From: Mobula hypostoma
Lineage: Eukaryota
Reading direction: 5' to 3'
DNA length: 64,000 nt
Assembly: GCF_963921235.1 (NCBI RefSeq)
Contig: NC_086097.1
Location: 69,256,001 to 69,320,000 of the forward strand
In this document: in pieces, positions 1-64,000 of the stretch
Layout: the number at the start of each line of letters is the position of its first letter
Numbering within the stretch: position 1 is the stretch's first letter
Program-made: the position numbers and the translations under genes
The notes under the pieces: generated by a model
What the model was told of the DNA's origin: nothing
The model's input: the letters and a program-made list of their open reading frames with translations, nothing else
The model's database searches: none

Positions 1-1224
1 ATAAAAAGGACAGTTCTTAATGAAATTAATGAGTGCCAGAGTGGATTTATACCGGGTAAGGGTACCCGTGAAGGGATTTTTAATTTACAAATGATTGTGG
101 AACGAGGTCTAGAAAAAAAAGACATTTACATGTGCTTTCTGGATTACGAAAAAGCTTTTGACCAAGTCGATCATGAACAGCTGGTCAATTTCCTGAACTC
201 ACTGGGGCTGGATGGGAAAGGTGTTTGACTGATTGCGAGTCTGTACTGGCATCAGAAGGCAGTAATAAGAACTAGTGGTGGGAATTCACCAGAAGTTGAG
301 ATCCAAAAAGGGGTTCACCAGGGATGATTATCTCGCCTTTATTATTTAACATTTACTCAGAGGTAATCTTCAGGGTGTTGAACGATGAAGCTGGTGTCCA
401 AATTGGTGGAGTGACGGTGAACAACGTGAGGTATGCAAATGATTCAGTGTTGTTAGCCGAGACTGAGGACGAGTTACTCAGAATAGTAGATAAGATAAAT
501 GCTGAAGGTGAACGATTTGGTATGAAATTAAATACTGCAAAGACGAAGATGATGGTAGTATCACGAAGAAAGAAGTCCCCAAAATCAGTATCAAAATTAA
601 CAGCGTAGGCATAGAGCAAGTCAAGAAGTTTGTGTACTTGGGACAGATGATCACAGAGGATGGGAAATGTGATATAGAAATTAGACGAAGAATTGAGATT
701 GCAAGATCAACGTTCTGGAGCCTGAGTGACGTGCTGTGTGGCAAGAGGTTGGACTTTGGGCTGCGTTGTAGAATTTGGAAATGCTACATCTGGAGCAGTC
801 TGTTGTATGGAGTCGAATCGTGGACCTTATGCAAGGAGACGCAACGACGACTGGAGGCATTTGAAATGTGGTGTTTAAGGAGAATGCAGAAAATTAGATG
901 GGTGATGAAGGTCAGTAATATGGAAGTGTTGAAGAGAGCGAGGACAGAAAAGGAATTGCTGAAGAATGTGTAGAAAAGGAAGCTGGAATATGCTGGGCAC
1001 TTGTTAAGAGGTGGTGGACTGCAGAAGTTGTAATTGGAAGGGATGATAGAAGGAAAGAGGGAAAGAGGAAGGCAGCGAACCACTTGGTACGATAACGTGA
1101 GGCAATGGACTGGGTTGAGTTATGCTGAGGCCAGAAAAAGAGCACAAGATCAAAGAAGATGGAGGTGTATAGCTGCCAACCCCGGATTCGGGACGGCACC
1201 CACCGACTGACTGACTGACTGACT
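1..1224 (+). mobile_element. RTE-clade LINE, 3' part of RT ORF (frameshifted), runs off the window's left edge
   Basis: ORFs 324-608 and 632-973 give SPLLFNIYSE, VRYAND (YADD-like), YLGQMITEDG...EIRRRI and LLYGVESWTL; 3' (GACT)5 tail at 1205-1224. Confidence 0.9.
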
Positions 1225-1830
1225 CCATTCATTAAAGAAGCATAGAAGTGCTGGTGGGACATTGGAGCTTGCAAGCACTGAGAGACAGAAAAGGGCACAC
1301 ATTCTGGATGCATTCAGGTTAATTTTCAGGTTCCCCTTTTACTCGGAGAAATTGAGATAAATGAGAACTGGAGTCCCTAATTTAAATCCGGAAGGAAAAG
1401 CTTTGGGTTGTGGAAATATGAGGAAAGATCAGAGTTACAGAAAGTGGAATTTGAGATTATTCAGGGGGAAAATATGATAACATCAATGCACCATAAGTGT
1501 ATTTCAGAGTGTGGGTTTTCAGAGAAGTAGATTCCCGAGTCATAGACTTAAGGAGGAGCGACAGGAAGTGAGTATCTATGTACAAATGAAGCCCCGCTGA
1601 TAAAAATATGACCTTCAATTCAACTATTTGTGCAATTTCCAAACATTGCGTTTTCAGGCTGACAGCCAGAATGATGGCTTGGAACCTCCTGCTTTTATAA
1701 GTACATTTTGTACTGACTCATTTGTTGACCTTAATGTCAGATAAAATTGGCAAATGCACTGTTAAAACTTTCTCCTAAGATTAACTTGCAATCTATAATA
1801 GATTTTTGTTAAAGATGATTCAAAACATAT

Positions 1831-2042
1831 ACACAAGGAATTCTGCAGATGCTGGAAATTCAAGCAACACACATCAAAGTTGCTGGTGAACGCAGCAGAC
1901 CAGGCAGCATCTCTAGGAAGAGGTACAGTCGACGTTTTGGGCCAAGACCCTTCATCAGGACGAAGGGTCTCGGCCTGAAACGTCGACTGTACCTCTTCTT
2001 AGAGATGCTGCCTGGCCTGCTGCGTTCACCAGCAACTTTGAT
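1831..2042. mobile_element. Palindromic mini-element derived from a Penelope-like terminus, carrying a hammerhead motif
   Basis: Inverted arms 1873-1956 and 1959-2042 (about 6 mismatches, 2-nt spacer); flanking direct repeat TGATTCAAAAC(A/C)TAT at 1816-1830 and 2039-2053; sequence matches the ends of the PLE at 37916-40342. Confidence 0.85.
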
Positions 2043-3697
2043 TCAAAACCTATGTTACCTGCAAAATATTTATTTGTTTTTCCAATTAGATATTTCTCCA
2101 CAGACGCTGTCGGATCTGAGTATTTCCTCAGAGGTGCCATTCCAAATGCTATTCCAGAGTGCTGTTTTATTTTACCCCCATGGTGAATTCTTTGGAACTC
2201 TGACAATTGTCAGAAATCTGGCACTTAGTTTGTTCTGTTTTACTCAAAAGTGTTTTCTGTTGTGGATATGGGTTTCCCAGTGGGAGATGCACGAAAGCTA
2301 TAAAAGGGGAAAGGAGGAAAAAATGTTTAAAGGAAACTAATCAATAGGCAAGCAATGAGGTTGAGAAGATCTGTCAGTTAAAATGGAATGAAGCACTAAA
2401 ACAACTGTCCTTTGAAGCCATACCAGTCTCAAACCATTCTGCTATTCTTCAGTTGGATCTTCTGATTCATTTGTTAGAATGTATATTATGTCTTTCAGGG
2501 GCATTAAACACCAGAAGAATCACCCAAACAAACATCCTTGGGAGGTCTTCACTCAGTTTATTTTGTGGCATCTTTTATATTTGAATGACAATCCCATTAC
2601 ACTTACTGAGCAGGTTCTTTCTCATCAGCTCAGAATGCTCCCTTTTCCCCCCCCATCGTCCCATTACAATTCCTACCCCTTACATTATTCCATGCCCAGA
2701 TCTCCTCTTACCACTGCACCCTCAGACAAGCAAAGCTGCTCCTGATAAGTGTTAGCGAAAAGTGCTGCGCTTTTAATCTTCCATATATTCTTCCAGTTCT
2801 ATCAAAGATCGATGTTAGGCATTTAACATTTCCCCTTCCCTTTTCCCAATGGTCCTTGAACCACTTTGGTGTTTAAAAAGTCCGTTGCCAATATGTGACA
2901 ACTTAATCTTGAGTGCCTTGGCATCCACCACAAGTACCTTTGCCTGGCAAAGAAACTTATCGGTCTTAGTTGTGAAAGGTTCAATTGCTGTAGCTGCAAC
3001 AGCTTTTGGAAGGAAAAGAGTTCCTTATTTCCAGAATCTTTTGTATGAAGTGCTTCATGAAATAACCAAGATTTGCCATATTGCCTTGATGAAATGGCCT
3101 TTGCTTGCTCTTAAATTTTAACCTGATAATTCCAATTTGATTTATTTTTTTTTAAATAATTAAAAATGCCTCGCTGCTTGGCATATTTACCTGCCTTTCT
3201 GTTCTTGCTAGAAATTAGAATCTTTGCCTTGCATATCTTGGTGGATAGCATTGATCTACACTGCCACCAAAATGAATATGAAATGAAAAATTCTTCCAGG
3301 ATTTTTTCTTTTTCTTTCCTCTTTGATTCACGTAACTAAAATTTAAAGAATGTGGCTATGGGGTATGTTGTCAGAACACACATTTTAGTGTAACCCAGAT
3401 ATACACAAACCAGAAAAAAGTCATTTTCCTTGATTACATTGTTTTTATTGTCTTTTTGCAATTATCTTAGGTAGAAGGTAACTAACATTGGTCTTGTATA
3501 AATGGTCAGCAATCATAATATTACACTGTGAACTGACATCTGTAGTATGTATATGAACAGTTAGATATAGAAATCATTAAGTGTTTCAGGGAAGGCTGCA
3601 TCTTGCACCTTTCTCCAGCTTAATACTGTCAGTGATGAGAAGTTCAAGTGCTTCCAACTATTATACCTGTAAAATGTACCAGCTTTTATTCCAGGCC

Positions 3698-5413
3698 CTG
3701 ACACCCTATACACCCCTTATGGTGTAGGGGGTGTCAGGGAGGGGTAGCACTTCTGGTGAGGGAACATGTCGCGTCCTTTTCAAGGCGGTTAGTCCACCTT
3801 TGGTCCCCACCTGGCACCCAGCTCTCACCTGTGGCTCCCTGTAGCTGCTTGCATGCGACAGTGGCCATACCCCGGGCAACGGCTTCGACAAGCCAGCTAA
3901 ACCAGGTGCGGGTAGCCGACGGGTCTCAAACCCTCGATGAGATAGGGAGTTGTCTATCCCAGCATGTGAAGACAGACTCCGGCTGATTGAGTGGATGAGA
4001 CCAATGGTAGATCCAACGGTAAAGAAGGCGGTCTCTGCAAGCATTGTGGAAGCTCCAGAACCTGGGCCTTAGCACTCAGATCTGCAACTGGATCTTCAGC
4101 TTCCTCACAGACAGGACCCAGGCTGTAAAAATAGGGGACAAGCTCTCCTCTACAATCACTCTGAGCACCGGTGCCCCACAAGGCTGTGTACTCAGCTGCC
4201 TGCTGTACTCACTGTACACCCACGATTGTGTAGCCAAGTTTCCATCAAACTCAATACTGCGTATAAGCTTGCTGATGACACAACAATTGTAGGCCGTACC
4301 TCAGGTAATGATCAGTTTGAGTACAGAGAGGAAATTAAGAACCTGGTGGCATGGTGCGAAGACAATAACCTATCCCTCAACGTCAGCAAGACAAAGGAAT
4401 TGGTTGTTGACTTAAAAAGGAGTAGCGGACCGCACGACCCAATTTACATCAGTGATGTGCAAGTGGAACAGGTCAAAAGCTTTAAGTTCCTCGGGGTCAA
4501 TATCACAAATGACCTGACTTGGTCCAACCAAGCAGAGTTCACTGCCAAGAAGGCCCAACAGCGCCTTTACTTCCTGAGAAAGCTGAAGAAATTTGGCCTG
4601 TCCTCTAAAACCCTCACTAATTTTTATAGATGTACAGTAGAAAGCATTCTTCTAGGGTGCATCACAACCTGGTATGGAAGTTGTCTTGTCCAAGACCGAA
4701 AGAAGCTGCAGAAGATCGTGAATACAGCCCAGCACATCACACAAACCAATCTTCCATCCGTGGACTCGCTTTGTACCCCACGCTGTCGGAGTAGTGCTGC
4801 CAGGATAATCAAGGACACGACCCACCCAGCCAACACACTTTTCGTCCCTCTTCCCTCCGGAAGAAGGCTCAGGAGCTTGAAGACTCGTATGGCCAGATTT
4901 GGGAACAGTTTCTTTCCAACTGTGATAAGACTGCTGAACGGATCCTGACCCGGATCTGGGCCGTACCCTCCAAATATCCGGACCTGCCTCTTGGTTTTTT
5001 TTTGTGCTACCTTACTTTCCATTTTTCTATTTTCTATTTATGATTTATAATTTAAAATTTAATATTTACTAATTTTTACTATTTTTAATATTTGTAATCC
5101 AGGGAGTGGGAAGGGCAGAATCAAATATCGCTGTGATGATTGTACATTCCAGTACCAATTGTTTGGCGACAATAAAGTATAAAGTGTAGAGCAGGACAAG
5201 ACACAGAAGACGATATGGTCATCCACTGCGCCTAGTCCCATCTCCAGCCGTCTCGACTCTGTCTTGCCGCTGGATCCAGATGGGAATTGGGGAGAGAGAG
5301 TGAGGCTGACGCTGCGCAACTCTCCCTCACTTAAATCCAAATCACGCGCTAGTCTCGACACCATCATAATGGCGTCGAGGTCCTAATCGACGTCGACGAT
5401 GGAGGAACACACC
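3698..5413 (+). mobile_element. Short non-autonomous element resembling an RTE-type 5' UTR, interrupted by a LINE at 4050-5185
   Basis: Direct repeat ATTCCAGGCC at 3688-3697 and 5414-5423; GC-rich non-coding body continues on both sides of the insert. The RTE family assignment is from recalled 5' UTR motifs. Confidence 0.55.
4050..5185 (+). mobile_element. Rex1/Babar-type LINE, 5'-truncated RT C-terminal part
   Basis: [38 protein letters not shown] and PLPSGRR motifs; AATAAA plus TAAAGTA tail; near-identical to 25920-27076. Confidence 0.9.
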
Positions 5414-5560
5414 ATTCCAGGCCTGCTCATAGACTGGTTGGACATTACAATGAAACATCTTCACCACCCCCTTCCCCTACTTTGACACCCAACAGCCCTG
5501 AGAAAGGGTAAAAATGTTTACAAGATAAAATATTTGAGAAAATTTTTGACTTGTGGAACA

Positions 5561-5760
5561 GGGTGGCATAGTGAAGCAACCAGTAGCGATTGGATGCCTT
5601 ACAGCACCAGAGACACAGCTTCAATCCTCATTTCTGACCTCGTGTAGGTGAGTGTGTGGGTAGGGACTGGTGATGAGAGTGTGTGGTGAATTAAAAGGAG
5701 AATTTATATAGGCCAAGTCTAAATGGACAGCTGAAGGGCCTTTTTTCATATTGTATCTCT
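5561..5760 (+). mobile_element. Degenerate tRNA-derived SINE remnant (HE1/V-SINE-like)
   Basis: GGTGGCATAGTG A-box-like start, TTCAATCC B-box-like motif and a 3' GCTGAAGGGCC segment similar to the other SINE copies. Confidence 0.4.
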
Positions 5761-5925
5761 GATTGTACGTTCTTGGGCATGGCAATTGACTTTATATGGG
5801 CCAAATCCTGGCTATACAGAGCCTCGAATTTTATATGATAGATTACTTACCTCAATGACAATCCTAAATGCTTATTATTTGTGTAATAAGTCCCTGGAAC
5901 ACGCTATGAGAAGAAACTCCATTTT

Positions 5926-8275
5926 TCAGGATCAGAATCAGGTTTATTTTCACCAGCATGTAATGTGAAATTTGTTAACTTAGCAGCAGCAGTTCAATGC
6001 AATACATAATATAGAAGAAAAAAATCAAATAGTAATAATAAGTAAATCTTATTCAGTATACTTTGTACAGTATACGTATATTGAATAGATTAAAAATTGT
6101 GCAAAAAAACAGAAATACTATATATTTTAAAAAAGTGAGATAGTGACCAAAGCTTTAATGTCCATTTAGGAATCAGTTGGCAGAGGGGAAAAAGCTGTTC
6201 CTGAATCACTGAGTGTGTGCCTTAAGGCTTCTGTACCTCCTACCTGATGGTAATAGTGAGAAAAGGACATGCCCTGGGTGCTGGAGGTCCTTAATAATGG
6301 ACACTGCCTTTCTGAGACACCGCTCCCTGAAGATGTCCTGGGTACTTTGTAGGCTAGTACCCAAGATGGAGCTGACTAGATTTACAATCCTCTGCAGCTT
6401 CTTTCAGTCCTGTGCAGTAGCACCCCCGCCCCAATACCAGACAGGGATGCAGCCTGTCATAATGTTCTCCATGGTACATCTATAGAAGTTTTTGAGTGAA
6501 TTTGTTGCAATACCAAATCATTTCAAAATCCTAATAAAGTATAACTGCTGTCTTGCCTTATTAGCTGCATCAATATGTTGGGATAAGGTTAGATCCTCAG
6601 AGATCTTGACACCTAGGAACTTAAAACTGCTCACTCTCTCCAATTCTCTGAGGATTGGTATGTATTCCTTCATCTTGCCCTTCCGGAAGTCCAAAATCAG
6701 TTCTTTTGTCGCACTGAGGTTGAGTGCCAGGTTGTTGCTGTGGTACCACTCCACTAGTTGGCATATCTCACTCCTGTACGCCCTCTCGTCACCACCTGAG
6801 ATTCTACCAACAATGGTTGTACCATCAGCAAATTTATAGATTGTATTTGAGCTATGTCTAGTCACGCAGTCATGGGTATATAGAGAGTAGAGCAGTGGGC
6901 TAAGCACACACCCCTGAGGTGCACCAGTGTTGATCATCAGCAAGGAGGAGATCTTATCACCAATCTGCACAGATTGTGGTCTTCTGGTTAGGAAGTAGAG
7001 GATCCAATTGCAGAGGGAGGTACAGAGGCCCAGGTTCTGCGACTTCTGAATCAGGATTGTGGGAATGATGGTATTAAATGCTGAGCTATAGTCAATGAAC
7101 AGCATCCTGATGTAGGTGTTTGTGTTTTCTGGTTGTCTAATGCCGTATGGAGAGCCATTGAGATTACATCTGCCATTGACCTATTGTGGCAAAAGGCATG
7201 CAATGGGTCCAGGTCCTTGCTGAGGCAGGATTTCAATCTAGTCATGAACAACCTCTCAAAGCATTTCGTTACTGTTGATGTGAGTACTACCGGGCAATAG
7301 TCATTAAAGCAACTCACGTTATTCTTCTTAGGCACTGGTATAATTGTTGCTTTGTTGAAGCAAGTGGGAACTTCCACCCGTAGCAGTGAGAGGTTGAAAA
7401 TGTCCTTGAATACTCCTGCCAGGCAGTTGGCACAGGTTTTCAGGTTGCCAGGTACTCCATCTGGACCTCCCGCCTTGTGAGGGTTCACTCTCTTTAAAGA
7501 CAGCCTAACATCGGCCTCTGAGACAGAAATCACAGGGTCATCAGGTGCAGCAGGGATCTTCACAGCTGTTGTTGTATCCTCCTGTTCAAAGAGGGCGTAG
7601 AAGGCGTTGAGTTCATCTGGTAGTGAAGCATCACTGCCATTCATGCTATTGGTTTCACTTTGTAGGACGTAATGTCTTGCAAACCCCGCCAGAGTTGTTG
7701 TACATCCAATGTCGCCTCCAACCTCGTTAGAAATTGTCTCTTCGCCCTTGAACTAGCCCTCTGCAAGTCATACCTGTTTTTCTGGTACAGGCCTGGGTCG
7801 CCAGACTTGGAATACCACAGATCTAGCCTTCAGCAGACAACGTACCCCCTGGTTCATCTACAGCTTTTGGTTTGGGAATGTACAGTAAGTCTTTGTCAGC
7901 ACACACTCATCCACACAGGTTTTAATGAAGTCGGTAACAGCTGCAGCATACTCATCCAGGTTCGAAGATGAATCCCTGAATACAGTCCAGTCCACCGACT
8001 CAAAACAGTCCTGTCGGCGCTCCTGTGCTTCCCTTGTCCATACCTTCTTGGTCCTCACTACTGGTGCTGCAGTCTTCAGTCTCTGCCTATACTCAGGGAG
8101 TAGAAGTACAGCCAGATGATCAGTCTTCCCAAAGTGAGAGCGTGGAATAGTACGGTAGGCATTCTTGATGGTGGTGTAGCAATGGTCCAGTGTGTTGTTT
8201 CCTCTGGTATTGCAAGTGATCTGTTGATGGTAGTTGCTTAGTGATTTTTTTTTCAGACTGGTCTTGACTACAGAC
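5926..8275 (-). mobile_element. Rex1/Babar-type LINE (APE C-terminus plus RT), frameshifted
   Basis: Minus ORFs 7858-8304 (TLDHCYT...KTDH), 7051-7644 (KAGGPDG...KCFERL) and 6518-7105 ([26 protein letters not shown]); (CTGATT)n tail at the left end. Confidence 0.9.
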
Positions 8276-11200
8276 AAATTGTGTATTTTGTCTTGTTCCA
8301 ACATGCATGTTGTGTTTATTCATCTTAAGTAGAAAAGTATACATATTTTAGGAACCCTATCAGAGAGAATAATGTTATGGCATTTATGCAAATAAGATGA
8401 TAAGTATAAAATATTGATTGATTTTTGTAAATATAACTAAAATACATGTAGTTTTTACTAAACCTGCATCAAAGTAAAGCTGAGCATATCAAAAATTATA
8501 TTTCGTGACTGGTCAGTCTTGAATCTCATTTAGAGCAGTTTCACTTTAGGTACCCGATCAGTACTTTCCAATAGAGGGAAACTAGTAGTTTTTGGGAGTG
8601 TAAATATCTATTGCTGATGACATAATGCAGTAAAAATGTTTCATATTTCCATATGGCTTTTTTGCTTTATTAGTCATAATGGTGAATTAATCCTACACAC
8701 CTTTACCACATGTTTGACATAATTCTAAAAACTAAATCTTCAGATTTTTTCCCCAAATAATTTGTTAAATTAAAACACTGAAATCTTTATTACAATAATG
8801 ATGAGCATACCGCAGTTCCAGAAATGAACTCAGCACATGGAAGAACATTTCTTCTCTCACCAGTTTTTTTTTTCACTCCCATTCTAAAAGCTGTGAAATA
8901 ACTTGGGCATTCTCCCAGACCTCATTGACAGAGAAACATGTTTCATTTGCTAACTGTCTTGCTGTGATTATAATCATAAACAAGATTATCTTGTAGCCAA
9001 ACACAATGTTTAAAGTGGGAACCGCTCCATAATCTTAAACAGTTTTACTGACAAATATTATTTTTGACAGTAGGGATTTTTTTTAAGAAACCCTGATTTT
9101 CATCTTATTTCTACAGCTTTAGAATTTGAGTTACGGTTCATCAGGTGTTATTACTGATAATTTTTCAATGTAAAATAATGTCAGCAATGGTGTCAAGTAC
9201 AAATACCAAGTTCAAACGAAAGGGCTCCAAGAAGGGATGGAAGGAGAAAGAATGAACATGTCGTACTGGGCTGATGTCCAACATCCACAATCAATTCCAC
9301 ACTACAGTTTAAGAGGGTCTTAAAAGTGTGAAACAATATTAACATTATCTGAAACATGCCAGAGCTGCTGAATATCAATAAAGCATAATTTATTCTCCTA
9401 TTCATCTTATTCATTGATGGTGGATCCTGTTACCTCAGAAAAGTAATTTGACATGATTTACAGGAATCTTCAAGCTATCTTAAGAAGTGTTGACAAAGCT
9501 TTTCTTCTTCACCTCCGTGGCATTAATCTGGCAGAGCAGATAATGTGCATGAATTTTATTACATTAGCAAATCTAACCATTAAACTCTCAAGCAAGTGAG
9601 AGTCTTTAAGCTTTACTACTGATGTATGCTAGGTAAACCCAATGTTGATGTTTTTTTTCATTATTTACTGTACCATTGCAACACATTCAGTACATGCTTT
9701 CAGGGGGAAAAAAACATTTGGTTTGTCAAGTTAGCAGAACTAACATTCGTCTAAATGATAAAAAGAACATGAATGGTTAAATTTTGAAGAGGATTGCAAA
9801 AAAGTGGAGTTGTGTTACCTGAATTTACAAATTTTAAGGATAAACGGAATTAAGTTTTCTGGATATTAAGGGAATTGATGGGGCAGGTAAAGAATCATTT
9901 CCATTGGTTAGCAAGTTGAAAATGAAGGGACAAAGTCCAAGTTAGAACTAGGCCTCTTAGGAGAGGTATTTTAAAAAATACAATTCCCTCTGCAAAAAGT
10001 AGTAAGAATTTATAGCCAAACTGCAATTTATTGTTGAGCAGGGCCATTTAGGAGTTTTAAATCTGAAATTGAGATTTCTGTTAATATTGAGGGAAATGAG
10101 ACAAATCGGGATGGATGAAGCTCTGTCACAAATTATCTATGATTGAGTAGCAGAAGACACTTGAGGAGTTCTCTATTCCTGATCTTGTGCTCTAATTAAG
10201 GTATTTATAATTTCCGGCACAGGACAAGTGAGTGAGTCACTTAACAGGAAATGCTTGTACATACCTGCAGGGTGTGTTCCAACAAGAACAACTTTTCACT
10301 GAATGTTGGTGAAGTAACAACAAATCAAATAAGAGTCAGAGCCAACAAATTCTTATGATTTCTTGCTTAACCTCAACCTCTTGTCTTACCTTGTACATGA
10401 AACCTTGACACTTCACTCTGATATCTCATCTTCAGCAAGAAAAAAAAACTACAAGCAGTTTACTAGCGGTTTCAATTTTGAAAATATTCGAAGTACTCTA
10501 AATAAGCACTTAAGTCTTTCGTTGACCTCTTATTAAAATGTTAATGGAATATACTGAATGTTACAGCATATGTAATGAATAAAATATAGCTTAAGGCAAG
10601 TTTTTTCACTACCTTGTTTAGTAACCATTCCCATTTTAACATGTACAAATAATTCTCCAATGTAACAAGATAATAGAAAATGGTTGTCTGTTTACATAGG
10701 AAACTGTTCTTTTGAAATAAAGACAAATATAGTTCCAGGAACGTTAATGAGATTCCATAAAATTTAAATACTTTTCAATAAATAGTTTTGTGAGCTTCTT
10801 GACTCATAATAGGGTAAATGAATTAAGAAATTAAAATATAAAATGATTTACATTTTTTTTTAACTGAGCTACACTATGACTATCTTAGTCAATCTACATT
10901 ACTCTGTCCAAAGTGCAGCCCAATCAGGGCAGAATCCTTTTTCAGTTATGTCATCTACACTTATTTATGAATCCAATTTAATCTAAACTTTCAACTTGCT
11001 TTGAGTACTGCAGTGTGCTTTTGGTTCATACACATAAATATATATTTTGAAAAGGTATTTTTGATAAATTAAGAAAATTTAAAATAAGTTCCTAAATTAT
11101 TTTTTAAATATCTTGGTTTTGTTTTAACAAATTGTGCTCCAGACGTCAAGCATTGCTATGGGAATCATTCAAAATAGACCATTGCTGTACAAGACACTGC

Positions 11201-11694
11201 TTCTAACATGCACGTTATATTGAGTTATTGGCCTAAGATTTTGTTCATAATCTTCAGGAAGCTCAGGATGTCAAGGCAAGTATGTAGAACTTCTGAGGAG
11301 TACTTGGTTCAGTTTTCTGACTGCATTCCAGCATTGGACATCTTAACACTTCCACTGCAGAATCTGGCTTCTGGGGCTTCGGGCAGGTGCAAATTCAGCA
11401 GCACCATTTTATGGAGGGCAAAAGTAACAAAGGAAAGGGACAGGTTTTAAGTACTGTCATTGACAGTTTCTGAAGGAGTTAACCAAACTTAAATATTTCC
11501 TAATGTGTTTTAGGTTTTGACTTAAGTAATCTTTAAAATTAAAACTAAACTTAATTTTTGATGGTTTACATAATGGAGTAAAGTCATACACACCTTTTTG
11601 CTTAAGAGCTAGTTTAGCTGACTGTTAAGTATTTTTCTACATGGAGCTTGAATTAGACCTGCCACACAATACAGGCTGATAAAGAGTTAATAAG

Positions 11695-12250
11695 ACACAC
11701 AATATTTGCCTTCATTAACCAGGCAGGAAGGTAAAAGTACAACCATGTAAAACATTAGTGAGTCTGCAGCTGGACTAGTGTGTGCAATACTGGTCATCAC
11801 ACTCTAGGAAGTATGTGAGTTCTCAGAAGAGTTTACAGAGGATATTCACCAGGACATTGCCTGGTATGTAGTATTTAAGCAGAAAAGGCAAAGGGGGAAC
11901 TGATTCAAGTATACAAAATTATAAGCATAAATAAGGTAGATAGTGAGAAACTTTTCTCCTCAGCAGGTGTCTGTATCCAGAGGCAAAATTTGGATAATGG
12001 AGGAGATTTTTTAACAGATTTGAGGAAAAATCCCTTCACCCAAAATGTGGTTGAAGTCTGGAACGCACTACCTTAGGGGGAGGTGTATGCAGGTGCTTGC
12101 ATAAAATTTAATAAGTATTTAAAGGTGGTCTTGAATCCCATGGCACAGAAGGCTACTATGTTGTGGAAAATGGGATTAACATAGACAGGGTTTTTGGTGG
12201 TCAGCACACTCACCGTGGGCCAGAGATTGTGCTCTGTAACTATGACTGAA
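11695..12250 (+). mobile_element. Old, degraded CR1 3' fragment
   Basis: Eroded similarity to CR1 RT C-terminal segments seen in younger copies, e.g. CAGCTGGACTAGTGTGTGCAATACTGGTC and GAGGATATTCACCAGG. Confidence 0.55.
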
Positions 12251-13399
12251 TCACTGAAAAAAATTAAAAGTACAACAGAAGGAATTGACATCACCTAAAT
12301 GTACCAAAATACTTTAAAAAAATGTATAAAAATCTTACTGGGCTGTATTTAGATATATTTACCCGTGCCAGTATGTTTTACAGGATGCTTCAGAATGAAT
12401 AATTTTCTTTCTTACTAGCTATATTTATGTTTAATTTGGAATGTTATTAATTAAACGGAGGCCCAGAAATGCATCAGTCCACAGCAGTTCAGGGTACTAA
12501 TGACTGTTTTGATTGTGGACACATCTTTTAAATTCAGTATTACTTAAGGGTCCATGTCATCAGGCTTTTTTGAAGGCAAAGCCTATCATTCATGCAGTGC
12601 AAGAGTGCAGGGCACACATAGGAAAACAAGTACCGCTGGGACAAAGGCTGAAGCTGGAAGTTTGAGAAAAAGGGGCAAGGATTGTTTCATGTCTGCAGGA
12701 TCAGGATGAAGGTCAGATGTTGGCCTATGACTGGCTGCAGTGGGGAAGTCAGAAAGTTGAAGTGCTGAGGAGATACGGTTAATGGGTGATGGTGGCTAAC
12801 ATTTCAGATGATTGGATTGGAGACTATAGGTTGTGGAGAGATTACTGAGTGATGGTTGAGCAAGTCTCACCTGGGAATCTTTCCTGTCAGGAGATGAATT
12901 GAAACTAAAGGAGGGTTAGTTGTAAATAACTTAAAAGGAATCTATCTTAGTCAGGTCCAGGTCTGTTATGGAAATTTCCTTTTAAATGGCACTGTTGCAA
13001 ACCAAACAGTGCCCTTAATCTCTAGTTGGAATGAGGGTGCAAGGGGAATGATGTTCCTTTGAATATTGGCAAACAGTTGCATCAGTGCAACTCATGAAAG
13101 CAGGTCGGCAGTTGATTATCCAGAGCAGTAAAATTTGACCTGGTGTGGTGACAGAGTAATTAGTGCTTCTGTCGTACAGCTCCAGGAACTTGGGTGTAAT
13201 TCCACTCCGAGCTGCCATCAATACAGGGTGTGTTCATATTCTTTCCATCACTTCATGAGTTTCCACTCCAGACCTTATCATATACTTGGCCTAAACATGA
13301 CCAAGAAGCTGGATTTCATTAATGAGATGGAGTTACTGGTCTTGAGATAAATGTAGCATTTGACCATGTTTCATCAAGGTTACAGCACTGGTACACCCA

Positions 13400-14180
13400 T
13401 AGGAGAAAAATTAGGCCATTCAGCCCATTGTGTCTGATCCACCATTCCTTCATGGCTGATTTATTATCTCTCTCAACCCTATTTTCATTCCTTCTCCCTG
13501 TAACCATTGATGTCCTGACATTTCAAGAACCCATCAACTTCCGCTTGAAATCTACCCAATGACTTGGCCTGCATCATTGTCTGCAGCAATGAATTCCACA
13601 GAATCCCCATCCTCTGGCTAATAAAAACAAAATCATCCTCCTCCTATTGTAAAGGGACATCCTTCTATTTTGAGGTGGTGCCCTCTGGTCTTAAACTCCC
13701 CCACTATAGTTAACATCTTCTCCACATCCAGTCTTGGTCTAAAATCCTTAAATCTCTTTCCCAAGAGGTCTGTGATTATTTTCATCAAAAGGACTACAGC
13801 AGTTAAAGACCACCTCAGGGATGTGAATATATGCTGGCCTTGCTAACAATGGCAAGATCGGTGAAAATGAACAAACAAAAAGTGTGGGGAGTTCTATACT
13901 GAACCCCATCCAATGCTAGCACATCCTTTTTCTTAGATAAAAGGGCCCAAAGCTGCTCACTCACAATACTGTAAGTGTGATCTGCCTAATGCCTCAAAGT
14001 TTCAGCATTACATCCTTGCTTTTATTCTAGTCCTCTCAAAATGAATGCTAACATTTCATTTGCCTTCCTCACCACCGACTCAACCTGCATGTTAACCTTT
14101 AGGGAATCCTCCACAAGGACTCCCAAGTCCCTTTGCGTCTCAGATTTCTGAATTTTCTCCCCATTTAGGAAATAGTCTGT
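13400..14180 (-). mobile_element. Degraded CR1 3' fragments
   Basis: AGGCCATTCAGCCC...CATGGCTGAT 3' UTR and AATGAATGCTAACAT...GCCTTCCTCACC segments are the reverse complement of the CR1 sequence at about 24020-24170 and 27080-27700. Confidence 0.65.
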
Positions 14181-14294
14181 GCAAGACCACACCTAGAACC
14201 AATGGGCTCAAAAGGTAAATATTCTGGTAACTGAAATCAGATCTTAAACAAAAGAAGATTATTGGAGGTCTCATTATATTCCCAGGATTTTGCT

Positions 14295-15222
14295 GTCAGG
14301 AGTTCCTCAGAGCAGTGTCCTTGGTTCAATAACTTTCAACTGCTTTATCAAAGACCTCTTTTCAACATATGGTCAGTACTGAGGATGTTAGTAGATGATT
14401 TTACAGTGTTCGGTGAAATTTGACACTCAGCAAATGAAGCAGTCCATGCCTACATGCAGCAAGACATGGCCAGCATTCAGGTGTGAGCTAACAAATGTTT
14501 ACTGCCATTTAAGTCACAAAGTAACCAGGCAATCCCCAACAAGAGTCACTTAACTACTTACCGTCAACAATCAGTGCCATTACCTCCCTCTCCAGCAACA
14601 CCCTGACAGTGATCACTGACCAGAAACTCATTTAGAACAGCCAAGTCAACACTGTCTCTGAGAACACTTCAGAGGTTTGATATGCAGTAAAGAGTGATCA
14701 GCTTCCCTAGAAAGTAAAACTGCTCCACCAGCATTAAGGCAGAAGTCAGAACTGAAATGAACTGTTCTTCACTTTTCTGGATGAATAAAGCTCTACCAGA
14801 CCTCAAGTTGGTCAACATCATCTGGACAAGGCAGTCCACTCAACAGGCACACCATTCTGAACATTCAATCCCTCCACCATCACGTACAGTCTCTGCAGTA
14901 TGAACCAACCACAAAGTGAGCTGCTCTGGCTACTCTGACAACCTTCCAGATCTGTGTTCCACACCAACAAGGTGTTTTGGGACAGCCATCATCCACAGAT
15001 ACCCCTTCTAATCACATTGAATCTTGACTTGGCAATTTATGGCTGGTCCTTTACCGTTTCTGGGTCTTAAGTCCTGCCCAAGGGCACTGTGGTGATTATT
15101 TTCATCGGACAGACTGCAGCAGTTTGAGAAGTTACCTTCCCACAATCTTCTTAGGGATAGGAGTATACAGCATGTTGGCCTTACTACCAATGCCAAGATC
15201 TCTGAAAATGAATTAACAAAAA
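14295..15222 (+). mobile_element. Old LINE 3' fragment (probably L2-like)
   Basis: Eroded GVPQGSVLG (GGAGTTCCTCAGAGCAGTGTCCTTGG) and a 3' end similar to 17335-17640 and 21207-21332. Confidence 0.5.
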
Positions 15223-15461
15223 GTAGTATGGAGTAGCTAAATAAAAACACAAGTTATAGTGGAGTTAATGTTGAAGGAGATATAAAGCATCCTCTTGCAA
15301 CAATGACCCTCTAAGGGTGAGTTGTGTAACTAGGGCCTCACAATGTGATTGGAAAGGGAGTTTGAAAGAGGAGATAGATCCAATTGTGTGGAATTTTGTT
15401 GGGACCAACTAATATGGCAAAAATAGAGGCCTTGATTAGGAAATAAATTGAAAAGCAGAGG

Positions 15462-16086
15462 GAGCAGAAGATGGTGGCGCGATGCAGCGCGCGCGGCCTT
15501 TCGGAATGATATCATATGTGTTAACAAGGGGACCATGCACAATCCTGATTTGATGGAGACAGCCGTGAGAAGCACTGAGGAACACCTGGAGAAACTTCTG
15601 AAATGCCTGCTTCGCTGCCGCTGCTACCGTGCGATTGAGAATCTCTGGAGGGGAAGGCCCCAAATCCTCGGCTTTGCCTGTTGCCGGGGCCGGGGTCGAA
15701 GCGCTCGGCAGAGATGGTGCTTGGTGCTGGAGAGCTGGTCGGAGGCTCGGAGTTTTCGGATGGACTCGGAGTCGGACTGTGGTCAGATGCTGCATCAGCA
15801 AGTTTGTGGCGCTGGAGGTTCACCGTCTGCATGAGATGATGGGATTTTTGAGAGACTTTGAGACTTTTTACCATGCCCATGGTCTGTTCTTTATCAAATT
15901 ACGGTACTGCTTTGCACTGTTGTAACTATATGTTATAATTATATGGTTTTTGTCAGTTTTTCAGTCCACTTGTCATGTGTCTCTGTGATATCATTCTGGA
16001 GAAACATTGTATCATTTCTTAATGCATGCATTACTAAATGACAATAAAAGAGGACTGCGTGTCCTCATAGTCTAGTCTAATCTAAT
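15462..16086 (+). mobile_element. Non-autonomous SINE-like retroposon with (TCTAA)n tail
   Basis: Starts AAGATGGTGGCGCGATGCAGC and ends AATAAA...GTCCTCATAG(TCTAR)3; a second copy lies on the minus strand at 58652-59310. Confidence 0.75.
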
Positions 16087-17334
16087 GCCAGAATTATCTA
16101 AACTAAGTAATAATTGACATGGAAACAAAGTAACCAGTCAGCATAACCCGAAAGGAGTGGTGTAGTGAGGAGGGTTCCTTTTCCTGGGAAATTGCCGTGG
16201 AAATATGGGGTTGCAGGACTGGGATGAGCTCCACCTGAACCTAATTGGGACCAAAAACCCAACTGAAAGCTAGTAGAAAGAATTATTTAGCTAATAATGA
16301 TAGCTATGGTTATAAAGAAGTAACATAAAAATTTATAGTTTATAGCGTTTAAAAATTGATTGTAATCCTGATATTATCAATTGATGACATACTTTTTAAT
16401 GATTTTCAGAAGAACCGTAGTAGTAGCAATTTTTTTTAAAAAACTGAAGTAGTTAAAGTATCATCAGCAATACTGAGAGAAAGATGGGTCAGAGTTTCCT
16501 TTCCAGATAAGAGATTTATATACCAAGTAGGAGTACAGGATATAAAGTGACTAGATTAGGGGAACAAATACATCTTGGAGACTATGACATAGTAGTCACC
16601 CCACTAAGTGTCGATGAACTAACCGTGACTGGGAGTTAAACTTTCTAGAGGGTAAGGTCATTAGAAAGGGTTGAGAATCTGGAAGAGCAGAAGGGGTAAG
16701 TAATCTTGTTGTTTAAAGTACTGTTACAGTATCACTTTAAACAGATATAGATAAGGGGAAAGTAACCAGAGAAAACTGGTTACGTTTGAGTAAGCGAGGA
16801 CAAAACTGAAGAACATTTTCATCAGCTAACAACATGATGGCAGTATATATTGATAAGAAAAGCTTAGAACGTAAGCAGCATTGTTTTACTGGGAAACTTA
16901 AGTTTTCGCACAGCTTTTTTCCTAAATTTCTTGAATACACCGAATAGTTTTTGTAAGAAAATGTGTCACTAAACCTGTAAATGGGCAACGTTAGATTTTT
17001 TTCTTGACCCAGAGTTAATTAATAAAATAATATCTGCTATTAATGAAAGGATGATCAAATTAAATGTAAAATTGGTTAAGATGCTAAATTATAAATGCTC
17101 CAGATCACCCGAGGCTTAAGTTGTCAAAACTTACCACTTATTATTGGGAGGTGTTCAAGAAAGAATTTTAGTCAACACAGGATTGCAACCACATACTTCA
17201 CATGAGCTCTGGTTATCAATTGAAAAAGACATGATCCACAAGAGAGGTGAACGATTACATAAGAATAGAACATACAAAAGTGTTACAAGTTAGGTTTATC
17301 CAGATATTACCAACATATATACAATATGAAAAAA

Positions 17335-20300
17335 ATCCAGTACATGGCACCCCTTCCACAAGCATCCAATCCCTCCACCACCGACGAACAGATGCAGCAG
17401 TGTGTACTATCTAAAAGATCCACTGCAACAACACACCAAAGTTCCTAAGGCAGCACCTTCCAGACCCGCGACCACTACCATCTAGAAGGACGAGGACAGC
17501 AGGTACCTGGGAACACCACCACTTGGAAATTCCCCTCCCAGTCACTCACCATCCTGACTTGGAAACATATCGCTGTTCCTTCATTGTTGCTGGGTCAAAA
17601 TCATGGAATTCCCTCCCTAACAGCACTGTGAGTGAACCTACATAGAAACATAGAAAATAGGTGCAGGAGTTGGCCATTCGGCTCTTCGAGCCTGCACCAC
17701 CATTCAGTATGATCATGGCTGATCATCCAACTCAGAGCCCTGTACCAGCCTTCCCTCCATACCCCCTGATCCCTTTAGCCAATGAACTGGCCTCAACTGT
17801 TTCCTGTGGCAGAGAATTCCACAGATTCACCACTATCTGTGTGAAGAAGTTTTTCCTAATCTTGGTCCTAAAAGGCTTCCCCTTTATCCTCCAACTATTA
17901 CCCTTCGTTCTGGACTTCCCCAACATCGGGAACAATATTCCTGCATCTAGCCTGTCCAATCCCTTTAGGATTTTATACGTTTCAATAAGATCCGCCCTCA
18001 ATCTTCTAAATTCCAACAAATATAAGCCTAGTTGATCCAGTCTTTCATCATATGAAAGTCCTGCCATCCCAGGGATCAATCTGGTGAACCTTCTTTGTAC
18101 TCCCTCTATGGCAAGGAAGTCTTTCCTCAGATTAGGGGACCAAATCTGCACACAATACTCCAGGTGTGGTCTCACCAAGGCCTTGTACAACTGCAGTAGT
18201 ACCTCCTTGCTCCTGTACTTGAATCCTTTTGCTATGAATGCCAGCATACCATTTGCCTTTTTCACCGCCTACTGTACCTGCATGCCCACTTTCAATGACT
18301 GGTGTATAATGACACCCAGGTCTCGTTGTACCTCCCCTTTTCCTAATCAACCACCATTCAAATAATAATCTGTTTTCCTGTTTTTGCCACCAAAGTGGAT
18401 AACCTCACATTTATCCACATTAAATTGCATCTGCCATGAATTTGCCCACTCACCCAACCTATCCAAGTCACCCTGCATCCTCTTAGCATCCTCCTCACAG
18501 CTAACACTGCCGCCCAGCTTCGTGTCATCCACAAACTTGGAGATGCTGCATTTAATTCCCTCATCTAAGTCATTAATATATATTGTAAACAAGTGGGGTC
18601 CCAGCACCAAGCCTTGCGGTACCCCACTAGTCACTGTCTGCCATTCTGAAAAGGTCTCGTTTATTCCCACTCTTTGCTTCCTGTCTGCCAACCAATTCTC
18701 TATCCACATCAATACTTTACCCCCAATACCGTGTGCTTTAAGTTTGCACACTAATCTCCTGTGTGGGACCTTGTCACAAGCCTTCTGAAAATCCAAATAT
18801 ACCACATCCACTGGTTCTCCCCTATCCACTCTACTAATTACATCCTCAAAAAATTCTATGAGATTCGTCAGACATGCTTTTCCTTTCACAAATCCATGCT
18901 GACTTTGTCCGATCATTTCACCGCTTTCCAAACATGCTGTTATCACATCTTTGATAACTGACTCTAGCATTTTACCCACCACCGATGTTAGGCTAACCGG
19001 TCTATAATTCCCAGTTTCTCTCTCCCTCCTTTTTTAAAAAGTGGGGTTACATTAGCCACCCTCCAATCCTCAGGAACTAGTCCAGAATCTAAAGAGTTTT
19101 GAAAAATTATCACTAATGCATCCATTATTTCTTGGGCTACTTCCTTAAGCACTCTGGGATGCAGACCATCTGGCCCAAGGGATTTATGTGCCTTTAATCC
19201 CTTCAATTTACCTAACACCACTTCCCTACTAACATCTATTTTAACATCTATTTCCCTCAGCTCCTCTATTTCACTGGACCCTCTGTCCCCTACTATTTCC
19301 AGAAGGTTATTTATGTCCTCCTTAGTGAAGGCAGAACCAAAGTAGTTATTCAATTGGTCTGCCATGTCCTTGCTCCCCATAATCAATTCACCTGTTTCTG
19401 TCTGTAGGGGACCTACATTTGTCTTAACCAATCCTTTTCTTTTCACATATCTATAAAAGCTTTTACAGTCAGTTTTTATGTTCCCTGCCAGTTTTCTCTC
19501 ATAACCTTTTTTCCCTTTCCTAATTAAGCCCTTTGTCCTCCTCTGCTGGACTCTGAATTTCTCCCAGTCCTCAGGTGAGCCACTTTTTCTGGCTAATTTG
19601 TATGCTTCTTCTTTGGAATTGATACTATCCCTAATTTCTCTTGTCAGCCATGGGTGCACTACCTTCCCTGATTTATTCTTTTGCCAAACTGGGATGAACA
19701 TTTGTTGTAGTTCATTCATGCGATCTTTAAATGCTTGCCATTGCATATCCACCATCAACCCTTTAAGTGTCATTTGCCAGTCTATCTTAGCTAATTCACG
19801 TCTCATACCTTCAAAGTTACCCTTCTTTAAGTTCAGAACCTTTGTTTCTGAATTAACTATGTCACTCTCCATCTTAATGAAGAATTCCACCATATTGTGG
19901 TCACTCTTACCCAAGGGGCCTCTCACGACAAGATTGCTAATTAACCCTTCCTCATTGCTCAATACCCAGTCTAGAATAGCCTGCTCTCTAGTTGGTTCCT
20001 CAACATGTTGTTTCAAAAAACCATCCCGCATACATTCCAAGAAATCCTCTTCCTCAGCACCCTTACCAATTTGGTTCACCCAATCTATATGTAGATTGAA
20101 GTCACCCATTATAACTGCTGTTCCTTTACTGCACGCATTTCTAATTTCCTGTTTAATACCATCCCCAACCTCACTAATACTGTTAGGTGGCCAGTACATA
20201 ACTCCCACCAGCATTTTCTGCCCCTTAGTGTTATGCAGCTCTAGCCATATCGATTCACATCCTCCCGGCTAATGTCCTTCCTTTCTATTGTGTTAATCTC

Positions 20301-21332
20301 CTCTCTAACCAGCAATGCTACCCTACCTCCTTTTCTTTCATGTCTATCCCTCCTGAATATTGAATATCCCTGAATGTCGAACTCCCATCCTTGGTCACCC
20401 TGGAGCCATGTCTCTGTGATCCCAACTATATCATATTCATTAATAACAATCTGCACTTTTAATTCATCCACCTTGTTACGAATGCTCCTTGCATTGACAC
20501 AAAAAGCCTTCAGACTCACTTTTACAACACTCTTAGCCCTTATACAATTATGTTGAAAAGTGGCCCTTTTTGATTTTTGCCCTGGATTTGCCAGCCTGCC
20601 ACTTTTACTTTTCACCTTACTACTTTTTGCTTCTACCCTCATTTTACACCCCTCTGTCTCTCTGCACTTGTTCCCATCCCCCTGTTGTGAACTAACCTCC
20701 TCTCTCCTAGTCTCTTTAATTTGATTCCCACCCCCCAACCATTCTAGTTTAAAGTCACCTCAGTAGCCCTCGCAAATCTCCCCGCCAGGATATTGGTCCC
20801 CCTAGGTTTCAAGTGTAACCCGTCCTTTTTGTACAGGTCACACCTGCGCCAAAAGAGATCCCAATGATCCAAAAACTTGGATCCCTGCCCCTGCTCCAAT
20901 CCCTCAGCCACGCATTTATCCTCCACCTCATTGCATTCTTACTCTCACTGTCACATGGCACAGGCAGGAATCCCAAGATTACTACCTTTGCGGTCCTTTT
21001 TCTCAACTCCCTTCCTAACTCCCTATATTCTCCTTTCAGGACCTCTTCCCTTTTCCTACTTATGTCATTGGTACCTATATGTATCACAACCTCTGGCTCC
21101 TCACCCTCCCACTTCAGGATATCTTGGACGCAATCAGGAATATCCCAGACCCTGGCACCAGGGAGGCAAACTACCATCCGGGTCTCTGGACTGCGTCCAC
21201 AGAATTGCCTCAGGGACTGCAGTGGTTCAAGAAGGCAGCTCATCACCATCTTCTCAAGGGCAACTAGGGATGGGCAATAAATGCCAGCTTAGCTGGTGAT
21301 GCCCACATCCCATAAATGAATGAATAAAAAAA
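17335..21332 (+). mobile_element. L2-like LINE 3' fragment (17335-17640 plus 21207-21332) split by a CR1 insertion
   Basis: The two parts are colinear with the uninterrupted copy at about 14860-15222; ends AATAAATGCCAGC...ATGAATGAATAAAAAAA. Confidence 0.6.
17641..21208 (-). mobile_element. CR1 LINE: ORF1 esterase (SGNH-like) C-terminus plus ORF2 APE and RT, with frameshifts
   Basis: ORF 20809-21249 (LPGARV...HIGTND) and DGLHL; ORF2 motifs NARSIRNK, ITETWL, MGDFN, GKSDH, YLDFQKA, GVPQG, FVDDTK and RPHLEYC; (TATGTTTC)n tail. Confidence 0.93.
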
Positions 21333-21399
21333 TGAAGAGAAATCAAAGATGTTGAGAGACTGGAAGTGGGAAGCATTTTCCTTTAGAAAACAATATTTT

Positions 21400-24300
21400 G
21401 GAGAGCGAGGGGGAGCAGCCAGATGCCTTGGTTCATACAGTATTGGTACCAATGACATAGGAAGGAAAAGCAATGAGGTCCTGAAAAGAGAATTTAGAGA
21501 GCTAGGTAGGAAGCTGAGAAGCAGGATCTCCCTGGTAGAAACAGGATGATTTGGCAGATAAATGCATGGCTGAGAAGTTGGTGCAGGGGGCAGGGCTTCA
21601 GGTTCTTGGATAATTGGGATCTCTTCTAGGGGAGGTATGACCTGTTCAAAAGTGATGGGTTACACCTGAACCCGAGGGGAACTAATATTCTCATGGGCAG
21701 GTTTGTTAGAGCTGTTGGGAAGGGTTTAAATTAACTTGGCAGTGGGGTGGGAACTGGAGTGAAGGGACTCGGGATAGGACGGATGGTAAAAAAGTAAAGA
21801 TAGTGTGCAGTCAGATTGTCAGGAAGGGCAGGCAGGTAATGGGACTTAGATGCAGCCAACAGGCTGAGTATCAAAACATTAGGGATGCAGAATCAGAAAG
21901 GATAGCAAATACGGTGTTGTATCTAAATGCGTTTAGTATAAGAAATAAGGTGGATAATCTTGTTGCAATATTACAGATTGCCGGGTATGATGTTGTGGCC
22001 CTCACTGAATCATGGTTGAAGGATGGTTGTAGTTGGGTGCTGAATGTCCAAGGTTACACGTTATATTGGAGAGATAGGAAAGAAGGCAGAGGGGGTGGTG
22101 TTGCTCTACTGCCAAAGAAGGCGTCAAATCAGTAGAAAGATGTGACATAGGATTGGAAGATGTTGAATCCTTGTGGGTTGAGTTAAGAAACTGCAAGAGT
22201 AAAAGGACGTTGATGGCAGTTATATACAGGCCTCCCAACAGTGGCTGGGAGGTGGACCACAGGTTACAACAGGAAATAGAAAAGGCGAGTCAAAAGTACA
22301 ATGTGATGGTAGTCATGGGAGATTTTAACATGCAGATCGATTGGGAAAATCAGGTTGGTAATGGATCTCAAGAGAGTGAGTTTGTTGAAGGCCTAAGAGA
22401 TAGCTTTTTAAAGCGGTTTGTCATTGAGCCTACTAGGGGATCAGCTAAACTGGATTGGGTGTTATGTAATGAACCAGAGGCGAATAGGGAGCTTAAGGTA
22501 AAAGAACCCTTAGGAACCAGTGATCGCAATATGATTGTGTTGAACTTGAAATTTGATAGGGAGAAAGTAAAGTCTGACGTAGCAGTATTTCAGTGGAGTA
22601 AGAGAAATTACAGTGGTATGAGAGAGCAGTTGGCCAAAGTAAATTGGAAGGAGCTGCTGGCAGGGATGTCAGAAGAGCAGCAATGGCTGGCATTTCTGGG
22701 AAAAATGAGGAAGATGCAGGATATGTGTATTCCAAAAATGAAGAAATACTCAAATGGTGAAACAGTACAACTGTGGCTGACAAGGGAAGTCAAAGCTATT
22801 GTAAAAGCAAAAGAAAGGGCATACAACAAAGCAAAAATTAGTGAGAAGATAGAGGATTGGGAAGTTTTTAAAAACCTACAGAAAGCAACTAAAAATATTA
22901 GAAAGGAAAAGATGAACAACGAAAGTAAGCTAGCCAATAATATCAAAGTGGATAGTAAAAGTTTTTTCAGGTATGTTAAAAAGAAAAGAGAAATAACACT
23001 GGATATAGGACCGCTAGAAAATGAGGCAGGAAAAATAATAATGGGGGACAAGGAGATGGGTGCTGAACTAAATGAGTATTTTGCATCAGCTTCACTGTGG
23101 AAGACGCTAGCAGTATGCCAGATGTTGTAGTGTGTGAAGGAAGAGAAGTGCGTGCAGTTACTGTTACAAGAGAGAAGGTGCTCAAAAAGCTGAAAGACCT
23201 AAAGGTACATAAGTCACCTGGACCAGATAAACTGCATCCTGGAGTTCTGAAAGAGGTAACGTTAAAGATTATGGTGGCATTAGAAATGATCTTTCAAAAA
23301 TCATTGGAGTCTGGCATGGTGCCAGAGGACTGGAAAATTGCAAATGTTACTCCACTCTTTAAGAAAAGAGGAAGGCAGCAGAAAGGAAATTATAGACAAG
23401 TTAGCCTGACCTCAGTGGTTGGGAAGGTGTTGGAGTCAATTGTTAAGGATGAGGTGATGGAGTATTTAGTGACATAGGACAGGATAGTACAAAGTCAGCA
23501 TGGGTTCCTTCAGGGAAAATCCTGCTTGACAAATCTGTTGGAATTCTTTGAGGAGATTACAAATAGGATAGATAAAGGGGATGCAGTTGATGTATATTTG
23601 GACTTTCAGAAGCTCTTTGACAAGGTGCCACACATGAGGCTGCTTACCAAGTTAAGAGCCCTTAGCATTACAGGAAAGTTACTGACACGGTTAGAGCATT
23701 GGCTGATTGGTAGGAGGCAGTGAGTGGGAATAAAAGAATCCTTTTCTGGTTGGCTGCCAGTGACTAGTGGTGTTCCGCAGGGATTGGTGTTGGGACCACT
23801 TCTTATTATGCTGTATATAAATGATTTAAATGATGGAATCGATGGCTTTGTTGCCAAGTATGCAGATGATATGAAGATTGGTGGAGGGGCAGGTAGTATT
23901 GAGGAAACAGGAAGGCTGCAGAAGTACTTAGACAGATTGGAAGAATGGGCAAGAAAGTGGTAAATAAAATGCAATGCTGTAAAATGCATGGTCATGCACT
24001 TTGGTAGCAGAAATAAACATGTGGACTATTTTATAAACGGGGAGAAAATCCAGGAATCTGAGATGCAGAGGGACTTGTGAATCCTTGTGCAGAACACCCT
24101 GAAGGTTATCTGCAGGTTGAGACAATGGTAAGGAAGGCAAATGCCATGTTAGCATTCGTTTCAAGAGGTCCAGAAGAGCTGGGCTGCTGGTCAGATTGAA
24201 GCTGAAGGGTTTCAGGGTCCCTGTGCCCACCATCCTACTAGCTAATGTGCAAGCCATAGAGAACAAGGTGGATGATCTTAAAGGGAGACTCACCTACTGC

Positions 24301-27300
24301 AGGGAGATGCAGAACTGCTGTGTATTCTGTTTCACCGGGACCTGGCTGTCCCCTGCCACCCCCCGACTGTGCCATCCGACCGGAGGGATTTTTGATCTAT
24401 TGGATGGACCGCACAGCATCTTCGGGCAAGACGAGGGGAGGTGGTGTCTGCCTACTGATCAACATTGCGTGGTGCTCGGACACAGTGGCACTGACAAGCT
24501 CCTGCAGCCCGGACCTGGTACACCTGTCGGTGAAGTGTCGTCCCTACTATCCGCCACGGGAATTCATCTCGGTCATAGTGACAGCGGTCTACATTCCCCC
24601 CCAGGTGGACGTGCAGTGTGCTCTGAACATACTGTATACCAACATCAGTGAACTTGAGACCAGGTATCTGGAGGCTTTGCTCATTACAGCCAGAGACTTT
24701 AACCAGGCCAACCTCAGAAAGGCGCTGCCAAAGTTATACCAACATGTCTCCTGCCCCACTAGTGGCCCGAATATACTTGACCACTGCTACATGGCAGTCA
24801 AGGATGCCTACCGTTCCGTCCCACGACCTCACTTCGGAAAATCGGACCATCAGGCCGTACTCCTCCTCCTGGCTTACAAACTGAAACGGGTTGTCACGGT
24901 GTCAAAAGTAGTGTCGCGTTGGACGGAGGAAACAGATGAGGTCCTCCGTGACTGCTTTGAATCGGTGGACTGGTTAGTATTTAAGGACTCGGCAGCTAAC
25001 CTCAATGAGTATGTCTCAGCTGTCATGGACTTTATTTGGAAATGCACGGAGGACTGTGTGTCTCCGGGTATTCCCTAACTGGAAACCTTGAATGAATTAT
25101 GAGGTCAAGTCCCTTTTAAAGGCTAGAGCTGCGACCTTTAGGTCTGGGGATACCAGTTGCTACACGGAATCCAGGTGTGAACTCTGGAAAGCCATTAAGG
25201 GTGCCAAGAGGCAATATCGAGCCAAGTTGAAAGCCCAGGCTAACCAAAGGGATGCCAGTAGACTATGGCAGGGTCTAAATGAAATCACTGGGCGCAAAGA
25301 AAAGGCTGGGAATATCAATAACTGTGGCGCTTCTCTTCCTGACGAACTTAACGTATTCTACGCAAGATTCAAACAGAAGAGGAGCGTCCCGCTCCCTCTG
25401 GATGAACCAGGCCTGGTTGCATCGAGATTCATCATCACCGAGGAGGACATTAGAAGGGCCTTCCTGAAGATAAATCCAAGGAAGGCGACGGGCCCAGATG
25501 GCGTCCCGGGATGGGTTCTCTGGGCCTCTGCAAGCGAGCTAGCTGGAGTGTTTGCTGACATCTTCAACTGCTCCTTGCTTCAGTCTAAGATCCCCTCGTG
25601 TTTTAAGAAGGCAATGATAATCCCAGTGCTGAAGAAGAGCAAGGTGGCATGCCTGAATGACTATCGACCTGTGGCTCTGACATCAATTGCTATGAAGTGC
25701 TTCGAGAGATTGGTTATGGCACACATCAACCACAGCCTACCAGTCAACCTTGATGCTTTGCAATTCACCTACCAGAGCAACAGGTCAACGGCAGATGCCA
25801 TCTCTCTGGCCCGACGTTCCTCCTTAGAACACCTGGAGAATAAAGATGCATACGTAAGGCTCCTTTTCATTGACTACAGCTCTGCCTTTAATACCATCAT
25901 TCCAAATAAACTGATTCCTCAGCTCCGGAACCCTGGGCCTTAGCACTCAGATCTGCAGCTGGATCTTCAACTTCCTCACAGACAGGACCCAGGCTGTAAA
26001 AATAGGGGACAAGCTCTCCTCTACAATCACTCTGAGCACCAGTGCCCCACAAGGCTGTGTACTCAGCCCCCTGCTGTACTCACCGTACACCCATGATTGC
26101 GTAGCCAAATTTCCATCAAACTCAAAATTTAAGTTTGCTGATGACACAGCAATTGTAGGCCGTATCTCGGGTAATGATGAGTTTGAGTACAGAGAGGAAA
26201 TTAAGAACCTGGTGGCATGGTGCAAAGACAATAACCTATCCCTCAACGTGAGCAAAACAAAGGAATTGGTTGTTGACTTCAGAAGGAGTAGCGGACCGCA
26301 TGACCCAATTTACATCGGTGGTGTGCAAGTGGAACAGGTCAAGAGCTTTAAGTTCCTCGGGGTCAATATCACAAATGACCTGACTTGGTCCAACCAAGCA
26401 GAGTTCACTGCCAAGAAGGCCCACCAGCACCTTTACTTCCTGAGAAAACTAAAGAAATTTGGCCTGTCCCCTAAAACCCTCACTAATTTTTATAGATGCA
26501 CCGTAGAAAGCATTCTTCTAGGGTGCATCACAACCTGGTATGGAAGTTGTCTTGTCCAAGACCGAAAGAAGCTGCAGAAGATCGTGAACACGGCGCAGCA
26601 CATCACACAATCCAATCTTTCGTCCGTGGACTCACTTTATACCGCACTTTGTCAGAGCAGTGCTGCCAGGATAATCAAGTACACGACCCACCCAGCCAAC
26701 ACACTTTTCGTCCCTCTTCCCTCTGGGAGAAGGCTCAGGAGCTTGAAGACTCATACTGCCAGATTTGGGAACAGCTCCTTTCCAACTGTGATAAGGCTGC
26801 TGAACGGATCCTGACCCGGATCTAGGCTGTACCCTTCAAATATCCAGAGCTGCCTCTCGGTTTTTTTGCATTACCTTACTTCTCATCTTTCTATTTTCTA
26901 TTTATGATTTATAATTTAATTTTTTAATATTTACTAATTTTAACTATTTATAATATTTTTAATATTTGATATTTATAATCCAGGGAGTGTGAAGCGCAGA
27001 ATCAAATATCGCTGGGATGATTGTACGTTCTAGTACTAATTGTTTGGTGACAATAAAGTATAAAGTATAAAAGTATAGAATACAAGAACAAGAATGTGAT
27101 ACTGGAGGCTTTATAAGACACTGGTGAGGCCCTACCTTGAGTATTGTGAACAGTTTTGGGGCCCTCATTTTAGAAAAGATGTGCTGGCATTGGAGAGGGT
27201 CCAGAGGAGGTTCACAAGGATGATTCCAGGAATGAAAGGGTTATCATATGAGGAACATTTGATGGCTCTGGGTCTGTACTTGCAGGAATTCAGAAGGATG

Positions 27301-27698
27301 AGGGGGGATCTCAGTGAAACCTTTCAAATGTTGAAAGGCCTTAACAGAATGGATGTGGAAAGGATGTTTCCCATGGTGGGAGAGTCTAGGACAAGAGGGC
27401 ACAGCCTCAGGATGGAAGGGCGCCCTTTCAAAACAGAGATGCGGAGAAATTTCTTCAGCCAAAGGATGGTGGATTTGTGGGATTTGTTGCCACGTGCAGC
27501 TGTGGAGGCCAGGTCGTTGGGTGTATTTAAGGTAGAGATTGATAGGTTCTTGATTGGACATGACATCAAAGGTTACGGGGAGAAGGCTGGGTACTGGGGT
27601 TAAGGAGAAGATAGGAAAAAGAATCAGCCATGATTGAATGGCGAAGCAAACTCGATGGGCTAGATGGCCTAATTCTGCTCCTATGTTTTATGGTCTTA
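21400..27698 (+). mobile_element. CR1 LINE (ORF1 esterase remnant, APE, RT), interrupted at about 24172-27076
   Basis: ORFs 21803-23963 carry APE and RT motifs (YADD); the frame resumes at ORF 27124-27603 (RPYLEYC...RRFTRMIPG); 3' hairpin region and TATGGTCTTAT tail. Confidence 0.92.
24172..27076 (+). mobile_element. Rex1/Babar-type LINE with nearly complete APE-RT ORF (frameshifted), inserted in CR1
   Basis: [44 protein letters not shown] and FKFLGV; TAAAGTA-type tail at about 27053-27076; CR1 sequence rejoins across the insert. Confidence 0.92.
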
Positions 27699-29691
27699 TA
27701 TTGAGCTTTGATGGAGCAAGTACAGCCAAATTATTTCCGTGGCTGTATAATCATAAAACAAAGCAACCTACAAAGAATGAGGAAAATGGAGATTTATTTC
27801 CTCTCAAAGAGGCTTTAGATAGCAAGAACGTGAAATAAAGTGGCATAATAACTTTGCAAAGATAATTGAACATCTACTTGAAGATAACAAATTTACAGAG
27901 TGTGGGGATGTAGGACTATGTTAGAGACCATTTTCAAAGTTCCAGCACGTGCATATTAAGCAGAATAGCTTGCTTGTATGCAGTTGAATTATATAAATTA
28001 TAAATTAAGACAAAAACATTGACAATAGCTAGAAAAGGGAATAAAAAACTTGGGAGGAATCTATTGATGAATATTTTATTTATTCTTAACTGGAAGAATA
28101 AACCAGCTTGTACAGACTCTTCTTATAAATGGATACTGATACTATTGTGCAATGAAATGAGGAAATAGCAGGCTTACTGAATAATTACATCATCTCATTC
28201 TTCAGTCAATAAAAAGGAAAATATGCCTGAATCCCAAGGAAACTGATTGATGGCTTAGATCTTCCATTGACCATCCTCCAGAGCATACTCCAGCATGGTG
28301 TCGGCACAGTTTTCCATTGGGATGTCAACTCCCAGCCAATTAGTGAATCCCAGCATGTATAGAGCACAGGGCCTCTCTCAGCAGCTTTACTCCCAGAAAG
28401 ACTTTGGCATTCTGTAACAGCCTGCTCCAGGTTCACTGGCTGTCAAAGCTGATTTTTTTTCCCATATGTTAATGGAAATCTTTCATAACCATAATTTAAG
28501 AAGACTGGTACAATTTCTTTCAATTAAAGGAAAAATAAATTGGTACAATTTTTAAAAATTGAAACACTGAAAAAAGTAGATATGTTTAAACTAACAAAAT
28601 TAAACAAAATAAATGTGTCTATTTACCATTTCCTCCCTCCACAGCTGTTTCGCTCCAACCATTACAAGGCAATTTAACAGGTGTGTTCTAGGGCTTATGG
28701 TTAACTGGAGCATAGATTGCACTGAGAAGTCCCAAGTTTCTACTCAATTAAATGCTTAAAAGGTGGTAAATCTGAGCCAATCTGCTGGCTTCAAGTAAAA
28801 GACTGGCCCAAATAAATTGAGAGAACACTAAATAAACCAACTGAAATAAATAGAAAGAAACAGCTATTGGTAAAATAGTAAAGAAACTTTGTTTTTCTTA
28901 ATTAAGATTGCTTTATTATATCAATTTTAACCATATAATATTATCTTAATGCTTTCATTTTTAAATAAAAGCATTAAAAATGGCATATCACCAGTCCCAA
29001 AGGTAGACTAGAAATCTGCAGCTGCTTTAGCCAAAATGTTTCACAACTTTACTTATCTGAGAATTGGATTTTACCATGATACAGACAATTCCATTATTTC
29101 AGAAAGTTGAGGAGGATGAGAACAAGAACATGAGATCTGTTAATCCAACATTCGTCAGAAATAAACTTTTGACTACAAGGATGGGGTGGCTGAGTATTGA
29201 GAAAAACATGAGCTGATTAGAAAGTCAGCATAGATTTTAAAAGGTTGGCTGTGTCTAACAAATAAATTTGAATTTTTGAAAAATTAACTAAAGCAGTAAA
29301 GTGTGGAGTATTTATGCCTGCCATCAGATTCCACAAAATAAATTGTTAGCTGAAATAATTAAGGAATTTAAGGGAGATTATTCGCCTGATTAGGCATCCA
29401 TCTGTACGTTACACATACAATAAATAGATGGATGCTTAAAACTTGTTCATCTTGATTCCATCCTCTGAATAGCTGCTGCAATTTGTCCCAGTGTCCCATC
29501 GGACACCCCCAGATTCCAAAACACAGCAAAAAATGGAAAAGATTAGCTTTGAAATATTGTTTGGGCTGATTTCACTGTTTGTTATGTTAAAATGTGATCT
29601 GCATAACTTGTTACAGCAGCTGTCTGGTCATTACTGTCAGGAATCATGAGAAGGAAGTTTCAGTTTTATTGAACCCTCTCAATAGCACACA

Positions 29692-32050
29692 GATAATGCC
29701 ATCAATTCCATCATTCAGATCATTAACATATAACATGAAAAGTAGCGGACCCAACACAGACCCCTGTGGAATACCGCTAGTCACTGGCAGACAACCAGGA
29801 AAGGCCCCCCTTTATTCCCAGTCTTTGCCTCCTGCCAGTCAGCCTATCGTCTGTCCATGTAATACTATGAATTCTTACCTTGTTAAGCAGTCTCATGTAT
29901 AGCACCTTGTCAAAAGCCTTCTGAAAATCCAAGTCAGCAACATCCACTGACTCTCCTTTGACTACCCTGCCTGTTAGTTACTCAACAAACTCCAAAGATT
30001 TATCAAGGCAAAATTTCCTCTTAAGGAAACCATACTGACGTTGGTCTACTTTATCATGTGCCTCCAAGTAACCCAAAACCACATCCTTAAGGATCAACTC
30101 CAACATCATCACAACCACTGAAGTCAGGCTAAATGGCCTATAATATCTGTTTTTTGTCTCTCTCCCTTCTTAAAGAGTGTTGTGACATTTGCAATTTTCC
30201 AGTGCTCAGAAACCAACTCAGAAAATAACAATTCTTGAAAGATCAGTACTACCACATCTACAATCTTTCCATCTACCTCTTTCAGAACTCTAGGGTGGAC
30301 TCTATCTGGTCCAGGTGACTTATCTACCTTCAGACCTTGCAGCTTCATGAGCACCTTCTCCTTAGCAATAGTAGCTGCACTCACTTCTGCACCCCTGATG
30401 CACTCAAATTTCTGGCCTATTTCTGGTGCCTTCTACAATGAGCGCTGATGCAAAATATTTATTCAGTTTGTCTTCCATTTCTTTGTTCCCCATTACGATC
30501 ATAATTTTCCAGTGGTCCAATGTTCAACTCTTGACTCTCATTTATTCTTTTTATATCCGAAAAAAGTCTTTCATATCATTTATCTTACCTTCATATTTTA
30601 TCTTTTCTCTTTTTATTGCTTTTTTGTTGCCTTCTGTTAGTTTTTTTTAAAGTTCCAAACTTCCCACTAATTTTTGCTATATTGTATGCCCTCTCTTTTG
30701 CTTTTATGCTGTCTTTGATTTCCCTTGTCAGCTATGGTTCCCTCATCCTCCATTTAGAATGCTTTTTCTTTGGGATGAACAAATCTTTCATCCTCAATTG
30801 CTCCCACATACTCCAAAAAATGCTGCTCTACCATCATCCTTGCTAGTGTCCCCTTTCAATCAACTTTGGCCAGATCTTCTCTCATGCCTCTGTAATTCTC
30901 TTTACTCCACTATATACAACAGATTTTAGCTTCTCCCTCTCAGACTCTGGGTGAATTATATTGTATTATGATCAATGGCTCCTAAAGGTTCCTTTACCTT
31001 AATCTCCCTAATCACATCTGGCTCATTACACAAGACCCAATCTAGATTTGCCTTTTCCCTAGTAGACTCAATTATAAGCTGCTTTAAAAAGCCATCTCAT
31101 AGGCATTTTGCAATTTTCTTCCCTTGGGATCCAATACCAACCTGATTTTTCCAATCTATCTGCTGTACATAATGAAATCCCCCATGACCTTTGTAACGTT
31201 ACCCTTTTTACATATCTTGTCAGTCTCCCATTGTAATTTGTAACTCACATCCTAACTATGGTCAGAGCCTTATACATAACTCTCATCCTATGTCACTTAA
31301 ACCAACAAAGCCACACCACCCCCTCTGCCTACCTACCTGTCCTTTCAATATGATGTGCATCCTTAGATGTTAAGCTCCCAACTGTGATCTTTTGCCTAGT
31401 TATTCTCACAACATACTTGCAAATTTCCAATTGCACTTGAAGATAATTTACCTTATTACGTATATTGTGTGCATTCAAACAAAACACCTTCAGCCTCCAT
31501 GACTCCAAATATAAAACCTTCAGTTTTCACCACCCTTTTCAATTTGTCTCCATGTTACCTGAAGTTAAATTCTTAACCTTTTCTGAACTTTTTACCTTAT
31601 TTATTATTATAGAGATTTCCTTAAGCTCTCATGCACCGTCTTTCCCTTTTACTTTTTCAAGGTATCAACCCCATCCTCACGTAGTATTTCATTCAAAACA
31701 CTATCCACAGTCCTAGTTGCTGTATGCAATTCACTAGAACCCTGGTCCCAGTATGAATCAGATCGAGCCCATCCCATCAGAACAGCTCCTCCTTTCCCAA
31801 AACTGCTGCCGATATCCCATGAATTTAAACTCACTTGCCTCACACCAATCTTTGAGCCATGCATTCAGCACTCTGATCTCAGTAAGCCTATGCCAATCTG
31901 CAGGTGACTAAGGTAACAATCCAGAGATGATTACCTTTTTTTGTTCTGCATTTTAATTTAGTCCCTAGCTGCTCAAATTCTCTCGGCAGAACCTCTTTGC
32001 TTGTTCTTCCTATGTCATTGGTGCCACATGAACCACGACAATCAGATCTA
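29692..32050 (-). mobile_element. Old degraded CR1 LINE
   Basis: Minus ORF 30124-30384 (LKVDKSPGPDRVHPRVLKE...WKIANVTTLFKKG); eroded APE and ORF1 remnants up to about 32050. Confidence 0.8.
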
Positions 32051-32054
32051 TACT

Positions 32055-32640
32055 TACTCAAGTCCTACACCACCCGATTCAAGAATAGCTACTTGCCTTC
32101 AACCATTCAGTTCTTGAACCAACCAGAAAAACTATAAACAATGCAGTTTAGCAACACTCTGTACTAAAATGGATTTGGTCTTTTTTATTGATCTGTATTG
32201 TAAAAATTGTGCAAATTGCTTTACTTGTGAATGGTGCTTATATGAGGCAATATAACATTATACGTGGCACCACACCAGCGTAGCGATTATTACAGCTTGA
32301 GGCATTCCGGAGTTCAGAGGTCCATTCCAGCACCATTCTGTAGACCGTCTCGCTATGTCCTCCCAGTGGAATGCGTGAGTTTTCCCCAGGTGCTCTGTTC
32401 CCCCCCACCACCACCACCACCGCAGTCCAAGTACGTACCATGTAGATTAATTGGCCATTGTAAATTGTCCCGTGATTAGGTTAGGATTAATTAGGCTTGT
32501 GGGGTTGCTGGGTCGAAGGCCCCACTCCGCACTCTTTCGCTAAGTAAACAAACAAATGCCCATAAGGCTGTTGCAAGCAAGTTTTTCATTGCACCTCTGC
32601 ACCTCTGCATACATGTACCGGTGCATAAGACAATAAACAC
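32055..32640 (+). mobile_element. Rex-type LINE 3' remnant carrying a SINE insertion
   Basis: ACCACCCGATTCAAGAATAGCTAC...CCATTCAGTTCTTGAAC terminus and GACAATAAAC polyA region. Confidence 0.5.
32263..32557 (+). mobile_element. tRNA-derived V-SINE/HE1-like SINE
   Basis: GAGTTCAGAG...TCC head, TTTCCCCAGGTGCTC core, TTAATTGG..ATTGTAAATTGTCCC and an (AAAC)n tail; similar to 56942-57240. Confidence 0.7.
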
Positions 32641-33769
32641 CTTCTCAACTGATCAGCAACCTCAGAGTACAATGTGTCGAGTAATCTCTGAGGCGCCATA
32701 CACATATATACACAACACCAAAGTTCAAGTTTAGCCATATCCATACTACTCTGGCCTTCATAACTGACAGAATGTTTTGGCCATGAGAGATGTATAAAGT
32801 AGAATGTTACCAGGCCTTGAAGGGTTAAATTATGAGAGCTAATAACAGAGCAGCTTGTTATTTCCAAGGATACAGAAGATTAAAAAATGATATAATTGGA
32901 CTTTTAAGGGTTTCAGTTGAAAGGTTAGTTTGTTTTCTCTCTTGGTCTGAGGTCAGGACTAACAGGAAACACTAAATGCTTAAGGTAATGTACAAATCAG
33001 GTAATCCCTTGGGGAGAAACAGTATAAATAGGATTTGAATTGATAACCTTACAAAAGGATGTTAATGATGTAAAGGTATTTAAGTACATAGTGGAATAGA
33101 AGGTCTGAACTAAGGCATTCCCGATTTTGGACCAGAGCGGTGGGCAGCTGTGGCCTATAGCCTTAATGCACCATGCAGGACCTCACCAGTCCCTGACCCT
33201 ACAACGTGAAGACACCATTCATTTCTAAAGGTGTGCTGAGTGCTCGCAGCATCCGAGTCACAAATACTCCATGGTTACCCTCCACCATAATTGCCTGGTT
33301 ATTGCAGTCTTTCAGTTCCTTGTGACCCAGTGATCGACAGCTGAAGACACTCTCTCTTACCATAGAACATGTCACAATGGGCAAAGATGGAGGTTGCTGC
33401 CATTGCCTCCCTCTTGCACAGAGTAAAGCCGCACACTCTGCAATCAAACCTCACATGAAACTACCTCACATTGTTCACGTGTTCCTGGAGGAGACCATCT
33501 CACTTGCCCTCTCAAATATTGAGCTTGTCTAAATTCTTGCCTCAATTAGTTCGCCTGTCAACCAAACCCAGACTGAAATGAAAATATCTTGAAGTTGCTC
33601 TCCTTCGCCAGTATCTTTAATCCAATCATAAATCACTGATCATTTTTGTTGGACTTGCCAAGTGTATACATCAATTCAGAACTCCAGATTAAAGATTCAG
33701 ATTTATTTATCACATGTACATGGAAACAAAGTGAAATGCATCATTTGCATTTACAACTAATACACTTTC

Positions 33770-33886
33770 TTACTCTGGCTCCTCATCTTTTATTCCAGTC
33801 TTGCCTCGGCCCGAAATGCCAACTGTACTCTTTTCCACAGATGCTGCCTGGCCTGCTGGGTTCCTCCAGCATTTTGTGTGTGTAAC
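33770..33886 (+). mobile_element. Penelope-like terminal fragment, hammerhead core partly deleted
   Basis: CCAGTC...CTCGGCCCGAAATGCCAACTGTAC...GATGCTGCCTGGCCTGCTG...CCAGCATTTTGTGTG matches 40238-40340. Confidence 0.7.
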
Positions 33887-33951
33887 TAACACATCTAATA
33901 ACTTTTATTTAACAAATGTTGCAACACATTCTGATGCATGCCCACGATGTT

Positions 33952-36733
33952 CATAGAAACATAGAAACATAGAAAATAGGTGCAGGAGTAGGCCATTCGG
34001 CCCTTCAAGCCTGCACCACTATTCAGTATGATCATGGCTGATCATCCAACTCAGAACCCTGTACCAGCCTTCCCCCGTATACCCCCTGATCCCTTTAGCC
34101 ACAAGGGCCATATCTAACTCCCTCTTAAATATAGCCAATGAACTGGCCTCAACTGTTTCCTGTGGCAGAGAATTCCACAGATTCACCACTCTCTGTGTGA
34201 AGAAGTTTTTTCCTAATCTCAGTCCTAAAAGGCTTCCCCTTTATCCTCAAACTGTGACCCCTCGTTCTGCACTTCCCCAACATCGGGAACAATCTTCCTG
34301 CATCTAGCCTGTCCAATCCCTTTAGGATTTTATACGTCTCAATAAGATCCCCCCTCAATCTTCTAAATTCCAGAGAGTATCCAGTCTTTCATCATATGAA
34401 AGTCCTGCCATCCCAGGAATCAATCTGGTGAACCTTCTTTGTACCCCCTCTATGGCAAGGATGTCTTTCCTCAGATTAGGGGACCAAAACTGCACACAAT
34501 ACTCCAGGTGTGGTCTCACCAAGGCCTTGTACAACTGCAGTAGTACCTCCCTGCTCCTGTACTTGAATCCTCTTGCTATGAATGCCAGCATACCATTCGC
34601 CTTTTTCACCGCCTGCTGTACCTGCATGCCCACTTTCAGTGACTGGTGTATAATGACACCCAGGTCTCGTTGCACTTCCCCTTTTCCTAATCAGCCACCA
34701 CTCAGATAAAAATCTGTTTTCCTGTTTTTGCCACCAAAGTGGATAACCTCACATTTATCCACATTAAATTGCATCTGCCATGAATTTGCCCACTCACCTA
34801 ACCTATCCAAGTCACCCTGCATCCTCTTAGCATCCTCCTCACAGTTAACACTGCCGCCCAGCTTCGTGTCATCCGCAAACTTGGAGATGCTGCATTTAAT
34901 TCCCTCATCTAAGTCATTAATATGTATTGTAAACAAGTGGGGTCCCAGCACTGAGCCTTGCAGTATCCCACTAGTCACTGCCTGCCATTCTGAAAAGGTC
35001 CCGTTTATTCCCACTCTTTGCTTCCTGTCTGCCACCAATTCTCTATCCACATCAATACCATACCCCCAATACCATGTGCTTTAAGTTTGCACACTAATCT
35101 CCTGTGTGGGACCTTGTCAAAAGCCTTTTGAAAATCCATATATATCACATCCACCTGTTCTCCCCTATCCACTCTACTAATTACATCCTCAAAAGATTCT
35201 ATGAGATTCGTCAGACATGATTTTCCTTTCACAAATCCATGCTGACTTTGTCCGATCATTTCACTGCTTTCCAAATGTGCTGTTATCACATCCTTGATAA
35301 CTGACTCCAGCAGTTTCCCCACCACCGATGTTAGGCTAACCGGTCTATAGTTCCCCGGTTTCTCTCTCCCTCCTTTGTTAAAAAGTGGGGTTACATTAGC
35401 CACTCTCCAATCCTCAGGAACTAGTCCAGAATCTAAAGAGTTTTGAAAAATTGTCACTAATGCATCCACTATTTCTTGGGCTACTTCTTTAAGCACTCTG
35501 GGATGCAGACCATCTGGCCCTGGGGATTTATCTGCCTTTAATCCCTTCAATTTACCTAACACCACTTCCCTACTAACATGTATTTCCCTCAGTTTCTCCA
35601 CCTCACTGGACCCTCTGTCCCCTACTACTTCAGAAGATTATTTATGTCCTCCTTAGTGAAAACAGAACCAAAGTAATTATTCAATTGGTCTGCCATGTCC
35701 TTTCTCCCCATAATCAATTCATCTGTTTCTGTCTGTAGGGGACCTACATTTGTCTTAACCAATCTTTTTCTTTTCACATATCTATACAAGCTTTTACAGT
35801 CAGTTTTTATGTTCCCTGCCAGTTTTCTCTCATAATCTTTTTTCCCCTTCCTGATTAAGCCCTTTGTCCTCCTCTGCTGGACTCTGAATTTCTCCCAGTC
35901 CTCAGGTGAGCCACTTTTTCTGGCTAATTTGTATGCTTCTTCTTTGGAATTGATACTATCCCTAATTTCCCTCGTCAGCCACAGGTGCCTACCTTCCTTG
36001 ATTTATTCTTTTGCCAAACTGGGATGAACAATTGTTGTAGTTCATCCATGCGATCATTAAATGCTTGCCATTGCATATCCACTGTCAACCCTTTAAGTGT
36101 CATTTGCCAGTCTACCTTAACTAATTCACGTCTCATACCTTCCAAGTTACCCTTCTTTAAGTTCAGAACCTTTGTTTCTGAATTAACTATGTCACTCTCC
36201 ATCTTAATGAAGAATTCTGCCATATTGTGGTCACTCTTACCCAAGGGGCCTCTCACGACAAGATTGCTAATTAACCCTTCCTCATTGCTCAATGCCCAGT
36301 CTAGAATAGCCTGCTCTCTAGTTGGTTCCTCGATATGTTGGTTCAAAAAACCATCCCGCATACATTCCAAGCAATCCTCTTCCTCAGCACGCTTACCAAT
36401 TTGGTAAACCCAATCTATATGTAGATTGAAGTCACCCATTATAACTGCCATTCCTTTATTGCACACATTTCTAATTTCCTGTTTAATACCATCCCCAACC
36501 TCGCTACTACTGTTAGGTGGCCTGTACACAACTCCCACCAGCGTTTTCTGCCCCTTAGTGTTATGCAGCTCTACCCATATCCATTCCACATCCTCCCGGC
36601 TAATGTCCTTCCTTTCTATTGCGTTAATCTCCTCTCTAACCAGCAATGCTACCCCACCTCCTTTTCTTTCATGTCCATCCCTCCTGAACATTGAATATCC
36701 CTGAATGTCGAACTCCCATCCTTGGTCATCCTG
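33952..36733 (-). mobile_element. CR1 LINE ORF2 (APE and RT), 5'-truncated, same family as 17641-21208
   Basis: ORFs 35975-36781, 35005-35601, 34691-35050 (FADD) and 34355-34675; (TATGTTTC)n tail. Confidence 0.93.
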
Positions 36734-36734
36734 G

Positions 36735-37283
36735 GCAACACAAGCCAACAATGGCAACAAAGCTAGCTCCTTCACACCCACTCACTAACACACACCGACA
36801 GGTCTCCAACAGCAGAACAGGCCGCCTCCGAGCCTCCAGGGCATCTACCCCAGGCACCGCAGAGCTTGGACTTCAACCTTCAGGTTTCTACCTCTGGACA
36901 TCGACCTTCGGAAATCAACGTCTGGGTATTGAAACCAAGGCTTCCTGATCACGGGTTTCGACTTTTAGACTGGTACAGACCCTGCAACCCCTGGTGACGG
37001 GTGGGAGTGGATGACCTCCAGGACTTGGGGATCACTGGTCTCCTCAGCACCCGACCTCCGGGATTGCTAACCTTATATCACGGAGCGCTCTGACCTGGAC
37101 TCTGAACACCGGCTCGTGCCTACACTATTCATTTTCTGCCCCAGCTTCGAATTCCCCCTCTTCCATGTCCCTTAACCCTAACACTCAGTGCAACGCCCAA
37201 AACCAGCTCGACAAACCTAAAAAAAAACACACTACTAAGGTTCAGGCAGGACAGCTACGGACATTGCAGTTTGGCACCGTCTT
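36735..37283 (-). mobile_element. Probable GC-rich retroposon 5' UTR fragment
   Basis: Minus strand begins AAGACGGTGCC, resembling the AAGATGG(C/T)G starts of other elements here; non-coding. Confidence 0.35.
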
Positions 37284-37304
37284 TACAATTCAAAGAACTT
37301 CAAA

Positions 37305-37675
37305 CTTCTTGGAGAATCCACTGCACAGGATCAGAAAAAAACTACAGAAAACTGTAAACTCAGGCAGTTTCATGACGAGCACCAGTCATCAGCATCCAGG
37401 ACATTTTCAAGACGCGACGCCTCAAAAAGGCGTTAACCACGATTAAAGAAGGACCCCCTTACCCACAACATGCCCCTTCTCATTGCTACCATCAGGAAGG
37501 AGGGTACATGAGACACACATTAAATGTTTCAGGAACAGCCTCTTCCCCTCCACCATCAGATTTCTGAATGGATAATAAACCCATGTACACTTCCTTATTG
37601 CTTTTCCCTCTCTTTTTCCACTACTTACTTAATTTATTTTTTTCTTTTTTAAATATACTTATTGTAATTTAGGGT
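37305..37675 (+). mobile_element. Rex-type LINE 3' remnant
   Basis: ACTGCACAGGATCAGAAAAAACTACAGAAA, CTACCATCAGGAAGGAGG and TTCAGGAACAGC motifs, eroded. Confidence 0.6.
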
Positions 37676-37915
37676 GATGCCAGCAGGCTCAATAAACTGA
37701 TTAGTTATAGGAATCAAATTGGACACACTGGAGGCTGTGGTAGAACAAAGGACCCACCGGTATATCTAGCAATTCTGGACAATGTTTCTCACCCTTTGCA
37801 TGCCACCTTGGCTGAACAGAGGAGCACTTTTAATAATAGACTAAAAGAACTGAGCTACTCCAACGCTCACTCTGTGAGGTAATTCTTAGCTTCGGCCATC
37901 AGGCTCTGTAATGAA

Positions 37916-40342
37916 GAGAAAATCTGCAGATGCTGGAAATCTGAGCAACACACATAAAATACTGAAGGAACACAGCAGGCCAAGCAGCATCTATGAAAAG
38001 GAGTACAGTCAACGTTTCAGGCTGAGACCCTTCAGCAGGACTGGAACAAAAAAGATGGGGAGTAGAGTTAAAAGGTGGGGGAGGGGAGGGAGAAACACAG
38101 GCAACAGGTGAAACCGGGAGGGGGTGTCATGGTCCGGATCGGGGTCCTTTAAATTTACCTTGTTTATGTTACGATCCGGACTGTTGATTCCCTGTTTTCC
38201 CATGTCCCTCGACTTTGGTGATTTGAGGCAATTAACACTCGGCTGAACCGGTAGTTTATAGTCTCCGGCTTTCAGCCGTTCGGTGCGGGAGCATCTGCAA
38301 AGTCACGACGTGCCAATGTCATCTGGCCGGAGCAAGCCTTGTCTCCGCCCGAAGCGAGTGCCAGTAATTCGCCCTTCCTCACCGGAGCAACCCTGTCCAG
38401 TTACCTCGCCGAAGCGAGCCTGCAAAATTTCCTCTTCAAGGTTGGTCCGTCAGTTAACCCACCGGAGAGAATCATGAGCCGCTGTCTACTGTTCCCGGGC
38501 CGAGTCGAGAGCTCGGCACTACCCAGAGGTTCCAAGCACCACGTCCTGGCTCCGGCGGCATCCGAGTACCATGTCAAGTCCTGGCCCTGGCGGCTTCCAG
38601 TTCTGAGCCTAGTCCTGGTCCTGGCGGTCTGTGTTTCCTGTCCTACCCCCTTGTCTGAATCCCTTCTCTGCCCCTCTCAACTCTAGCCCTCGTCTGCAGC
38701 CCCCACCTGCACTTCGGTCTAGTTCCATCGCCGGAGCTAGGTAGGTACTGTCTGGTGTTCATTCATGTTGGTCTTGTCTTGTCTTGTCCTCGCCTCCGTG
38801 GGGTAAGTCTGGCCGTCTTGCCATTGCCCCGCAGGGAGTCATGTCTCGTCTCGTCCTTGCCTCCGTGGGGTAAGTCAGGCCGTCTTGCCGTTGCCCCGCG
38901 GAATGTCATGAGTCCCAGCCCTATGTCTTGAAACCAAGGAGGGGTCCTGGCTCTCTGTTCTGTGTATGTGTCCAAGTTTCCATGTACCTGCTCTTCCGAG
39001 ACCGAGGCTCTGTTTTCCATGTTCCTCCTCTCCTTAGCCCATGTCATGTCCATGCCTGGTTCTGGGGTCCAAGCCCGAGGCAAGACCCAGGTACTGGGTC
39101 CTTGCCCAGTCTTGGGCTCGGAGTCCATACCCTAGCCTCTTCATGTCTCCTCTAGTTCTGGGAGCCGATTCCAAGTCCAAGCCCAGACCCTTGGTCCTGG
39201 CCTAGTCGTAGTCCTAAGTCCTTATCCTGTTCGCTATTCCTGCTTCTGTCTTGCTCTCCTGATATCGTACAATAAACTAAACCTAAGTAACCTCACATGA
39301 TGTGTCTTGCATTTGGGTCCACCCTTGCTCCCAATGTCCTGCCATTGTGACAGGGTGAGGGGTGAAGTGAAGAGCTGAGAAGTTGCTTGGTGAAAGAGAT
39401 ACACGGCTGGAGAAGGGGGAATCTAATAGGAGAGGACAGAAGCCATGGAAAAAGAAAAGGGGGGAGGAGCAGCAGAGGGAGGTGATGGGCAGGCAAGAAG
39501 ATGAGGTGAGAGAGGGATAAGGGGATAGGGAATGGTGAAGGAGAGGAGAGGATGAGCTATTACCAGAAGTTTGAAAAATTGATGTTCATTCCATCAGGTG
39601 GAAGGCTACCCAGACGGAATATAAAGTGTTGTTCCTCCAGCCTGAGTTGGCCTCATCACAACAGATCCCATTCCGATATGTAAAAAGTGGGTTCTCCCAG
39701 TGGCCATCCATTTTAATTACAATTCCTATTCCGATATGTGAAACAACGTAGATTGGAAGACCACTTCACCAAGCACCTACACTCCATCCGCCACAAAAAG
39801 CGGGATTTCCTAGTGGCCACCCACTTTAATTAAACTTCCTATTCCCATTCCAATATGTCTATCCATGGCATTCTCCACTGTCGTTATGAGCCCATACACA
39901 GGCTGGAGGAACAACACCTTATGTTCCATGTAGGTAGCCTCCAACCTGATGGCATGAACATCGATCTCTCAAACTTCCGGTAATACTCCACCACTCATCC
40001 CCTTTTCCCCTCCCTCACCTTATCTCCTTGCCTGCCCATCACCACCCTCCCCACTTCTTTCTTCCATGTCCTTCTGTTCTCTCCTATCAGACTCCCCCTT
40101 CTCCAGTCCTGTATCTCTTTCACCAATCAACTTCCCAGCTCTCTACTTCACCCCTTCCCTTCCTGGTTTCACCAATCACCTTGTGTTTCTCCCTCCTCTC
40201 CCCTTACCTTGTAACTTTACTCGCCATCTTTTTTTTCTCCAGTCCTGCTGAAGGGTCTTGGTCCAAAACATCGACTGTACTCTTTTCTATAGCTGCTGCT
40301 GTCTGGCTTGCTGAGTTCCTCCAGCACCTTGCGTGTGATGCT
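37916..40342. mobile_element. Penelope-like element: two inverted 3' ends, with GIY-YIG endonuclease C-terminus and hammerhead-like motif in each arm
   Basis: 39740-39983 (+) translates to ...HLHSIRHKKRDFLVATHFN...RLEEQHLMFHVGSLQPDGMNIDLSNFR*; an inverted copy spans 37916-38124 plus 39358-39665; degenerate 15-bp TSD at 37901-37915 and 40343-40357. Confidence 0.85.
38125..39352 (+). mobile_element. Solo LTR (TGTCA...TGACA) inserted in the Penelope arm
   Basis: Inverted termini; 5-bp TSD GGGGG/GGGTG; AATAAA at 39271; PLE sequence resumes after it; relative at 59975-61140. Confidence 0.8.
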
Positions 40343-40539
40343 AGGCTCTTCAGTGAATCAACCTGTAGCCAGGGATGTGATCTTGCAATCTTTGACTTGT
40401 AAATCTTATGCAGCCTATTTTTATTCTTTCTTACTTCTCTTTCAATATTTGTATATCTGTGCACTTACAATGCTACTGTGGTACTAATTTCCTGTGTGAT
40501 CAATAAAGTACCTATCTTATTATTATGTATTGCACTGTA

Positions 40540-40950
40540 CTTTCATCAAGGAATGAAAGGTTGAAGAGAAGTAATTGTTCTTGAACTTGATGATGTGGGA
40601 CTTGAGGCTTCGAATGGTAGATGGTATGATCCAGATGGTGGGGACCTATGATGATAGATGTTTCCTTCTTGAGGCAATGCATTCAGTAAGTTCTTCGGAT
40701 GGTATTGAAGACTGTACCTGTGATGGATCAGGCAGAACCCACCTCCCTGTGCAGCTTCTTGCGTTTCTGGGCGTTGGAATTGCCATAGCAGACCGTATGC
40801 AACCAGACAGGACACTTTCAACAGTACATCTGTAGAAGTTGGTTAGAGTGTTTGGTGATAAGCCAAACCTCCTAAGGAAGCAAAGCCACTGGGCACACTT
40901 TCTTTATGATTTCATCTAAAAGCTGGGCCCAGGATGGGTGATCTGATATG
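40540..40950 (-). mobile_element. Degraded Rex-type LINE fragment
   Basis: Similar to 6190-6600, e.g. ACAGTACATCTGTAGAAGTT and ATGCAACCAGACAGGAC. Confidence 0.55.
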
Positions 40951-40968
40951 TGTGGCTAGCCACATGTA

Positions 40969-42614
40969 AGAATCAGAATCAGGTTCATTATCACCAGCAT
41001 GTGACGTGAAATTTGTTAACTTAGCAGCAGCAGTTCAATGCAATACATAATCTAGCAGAGAGATAAACAAATAAATAAATAAATAAATAATAAAATTTAA
41101 TTAATAATAATAATAAACAAGCAAATCAATTACGTCTATTGAATAGATTTTTTTAATGTGCAAAAACAGAAATACTGTATATTAAAAAAAAGTGAGGTAG
41201 TGCCCAAAGATTCAATGTCCATTTAGGAATCAGTTGGTAAAGGAGAAGAAGTTGTTCCTGAATCATTGAGTGTGTGCCTTCAGGCTTCTGTACCTCCTAC
41301 CTGATGGTAACAGTGAGAAAAGGTCACGCCCTGGGTGCAAGAAGTCCTTAATAATGGACGCTGCCTTTCTGAGACACTGCTCCCTAAAGATGTCCTGGGT
41401 ACTTTGTAGGCTAGTACCCAAGATGGAGCTGACTAGATTTACAACCTTCTGCAGCTTCTTTCGGTCCTGTGCAGTAGTCCCTCCATACCAGACAGTAATG
41501 CAGCCTGTCAGAATGCTCTCCACGGTACAACTATGCAAGTTTTTGAGTGTATTTGTTGACATGCCAAATCTCTTCTAATAAGGTATAGCCGCTGTCTTGC
41601 CTTCTTTATGACTACATCGACATGTTGGGATCAGGTTCCTGACACCCAGGAACTTGAAGCCGCTCACTCTCTCCACTTCTGATCCCTCTATGAGGATTGG
41701 TATGTGTTCCTTCATTTTACCCTTCCTGAAGTCCACAATCAGCTCTTTCATCTTACTGACGTCGAGTGCCAGGTTGTTGCTGCGGCACCACTCCACTAGT
41801 TGGCATATCTCACTCCTGTATGCCCTCTTGTCACCACCGGAGATTCAACCAACAATGGTTGTATCGTCAGCAAATTTATAAACGGTATTTTAGCTACGCT
41901 TAGCCACATAGTCATGTGTATATAGAGAATAGAGCAGTGGGCTAAGTACACACCCCTGGGGTGCACCAGTGCTGATCATCAGCGAGGAGGTGATGTTATC
42001 ACCAGTCTGCACAGATTGTGGTCTTCTGGTTACGGTCGAGAATCCAATTGCAGAGGGAGGTAAAGAGGTCCAGGTTCTGCAACTTCTCAATCAGGATTGT
42101 GGCAATGATGGTATTAAATGCCGAGTTATAGTTGATGAACAGCATCCTGACATAGGTGTTGGTATTGTCCAGGTGGTCTAAGGCCATGTGGAGTTCCACT
42201 GAGATTGTGTCAGCTGTTGACCTATTGTGGCGATAGGCAAATTGCAGCGGGTCCAGGTCCTTGCTGAGGCAGGAGTTCAGTCTAGTCATGACCAACCTCT
42301 CAAAGCATTTCATCACTGTCGATGCGAGTGCTACCGGGTGATAGTCATTAAGGCAGCTCACATTATTCTTCTTAGGCACTGGTATGATTGTTGCCTTTTT
42401 GAAGCAAGTGGGAACTTCTGCCCATAGCAGTGAGAGGTTGAAAATGTCCTTGAATACTCCCGCTAGTTGGTTGGCACAGGTTTTCAGAGCTTTACCAGGT
42501 ACTCCATCAGGACCTTCTGCCTTGCAAGGATTCACCCTCTTTAAAGCCAACCTAACATTGGCCTCTGAGACAGAGATCAGAGGGTCATCAGGTGCAGCAG
42601 GGATCTACACAGCT
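40969..42614 (-). mobile_element. Rex1/Babar-type LINE RT part, same family as 5926-8275
   Basis: ORFs 41999-42550, 41890-42090, 41575-41796 and 41263-41562; (CTGATT)n tail. Confidence 0.9.
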
Positions 42615-42937
42615 AAGGATGACAACTTAACATTATTCAGATTCATGCTGATGTGGATTGGAAATGAGCTATAATGGAAATACAAAAACAATCAGGAAAG
42701 CAAAAATGATATGCTTAATTCTCAAGTTCACCCCAAGAAGCCCTGCAGCTCAAGTATAAAGGCAATTTTGTTAAGATAATCGAATTGATTTTTTAAGCAC
42801 AATATATTTTAATACCATAACAAAACAGCCCAATGTCAGTTTAGTAATGAGAAATTAATAATATTTGGTTCAAAGCTTATTTTTAAATAATGATAGGGCT
42901 TAATTTGATACAAAAGAAGTATATGCTGGGAACACAC

Positions 42938-44750
42938 AAGATTCAAGATTGTTTAATATCATTTCCATTACACAAATGTAATAATCACCATCATCAGGTG
43001 CTGTGCCCAGTTTGAGCTTTGACTGCCATGGCCCTCACACTCCTGTTTCAGGTCAAGTGGATCAATTCATTGGTATTCATTTCCAGTTCTCTGGCTGTTG
43101 TCTCCATCATCATTTGTCTTTGCCTTCCTCTTGCTTTCTTCCCTTCAATCTTTCCCATAATTACCGTGCATTCTAACTCCTCTTTCCTAATCACATGTCC
43201 AAAGAAGTTACGTCGCCTTTTCATGATCTCATACATTATTTCTCTTTTTGTGTTTGCTCTGTTCATGACATCCTTATTAGATATTCGTTTCATCCATGAT
43301 ATTCTTTGCATCCTCCTCAAAAACCACACCTCTGCTGCTTCAATTCGTTTCCTCATGTTGCTAGATATTGTCCAACATTCTGAGCCATATAACATAACTG
43401 GATAAATGTAACATTTCCGTTTAAAGTGTAAAGGAAAACAAAATAATCTGGATCTGATACAGCATAAAAAGAAATACAATAAGATAACATAATGAATATA
43501 AATACACAAGATAGCTTACGTAAGTTCATAAAGTGAGAATAGGCACAGGAGTGTCTGTACTTAGAGTGACTGACAGGAAATGATAAAGTTGTATTGGTGG
43601 GGGTGTAGAGGGGTAAGTTAATGGGTGGAAGTGTTGACCAGGGAAGTAACTGTTTTTGAGTCTGTTGGTCCTAGCATGAATGCTAAGTGGGTGAGATCCT
43701 TCACTATATTACTAGCCTTTTTCCTGCACCTTTCTGTACATATGTCCTTGATGGCTGGTGCCAGTGATGCGTTGGGCAGCTTTGACTACCTATTGTAGAG
43801 CCTTCCTGTCCACCACAGAGCAGTCTCTGTACCATGTAGCATGTTAGGATGCTTTCTACTGTGCATTTGTAGAAGGATGTACATAGACCAGCTCTCTTCA
43901 GCCTCCTCAGAAAGAAGAGGCATTGGTGACCTTTCCTGATTGTGTAGGATGTGTTCTGGGGCCTTGGAGAGGTTGTGCAAGATGTGCACTCCCAGGAATT
44001 TGAAACTGCTCACCGTGCCATCGATATAAAGAGGGGTGTGAGTCGTGCAGGTTTTCCTGAAGTCGATAACCATCTACTTTGTCTTGTTGACACTGAGGAA
44101 GAGGTTATTTGCCTGGCACCAGTCTTTGAGCACTTCTGCCTCCCCTCTTTAGGCCATCTCATCGTAGTTGGTGATGAACCCCACCACTATCTTGTTATCG
44201 GCAAATTTGACAAGGTGATTACTTGAGTGTTTGGCCGTGCAGACATGTGTGAGCAGAGTGTACAGCAGTGGGCTCAGCACACAGACCTGGGGGGCACTGG
44301 TGTCGAGGATGATGGGGAGGGAGGGGCACTTGTGCATCTGGACTATTTGAGGTCTGTTGGTTAGGAAATCCAACACACAATTGCACAGTAGTGTATTTAG
44401 ACCAAGGAATAGGAATTTGTTCACTGAAGTCTGTGGGACAATCATGTTGAATGTCAAACTGAGTTCCAGAAACAGCATTCTGAAATAAGTGTCCTTGTTT
44501 TCCTGGTGTGCGTTACAGATGCCATGGCATTTGTTGTAGAGTGGATCGGTCAGTAAGCAAATTAATGAGTGTCCACTGTGGCAAGAGTGGAGTTTTTGAC
44601 ATTAGCCATTACCAGCCATTTCAAGCACTTTATGATGACTGGTATCGGTGCCACCAGGTGGTAGTCGTTTAGTTCTGAAGATGTAGGGTTCTTTGGTAAA
44701 GGGATGATGGTGCCTGATTTGAAGCATGTAAGGGCAGCTGCCTGGATGAG
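42938..44750 (-). mobile_element. Older Rex-type LINE, interrupted by an RTE fragment
   Basis: ORF 44149-44478 ([12 protein letters not shown]...KFADN) and 43786-44073 (SFKFLGV); (ATCTTGA)n tail at 42938-42951. Confidence 0.8.
42982..43420 (-). mobile_element. RTE-clade LINE 3' fragment
   Basis: ORF 43048-43509: YPVMLYGSECWT...FLRRMQRISW...FFGHVIR...GKIEGKKARGRQR; (TGA)n-like tail. Confidence 0.88.
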
Positions 44751-44880
44751 TACAGCAGGTCAGGCAGCATCTATGAAGACCGAAAGTGAGTCATTGTTTC
44801 AGATTAATGACCCTTCATCAGAAGTGGAGAAATGACAAAAGAATTGTGTGTTTGCAGAAGTAGAAGGGGCAGAGGGAACA
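44750..44880 (-). mobile_element. Old Penelope-like terminal fragment with eroded hammerhead core
   Basis: Minus strand reads CTGATGAAGGGTCATTAATCTGAAACAATGACTC...ATAGATGCTGCCTGACCTGCTG. Confidence 0.6.
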
Positions 44881-46200
44881 AAAGAAATATTTGTGATAAG
44901 GTGGAGACTAAGCTAATCCATGTGATTATTCTCCTGCATTAGCATTTTGGTCTGAAACATTAACAAATTCTTTTCCTCATCCATATCCTGCTCAATTCAT
45001 CAAATTCTTCAGCAGACCATTTGTTTTCCCTCAGTCATGTCTTGTCAACGAGGGCAGGTAGGAAGAAGGAAAATAAAGAACGTGTTGGGAACTGGGAGGT
45101 GTAGAATGCCGCAGCATTGGAAATCTGAAACAAAAGATATAAAGCTGGAAATACCCATTAGGTGAGGCAGTGTCAGTGGAGAGAAAAACACTGAATTGAT
45201 AATCCTGTCACAGAACTGGTCATTTATGATGCAAACAGGAATGATTAGTCACCTGACAATTCAATATGAGTCCCAAGCATGCAACATACATTGGGGAGTA
45301 CAAGGAAAGTCACGAACTAAGGTTTAAACTTTCATAAACTGAAGAGGCAGGAACTAAAATTAATGGCAATGCATTGGGTAGAACAATTGATGAGTAAGAC
45401 ACAAAAAAGCATTCAGAAGTATTCAAAGACATTTTTGGAACATTGCAAAAACCAATAAATACCCCAGCAAGGAAATGGTCAATTTTCTACAGTTGAGCAA
45501 CCAAGGACAACAAATGGCCTGAGAGGTTTCAAAGTGAAAAGAACACAATGTAGAGAAAATGTAAATCCAGCAGATTGAAAGAATTACGAAAAGTAACAAA
45601 GAGAAATTAGTGGACATATACAGAGGTAACCTGAAGTAAAATTTAGAGTTTCTGTATCCAGAACATCAAGATTTCTTAAAAAACTTGTGCACAGGCACAG
45701 GATTAAACAAAAAACACTATGGATTGCTGACATTCTGAAATTTTAAAAGCATGCATGTGGAATGTCAGTTGCATAGAATGTTGGTCAAATTCCATTTAGG
45801 ATACTATAGTACTTTCAACATTGCACTTCTGATTTCAGAAATAAAACATCAGAATCCTTTCAAAATGTAAAGTGTTATTATTATAAATTACACAAGTTTG
45901 CTATCTATCTCTTTTTGCTCTGAAATTTGATGAATGATTTAATTAAGGTTTAAAAAAAGAAAGTATCTCAATAGTGTCTCAAATACAAAGTATCTCAGGG
46001 AAACTATTCAATTTGGTCAGAGAATGTCCGGTAAAGGCATATAATCTTGTAATTTGAGAGGGAGGCTATTTGGATTTGAAACTAGGAATCAAACTTTTCT
46101 ACTCATTGTTATAGAAATTTCAAAACAATGCAACCATTGTAAATGGTGTGTGGAGTCAACAGAAAAACCTCTAGAAAAGTTAACAGATTTCTGTTAGTTA

Positions 46201-47794
46201 CAGTGCCAATAAAAAGTATTCACCCCCCACCCCCAGAAGTTTACATGTTTTATTGTTTTACAACATTGAATCACAGTGGAGTTAGTTTGCTTTTTTTGAC
46301 ACTGATCAAGAAAATAGACTCTTTTGTGTCATAGTTAAAACAAATCTCTGCAAAATGATCTAAATTAATTACAAATATAAAACACAAAATAACTGATTGC
46401 ACAAGTATTCACCCCCTTTAATATCACACCAAATCATCACTGATGCAGCAAATTGGTTTTAGAAGTTACATTAGTTAAATAGAGATCCCCTGTGTGCAGT
46501 CAAGGTGTTTCAATTGTTTGTGTAAAAATACACCTGTATCTGGAATGTCCAACTGCTGGTGAGTCAGTATCCTGGCAAAAACAACACCATAAAGACAAAA
46601 GAACACTCCAAGGAACTTCATGAAAGGTTATTGAAAAGCACAAGTCAGGAGATGGAGACCAGAAAATTTTCCAAATCACAATATCCCTTGGAGTACAGTT
46701 AAGTCAATCATCAAGAAATGGAAAGAATATGGCACAGCTGTAAATCTGCCTCGAGCAGGCAGTCCTCAAAAACTGAGTGACTGTGCAAGAAGGGGTCTAA
46801 TGAGAAAGGCCACCAAGAGACCCATGACAACTCCGGAGGAGTTACAAATTTCAGTGGTTGAGATGGCAGACTGCGCATACGACAACTGTTGCCTAGGCAC
46901 TTCACCAGTTGCAGCTTTATGGGAGAATGTCAGAGAGAAAGCCACTGTTGAAAAAAAACTCATGTGAAATCTCAGCTAGAGTTTGCCAGACAACATGTGG
47001 GTGACTCTGAAGTCTGATGAAATCAAAATTGAGCTTTTTGGCTATTGAGCTAAAGACTATGTTTGACATAAGCCAAACACCACCAATCATCAAAAACACA
47101 CCATCCCTACCGTGAAAATGGTGGTGGCCGCATCATACCGTGGGGATGCTTCACTGCAGCTGGCTCTGGAAGGTTTGTGAAGGTAGAGGGTAAAATGAAT
47201 GCAGCAAAATACAGGGAAATCGTGGAGGAAAACCTGATGCAGTCTGCAAGAGAACAGTGACCTGGGAGAAGATTTGTTTGTCACCAAGACAATGAGCCTA
47301 AGCATAAAGCCAAACCTACACAGAAATGGCTTAAAACAATGACTTGGAGTGGCCCAGTCGGAGTCCAGACCGCAATCCAATTGAGAATTTGTGGTTGAAT
47401 TTGAAATGGGCTGTTCGCGCAGGATCCTTATGCAATCTGTCAGAGCTTGAGCAGTTTTGTAAAGAAGAATGGGGAAAAATTGCAGTGTCCAGATGTGCAA
47501 AAAGCTGATAGAGACCTATCCACACAGACTCAAGGCTGTAATTGCTGCCAAAGTTTCATCTACTAAATACTGACTTGGAGGAGGTGAATACTTTTGTAAT
47601 CAATTATTTTATGTTTTATATTTGCAATTAATTTGGATCACTTTGTAGAGATCTGTTTTCACTTTGACACGAAGGAGTCTTTTTTTTTCGCTGTTCAGTG
47701 TCAAACAAGCCAGATTAAATCTACTATGATTCAATGTTGTAAAACAATAAAATCTGAAAACTTCCAAGGGGGTGAATACTTTTTATAGGCACTG
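46201..47794 (+). mobile_element. Full-length decayed Tc1-family DNA transposon (IR/DR type)
   Basis: TA|CAGTGCCAATAAAAAGTATTCACCCC ... GGGGTGAATACTTTTTATAGGCACTG; inverted repeats of about 200 bp with an inner direct repeat AAGTATTCACCCC near 46403; 1594 bp. Confidence 0.95.
46589..47574 (+). pseudogene. Tc1 transposase pseudogene
   Basis: (M)KTKEHSK start with ATG>ATA; SDEIKIE, QDNEPKH and SPDRNPIENLW DDE motifs; multiple frameshifts and stops. Confidence 0.9.
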
Positions 47795-47952
47795 AAAGAG
47801 CCTGGAGAAATATAAAACACAGATATGTAAATAGTATCAAGATGTAAATCAGCCAGAACATTGAAGCAGGCTTAAAGGGGGGAATGGTGGATTCTTCAAA
47901 TATGAGTCCAGACAAGAGTCAAGTTTTGATGTGTTTTCATTGATTTTCTTAA

Positions 47953-48185
47953 AGATACAGCAGAGTAACTGGCCTTGCTGGTCCCTGAATACAGGGTGCC
48001 CAATTACCCCCATGCAACCAATTCATCTACTAACCCGTATGTCTTTGGAATGTGGGGGGAAACCGAAGTACCTGGAGGAAACCCACACAGTCGTGGGGAG
48101 AACATATGAACTCCTTAGACAGTGGTAGGAATTGAACCCAGGTCACTGGCACTGTGATAGCATTAGGATAACCATGATGCTTCTG
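47953..48185 (-). mobile_element. V-SINE/HE1-like SINE
   Basis: Minus strand has B-box GGGTTCAATTCC and V-domain-like GGGTTTCCTCCAGGTACTTCGGTTTCCCCCCACATTCCAAAGAC. Confidence 0.75.
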
Positions 48186-49951
48186 TGAGCCAGTGCTACA
48201 TATATATAGGTAATGAAAACCAAAACATACATTGATTGAACAATTAAGTACTTGATACCACTGTATACAACAGTAATGCTTCCAAATGGAGTGAATGACA
48301 GCATACTTTGTTGCTTGATAAACTTCATTACCTTGTCACATATATCTAGTTGAGTAATATTAAGAGGCACTTTGTTCATATTAGAAACATAGAAACATAG
48401 AAAACCTACAGCACAATACAAGCCCTTTGGCCCACAAAGCTGTGCCGAGCATGTCCTTACCTTACAAATTACCTAGGGTTACCCATAGCCCTCTATTTTT
48501 CTGAGCTCCATGTACCTGTTCAGGAGTCTCTTAAAAGACCCTATTGTATCCGCCTCCACCACCGTCACCGGCAGCCCATTCCACGCACTCACCATTCTCT
48601 GCGTAAAAAACTTACCCCTGACATCTCCTCTGTACCTGCTTCCAAGCATCTTAAAACTGTGCCCTCTCATGCTAGCCATTTCAGCCCTGGGAAAAAGCCT
48701 CTGACTATCCACACAATCAATGCCTCTCATCATCTTATACACCTCTAACAGGTCACCTCTCATCCTCCGTCGCTCCAAGGAAAGAAGGTCGAGTTTACTT
48801 AACCTATTCTCATAAGACATGCTCCCCAATCCAGGCAACATCCTTGTAAATCTCCTTTACACCCTTTCTATGGTTTTCACATCCTTCCTATATTGAGGTG
48901 ACCAGAAATGAGCACAGTAGTCCAAGTGGGGTCTGACCAGGGTCCGATATAGCTGCAACATTACCTCTCGGCTCCTAAACTCAATCCCACGGTTGATGAA
49001 GGCCAATGCACTGTATGCTTTCTTAACCACAGAGTCAACCTGCACAGCAGCTTTGAGTGTCCTATGGACTCGGACCCTAAGATCCCTCTAATCCTCCACC
49101 CTGCCAAGAGTCTTACCATTAATACTATATTCTGCCATCATATTGACCTACCAAAATGAACCACTTCACACTTATCTGGGTTGAACTCCATTTGCCACTT
49201 CTCAGCCCAGATTTGCATCCTATCAATGTCCCACTGTAACCTCTGACAGCCCTCCACACTATCCACAACACCTCCAACCTTTGTGTCATTAGCATATTTA
49301 CTAACCCATCCCTCCACTTCCTCATCCAGGTCATTTATAAACATCACAAAGAGTTGGGGTACCAGAACAGATCCCTGAGGCACACCACTGGTGACCGTCT
49401 TCCATGCAGAATATGATCCATCTACAACCACTCTTTGCCTTTTGTGGGCAAGTCAGTTTTGGATCCACAAAGCAATGTCCCCATGGATCCCATGCCTCCT
49501 TACTTTCTCAATAAGCCTTGCATGGGGTACTTTGTCAAATGCCTTGCTGAAATCCATATACACTCCATCTACTGCTCTACCTTCATCAATGTGTTTAGTC
49601 ACACCCTCAAAAAATTCTATCAGGCTCATAAGGCACGACCTGCCCTTGACAAAGCCATGCTGACTATTCCTAATCATATTATGCCTCTCCAAATGTTCAT
49701 AAATTCTGCCTTTCAGGATCTTCTCCATCAACTTACCAATCACTGAAGTAAGACTCACTGGTCTATAATTACCTGGGCTATCTCTACTCCCTTTCTCGAA
49801 TAATAGAACAACATCCACAAACCTCCAATCCTCCAGAACCTCTCCCATCCCCATTGATGATGCAAAGATCATCGCTAGAGGCTCAGCAATCTCCTCCCTC
49901 GCCTCCCACAATAGCCTGGGGTACATCTTGTCTGGTCCCGGTGACGTATCC

Positions 49952-51201
49952 CAGGGGCCCCCAACCTTATTTACACTCTGGACCGGTTTAATATTGACAA
50001 TATTCATGCAGACCGGCCAACGGGGCGGGGGGTGCTGTCGGGGAAGGGTGAGTGTTAATCACAACCAGAATATAGGTGATAAGTCACTTATAAGTGGCTA
50101 ATACACTCACTTTCGTTTCTAAAGGGGTTTATCTAACGAATTTAAGATTAAACACTCAGCACATATTTTCCTCACATGAATATAGTGATAAGTCAATTAT
50201 TACAGTGGTCCCAAACCTCTGGGCTGCGGGCCAATACATTGTCGCAAAGAATGCAGTGGCACAGCGGTAGCCAGGACGCACCCAGCACGTCTTTAAGAAA
50301 AAAGCTGAAATAATCAAGCTAATTGATTAGGTGCCGCCTGGCACGTAAATGCCGGCCCAGATCAGAGGCGACGCAATCGGCAATCGCCTCTGATTGGGCG
50401 GCACCTAATTAATTAGCTTGTTTATTTCAGCTTTTTTTTCTTAAAGATGAGCTGGGTGCGTTCCGGCCACCGCCGCACCGCTGCATTCTTCGCAGCCCGG
50501 AGTTTGGGGACAACTGAATTATAAGTCACTTATAAGTCAATAGCATCATAACATTTTAAGTAACATTTGGATATTAAACACACAGTGCATACTTTCCTTG
50601 TATGAACATATAAAATCATTGCAACACACCAATATCGCTGAATCAGTGGGAGCCCTGGGCTTGTTTTCCTGCAACAAGACGGTCCCATCGAGGGGTGATG
50701 GGAGACAACGATACTCGAAGGGGGTTCCTTGTGTCCAGTCTATTCCACAATTTAGTTTTCATTGCATTCATTGCAGAAAACCCTGCTTCGCAGAGATATG
50801 ATGTTGCAAATGGAAGCAACGTTTTCAGTGCTTTCGTGGCTATCTCAGGATATTCAGCCTTGACTTTGATCCAGAATGCCGGCAGAGATTTTATGTCAAA
50901 CATATTTTTCAGCCCACCGTCATTTGCAAGCTTGAGGAGTTGATTTTTTTTTCCATGCTGACATGGATGTTTCACCGGAAACATTCACAAATAGGTCATG
51001 GACCCATTCCTTTGCACTGATGACCTTGTGTGCATTAAAGTTCAACAGTGGGCGTGACAGGGAATGAGGAAAGGTGCAGCTGACTCACATCGTTTCATAT
51101 CGCCAAATCATATCGTTTACTCGCGGCTCGTGGCCCATGGCCTGGTCACACATGCTTTGCAGCCCGGTTCTGGTCCGCGACCCGGTGGTTGGAGACCGCT
51201 G
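49952..51201 (-). mobile_element. Non-autonomous hAT element (Charlie/Buster type) retaining the transposase C-terminal dimerisation domain
   Basis: TIRs CAGGGGCCCCCAACC / CAGCGGTCTCCAACC; 8-bp TSD ACGTATCC/ACATATCC with central TA; ORF 50643-50984 FWIKVKAEYPEIA...LLPFATSYLCEAGFS. Confidence 0.92.
50203..50516. mobile_element. Fold-back hAT MITE nested in the hAT element
   Basis: TIRs CAGTGGTCCCAAAC / CAGTTGTCCCCAAAC; 8-bp TSD AATTATTA/AATTATAA; long internal inverted repeat. Confidence 0.88.
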
Positions 51202-53440
51202 ACATATCCAAAAGCTCCAGCATATTCTCTTTCTTAATATCTACATGCTAAAGCTTTTCAGTCCGCTGTAAGTCATCCCTACAATTGACAAGATCTTTCA
51301 CCGTAGTGAATACTGAAGCAAAGTACTCATTAAGTACCTCTACTATCTCCTCCAGTTCCATACACACTTTTCCACTGTTACACTTGATTGGTCCTATTCT
51401 CTCACATCTTAACCTCTTGCTCTTCACATACTTGTAGAATGCCTTGGGGTTTTCCTTAATCCTGTCCACCAAGGCCTTCTCATGACCCCTTCTGGCTCTC
51501 CTAATTTCTTTCATAAGCTCCTTCCTACTGGCCTTATAATCTGCTAGATCTCTGCCATTACCTAGTTTTCTGAACCTTTGGTAAGCTTTTCTTTTCTTCT
51601 TGACTAGATTTTCAACAGCCTTTGTACACCACGGTTCCTGTACCCTACCATCCTTACCCTGTCTCACTGGAACGTACCTATGCAGAACTCCACGCAAATA
51701 TCCCCTGAACATTTGTCACACTTCTTCCGTACATTTCCCTAACAACATCTGTTCCCAATTTATGCTTCCAAGTTCCTGCCTGATAGCCTCATATTTCCCC
51801 TTACTCCAATTAAACACTTTCCTTACTTGTCTGTTCCTATCCCTCTCCAATGCTAAGGTAAAGGGGATAGGATTGTGATCACTATCTCCAAATGCTCTCC
51901 CACTTCGAGATCTGATACCTGACCAGGTTCATTTTCCAATACCAGATCGAGTACAGCCTCTCCTCTTGTAGGCTTATCTACATATTGTGTCAAGAAACCT
52001 TCCTGAACATACCTAACAAATTCCACCCCATCTAAACCCCTCACTCTAGGGACATGCCAATCGATATTTGGGAAATTAAAATCTCCCACCACGACAAGCC
52101 TGTTATTATTACACCTTTCCAGAATCTGTCTCCCTATCTGCTAAGTTATTAAACAATTTTGCCAAGTGATTAATTTGTTTTCCTACAACCATATATTTTG
52201 CCCCCTCCCCCCATATTTCCCTGCTCCATTCAACCTAAAAGAGATTTAAAACAGCTGTGGATATGCTAATTCATTGTTCGTACTCAGACAGACAGTATGC
52301 TGATCCTTCAGATTTCCATGCCTCGCCATGAGGAGACACCCTGGCTTTTGACTTATGTTGGAAAGTGAAATTACAAATTGATGAACTATTCTACTCCTAT
52401 GAAGTACACAGTGAATATACCACAAAACCAGGTTTTTTTCACATAAGGCTGTGAACCATGAAAAAAAAATGTTTGAAAGCTGAAGGACTTCTAAAGTTGC
52501 AGCAGGAAATCTAATAAATACTTATCTGTAATCATACTTATAATCATCAGATTCCTATTAATGACATGTGTGAATTGAAATCAAACAAATGCACTTTGGC
52601 TTTAACACCCTAAGTAATGAATCACATTAGGTTCAAAGTTCAGCTGAAACCCATTTTCCCAATGCAATATAAATTTAAAATTTGATGTTCTGCAATTAGC
52701 CTGGCCAAAGGACACCACAATTTACTTTGCTGACTTTTATAGGCTTTCACCTCGAATATTAGTAATTCATCAAATACCTGGCCAATTTTTAAATTCCAAA
52801 TCTAAAAGAAAGTTAAGAAATGCCCATAAGATCCCAGGTTACGGGACATTACCCAAATTACATCTTATCTCCACCACAATCATGTTGTTTTGCAAAACTA
52901 AATCTATACTGTCATGAAGGACTAAAGTACTGGTTGTTCTGTTCCACTGCCAGAATGATGACTCATAGATTGTTTGTCCTCAGTGAAGAAGAGAACTACA
53001 CATTAAAAGATCTTTTTGGAAACCTGCTATTGAACCAGAATCCCCCACTAAATTAAACAGTGCATTACACATCCAAATTGTGTATCTTCTTCAGGTCATT
53101 ACTGGGTTGTATTTGTTCACCAGGCACCCTAACTCTGTACCCTCCGGGCAATAACTGGTTGCCATTGGAAACCTTTTCTCTTTTACCACTCTATATCTGA
53201 TACACAATGATTTTGAACATGTCTGTTAAATCTCTGTTACAGGGAGAACAACCTGAGTATTTTTCAGTTTATCCAAATTATTTACATACAGTTATGTACA
53301 TATTATTTTATCAGGAGCATGTTCTCTCATTTGATAAAATTCAAATGATCTGAATGTAATTAAACTCTGCATTCCTATTTACTAACAGTAAATTTTCATC
53401 TGCCTTAAATTTCTTTATTTTTAAATAGTGAGCTGCAGTT

Positions 53441-53548
53441 CACAAAATGCTGAACTCAGCAAGTCAGGCAGCATCTATGGAGGGGAATAAACAGTTGACA
53501 TTTCCGGCCGAGACCCTTCATCAGGACTGGAAAGGAAGGGGACAGAGG
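53441..53548 (-). mobile_element. Penelope-like terminal fragment
   Basis: Matches 37950-38050: CAGGCAGCATCTATGG...CAGTTGACATTTCCGGCCGAGACCCTTCATCAGGACTGG. Confidence 0.8.
53492..53529 (-). ncRNA. Minimal type I hammerhead ribozyme motif (PLE-associated), slightly decayed
   Basis: Minus strand reads CAGUC-CUGAUGA-AGGG-UCUCGG-CCG-GAAA-UGUC-AACUG: core boxes intact, stem I 4 of 5 bp. Confidence 0.6.
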
Positions 53549-53905
53549 TTCTTTCCCAGGAGGAAATATTCTCTTCACATCTACTGTCAAGACCCTTCAT
53601 ACATTTCACTGAAGTTCCCTCTTACTCTTCGAAACTCCAGTAGATACAAGTCTACCCAGTCCACCCATTCCTCATCAGGCAAGTTGCCAGGAATTGGGTT
53701 GGTAAATCTAGTTAGAAATGCTTTCAGCACATGCACATATTTCCTTTGATCTAGAGGCCAATAATGTACACAGAACTCCTCGATAATCTTTGATGTGACA
53801 TTTATCTATTTCTTCTGTAAATCTAAGTACAAGACATCCCCATTTTCCTTTTTTTCACTGCACTTAACTCTCCAAGGAACAAAAATAGATCAATCAAATA
53901 TGAAT

Positions 53906-53983
53906 ATGAGGAAATCTGCATACCTCTTCCTAGAGATGCTGACTGGCCTGCTGCGTTCATCAGCAACTTTTATGTGTCTTGCT
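53906..53983. mobile_element. Centre-deleted copy of the palindromic Penelope mini-element
   Basis: Left terminus GAGGAAATCTGCA is joined directly to right-arm TACCTCTTCCTAGAGATGCTG; 16-bp TSD at 53890-53905 and 53984-53999 (2 mismatches). Confidence 0.7.
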
Positions 53984-54111
53984 TCAATCAATTATTAATT
54001 CTCTTTCACAAAAACATCAAAAATAAATTTTGGTTTTATTTATGGCTTGCATAAACCTTGCTAAAAATTGCAGACCATTATACATACACAGTTGGAAAAT
54101 ACGTGGGCAGA

Positions 54112-54530
54112 TGGCGTGGCTTTGACTGAGTTTTTTTGAGGAGGTGTTGAAGGTGATTAATGAGGGTAGGGCATTAAATGGTATCCACATGAATTTCAGA
54201 AAGGCATTTGATAAGGTCCCTCATGGTTGGCTGATCCAAAAGGTTAAGATGCATGAGATCCAAGGTGGCTTGGTAGTTTGGATTTCGAATTGCCTTGTCC
54301 AGAGGAGACGGGTTAGTGGTGGAAGGTTCTTATTCTACCAGGAGGCCGGTGACCCGTGGTATTCTGGAGGGATCAGTGCTGGGGTTTCTGCTGTTTGTGA
54401 TACATATGAATGACTTAGCTGATAATGTAGATGGTTGGGTTAGTAAGTTAGCAGATGACACAAATACAGTATCAGTGGATTTTGTGGACAGTGTAAAGGG
54501 CAGTCAAAGGATACAGCAGAAATATAGGTA
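54112..54530 (+). mobile_element. CR1 RT fragment
   Basis: FRKAFDKVPHG and GSVLG...LADDT in ORFs 54144-54413 and 54295-54531. Confidence 0.8.
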
Positions 54531-54932
54531 GAAAGCATAGGTAAATAACAGATAGAAAAGGTATACATTAATTCATATCATGATTGATGGAAATATCATG
54601 AGTCCATGAGCTTGTTTCTGTGATGTACTGTTCTACTCATTATGGAACATTAATTTGAGGTTTACAGATTGGTAGAAACAGTTGCAATTTCTGCAAGCAT
54701 TTAATCATTTCCGTAGTTTCATGCTGCCAAAATCTACAGGTTTGGAAGGCATAGAAAAATTTTACTGACCACAAAATTATATCACAAATCTGCTGATTGT
54801 GCATATCAGTTGACATTTTCCTTGAAGTGCACATGATTGGAAGGTTGAGCAGAGGGCCCTTGGAGCAAGTCAAGCAGATGGAAGAAAGGCAAAGGGGAAG
54901 AATGAGAAAATGTGGAAACCTTGGGAGAGAAT

Positions 54933-55180
54933 TGTTGTGTATTTAATATTTCAGTAATATTGTAAATATATTGTTTGATTAGGCATTGTTTGTTTAACTA
55001 CTTCATTATGGGTTATATGTAATAGTACATGAAAGACAACCTCATTATGCTGCTCCGTCATATGTATGCACCTCACTTAAAGTAAAAGACCTGTAAACAA
55101 AAAAACTAAGACCCGTTCTCCTGGGCTCCCGTCTTTTTCCTTTCAATTAGGTTTTATGTTCTGGATTAAAAAACATAACA
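54933..55180. mobile_element. Probable short solo LTR
   Basis: TGTTGTG...CATAACA inverted termini; flanks AGAAT/AGGAC as a degenerate 5-bp TSD; AGTAAA signal at about 55081. Confidence 0.5.
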
Positions 55181-56941
55181 AGGACGGCTCTGAGCGGGAG
55201 GACATATTGTCCAGGATCTGGAAGGCATAATGTTCATATTTGAAGATCAGCAAGGTATACTGCATGAAACAATTTTGCTTCTGGCAGCAAGTTGTCATTG
55301 AAATATTCCAACTCAGAGCAGAATAGGGATTGCTTTAGTGGTGTTTGTCAAGGAGATCTTGGCAATAAATATTTATGCTTCACAGTCCAACCTGCAGAGT
55401 ACCATAATTCACTTTCCACTACAAGTTAGGGCACTGAGACTCTCAATTCCAACAGAGCTAAGCACATCCATCCCTTTTGCTAGAGAGCAACAGGTGAAGT
55501 ACACAGCTTTTAATAAAAAATTATCTGTTTCTCTTTCCACAAATTCAGCCTGACTTGCATCTTCAGTTTTTATTTCAGATTTCCAGAATTTGAGGGTTTT
55601 TTTAAATGTTGAAGTGAATAGTTTCTTGAGGAGTCCAGTCTTTCCCTCAAAAAAGAGAGCTACTTTTTGCGTCTGCATAGCTTTGCAAACACTGCAGGAT
55701 AGCTTTAACTGGTATTGAGCTGACTGAGATTCTCAACCTTTGTCAATGAGTGTCTGGTTTGTGTTGACTGGACACAGAAGTCATTGAAATGAGGAACTAG
55801 CATGCCATCTGCAATGCCATCAATGGATAGGGGTTTATTGCAGGAATCTTCCCCTGCTTCTGTTTTTTTTTTGAGGACAAGCTAAGTCCCTGAGATACAG
55901 AATGGTTTTGTTTTCAAAACGTGTTGGCATTGTTGCATTGCTCATCTTATGGAGGGTAAGTGTAGGGTAAGCTTTACATAGAAGACTAGATCTTACTGAA
56001 TTTTACATTTTTTTTATTTTCAATCTTAACTCTATTTTTAACGTAATTGGGAGATTAGCAAGAAATGTTCAAGAAATGGAATAATTTGAATTATTTTGGT
56101 AAAATAATTGCATCTTTATACAATCTTAGTGGTTAAAGACAAAGGCGATAAACTAATATAACATATCTATCCATATAGTACTGCAATTTGTCTGGTCAAA
56201 GAGGATAAATTTGTTAATGCTCACTATCGCATTTAATATGGAATAAAGAGGAAGACATGCCACTTTGAAAGGGTCTGGGATAGGACATGGCTATCATGTC
56301 AGAGTTTTATATTGGCTAATTGTAATACAAGAAGAGGAAAAGAGTAAGAAGACACTAGACCACAGAGGAATTTATCATGGTGAGTAGGAAAGTTGTTGCT
56401 GGGATCAGTTCTAAACAGGAAACAGAGAAAATGGACAGTCATAAAGATAATTGTACAGAGGAAAGAAAAAAATTCTACTTTAAAAATAACAACTGTCAGG
56501 GTGGCGATAGATAAAATGAAATACGAAGTGAAATAGTAGTGTTAAGGAATTATTTGTATAAGGCAAGGACTATCCCACAAATTCCCTGGTCATCTGGTGC
56601 AAAACCAAAGTTCAAACTAACATTTTTATCCTTAAAGCAATGAGAATTGGGTTCAAGCTGCAAATTCCCACACAAAGTTGGGTGGAGGTGGGGGTGTGTT
56701 TGGTGGCATTTTCTTCAGAGGTAGGAAAATTAGATGCATATCATCTTGGATGATAAATTAAGGGCAAAAGGATAGGAAGGGACAAAATCAGTCCTCTGGG
56801 AGATAGATCCGAGTGGTAATCTACACGTGGAGCTAAAAAAGATGGGGGAGATCTTAAATGGCCTTTTTGCATCTGTGTTTACTTGGGAGATGGAGATATG
56901 GTCTGTGGGACTGAGGGAATACCGCAGTGAGGTCATGGACT

Positions 56942-57240
56942 GGGCGCCACGGTGATGTAGCAGTTGGTGTGAGGCTATTACAGCTCAGGGTGTTCCCAGA
57001 GTTCAGAGTTCAATTCCCACGCCATTCTGCAAGGAGTCTCTACATCCTCCCTGTGGTTTGCGGTGGTTTTCCCCAGGCACTCCGGTTTCTTCCCACATTC
57101 CAAAGACACACTGGGTAGTTTAATTTGTCCCATGATTAGGTTAGGGTTGATTGGGTTTGTCAGGGGGTGCACCGCCTGGCTTGAAGGGTCGGAAGGGCCT
57201 ACTCAACGATGTTTCACAAAATCAAACAAATAGATAAATT
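56942..57240 (+). mobile_element. V-SINE/HE1-like SINE
   Basis: GAGTTCAATTCC B-box, GGTTTTCCCCAGGCACTCCGGTTTCTTCCCACATTCCAAAGAC core and an A-rich tail. Confidence 0.78.
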
Positions 57241-58651
57241 TCCAGGTTACGGAAGAGGAATATTAGGATGGCCAGCTCTTTACGACTGACAAGGTGACCC
57301 CCTTAAACCCAGTGTGAGGCTACTGCGGAAATTGTAGCAGCCTGGCAGAGATATTTTGAAACATCTTTAGCTATAGGTGAGGTGCCAGAGGACAGGAGAA
57401 TAGCAAATGTTGTTCTGTTGTTGAAGAAAGGCCCTAAGAATAAGCCAGAATATCATAGGCCACTGAGCCTGACATCAGGAGTCGGTAAGTTATTGGAAGA
57501 TATTCTAAGGGACAGGATATATAAACGGGGCCTGATAGGTCACGTGTGACCAGTCTTAGAGTTTTTCGAGGAGGTTATCAGGAAAGTTGTTGGAGGAAAG
57601 GCAGTGGACTTAGTCTGCAGGGACTTTAGCAAAGACTTTGACAAAGCCTCACATGGGAGGCTGGTCCCAAAGGTTCAGTTGTTTGGCATTTAGGATGAAG
57701 TAGTAAATTGGATTCAACTTTGGTTAAGTGGGGGAAGCCAGAGAGTGGTAGTAGATGTTCGCCTCTCTGACTGGAGGCGTGTGACCAGTGGTGGGCCGCA
57801 GAGATCGGTACTGGGTGCATTGTTGTTTATCATTTATATTACTGATTTGGATGATAAATATCGTAAACTGGATCAGGAAATCTGTGGATTGCACCAGGAC
57901 TGGGGGCATATTGGACAGCGAGGAAAGCTATCAAACTTGCAGCAGTAACTAAACCATATGCTGACAAATGGCAGATGGAATTTAATGCAGACAAGCGTGA
58001 GGACAAACCAGGGTAGGACTTACACCATGAATGGTAGGGCACTGAGGAGTACTGTCGGACAGAGGGATCTGGGAGTACAGATCCATAATTCCTTGAAAGT
58101 GGCATCACAGGAAGAGAGTGTTGTAAAGAGAGCGACTGGCACATTGGCCATCAGAGTATCAAGTACAGGAATCAGGATGTTTTGTTGAGGTTGTATAAGA
58201 CTTTGATGAGGCTAACTTTGGAGTATTTTGTGTAGTTTTGGTCACCTAAGTGCAGGGAATATTGTCTATCAATAAGATTTTTTAAAAAAAGAGAAAATTA
58301 ACAAGCATGTTGCTGGAACTTGATGACCTGAGTTAGAGGCAAAGGATGAATAGGTTACAACTTTATTCTTTGGAGTACAGGAGAATGAGGAGACATTTGA
58401 TACAAAATTATGAGGGGTATAGATAAGGTAAATGAAAAAGGCTTTTTCTACTGAAGTTGAGTGAGACTAGAACTAAGGGCCATAGGTTAAGAGTGACTGG
58501 TGAAATATTTAGTGGGTCTCTGAGGGGGAACATCTTCACTCAGTGGGGTGGTGCAATTGTGGAACAAGCTGCTAATGGAAATGGTGGATGTGGGTTTGAC
58601 AGCAACATATAAAAGAAGTTTGTAAAACTACTGTATATGAATGGAACAGAT

Positions 58652-59310
58652 ATTAGATTAGATTATGAGGACACTCAGTCCTCGTTTATTGTCATTTAGA
58701 AATGCATGCATTAAAAATGATACAATGTTCCTCCAGAAAGATATCACAGAAACACAGGACAAACCAAGACTAAAACTGACAAAAACCACATAATTATAAC
58801 ATATAGTTACAACAATGCAAAGCAATACCGTAATTTGATAAAGAGCAGACCATGGGCACGGTAAAAAAAAGTCTCAAGTCCCGATAGCCCCAACATCTCA
58901 CGCAGACAGTAGAAGGGAGAAACTCTCCCTGCCATGAACCCCCAAGCGCCGCTGGTTGCCGATGCATTGGAAGCACCTGACCGCAGCCGACTCTGAGTCT
59001 GTCCGAAAACTTCAAGCCTCCAACCAGCCCTCCGACACCGAGCACCAAGCACCATCTCTGCCGAGCGCTTTGGCCTCACCCCAGCTGCCGAGCAACAAGC
59101 AAAACTGAGGACTCGGGGCCTTCCCCTCCGGAGATATCAGGATCACACAGTAGCAGCAGCAGCGAAGCAGGCATTTCAGAAGTTTCACAGATGTTCCTCC
59201 ATGCTCTCACGTCTGTCTCCATCAAATCAGGATTGTGCACGGCACCCAACTTGACAGATAACAGACATCATTCACCGGAGTGGCTGCATCGCGCCACCAT
59301 CTTCACCTCC
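58652..59310 (-). mobile_element. Second copy of the (TCTAA)n-tailed non-autonomous retroposon
   Basis: Reverse complement aligns by eye with 15462-16086, with the same head and tail. Confidence 0.78.
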
Positions 59311-59499
59311 CGCCTGTTATGCCCTCCATATCCCACCGGATATGGAGGGCAATAGTCCAGATCCACATCAATGGGGGGACTAGGCAGAATAACAGTTCGA
59401 CATTGACGAGATGGGCAAAGGGCCTACTTCTTTGTCATAGTGCTATATGACTCTAAGAAGATTCCCATTTTATTTGTACATCTCAGTGGTAACAAATCC

Positions 59500-61545
59500 C
59501 TCAAATGGCTTCTACCTTCATCTACTATTTGTAAAACAGTTAATTCTGCTTTACTTGTACATAAACACTCTTCTTCGATCTGTGCTGGTCATTCACTGAT
59601 TCAATTTAAAATTGTACATCGTTACCATTTGACGAAGGAAAGATTGTCTAAAATATTCCCTAACATTGATAGTTATTGTGATAGATATAAAACTAAGACA
59701 GCTACACTGACACACATGTTCTGGTCTTGTTCTATACTGGAACAGTTCTGGCAGTCAGTTTTTTTGACAATTTCTAAAGCACTTAAAATTAATTTACAAC
59801 CTAACAAATTAACTGTGCTTTTTGGAATAATTCCTCAAAATATCTGTGGTATCTCTTTGTCTGACCAACATGTTATTGCATTTGTTACATTGATAGCTAG
59901 GAGGGCCATTTTGTTGAAGTGGCAGGATACATCGGCTCCTACTTTGTCACAATGGTTCTCTCAAGTGATGCCAATGTCATAAGGCAGTGGCTGGGAACGG
60001 ACCCAAGCACAAGACACAGACACTGAAGTACTAGGGACAGGACAAGGACATGGACACGAAAACCGGGAACCCGGAACAGGACTGGACACGACAGCTAGGA
60101 GCCCGGGCTTGGACTCCGAGCCAGAGACTGGACAAGGACCCAGTACCTGGGTCTTGGCTCTGGCTCAGACCCCAGAACTAGGCAAGGACAAGGCTTGGCT
60201 GACAGGCAGGATGAGGCTGGAGTCTTCAGGCTTGAGGCTAGGCAGGAGGCTGGAGTCTTCAGGCTAGAGGCTAGAGATGAGGCAAGGCTTGGCAGGAGGC
60301 TTGAGACTTGGGGTGAGGCTTGGAAGGAGGCTGGAGACTTGAGACTTGAGGCAAGGCTTGGCAGGAGGCTTGAGACTTGAGGCGAGGCTTGGCAGGAGGC
60401 TGGAGGCAGGAGACTTGAGGCGAGGCAAGGCTGGAGACTGGAGGCAGGAGGAAGGAGGGCAGGACGTGGTACTCCTGGGCAGGGGGCGGCTCTCCACCCA
60501 ATGGAGGCAAGGGACAGGAAGGGACAGAACCAACCACAGGTAATGGCAAGTCGGCCTGGCTTACCCGACGGAGACAAGGGACAGGAAGGGATAGAACCAA
60601 CAGCTAGTAACGGCAAGATGGCCTGGCTTACCCGACGGAGGCAAGGGACAGGAAAGGAGCTAGGTACGGGGTGGCTCCCGGACAAGACAGCAAGACAAGG
60701 CAAGGCTTCAGGCGATGCAAGGCAAGACAGAACTTCAGGCGAGGTGAGAGCTACTGGCAAGACAAGGCAGGGCTTCAGGAATTGCAAGGCAAAATGAGAA
60801 CTTCAGGCGAGGCGAGAGTTACCAACAAAACAAAGCAAGGCTACAGACAATGCAAGGCAAAACGAGAACGTCAGGCGAGGCGAGAGTTACCGGCAAAACA
60901 AGGCAAAGCTTCAGGCAAGGAAACAGAAGGCAGAGGAAGGCATACAAGGAGTAAGGACAAGAACAATCCAGCAGCCACACACTGGTCTGAAGGTATTTAT
61001 GCAGCCAGCCCCAACGAGCATCAGCTGCCTCAATTAGAGCTCAACAAGAACAGAAACAGGGTAGACAGGAAAACCTGGAGCAAGGGTCGATGGACTGGAC
61101 CGTGAACCGGAATACGGACTTCACGGACCGGACCATGACAGCCAAGTTCTAGGTTGGAGAAAATTAGAAGTCAAGCCCTTCAATCTATGTTTGATTTTGA
61201 GAAAAGATGGGGTTCATTTGCTCGTTATTATTATTTGAGTTAATTGATAGATTTCCTCCACGATCTAATTGTAAATTTTTGGTACATTTTTTTTCTTGCT
61301 GGCAGTTTGACGTTTATCTTTTGAAGCTTTTTGTATGACGCATGGCTCTGGGGTTGAACACCTAATGGGTTTTTTCCCTCACTTTTTTCTTGCTTAGTAG
61401 GGGTTTTTTCCTCTTTTTCTTAAATCACCAAAATTTTTTCAATCTTTATAATAATATTATTTTTCTTGAGACATTGTACAAGTTGCTTACTTTGATGTTC
61501 CCCGTAAATTGTTGGAAATAATAATAAAGAGATTTGAAAAGAAAC
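59500..61545 (+). mobile_element. L1-clade LINE 3' end (cysteine-rich C-terminus), interrupted by a solo LTR
   Basis: ORF 59440-59982: LIQFKIVHR...YCDR...LTHMFWSC...FW; coding remnant resumes after 61145 (LEKIR...FEKRWGSF); AATAAA and A-rich end. Confidence 0.85.
59975..61140 (-). mobile_element. Solo LTR (TGTCA...TGACA) with internal tandem arrays
   Basis: Perfect 5-bp TSD GCCAA at 59970-59974 and 61141-61145; minus strand starts TGTCATGGTCCGG, as at 38125. Confidence 0.88.
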
Positions 61546-62181
61546 AATGATTATTTTTTTCAAATTAATCATGCAGTTATTTGATTAAGTCATAGATTGT
61601 GTATTCTGCATTACAAATTAGATCATTGAATTAATTTCTTCACATCAATCTGGGCATGATATGCAAATGAGTGAACGGTTCCCTTGGTTACAGATGACCT
61701 GACTATGGAAATCTGACCTTGGACAAATTCTCCATGCATTTTAGACATTTTTCAAGAAAGTAATAACAAAAATTATTCATTGATGATTTGAAAAGCATAT
61801 ATTCCATTAGTTTTAGTGTGGACAGTATTAGGGTGAAGATTTGATGAACTTAAAGAACTACAGCAAGTATGTAGAGCAAGACAATAAAGGTAGCTATAGA
61901 TATCGAAGATGAATGTTTCTGACTTAGAGAAATGGGCTTGCTGACATTACTCAAAGCAGAACCCTGTAACTTGGGGAATGCAAACGTGATACCATTATTT
62001 TTTAAAAGGGGAAGAATTAGATTGAATAACAAGTTAGTCAATTTGCCATTGAAAGATTCAAATTGCTGAAAAATTTTGCAAGTTACAGCATAAATCAGCA
62101 TTTAGAGAAGGATTAGTTAATTACAAACAGTTAATTTCAAAGTTTAAAGTTCAAAGTAAATTTATTATCATAATTCATATA

Positions 62182-62268
62182 CAATATACTGCCCTGAGAT
62201 TCATTTTATTCAACATACTACCCTGAGATTCATTTCATGCAACATACTACCCTGAGATTCATTTTCTT
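62182..62268 (+). repeat. 29-bp tandem repeat, 3 copies
   Basis: CAAYATACTRCCCTGAGATTCATTTnnnn starting at 62182, 62211 and 62240. Confidence 0.9.
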
Positions 62269-62466
62269 GTGGGCATTCACAGTAGAATAAAGAAATACAA
62301 TGGAATCAATTAAAAACTGCAAAGAAAGTCTGACAAACAATGTCCAAAAAAAAGACAAACTGTGCAAGTACAAAAATCCGAATAATAATAATAATAAACA
62401 AGTAAATAAATAATACTGAGAACATCAGTTGAAGAGCCTTTGAAAGTGAGTCAATAGTTTGTGGAA

Positions 62467-62684
62467 ACAACAGGAATTCTGCAGATGCTGGAAATTCAAG
62501 CAACATACATCAAAGTTGCTGGTGAACGCAGCAGGCCAGGCAGCATCTATAGGAAGAGGCGCAGTCGACGTTTCAGGCCGAGACCCTTCGTCAGACGAAG
62601 GGTCTCGGCCTGAAACGTCGACTGCGCCTCTTCCTATAGATGCTGCCTGGCCTGCTGCGTTCACCAGCAACTTTGATGTATGTT
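62467..62684. mobile_element. Palindromic Penelope-derived mini-element with hammerhead motif (young copy)
   Basis: Perfect 91-bp arms 62502-62592 and 62594-62684 with a 1-nt spacer; perfect 16-bp TSD TCAATAGTTTGTGGAA at 62451-62466 and 62685-62700. Confidence 0.92.
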
Positions 62685-63567
62685 TCAATAGTTTGTGGAA
62701 TCAGTTCAGTGTTGAGATACGTGAAGTTAAACATGTTGGCTTATGAGCCAGACACTTGAAGGATAATAACTGTTCCTGAACCTAGTGGTGTCGGACTTGA
62801 GGCTTCAGTACCTCTTTCCTGATGGGAGCAGCATGAAGAGAGCATGGCCTGGACAGTGGGGCCCTTGATGATGGATGCTGCTTTCTTGTGGCAGAGCTCC
62901 TTGTAGATGTACTCAATGGTAGAGAAGACTTTTCCTGTGATTGACAGGGAAGTACTCACCAGTTTTCGTAGCCTTTTTCTGTTCTTAGGCATCGGTGTTT
63001 CTGTACCAAGCCATGACACAACCAGTCAAGATACTCTCTACTGTTCACCTATAGAAGTTTGTCAAAGTTTGAGATGACATGCCAACTCTGCCCAAACTTC
63101 TAAGAATGTTGAGACCCTGCCATGCCTTCTTTACAATGGCACTTATGAGCTGGTTCCAGGACAGATCCTCAGAAATGATAACGCCAAGGCATTTAAAGTC
63201 ACTGACCTGCTCCACCTCCAATTCTCTAATGAGGACTGGCTCATGGACCCTCAGCTTCTTCCTCCTGTAGTCAATAATCAGCTCTTTGGTTTTGCTGACA
63301 TTGATTGGCTAGTGGTGATAACAAAGAGGGTCAATGAGGGTAGAGCCTTGATTAGTGTACATGGATTTTGGAAAGTTCAAAGAAAGTAAAAGCTGGTGGG
63401 ATCTAAGAGAAAGTGGAAAGATGTATTAACAATTTCCCTAGTGACAGAAAGTTTAGTGTAACAATCAGTCACTGACGGACTGCGTGCAGGCAGAGATGCT
63501 GTGCAGAGAGAAGTCAGGATTAGCCCCTTGTTTTTGAATGATGTAGATTTAAATGCACAGGCCACAA

Positions 63568-64000
63568 ATTGAATTGAATTGACTTTATTTCTTACATCCT
63601 TCTTACACATGAGGAGTAAAAATCTTTAGGTTACATCTCCATCTAAATGTGCCATGTGCAATCATAGTAATTTATAATAATTTATAATAAATATAACAGT
63701 CAATGTAATATAGAGTACACTCAAATCAGCATGAGTTAATCAGTCTGATGGCCTGGTGGAAGAAGCTGTCCTGAGCCTGTTGGTCCTGGCTTTTATGCTG
63801 CGGTACTGCTTCCCGGATGGTAACAGCTAGAATAGGTTGTGGTTGGGATGACTCAGGTCCCCAGTGATCCTATGGGCCCTTTTTGCACACCTGTCCTTGT
63901 AAATGTCCTGAATCATGGGAAGTTCACAACTACAGATGTGCTGGGCTGTCCGCACCACTCTCTGCAGAGTCCTGCGATTAAGGGAGGTACAGTTCCCATA
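63568..64000 (-). mobile_element. Rex-type LINE 3' end, continues beyond the window
   Basis: AATAAAG plus (TCAAT)n tail; minus strand encodes LQRVVRTAQHI...LLPSGKQY. Confidence 0.8.

Follow-up and report, generated by a model that had tools for sequence, protein, structure and literature searches.

A palindromic insertion in Mobula hypostoma, very probably of Penelope-like terminal repeats, and how its two arms may have come to face each other

What kind of sequence is the near-perfect palindrome at 1816–2053 of a stretch of Mobula hypostoma contig NC_086097.1, and how did its two arms come to face each other? Coordinates are those of the window, the whole 64,000-nucleotide stretch analysed (69,256,001–69,320,000 of the contig). 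A sequence-only reading had described 84-bp arms with about six mostly CpG-type transitions, a 2-nt spacer and a separate 15-bp target-site duplication (TSD), all of which were found as stated, and had attributed the palindrome to reverse transcription that stalls and primes itself on a micro-hairpin, with a pre-formed palindromic master as the alternative. The inverted arms occupy 1873–1956 and 1959–2042; each is 84 nt long, and they are 93% complementary around the 2-nt spacer AG, the centre reading CCCTTCATC-AG-GACGAAGGG. At the junction, (A/G)TC-AG-GAC (1954–1961), the GAC at 1959–1961 fits both arms and constitutes 3 nt of inverted microhomology, the native upstream letters being taken from the consensus of loose contig ends. 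All six mismatches between the arms (1899, 1916, 1938, 1939, 1944 and 1954) are transitions. CpG-type positions hold four mismatches in 12 vs two in 72 elsewhere (Fisher p=0.003), where 1938 and 1939 count as CpG decay only if an ancestral CG is assumed, as retained there by the copy at 33.8 kb. The copy had also been called older than the family's other palindrome, at 62.5 kb, and rightly so, with six mismatches in 84 nt here against none in 91 nt there.

The palindrome is a single insertion into a duplicated target of 11–15 bp. The 15-bp left TSD (1816–1830) and the right TSD (2039–2053), both read on the plus strand, differ by a single mismatch at 2050, and the pair was equalled by 2 of 1500 random pairings; its true length lies between 11 and 15 bp because the first four letters fit the element end as well. 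An empty site is preserved in organism C, where one contig joins 1500–1827 directly to 2051–2400 with more than 300 letters on each side and lacks 223 nt, the exact offset between the TSD copies. In organism B the site is filled, and all that its contigs show is the outer junction on each side, reached with 27 and ~30 letters of the element, slightly below the 31-letter minimum used for joints. Flank divergence amounts to 17 of 746 positions (2.3%) from organism B and 39 of 678 (5.8%) from organism C. The non-CpG divergence between the arms (2/72) falls within this age bracket, which fits arms that would have been identical at insertion.

These observations bear on an origin after insertion, whether by DNA-repair fold-back, by arm-to-arm conversion or as a MITE-like DNA element. 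Conversion would, like the models discussed below, pair the arms by locus; a single TSD nevertheless surrounds both arms, the empty site lacks the whole of the palindrome and the age of the insertion explains the arm divergence without conversion, and we regard this origin as very improbable. A MITE or other DNA transposon was rejected, as symmetric termini and a fixed short TSD are absent and a one-sided tail and TSDs of ~10–16 bp are found instead. Two other inverted structures occur in the window: an unrelated, ~250-nt MITE-like element that has an inner hairpin besides its long inverted arms (50244–50493), and inverted arms of 73–80% identity between opposed LINE-like ORF remnants (20706–21772), which probably represent two old copies turned towards each other.

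The inserted sequence is very probably the terminal repeat of a Penelope-like element (PLE). It consists of two head-to-head, hammerhead-bearing terminal repeats of one sequence variant, one tailed and the other tail-less. The long arm (1873–1956, sense on the minus strand) bears at 1831–1872, on the same strand, a one-sided 42-nt PLE tail with a few nucleotides absent from the short arm, an addition to what the sequence-only reading described; its outer end would be the tail-end priming site, and 391 and 240 contigs of run X1 have loose ends before 1831 and 1836, respectively. The short arm (1959–2042, sense on the plus strand) is tail-less, lacks the CU of the hammerhead core and ends in a GU-rich loop. 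In the 62.5-kb copy the tail, likewise on one side only, measures 35 nt, the difference arising because the short arm here stops 7 nt sooner. TSD length also varies, from 11–15 bp here, as the empty site confirms, to 16 bp at 62.5 kb. An inverted 5'-truncated copy adjoins a direct terminal repeat, as in PLE insertions with inverted pLTRs. The insertion is followed, some 40 nt downstream, by a decayed piece (2090–2127) that by eye resembles an older PLE terminal repeat.

The long arm, read on the minus strand, carries a minimal type I hammerhead-like motif (1926–1961), which comprises helix I (GUC/GAC), CUGAUGA, a 4-bp helix II preceded by one unpaired A, and the palindromic ACGU, and is followed by ~90 nt and then the tail. 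This motif was matched, through the family consensus and its fold, to the PLE hammerhead described in PMC4209133. Minimal PLE hammerheads are there characterized by CUGANGA, an unpaired nucleotide before helix II, GAAA and a palindromic minimal helix III; the present motif departs from them in its 4-bp helix II and in its decay, since GAAA reads AAAA on the long arm and CU is absent from the short one, so that no intact core is left. The hammerhead of the family is a predicted ribozyme, and the motif of this copy is, judged by its letters, broken. In Schistosoma, minimal hammerhead motifs are described on opposite strands, 100–700 bp apart. Rfam returned no match at the gathering score in the window, and its five sub-threshold matches on 1800–2070 included no hammerhead. 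A His-rich, 82-aa remnant at 39735–39980 is a candidate PLE endonuclease end by its motif (GIY-YIG being expected before the terminal repeat); Pfam assigned no family to this remnant, and the family's reverse transcriptase (RT) was not seen adjoining any copy within the window.

The architecture is already known for PLEs. Published insertions with inverted pLTRs (PMC3846280, PMC8557442, PMC2377424) share head-to-head repeats, a shorter inverted copy, a one-sided tail, one TSD and a palindrome at the junction, the tail measuring 30–40 bp and lying on one side (PMC3846280, PMC8557442). The present insertion differs in containing only terminal repeats (~210 nt, no ORF), in the favouring of two-sided priming for its origin and in the overlap at its junctions, 1–3 nt here vs 15 bp in Pen2a_Av (PMC3846280, PMC8557442, PMC2377424). 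Short, non-coding, PLE-derived and hammerhead-bearing, it also resembles the non-LTR retrozymes (bioRxiv 10.64898/2026.07.22.740005); that class was rejected, as retrozymes are described there as needing direct tandem units with a ribozyme in each, and a single inverted pair is present here. The copy is very probably a dead, severely 5'-truncated PLE end of ~210 nt, made in one event, consisting of terminal repeats only and devoid of ORFs.

Seven family pieces were examined in the window, and four are head-to-head. Besides the copy at 1816–2053, these comprise the young palindrome at 62451–62700, with perfect 91-nt arms around the centre GTC-A-GAC, and an insertion at 53890–53999, in which a 12-nt tail stub (53909–53920) and a 63-nt sense arm that does not overlap it meet head-to-head within a 16-bp TSD bearing two mismatches. 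None of 1500 random pairings equalled that TSD, and the stub's score was reached by 15 of 20000 random 15-mers against the tail and by 100 of 20000 against the whole arm. The fourth is an older PLE insertion at 37901–40357, which turns near 39664, in a coding remnant and ~570 nt upstream of the hammerhead, has a long spacer and is split by an LTR-like insert. Its head-to-head part spans ~1.2 kb with a complex junction, and a sense fragment of ~70 nt (39665–39735) is duplicated; the insert itself (38125–39352) is a 1.2-kb solo-LTR-like sequence with the ends TGTCA...TGACA, related pieces of which lie at 60110–60646. TSDs are weak at 33.8 kb and 37.9–40.3 kb (p ~0.03 each), and none is convincing at 44.8 or 53.4 kb, so that the 'simple', non-inverted status of the latter two copies is weak. 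One tailed and one tail-less end occur in all four head-to-head insertions of the window. The tail-less ends are confined to ~12 columns of one GU-rich loop, and because the copies at 33.8 and 53.4 kb, neither of them inverted, end there too, such an end can be a priming site.

Were the arms formed anew at each locus, or were they inherited from one palindromic master? Comparison of the four arms of the two palindromes showed three columns (1913, 1924 and 1925) that group by locus and none that group by side, the remaining six variable columns being private to a single arm of the 1816–2053 copy. The two palindromes also differ in their centres (GTC-AG-GAC vs GTC-A-GAC) and in the ends and length of their arms. 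The check suggested beforehand, that arms pairing by locus would point to de novo formation and arms clustering by side to a master, came out three to nil for the former, on four arms. This pairing calls for at least two independent origins, and we hold with good confidence that the palindrome formed de novo rather than from one pre-formed master.

The alternative, in which a pre-formed palindromic master, or a few of them, would be transcribed and mobilized in trans to give daughters such as the 1816–2053 copy, draws on the likeness of the two palindromes in size and turn, on the great abundance of the family (93,689 contigs in run X1), in which small palindromic subfamilies could go unseen, and on one diverged X1 contig that crosses the centre ungapped, if only by 21 letters, fewer than the 31-letter rule demands. 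Against it stand the grouping of arm columns, the unlike centres and the hairpin of −164 kcal/mol that a master RNA would form, together with the many X1 contigs that leave the reference at 1959, 1960 and 1961 (at least 255, 209 and 684, respectively) and read on unrearranged. A single master is disfavoured and, taken together, this explanation is improbable, small palindromic subfamilies remaining conceivable. The arm tree itself cannot tell self-priming from priming on both sides, because either one pairs the arms by locus.

Under snap-back self-priming, a single cDNA or antisense RNA would terminate at GTCAGGAC, fold there over a 3-bp stem and be copied back, the product finally being joined to the far target end through a 4-nt match. 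Self-priming of PLEs was already proposed in 2013, as an inference from the palindromes present where inverted copies meet (Arkhipova et al. 2013, PMC3846280); elsewhere, small-hairpin fold-backs with 2-bp homology are reported at L1-made breaks (10.1101/2024.12.14.628481), and a microhomology fold-back followed by end-joining is reported in yeast (PMC11724301). Several observations agree with it. The junction at 1816–2053 has 3 nt of native inverted homology, and the unrearranged subfamily does hold GTC-AG-GAC, as had been proposed, the consensus of contigs leaving before 1959 ending in AGTTAGTCCT (runs X1, X6 and X14). The unrearranged example originally offered, at 53514–53530, reads CCCTTCATCAGGACTGG as claimed, but belongs to a subfamily only 76–78% identical. 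Of the four head-to-head copies, two turn within 1 nt of the same site; in each of these the tailed strand still carries the AG or A of the centre, the polarity expected from snap-back. Locus-specific variants common to both arms are expected from one template, and the hairpin of the GU-rich loop could halt a snap-back polymerase as well.

The specific route by micro-hairpin fared less well. The self-priming hairpin with a 3-bp stem and 2-nt loop was not predicted, its 2-bp form has +1.5 kcal/mol, and it appeared in no minimum-free-energy structure; as the software bars 2-nt loops by rule, this verdict marks a limit of the model rather than an experiment. A stall at the hammerhead core is likewise not the natural reading, since RT moving 3'→5' on the RNA would already have crossed the entire ribozyme on reaching this point. 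Folding back 'at the same site' holds to within 1 nt for the turn but not for the sequence, as the other palindrome reads GTC-A-GAC (62590–62596), and this inconstant centre tells against a fixed micro-hairpin route. At 62.5 kb, native inverted homology is 1 nt, and snap-back would require either a loop of 1 nt or a subsequent deletion, in arms that are perfect elsewhere. Nor is the motif rare, for at least 15 inverted spots, each of no less than 3 bp and with spacers of 0–5, are listed on the 131-nt strand (one palindrome counted twice). Two of the four head-to-head copies turn at other places, and the 53.9-kb copy lies beyond snap-back because a first cDNA cannot supply template that it does not contain. 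Finally, snap-back by itself leaves unexplained why the short arms stop where non-inverted copies stop. Weighing these points, we consider it possible but rather doubtful.

The best model, which we favour with modest confidence, is two-sided priming, with the two cDNAs joined by 1–3 nt of microhomology. The PLE enzyme would cut both target strands, ~15 nt apart. One target 3' end would prime cDNA at the tail-end start site and the other at a second start site, in the GU-rich loop ~35–40 nt further in, where primer and template match here over 4 nt. Both cDNAs would then extend towards each other and be joined where pairing of their ends is possible. That place would be the quasi-palindrome GTC-AG-GAC, which marks the hammerhead's 5' edge and offers a microhomology of 3 nt here and 1 nt in the 62.5-kb copy. 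Arms so made would be identical at birth and would later have decayed, chiefly at CpG. GTCAGGAC would be one joining point among several rather than an obligatory route.

The best sign of two priming events within the window is the 53.9-kb insertion, whose non-overlapping layout is that of L1 twin priming. In that process, as Ostertag and Kazazian are said to have described it in 2001 (cited in PMC10191854 and 10.1101/2024.12.14.628481), both target ends are primed and inverted pieces are joined within one TSD; twin-primed L1 pieces usually do not overlap. The 1816–2053 copy departs from L1 in that its arms overlap almost fully and its second priming site is fixed. Among public contigs, 13 of the 15 joints listed, from 420 in total, are asymmetric antisense-to-sense arm joins, each present in 1–5 contigs per run. 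A close biochemical parallel is the Poseidon PLE of the lizard Anolis, studied in vitro (Frangieh et al. 2024, PMC11167929), whose protein cleaves the two target strands and extends each of them. Its hammerhead lies ~85–125 nt upstream of two stem-loop RT starts, a spacing like that seen here, and the stretch between these starts is the tail; the one tailed and one tail-less end of all four head-to-head copies match such a pair of starts. Head-to-head joins are not explained in the available text of that study.

Several points weigh against two-sided priming. Arms overlapping by 84–91 nt of template oblige one to assume two RNAs, or a tandem RNA, of one source; two of the four head-to-head copies turn within 1 nt of each other with the polarity of snap-back; the text available of PMC11167929 reports a start site alike on both strands and no head-to-head products; the supporting stub is only 12 nt long; and the arm test comprises only four arms. 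Microhomology alone does not choose the site, because simple annealing of two cDNA ends would be stronger at the tail palindrome (−10 kcal/mol) or at GTCGAC (−8.6 kcal/mol) than at GTCAGGAC (−4.1 kcal/mol). A literature search that took in few subscription papers and neither Repbase nor supplements found no proposal of twin priming for PLE inverted repeats and, within the same scope, no description of such elasmobranch palindromes.

Is the turning site nonetheless special? Two of the four head-to-head copies in the window turn at GTC-A(G)-GAC, which is suggestive of a hotspot. Six of the 13 head-to-head joints listed enter at 1959 and four more at 1962–1967 (15 of 420 shown, with sides of 20–31 letters); this excess does not prove a hotspot because the reference arm begins at 1959 and pools joints there. 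A turn at the ribozyme's cleavage site (GTC/GAC, 1984–1985) was rejected, that site lying 25 nt away. Contigs of X1 and X14 also return from 1989/1990 to 1959 with 5–8 letters between, a possible direct tandem of ~36–39-nt hammerhead units, which is the dimer layout required by minimal hammerheads.

Speculatively, the turn at helix I could mark a 5' end of the RNA or a repeat boundary no less plausibly than an RT pause. Just before TCCTG/TCTTG, four of five read-through copies carry a splice-acceptor-like pyrimidine tract and CCAG ahead of the hammerhead core (33782–33808, 38034–38062, 40222–40252 and 53519–53545), and the intron of Drosophila virilis Penelope ends at helix I (PMC4209133). The 5' edge of the hammerhead might be a programmed, splice-acceptor- or initiator-like template end, at which cDNAs on both strands stop and join at GTC-AG-GAC. 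We put this forward tentatively and think it unlikely; it stays speculation because motifs of this kind occur often (2.5 and 12 per kb) and because helix I constrains the same letters.

Beyond the window, pattern scans for the element gave no match in viral or genome contigs, and a scan of metagenomes with the subfamily pattern gave none; 80 metagenome loci obtained with a looser pattern, none matching over more than 33 nt, were dismissed as chance. Run X5, which may be RNA, was not counted as evidence that the family is expressed.

The copy at 1816–2053 is a clean, dated example of this architecture and no new kind of element. The origin of PLE inverted ends is unsettled: the 2013 work inferred self-priming, and the 2024 work demonstrated extension of both strands in vitro. 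Counting junctions in a family this abundant, whose insertions are short and datable and whose orthologous sites can be empty, could decide the question. Should the hammerhead edge be a programmed template end, which we think unlikely, the head-to-head copies would document in vivo the priming on two strands and at two start sites that was observed in vitro for the lizard PLE, and the family would routinely plant near-perfect palindromes of ~210 nt throughout the genome, with RNA hairpins of −164 to −199 kcal/mol, which would make them a self-made source of double-stranded RNA.

What the first reader, a model, noticed from the sequence alone, without database searches (positions are those of the whole stretch)
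62451..62700. Young 218-bp mobile palindrome hinged on a hammerhead-ribozyme core
Seen: a perfect 91+1+91 bp palindrome plus a 35-bp unique end, flanked by a perfect 16-bp TSD inside an old LINE. The minus strand reads CUGACGA-AGG-GUCUCGG-CCU-GAAA-CGUC-GACUG. Known: PLEs carry minimal type I hammerheads with a palindromic ACGU helix III in their terminal repeats, and inverted termini occur in PLEs. Inference: these are extreme mini-PLE insertions whose cDNA snaps back at the ribozyme. Both arms share private variants (CATACATC, CTATAGG, GGCGCAG) that differ from the copy at 1831, so the second arm was probably copied from the first at insertion or was homogenised later.
Basis: partly seen in the sequence, partly recalled or inferred. 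Interest (0 to 1): 0.8.

Follow-up and report, generated by a model that had tools for sequence, protein, structure and literature searches.

The report
Twin-primed Penelope stub, mirror-image insertion
This 218-base mirror-image insertion is a stub of a very abundant Penelope-type jumping gene, likely built at the landing site from two separately started DNA copies of the element's end, and its thousands of sister copies offer a test of how this poorly understood class of element inserts.

Summary
Observation confirmed: perfect 91+1+91 palindrome, 35-bp tail, 16-bp TSD, inside an older repeat. The long arm is 127/128 identical to the pLTR and tail of a 3.5-kb Penelope-like element with a 1,042-codon RT/GIY-YIG frame; one 27-mer of its end occurs 84,799 times. 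Inverted arms run from tens of bases to 2 kb. In 88 inverted pairs, 87 have exactly one tailed arm and none lacks a tail; the tail-less arm reaches further in 43 of 87; arms differ at known alleles at 60 of 587 sites, 8 expected from mutation. This favours two primings at the element's two start sites over cDNA snap-back, although snap-back is not excluded for this copy. Arm ends pile up about 20-fold at the ribozyme's 5' edge, not at its cleavage site; this copy lacks helix I and cannot form the hammerhead. The anatomy is published; I did not find the twin-priming rule in the papers searched. The scan already reported such stubs, in this and other genomes.

The parts
62451..62466 (+). Left copy of the 16-bp target-site duplication; its last two bases also match the element (2-nt overlap at the outer start site)
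62467..62501 (-). 35-nt 'tail': the stretch between the inner and outer reverse-transcription start sites, present on one arm only
   Evidence: tail = interval between two RT start sites in PMC11167929
62467..62594 (-). Tailed arm: element positions -5 to +122 (0 = first G of GAAGGG), 127/128 identical to the pLTR/tail of the full-length parent in L216
62562..62594 (-). Incomplete minimal type I hammerhead: core CUGACGA, helix II, GAAA, ACGU palindrome, predicted cut between 62567 and 62566, 3' strand of helix I; the 5' strand of helix I is missing
62590..62596 (.). Hinge GTCAGAC: tailed arm ends at -5/-4, tail-less arm starts at -3/-2, 1-nt overlap
62594..62684 (+). Tail-less arm: element positions -3 to +87, ending at the inner start site; hammerhead core broken (CAGACGA)
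62685..62700 (+). Right copy of the 16-bp target-site duplication
62301..63329 (-). Older host repeat, with a decayed LINE-like C-terminal frame at about 62952-63329; other copies are continuous across the insertion site
1836..2042 (.). Older sister stub of the same family (tailed arm to -8, tail-less arm from -3, older alleles, arms 93% complementary)

Best explanation
The palindrome is one insertion of the end of a Penelope-like retrotransposon present in two head-to-head copies, likely made when the element's enzyme nicked both target strands and started a separate DNA copy from each nick, one at the outer and one at the inner start site of its RNA, the two short copies then likely being joined end to end. 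Shown: parent element, two preferred 3' ends 35-37 nt apart, one-tail-per-pair rule, 13-15-bp TSD, variable hinges with short overlaps or inserts, a stop zone at -12..-5. Inferred: that both ends are primed; that a minority of pairs used two different RNAs; that host end-joining makes the hinge; and the cause of the stop zone (an RNA 5' end near an initiator-like or splice-acceptor-like sequence, or failure of the enzyme to leave the ribozyme-tail domain; undecided). The stub is predicted to be a dead end: no complete hammerhead, no ORF.
For: Parent: tandem of ~3,515-bp units, 99.7% identical, 1,042-codon open frame with RT, CxxxxCxxC linker and GIY-YIG; window arm 127/128 identical. 88 inverted pairs: 78 inner+outer, 9 outer+shorter, 1 outer+outer, 0 without a tail; singles end at the inner site in 62 and the outer in 39 of 101, so the inner site is a primed end in its own right and snap-back from such cDNAs should have left tail-less pairs. 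Tail-less arm reaches further 5' in 43 of 87, tailed arm in 29, tie 15. Arms differ at 60 of 587 informative non-CpG site comparisons, 8.1 expected from background mutation, 221 if arms were drawn at random; 12 of 73 pairs differ at two or more sites, some along the whole arm. TSD found in 80 of 88 pairs, 72 of them 13-15 bp, with similar 0-3-nt overlaps at both junctions. In vitro a Poseidon PLE cuts and extends both target strands, starts at two internal sites that bound the tail, is predicted to be a dimer and does not need ribozyme cleavage (PMC11167929).
Against: For this copy and its hinge class the arms are alike: 23 of 24 GTCAGAC copies are concordant at three marker sites, all 24 have the hinge oriented from the tailed arm, and the one discordant copy has no TSD; that fits snap-back. 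Young short pairs are discordant in only 1 of 22, against 9 of 37 older short pairs, so part of the discordance could be later gene conversion or recurrent mutation. Asymmetric central deletion of a fold-back palindrome (known for long palindromes; recalled) could make the tail-less arm look longer, and arm lengths are correlated (rho 0.49). Samples come from the first 61 Mb of one contig and were picked by exact patterns. No biochemical or RNA-end data.
Confidence: 0.7

Rival explanations
1. cDNA snap-back: one cDNA primed at the tail end stops near the ribozyme, folds on a microhomology and copies itself; the second arm is resolved at the inner site and later asymmetric deletions blur the hinge.
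For: Arm concordance per marker site 34/42 to 60/65 against 41-60% expected; this copy's hinge class is polarised and concordant in 23 of 24; templated inserts at several hinges; PMC3846280 reads junction palindromes as self-priming.
Against: No tail-less pair among 88 although most singles are inner-ended; tail-less arm longer by 10 nt or more in 37 of 87; discordance as high when the tailed arm is longer (27/279 sites) as when it is shorter (29/250); loop size relates only weakly to arm divergence (rho 0.27), age strongly (0.79).
Confidence: 0.2
2. A self-contained non-autonomous mini-element (retrozyme- or MITE-like) whose whole 218-nt palindrome is copied from master copies.
For: 24 of the 30 best matches, this copy included, share the identical hinge.
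Against: Those 24 carry six symmetric allele sets and ragged right ends; the hinge is 0 of the first 50 joints listed genome-wide, where the two commonest hinges are 9 and 7 of 50 (counted by eye); arm lengths form a continuum up to 2 kb; the RNA would be a plain hairpin.
Confidence: 0.06
3. Ribozyme cleavage defines the hinge: self-cleaved RNA ends and reverse transcription runs off there.
For: The stop zone lies inside the ribozyme motif.
Against: Predicted cut is after +22; 3 of 167 arms at risk end at +20..+25 against 37 at -12..-5; this copy reads through the cut site on both arms; cleavage is dispensable in vitro (PMC11167929).
Confidence: 0.03
4. Assembly artefact (fold-back reads).
For: Perfect palindromes can arise in library preparation (own knowledge); no read or contig bridging this junction was found.
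Against: A 16-bp TSD exactly restores a continuous host repeat; arms in other pairs have diverged with age; 2,754 such joints with varied hinges.
Confidence: 0.01

Closest known systems
Endonuclease-positive Penelope-like element insertions with an inverted, 5'-truncated copy and a one-sided 30-40-bp tail (PMC8557442 and PMC3846280, passages read)
   Same: Head-to-head inverted pLTR, tail on one arm, TSD, partial tandems, hammerhead in the pLTR.
   Different: Here the insert is only the two pLTR stubs (218 bp); TSDs are 13-15 bp (8-10 bp in the rotifer examples); numbers allow statistics, and they fit two primings better than the self-priming on an antisense template proposed in PMC3846280.
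PAc, Poseidon element of Anolis carolinensis, in vitro (PMC11167929, first two of four text parts read)
   Same: Two internal RT start sites bounding the tail; both target strands cut and extended; ribozyme just upstream, cleavage not required.
   Different: Different clade signature (this parent has the CX2-5CxxC linker that Penelope/Poseidon lacks); the parts read do not couple the two sites to the two strands in one event.
Minimal type I hammerheads of metazoan PLEs (PMC4209133, first two of four text parts read)
   Same: No helix III stem, palindromic ACGU, short helix I; that paper also notes pairs of motifs 100-700 bp apart on opposite strands in Schistosoma.
   Different: The young subfamily has U where the conserved G10.1-C11.1 pair needs C (249 T, 35 C); the window copy has lost the 5' strand of helix I.
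L1 twin priming (recalled, not read here)
   Same: Both target strands prime cDNA; inverted junction with microhomology; TSD kept.
   Different: L1's second primer anneals at variable internal places and inverts without duplicating; here both starts are fixed, 35 nt apart, so the same sequence is copied twice.
Animal non-LTR retrozymes (bioRxiv 10.64898/2026.07.22.740005, first of five parts and passages read)
   Same: Short, non-coding, hammerhead-bearing, derived from PLE pLTRs.
   Different: Retrozymes are head-to-tail tandem units with complete ribozymes; this is head-to-head with none complete.

Membership tests
EN+ Penelope-like element (parent, L216) | Single ORF with RT followed by C-terminal GIY-YIG endonuclease | tested here: met
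   1,042-codon frame; RVT_1 E 6e-5 and GIY-YIG E 0.001, both under Pfam's cut-offs; DKG and YIDD motifs visible
EN+ Penelope-like element (parent, L216) | Two cysteines of the CCHH finger inside the GIY-YIG core | tested here: met
   GVIYCVRCSRCGLLYIG (feature from PMC8557442)
EN+ Penelope-like element (parent, L216) | Partial tandem forming pLTRs, with a minimal hammerhead | tested here: met
   three pLTRs, ~3,515-bp spacing; all helix I and II pairs can form in the parent
EN+ Penelope-like element insertion (window copy) | Inverted 5'-truncated copy, one-sided tail, TSD | tested here: met
Neptune/Nematis clades | CX2-5CxxC linker finger between RT and EN | tested here: met
   CKRNKCYTC (feature)
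Neptune/Nematis clades | Placement in an RT tree with reference elements | not tested
   no reference set was fetched
Functional type I hammerhead (window copy) | Helix I closing the core | tested here: not met
   3 of 5 pairs impossible on either strand; whole insert folds as a hairpin
Functional type I hammerhead (parent) | Self-cleavage as monomer or dimer | not testable with these tools
   needs an in vitro assay; no Rfam hammerhead hit in the window
Non-LTR retrozyme | At least two head-to-tail units each with a complete hammerhead | tested here: not met
   head-to-head arms, no complete motif (definition)
MITE or other fixed-structure non-autonomous element | Constant ends and centre across copies | tested here: not met
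   hinges and arm lengths vary widely

The most novel reading that the evidence does not exclude
Penelope-like elements insert by obligate, asymmetric twin priming: one enzyme dimer makes nicks about 14 bp apart and assigns the outer RNA start site to one strand and the inner site to the other, often on two different RNAs that may be held together by the hammerhead's ACGU palindrome, as retroviral genomes are by their dimerisation loops. Inverted ends, one-sided tails, single-arm copies and these stubs would all be outcomes of that one reaction, and the ribozyme domain would act as a packaging and early-stop element rather than a cutter.
Probability: 0.3. Interest if true: 0.7.

Novelty: new member of a known kind. 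Interest (0 to 1): 0.42.

Why it matters
How Penelope-like elements make their inverted ends and one-sided tails is stated to be unresolved (PMC8557442); the published proposal is self-priming on an antisense template (PMC3846280). This genome holds tens of thousands of young events, and they give three rules that the existing in vitro system could test directly: one tail per pair, either arm longer, mixed templates in some pairs. The single copy is an inert stub. The family also seeds an estimated 20,000 short palindromes in one genome (extrapolated from 26 of 85 sampled insertions and 84,799 arms), a possible source of hairpin RNA and instability (not tested).

Tried and rejected
Rfam scan: no hammerhead family. 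Cleavage site as hinge: rejected. Spliced template as cause of the stop: the sequence before -11 resembles a 3' splice site, but none of the 27 single-arm copies ending at -15..+2 has a shared upstream exon or a convincing match to upstream element sequence next to its 5' end; the 967 copies could not be inspected. A single transcript start at -13 or -11 for all templates: the genome-wide loss is steepest between -5 and -10 (5.5% per base) and 2.2-3.1% per base from -10 to -16, with no sharp edge; and 0 of 6 long copies that enter the upstream pLTR stop there, so this reading is neither shown nor excluded. Homogenisation of tight palindromes: weak support at best. RNA evidence: no RNA holder on record was listed; contigs only, which cannot show RNA ends. 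Orthologous empty or filled site: no contig bridged the junction in four runs. Strong target consensus: none beyond 68% A+T. Predicted folds of the parent's end are no better than shuffles. Not run: covariance model, RT tree, structure prediction. Rows dropped: alignments under 88% identity; 2 of the 100 arms; the two window pairs are left out of all pair counts; pairs with under 40 overlapping bases are left out of the allele counts (73 of 88 kept).

Full report
Observation. The palindrome (62502-62592 / 62594-62684), the 35-nt unique end and the 16-bp TSD are exactly as reported. Removing the insert and one TSD copy restores an older repeat that is continuous in other copies (20 of 66 hits cross the site) and that runs into a decayed LINE-like frame (weak Pfam hit). 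A second, older stub lies at 1836-2042 and several older single-arm relatives lie elsewhere in the window.

What it belongs to. A search of the window's genome (3.48 Gb) gave 40 scored places, 94-100% identical over the near-full length. Exact patterns count 47,274 and 84,799 arms. Following long copies led to L216, a tandem of ~3,515-bp units, 99.7% identical, with a 1,042-codon open frame carrying RT, a CxxxxCxxC linker and a GIY-YIG endonuclease: an endonuclease-positive Penelope-like element with the Neptune/Nematis linker (feature from PMC8557442; no tree made). The window's long arm is 127/128 identical to its pLTR and tail. I number from the first G of GAAGGG. The three 'private' variants are this parent's alleles.

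The ribozyme. In the parent the motif is complete: helix I (-10..-6 with +23..+27), CUGACGA, helix II, GAAA and the ACGU palindrome, with the cut predicted after +22, matching the minimal hammerheads of PMC4209133. The window's hinge falls at -5/-3 and removes the 5' strand of helix I; neither strand can close the motif, and the insert folds as a single hairpin.

Population of insertions. I sampled arms by 3'-end patterns that do not depend on the hinge (first 100 places) and mapped them on the parent. In the least biased set, 37 of 85 insertions are inverted pairs and 26 of 85 are short palindromes. Arms of pairs range from a few tens of bases to over 2 kb. 3' ends cluster at an inner (about +77..+94) and an outer (about +111..+137) site. 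Of 88 pairs, 87 have exactly one outer-ended arm, one has two and none has none; singles are inner-ended in 62 and outer-ended in 39 of 101. TSDs occur in 80 of 88 pairs (72 of 13-15 bp) but in only 33 of 95 singles. The tail-less arm reaches further upstream in 43 of 87 pairs, the tailed arm in 29. Arms are far more alike than random pairs (non-CpG divergence 1.9% against 3.5%) yet differ at known alleles at 60 of 587 sites against 8 expected (27 of 275 against 4 when the allele-selected set is left out). Against my reading: this discordance is low in young short pairs (1 of 22) and absent in the TSD-flanked copies of this window's hinge class.

Where arms stop. The stop rate is 0.020-0.021 per base in (-15, 0], mostly 0.003-0.010 in the bins within 45 bases on either side (0.001 in two bins of the young set) and about 0.001 beyond -100, in both samples. 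Genome-wide, nested patterns fall from 52,988 (-5) to 40,036 (-10), 38,806 (-11), 37,839 (-12) and 34,611 (-16), part of which is mutation and subfamily difference. Only 3 of 167 arms end at the predicted cut. Single-arm copies stop in the same zone. Its cause is open: an initiator-like and a splice-acceptor-like sequence lie at -15..-11 (D. virilis Penelope has an internal promoter and an intron ending at helix I; PMC2377424 passages; PMC4209133), but there is no sharp edge, no shared upstream exon, and 0 of 6 long copies stop there at their upstream pLTR.

Mechanism. The simplest account is twin priming: staggered nicks about 14 bp apart, each 3' end starting a cDNA, one at the outer and one at the inner site, with early termination common and the two cDNA ends joined through 1-5-nt overlaps or short inserts (37 of 88 hinges overlap). 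This joins facts shown separately in vitro for a Poseidon element: both strands cut and extended, two start sites bounding the tail, predicted dimer, cleavage dispensable (PMC11167929). Snap-back may still shape some hinges, this one included. Confidence 0.7.

What is known. The anatomy is in print (PMC8557442, PMC3846280; passages), with self-priming on an antisense template as the proposed cause. Searches for Penelope with 'twin priming' (three listings, none on this subject by title and abstract start), for shark palindromes and related term sets did not show the one-tail rule or two-template arms; the library lacks most subscription papers, and I read no supplements (those of PMC11167929 may bear on coupling of cut and start sites). 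The scan's own notes hold 52 findings with these words in at least 16 genomes, several with twin-priming or transcript-start readings; I reached the twin-priming reading before looking (notes), and these notes are not independent evidence.

Verdict. Real, young-looking, a miniature of a known kind of insertion; the copy is ordinary, the family statistics are a useful handle on an open mechanism. Interest 0.42.

Noticed in passing
L216 (G000:C2:157227500-157237499): Near-intact tandem of the parent element, three pLTRs, units 99.7% identical, one unit with a 1,042-codon open frame: a candidate source for biochemical work.
   Followed up: partly
L216 pLTR, position +14; window 62575: The young subfamily has U where the conserved G10.1-C11.1 pair of helix II needs C (249 T against 35 C among arms), so an abundant young family may carry a weakened ribozyme.
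   Followed up: partly
L001-L030: The GTCAGAC hinge occurs 24 times among the 30 best matches, always oriented from the tailed arm; the mirror form was not seen. Unexplained.
   Followed up: partly
single-arm copies in C1 samples: 62 of 95 single-arm copies have no TSD of 10 bp or more near their ends, against 8 of 88 pairs; some may hide captured DNA or target deletions. L387 has a partner arm of only about 16 nt.
   Followed up: partly
L014: A palindrome with discordant arms and no TSD, next to what looks like the end of a related element; possibly a recombinant.
   Followed up: no
window 33795-33878, 37914-38033, 40250-40330, 44753-44779, 53448-53524, 53923-53988: Older single-arm relatives of the same pLTR, 75-92% identical.
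   Followed up: partly
window 60200-60930: Degenerate tandem repeats of about 30-70 nt, with inverted matches between 39016-39160 and 60077-60221 and nested inverted repeats at 39358-40155.
   Followed up: no
window 17850-20403 and 34207-36734; 4061-4563 and 25932-26429; 6105-7443 and 41162-42487: Pairs of 88-97% identical dispersed repeats, probably LINE copies.
   Followed up: no
G000:C1:1876737-1877160 (L275): A copy that runs past the outer site to +279 and is followed by a second partial pLTR in the same orientation.
   Followed up: no
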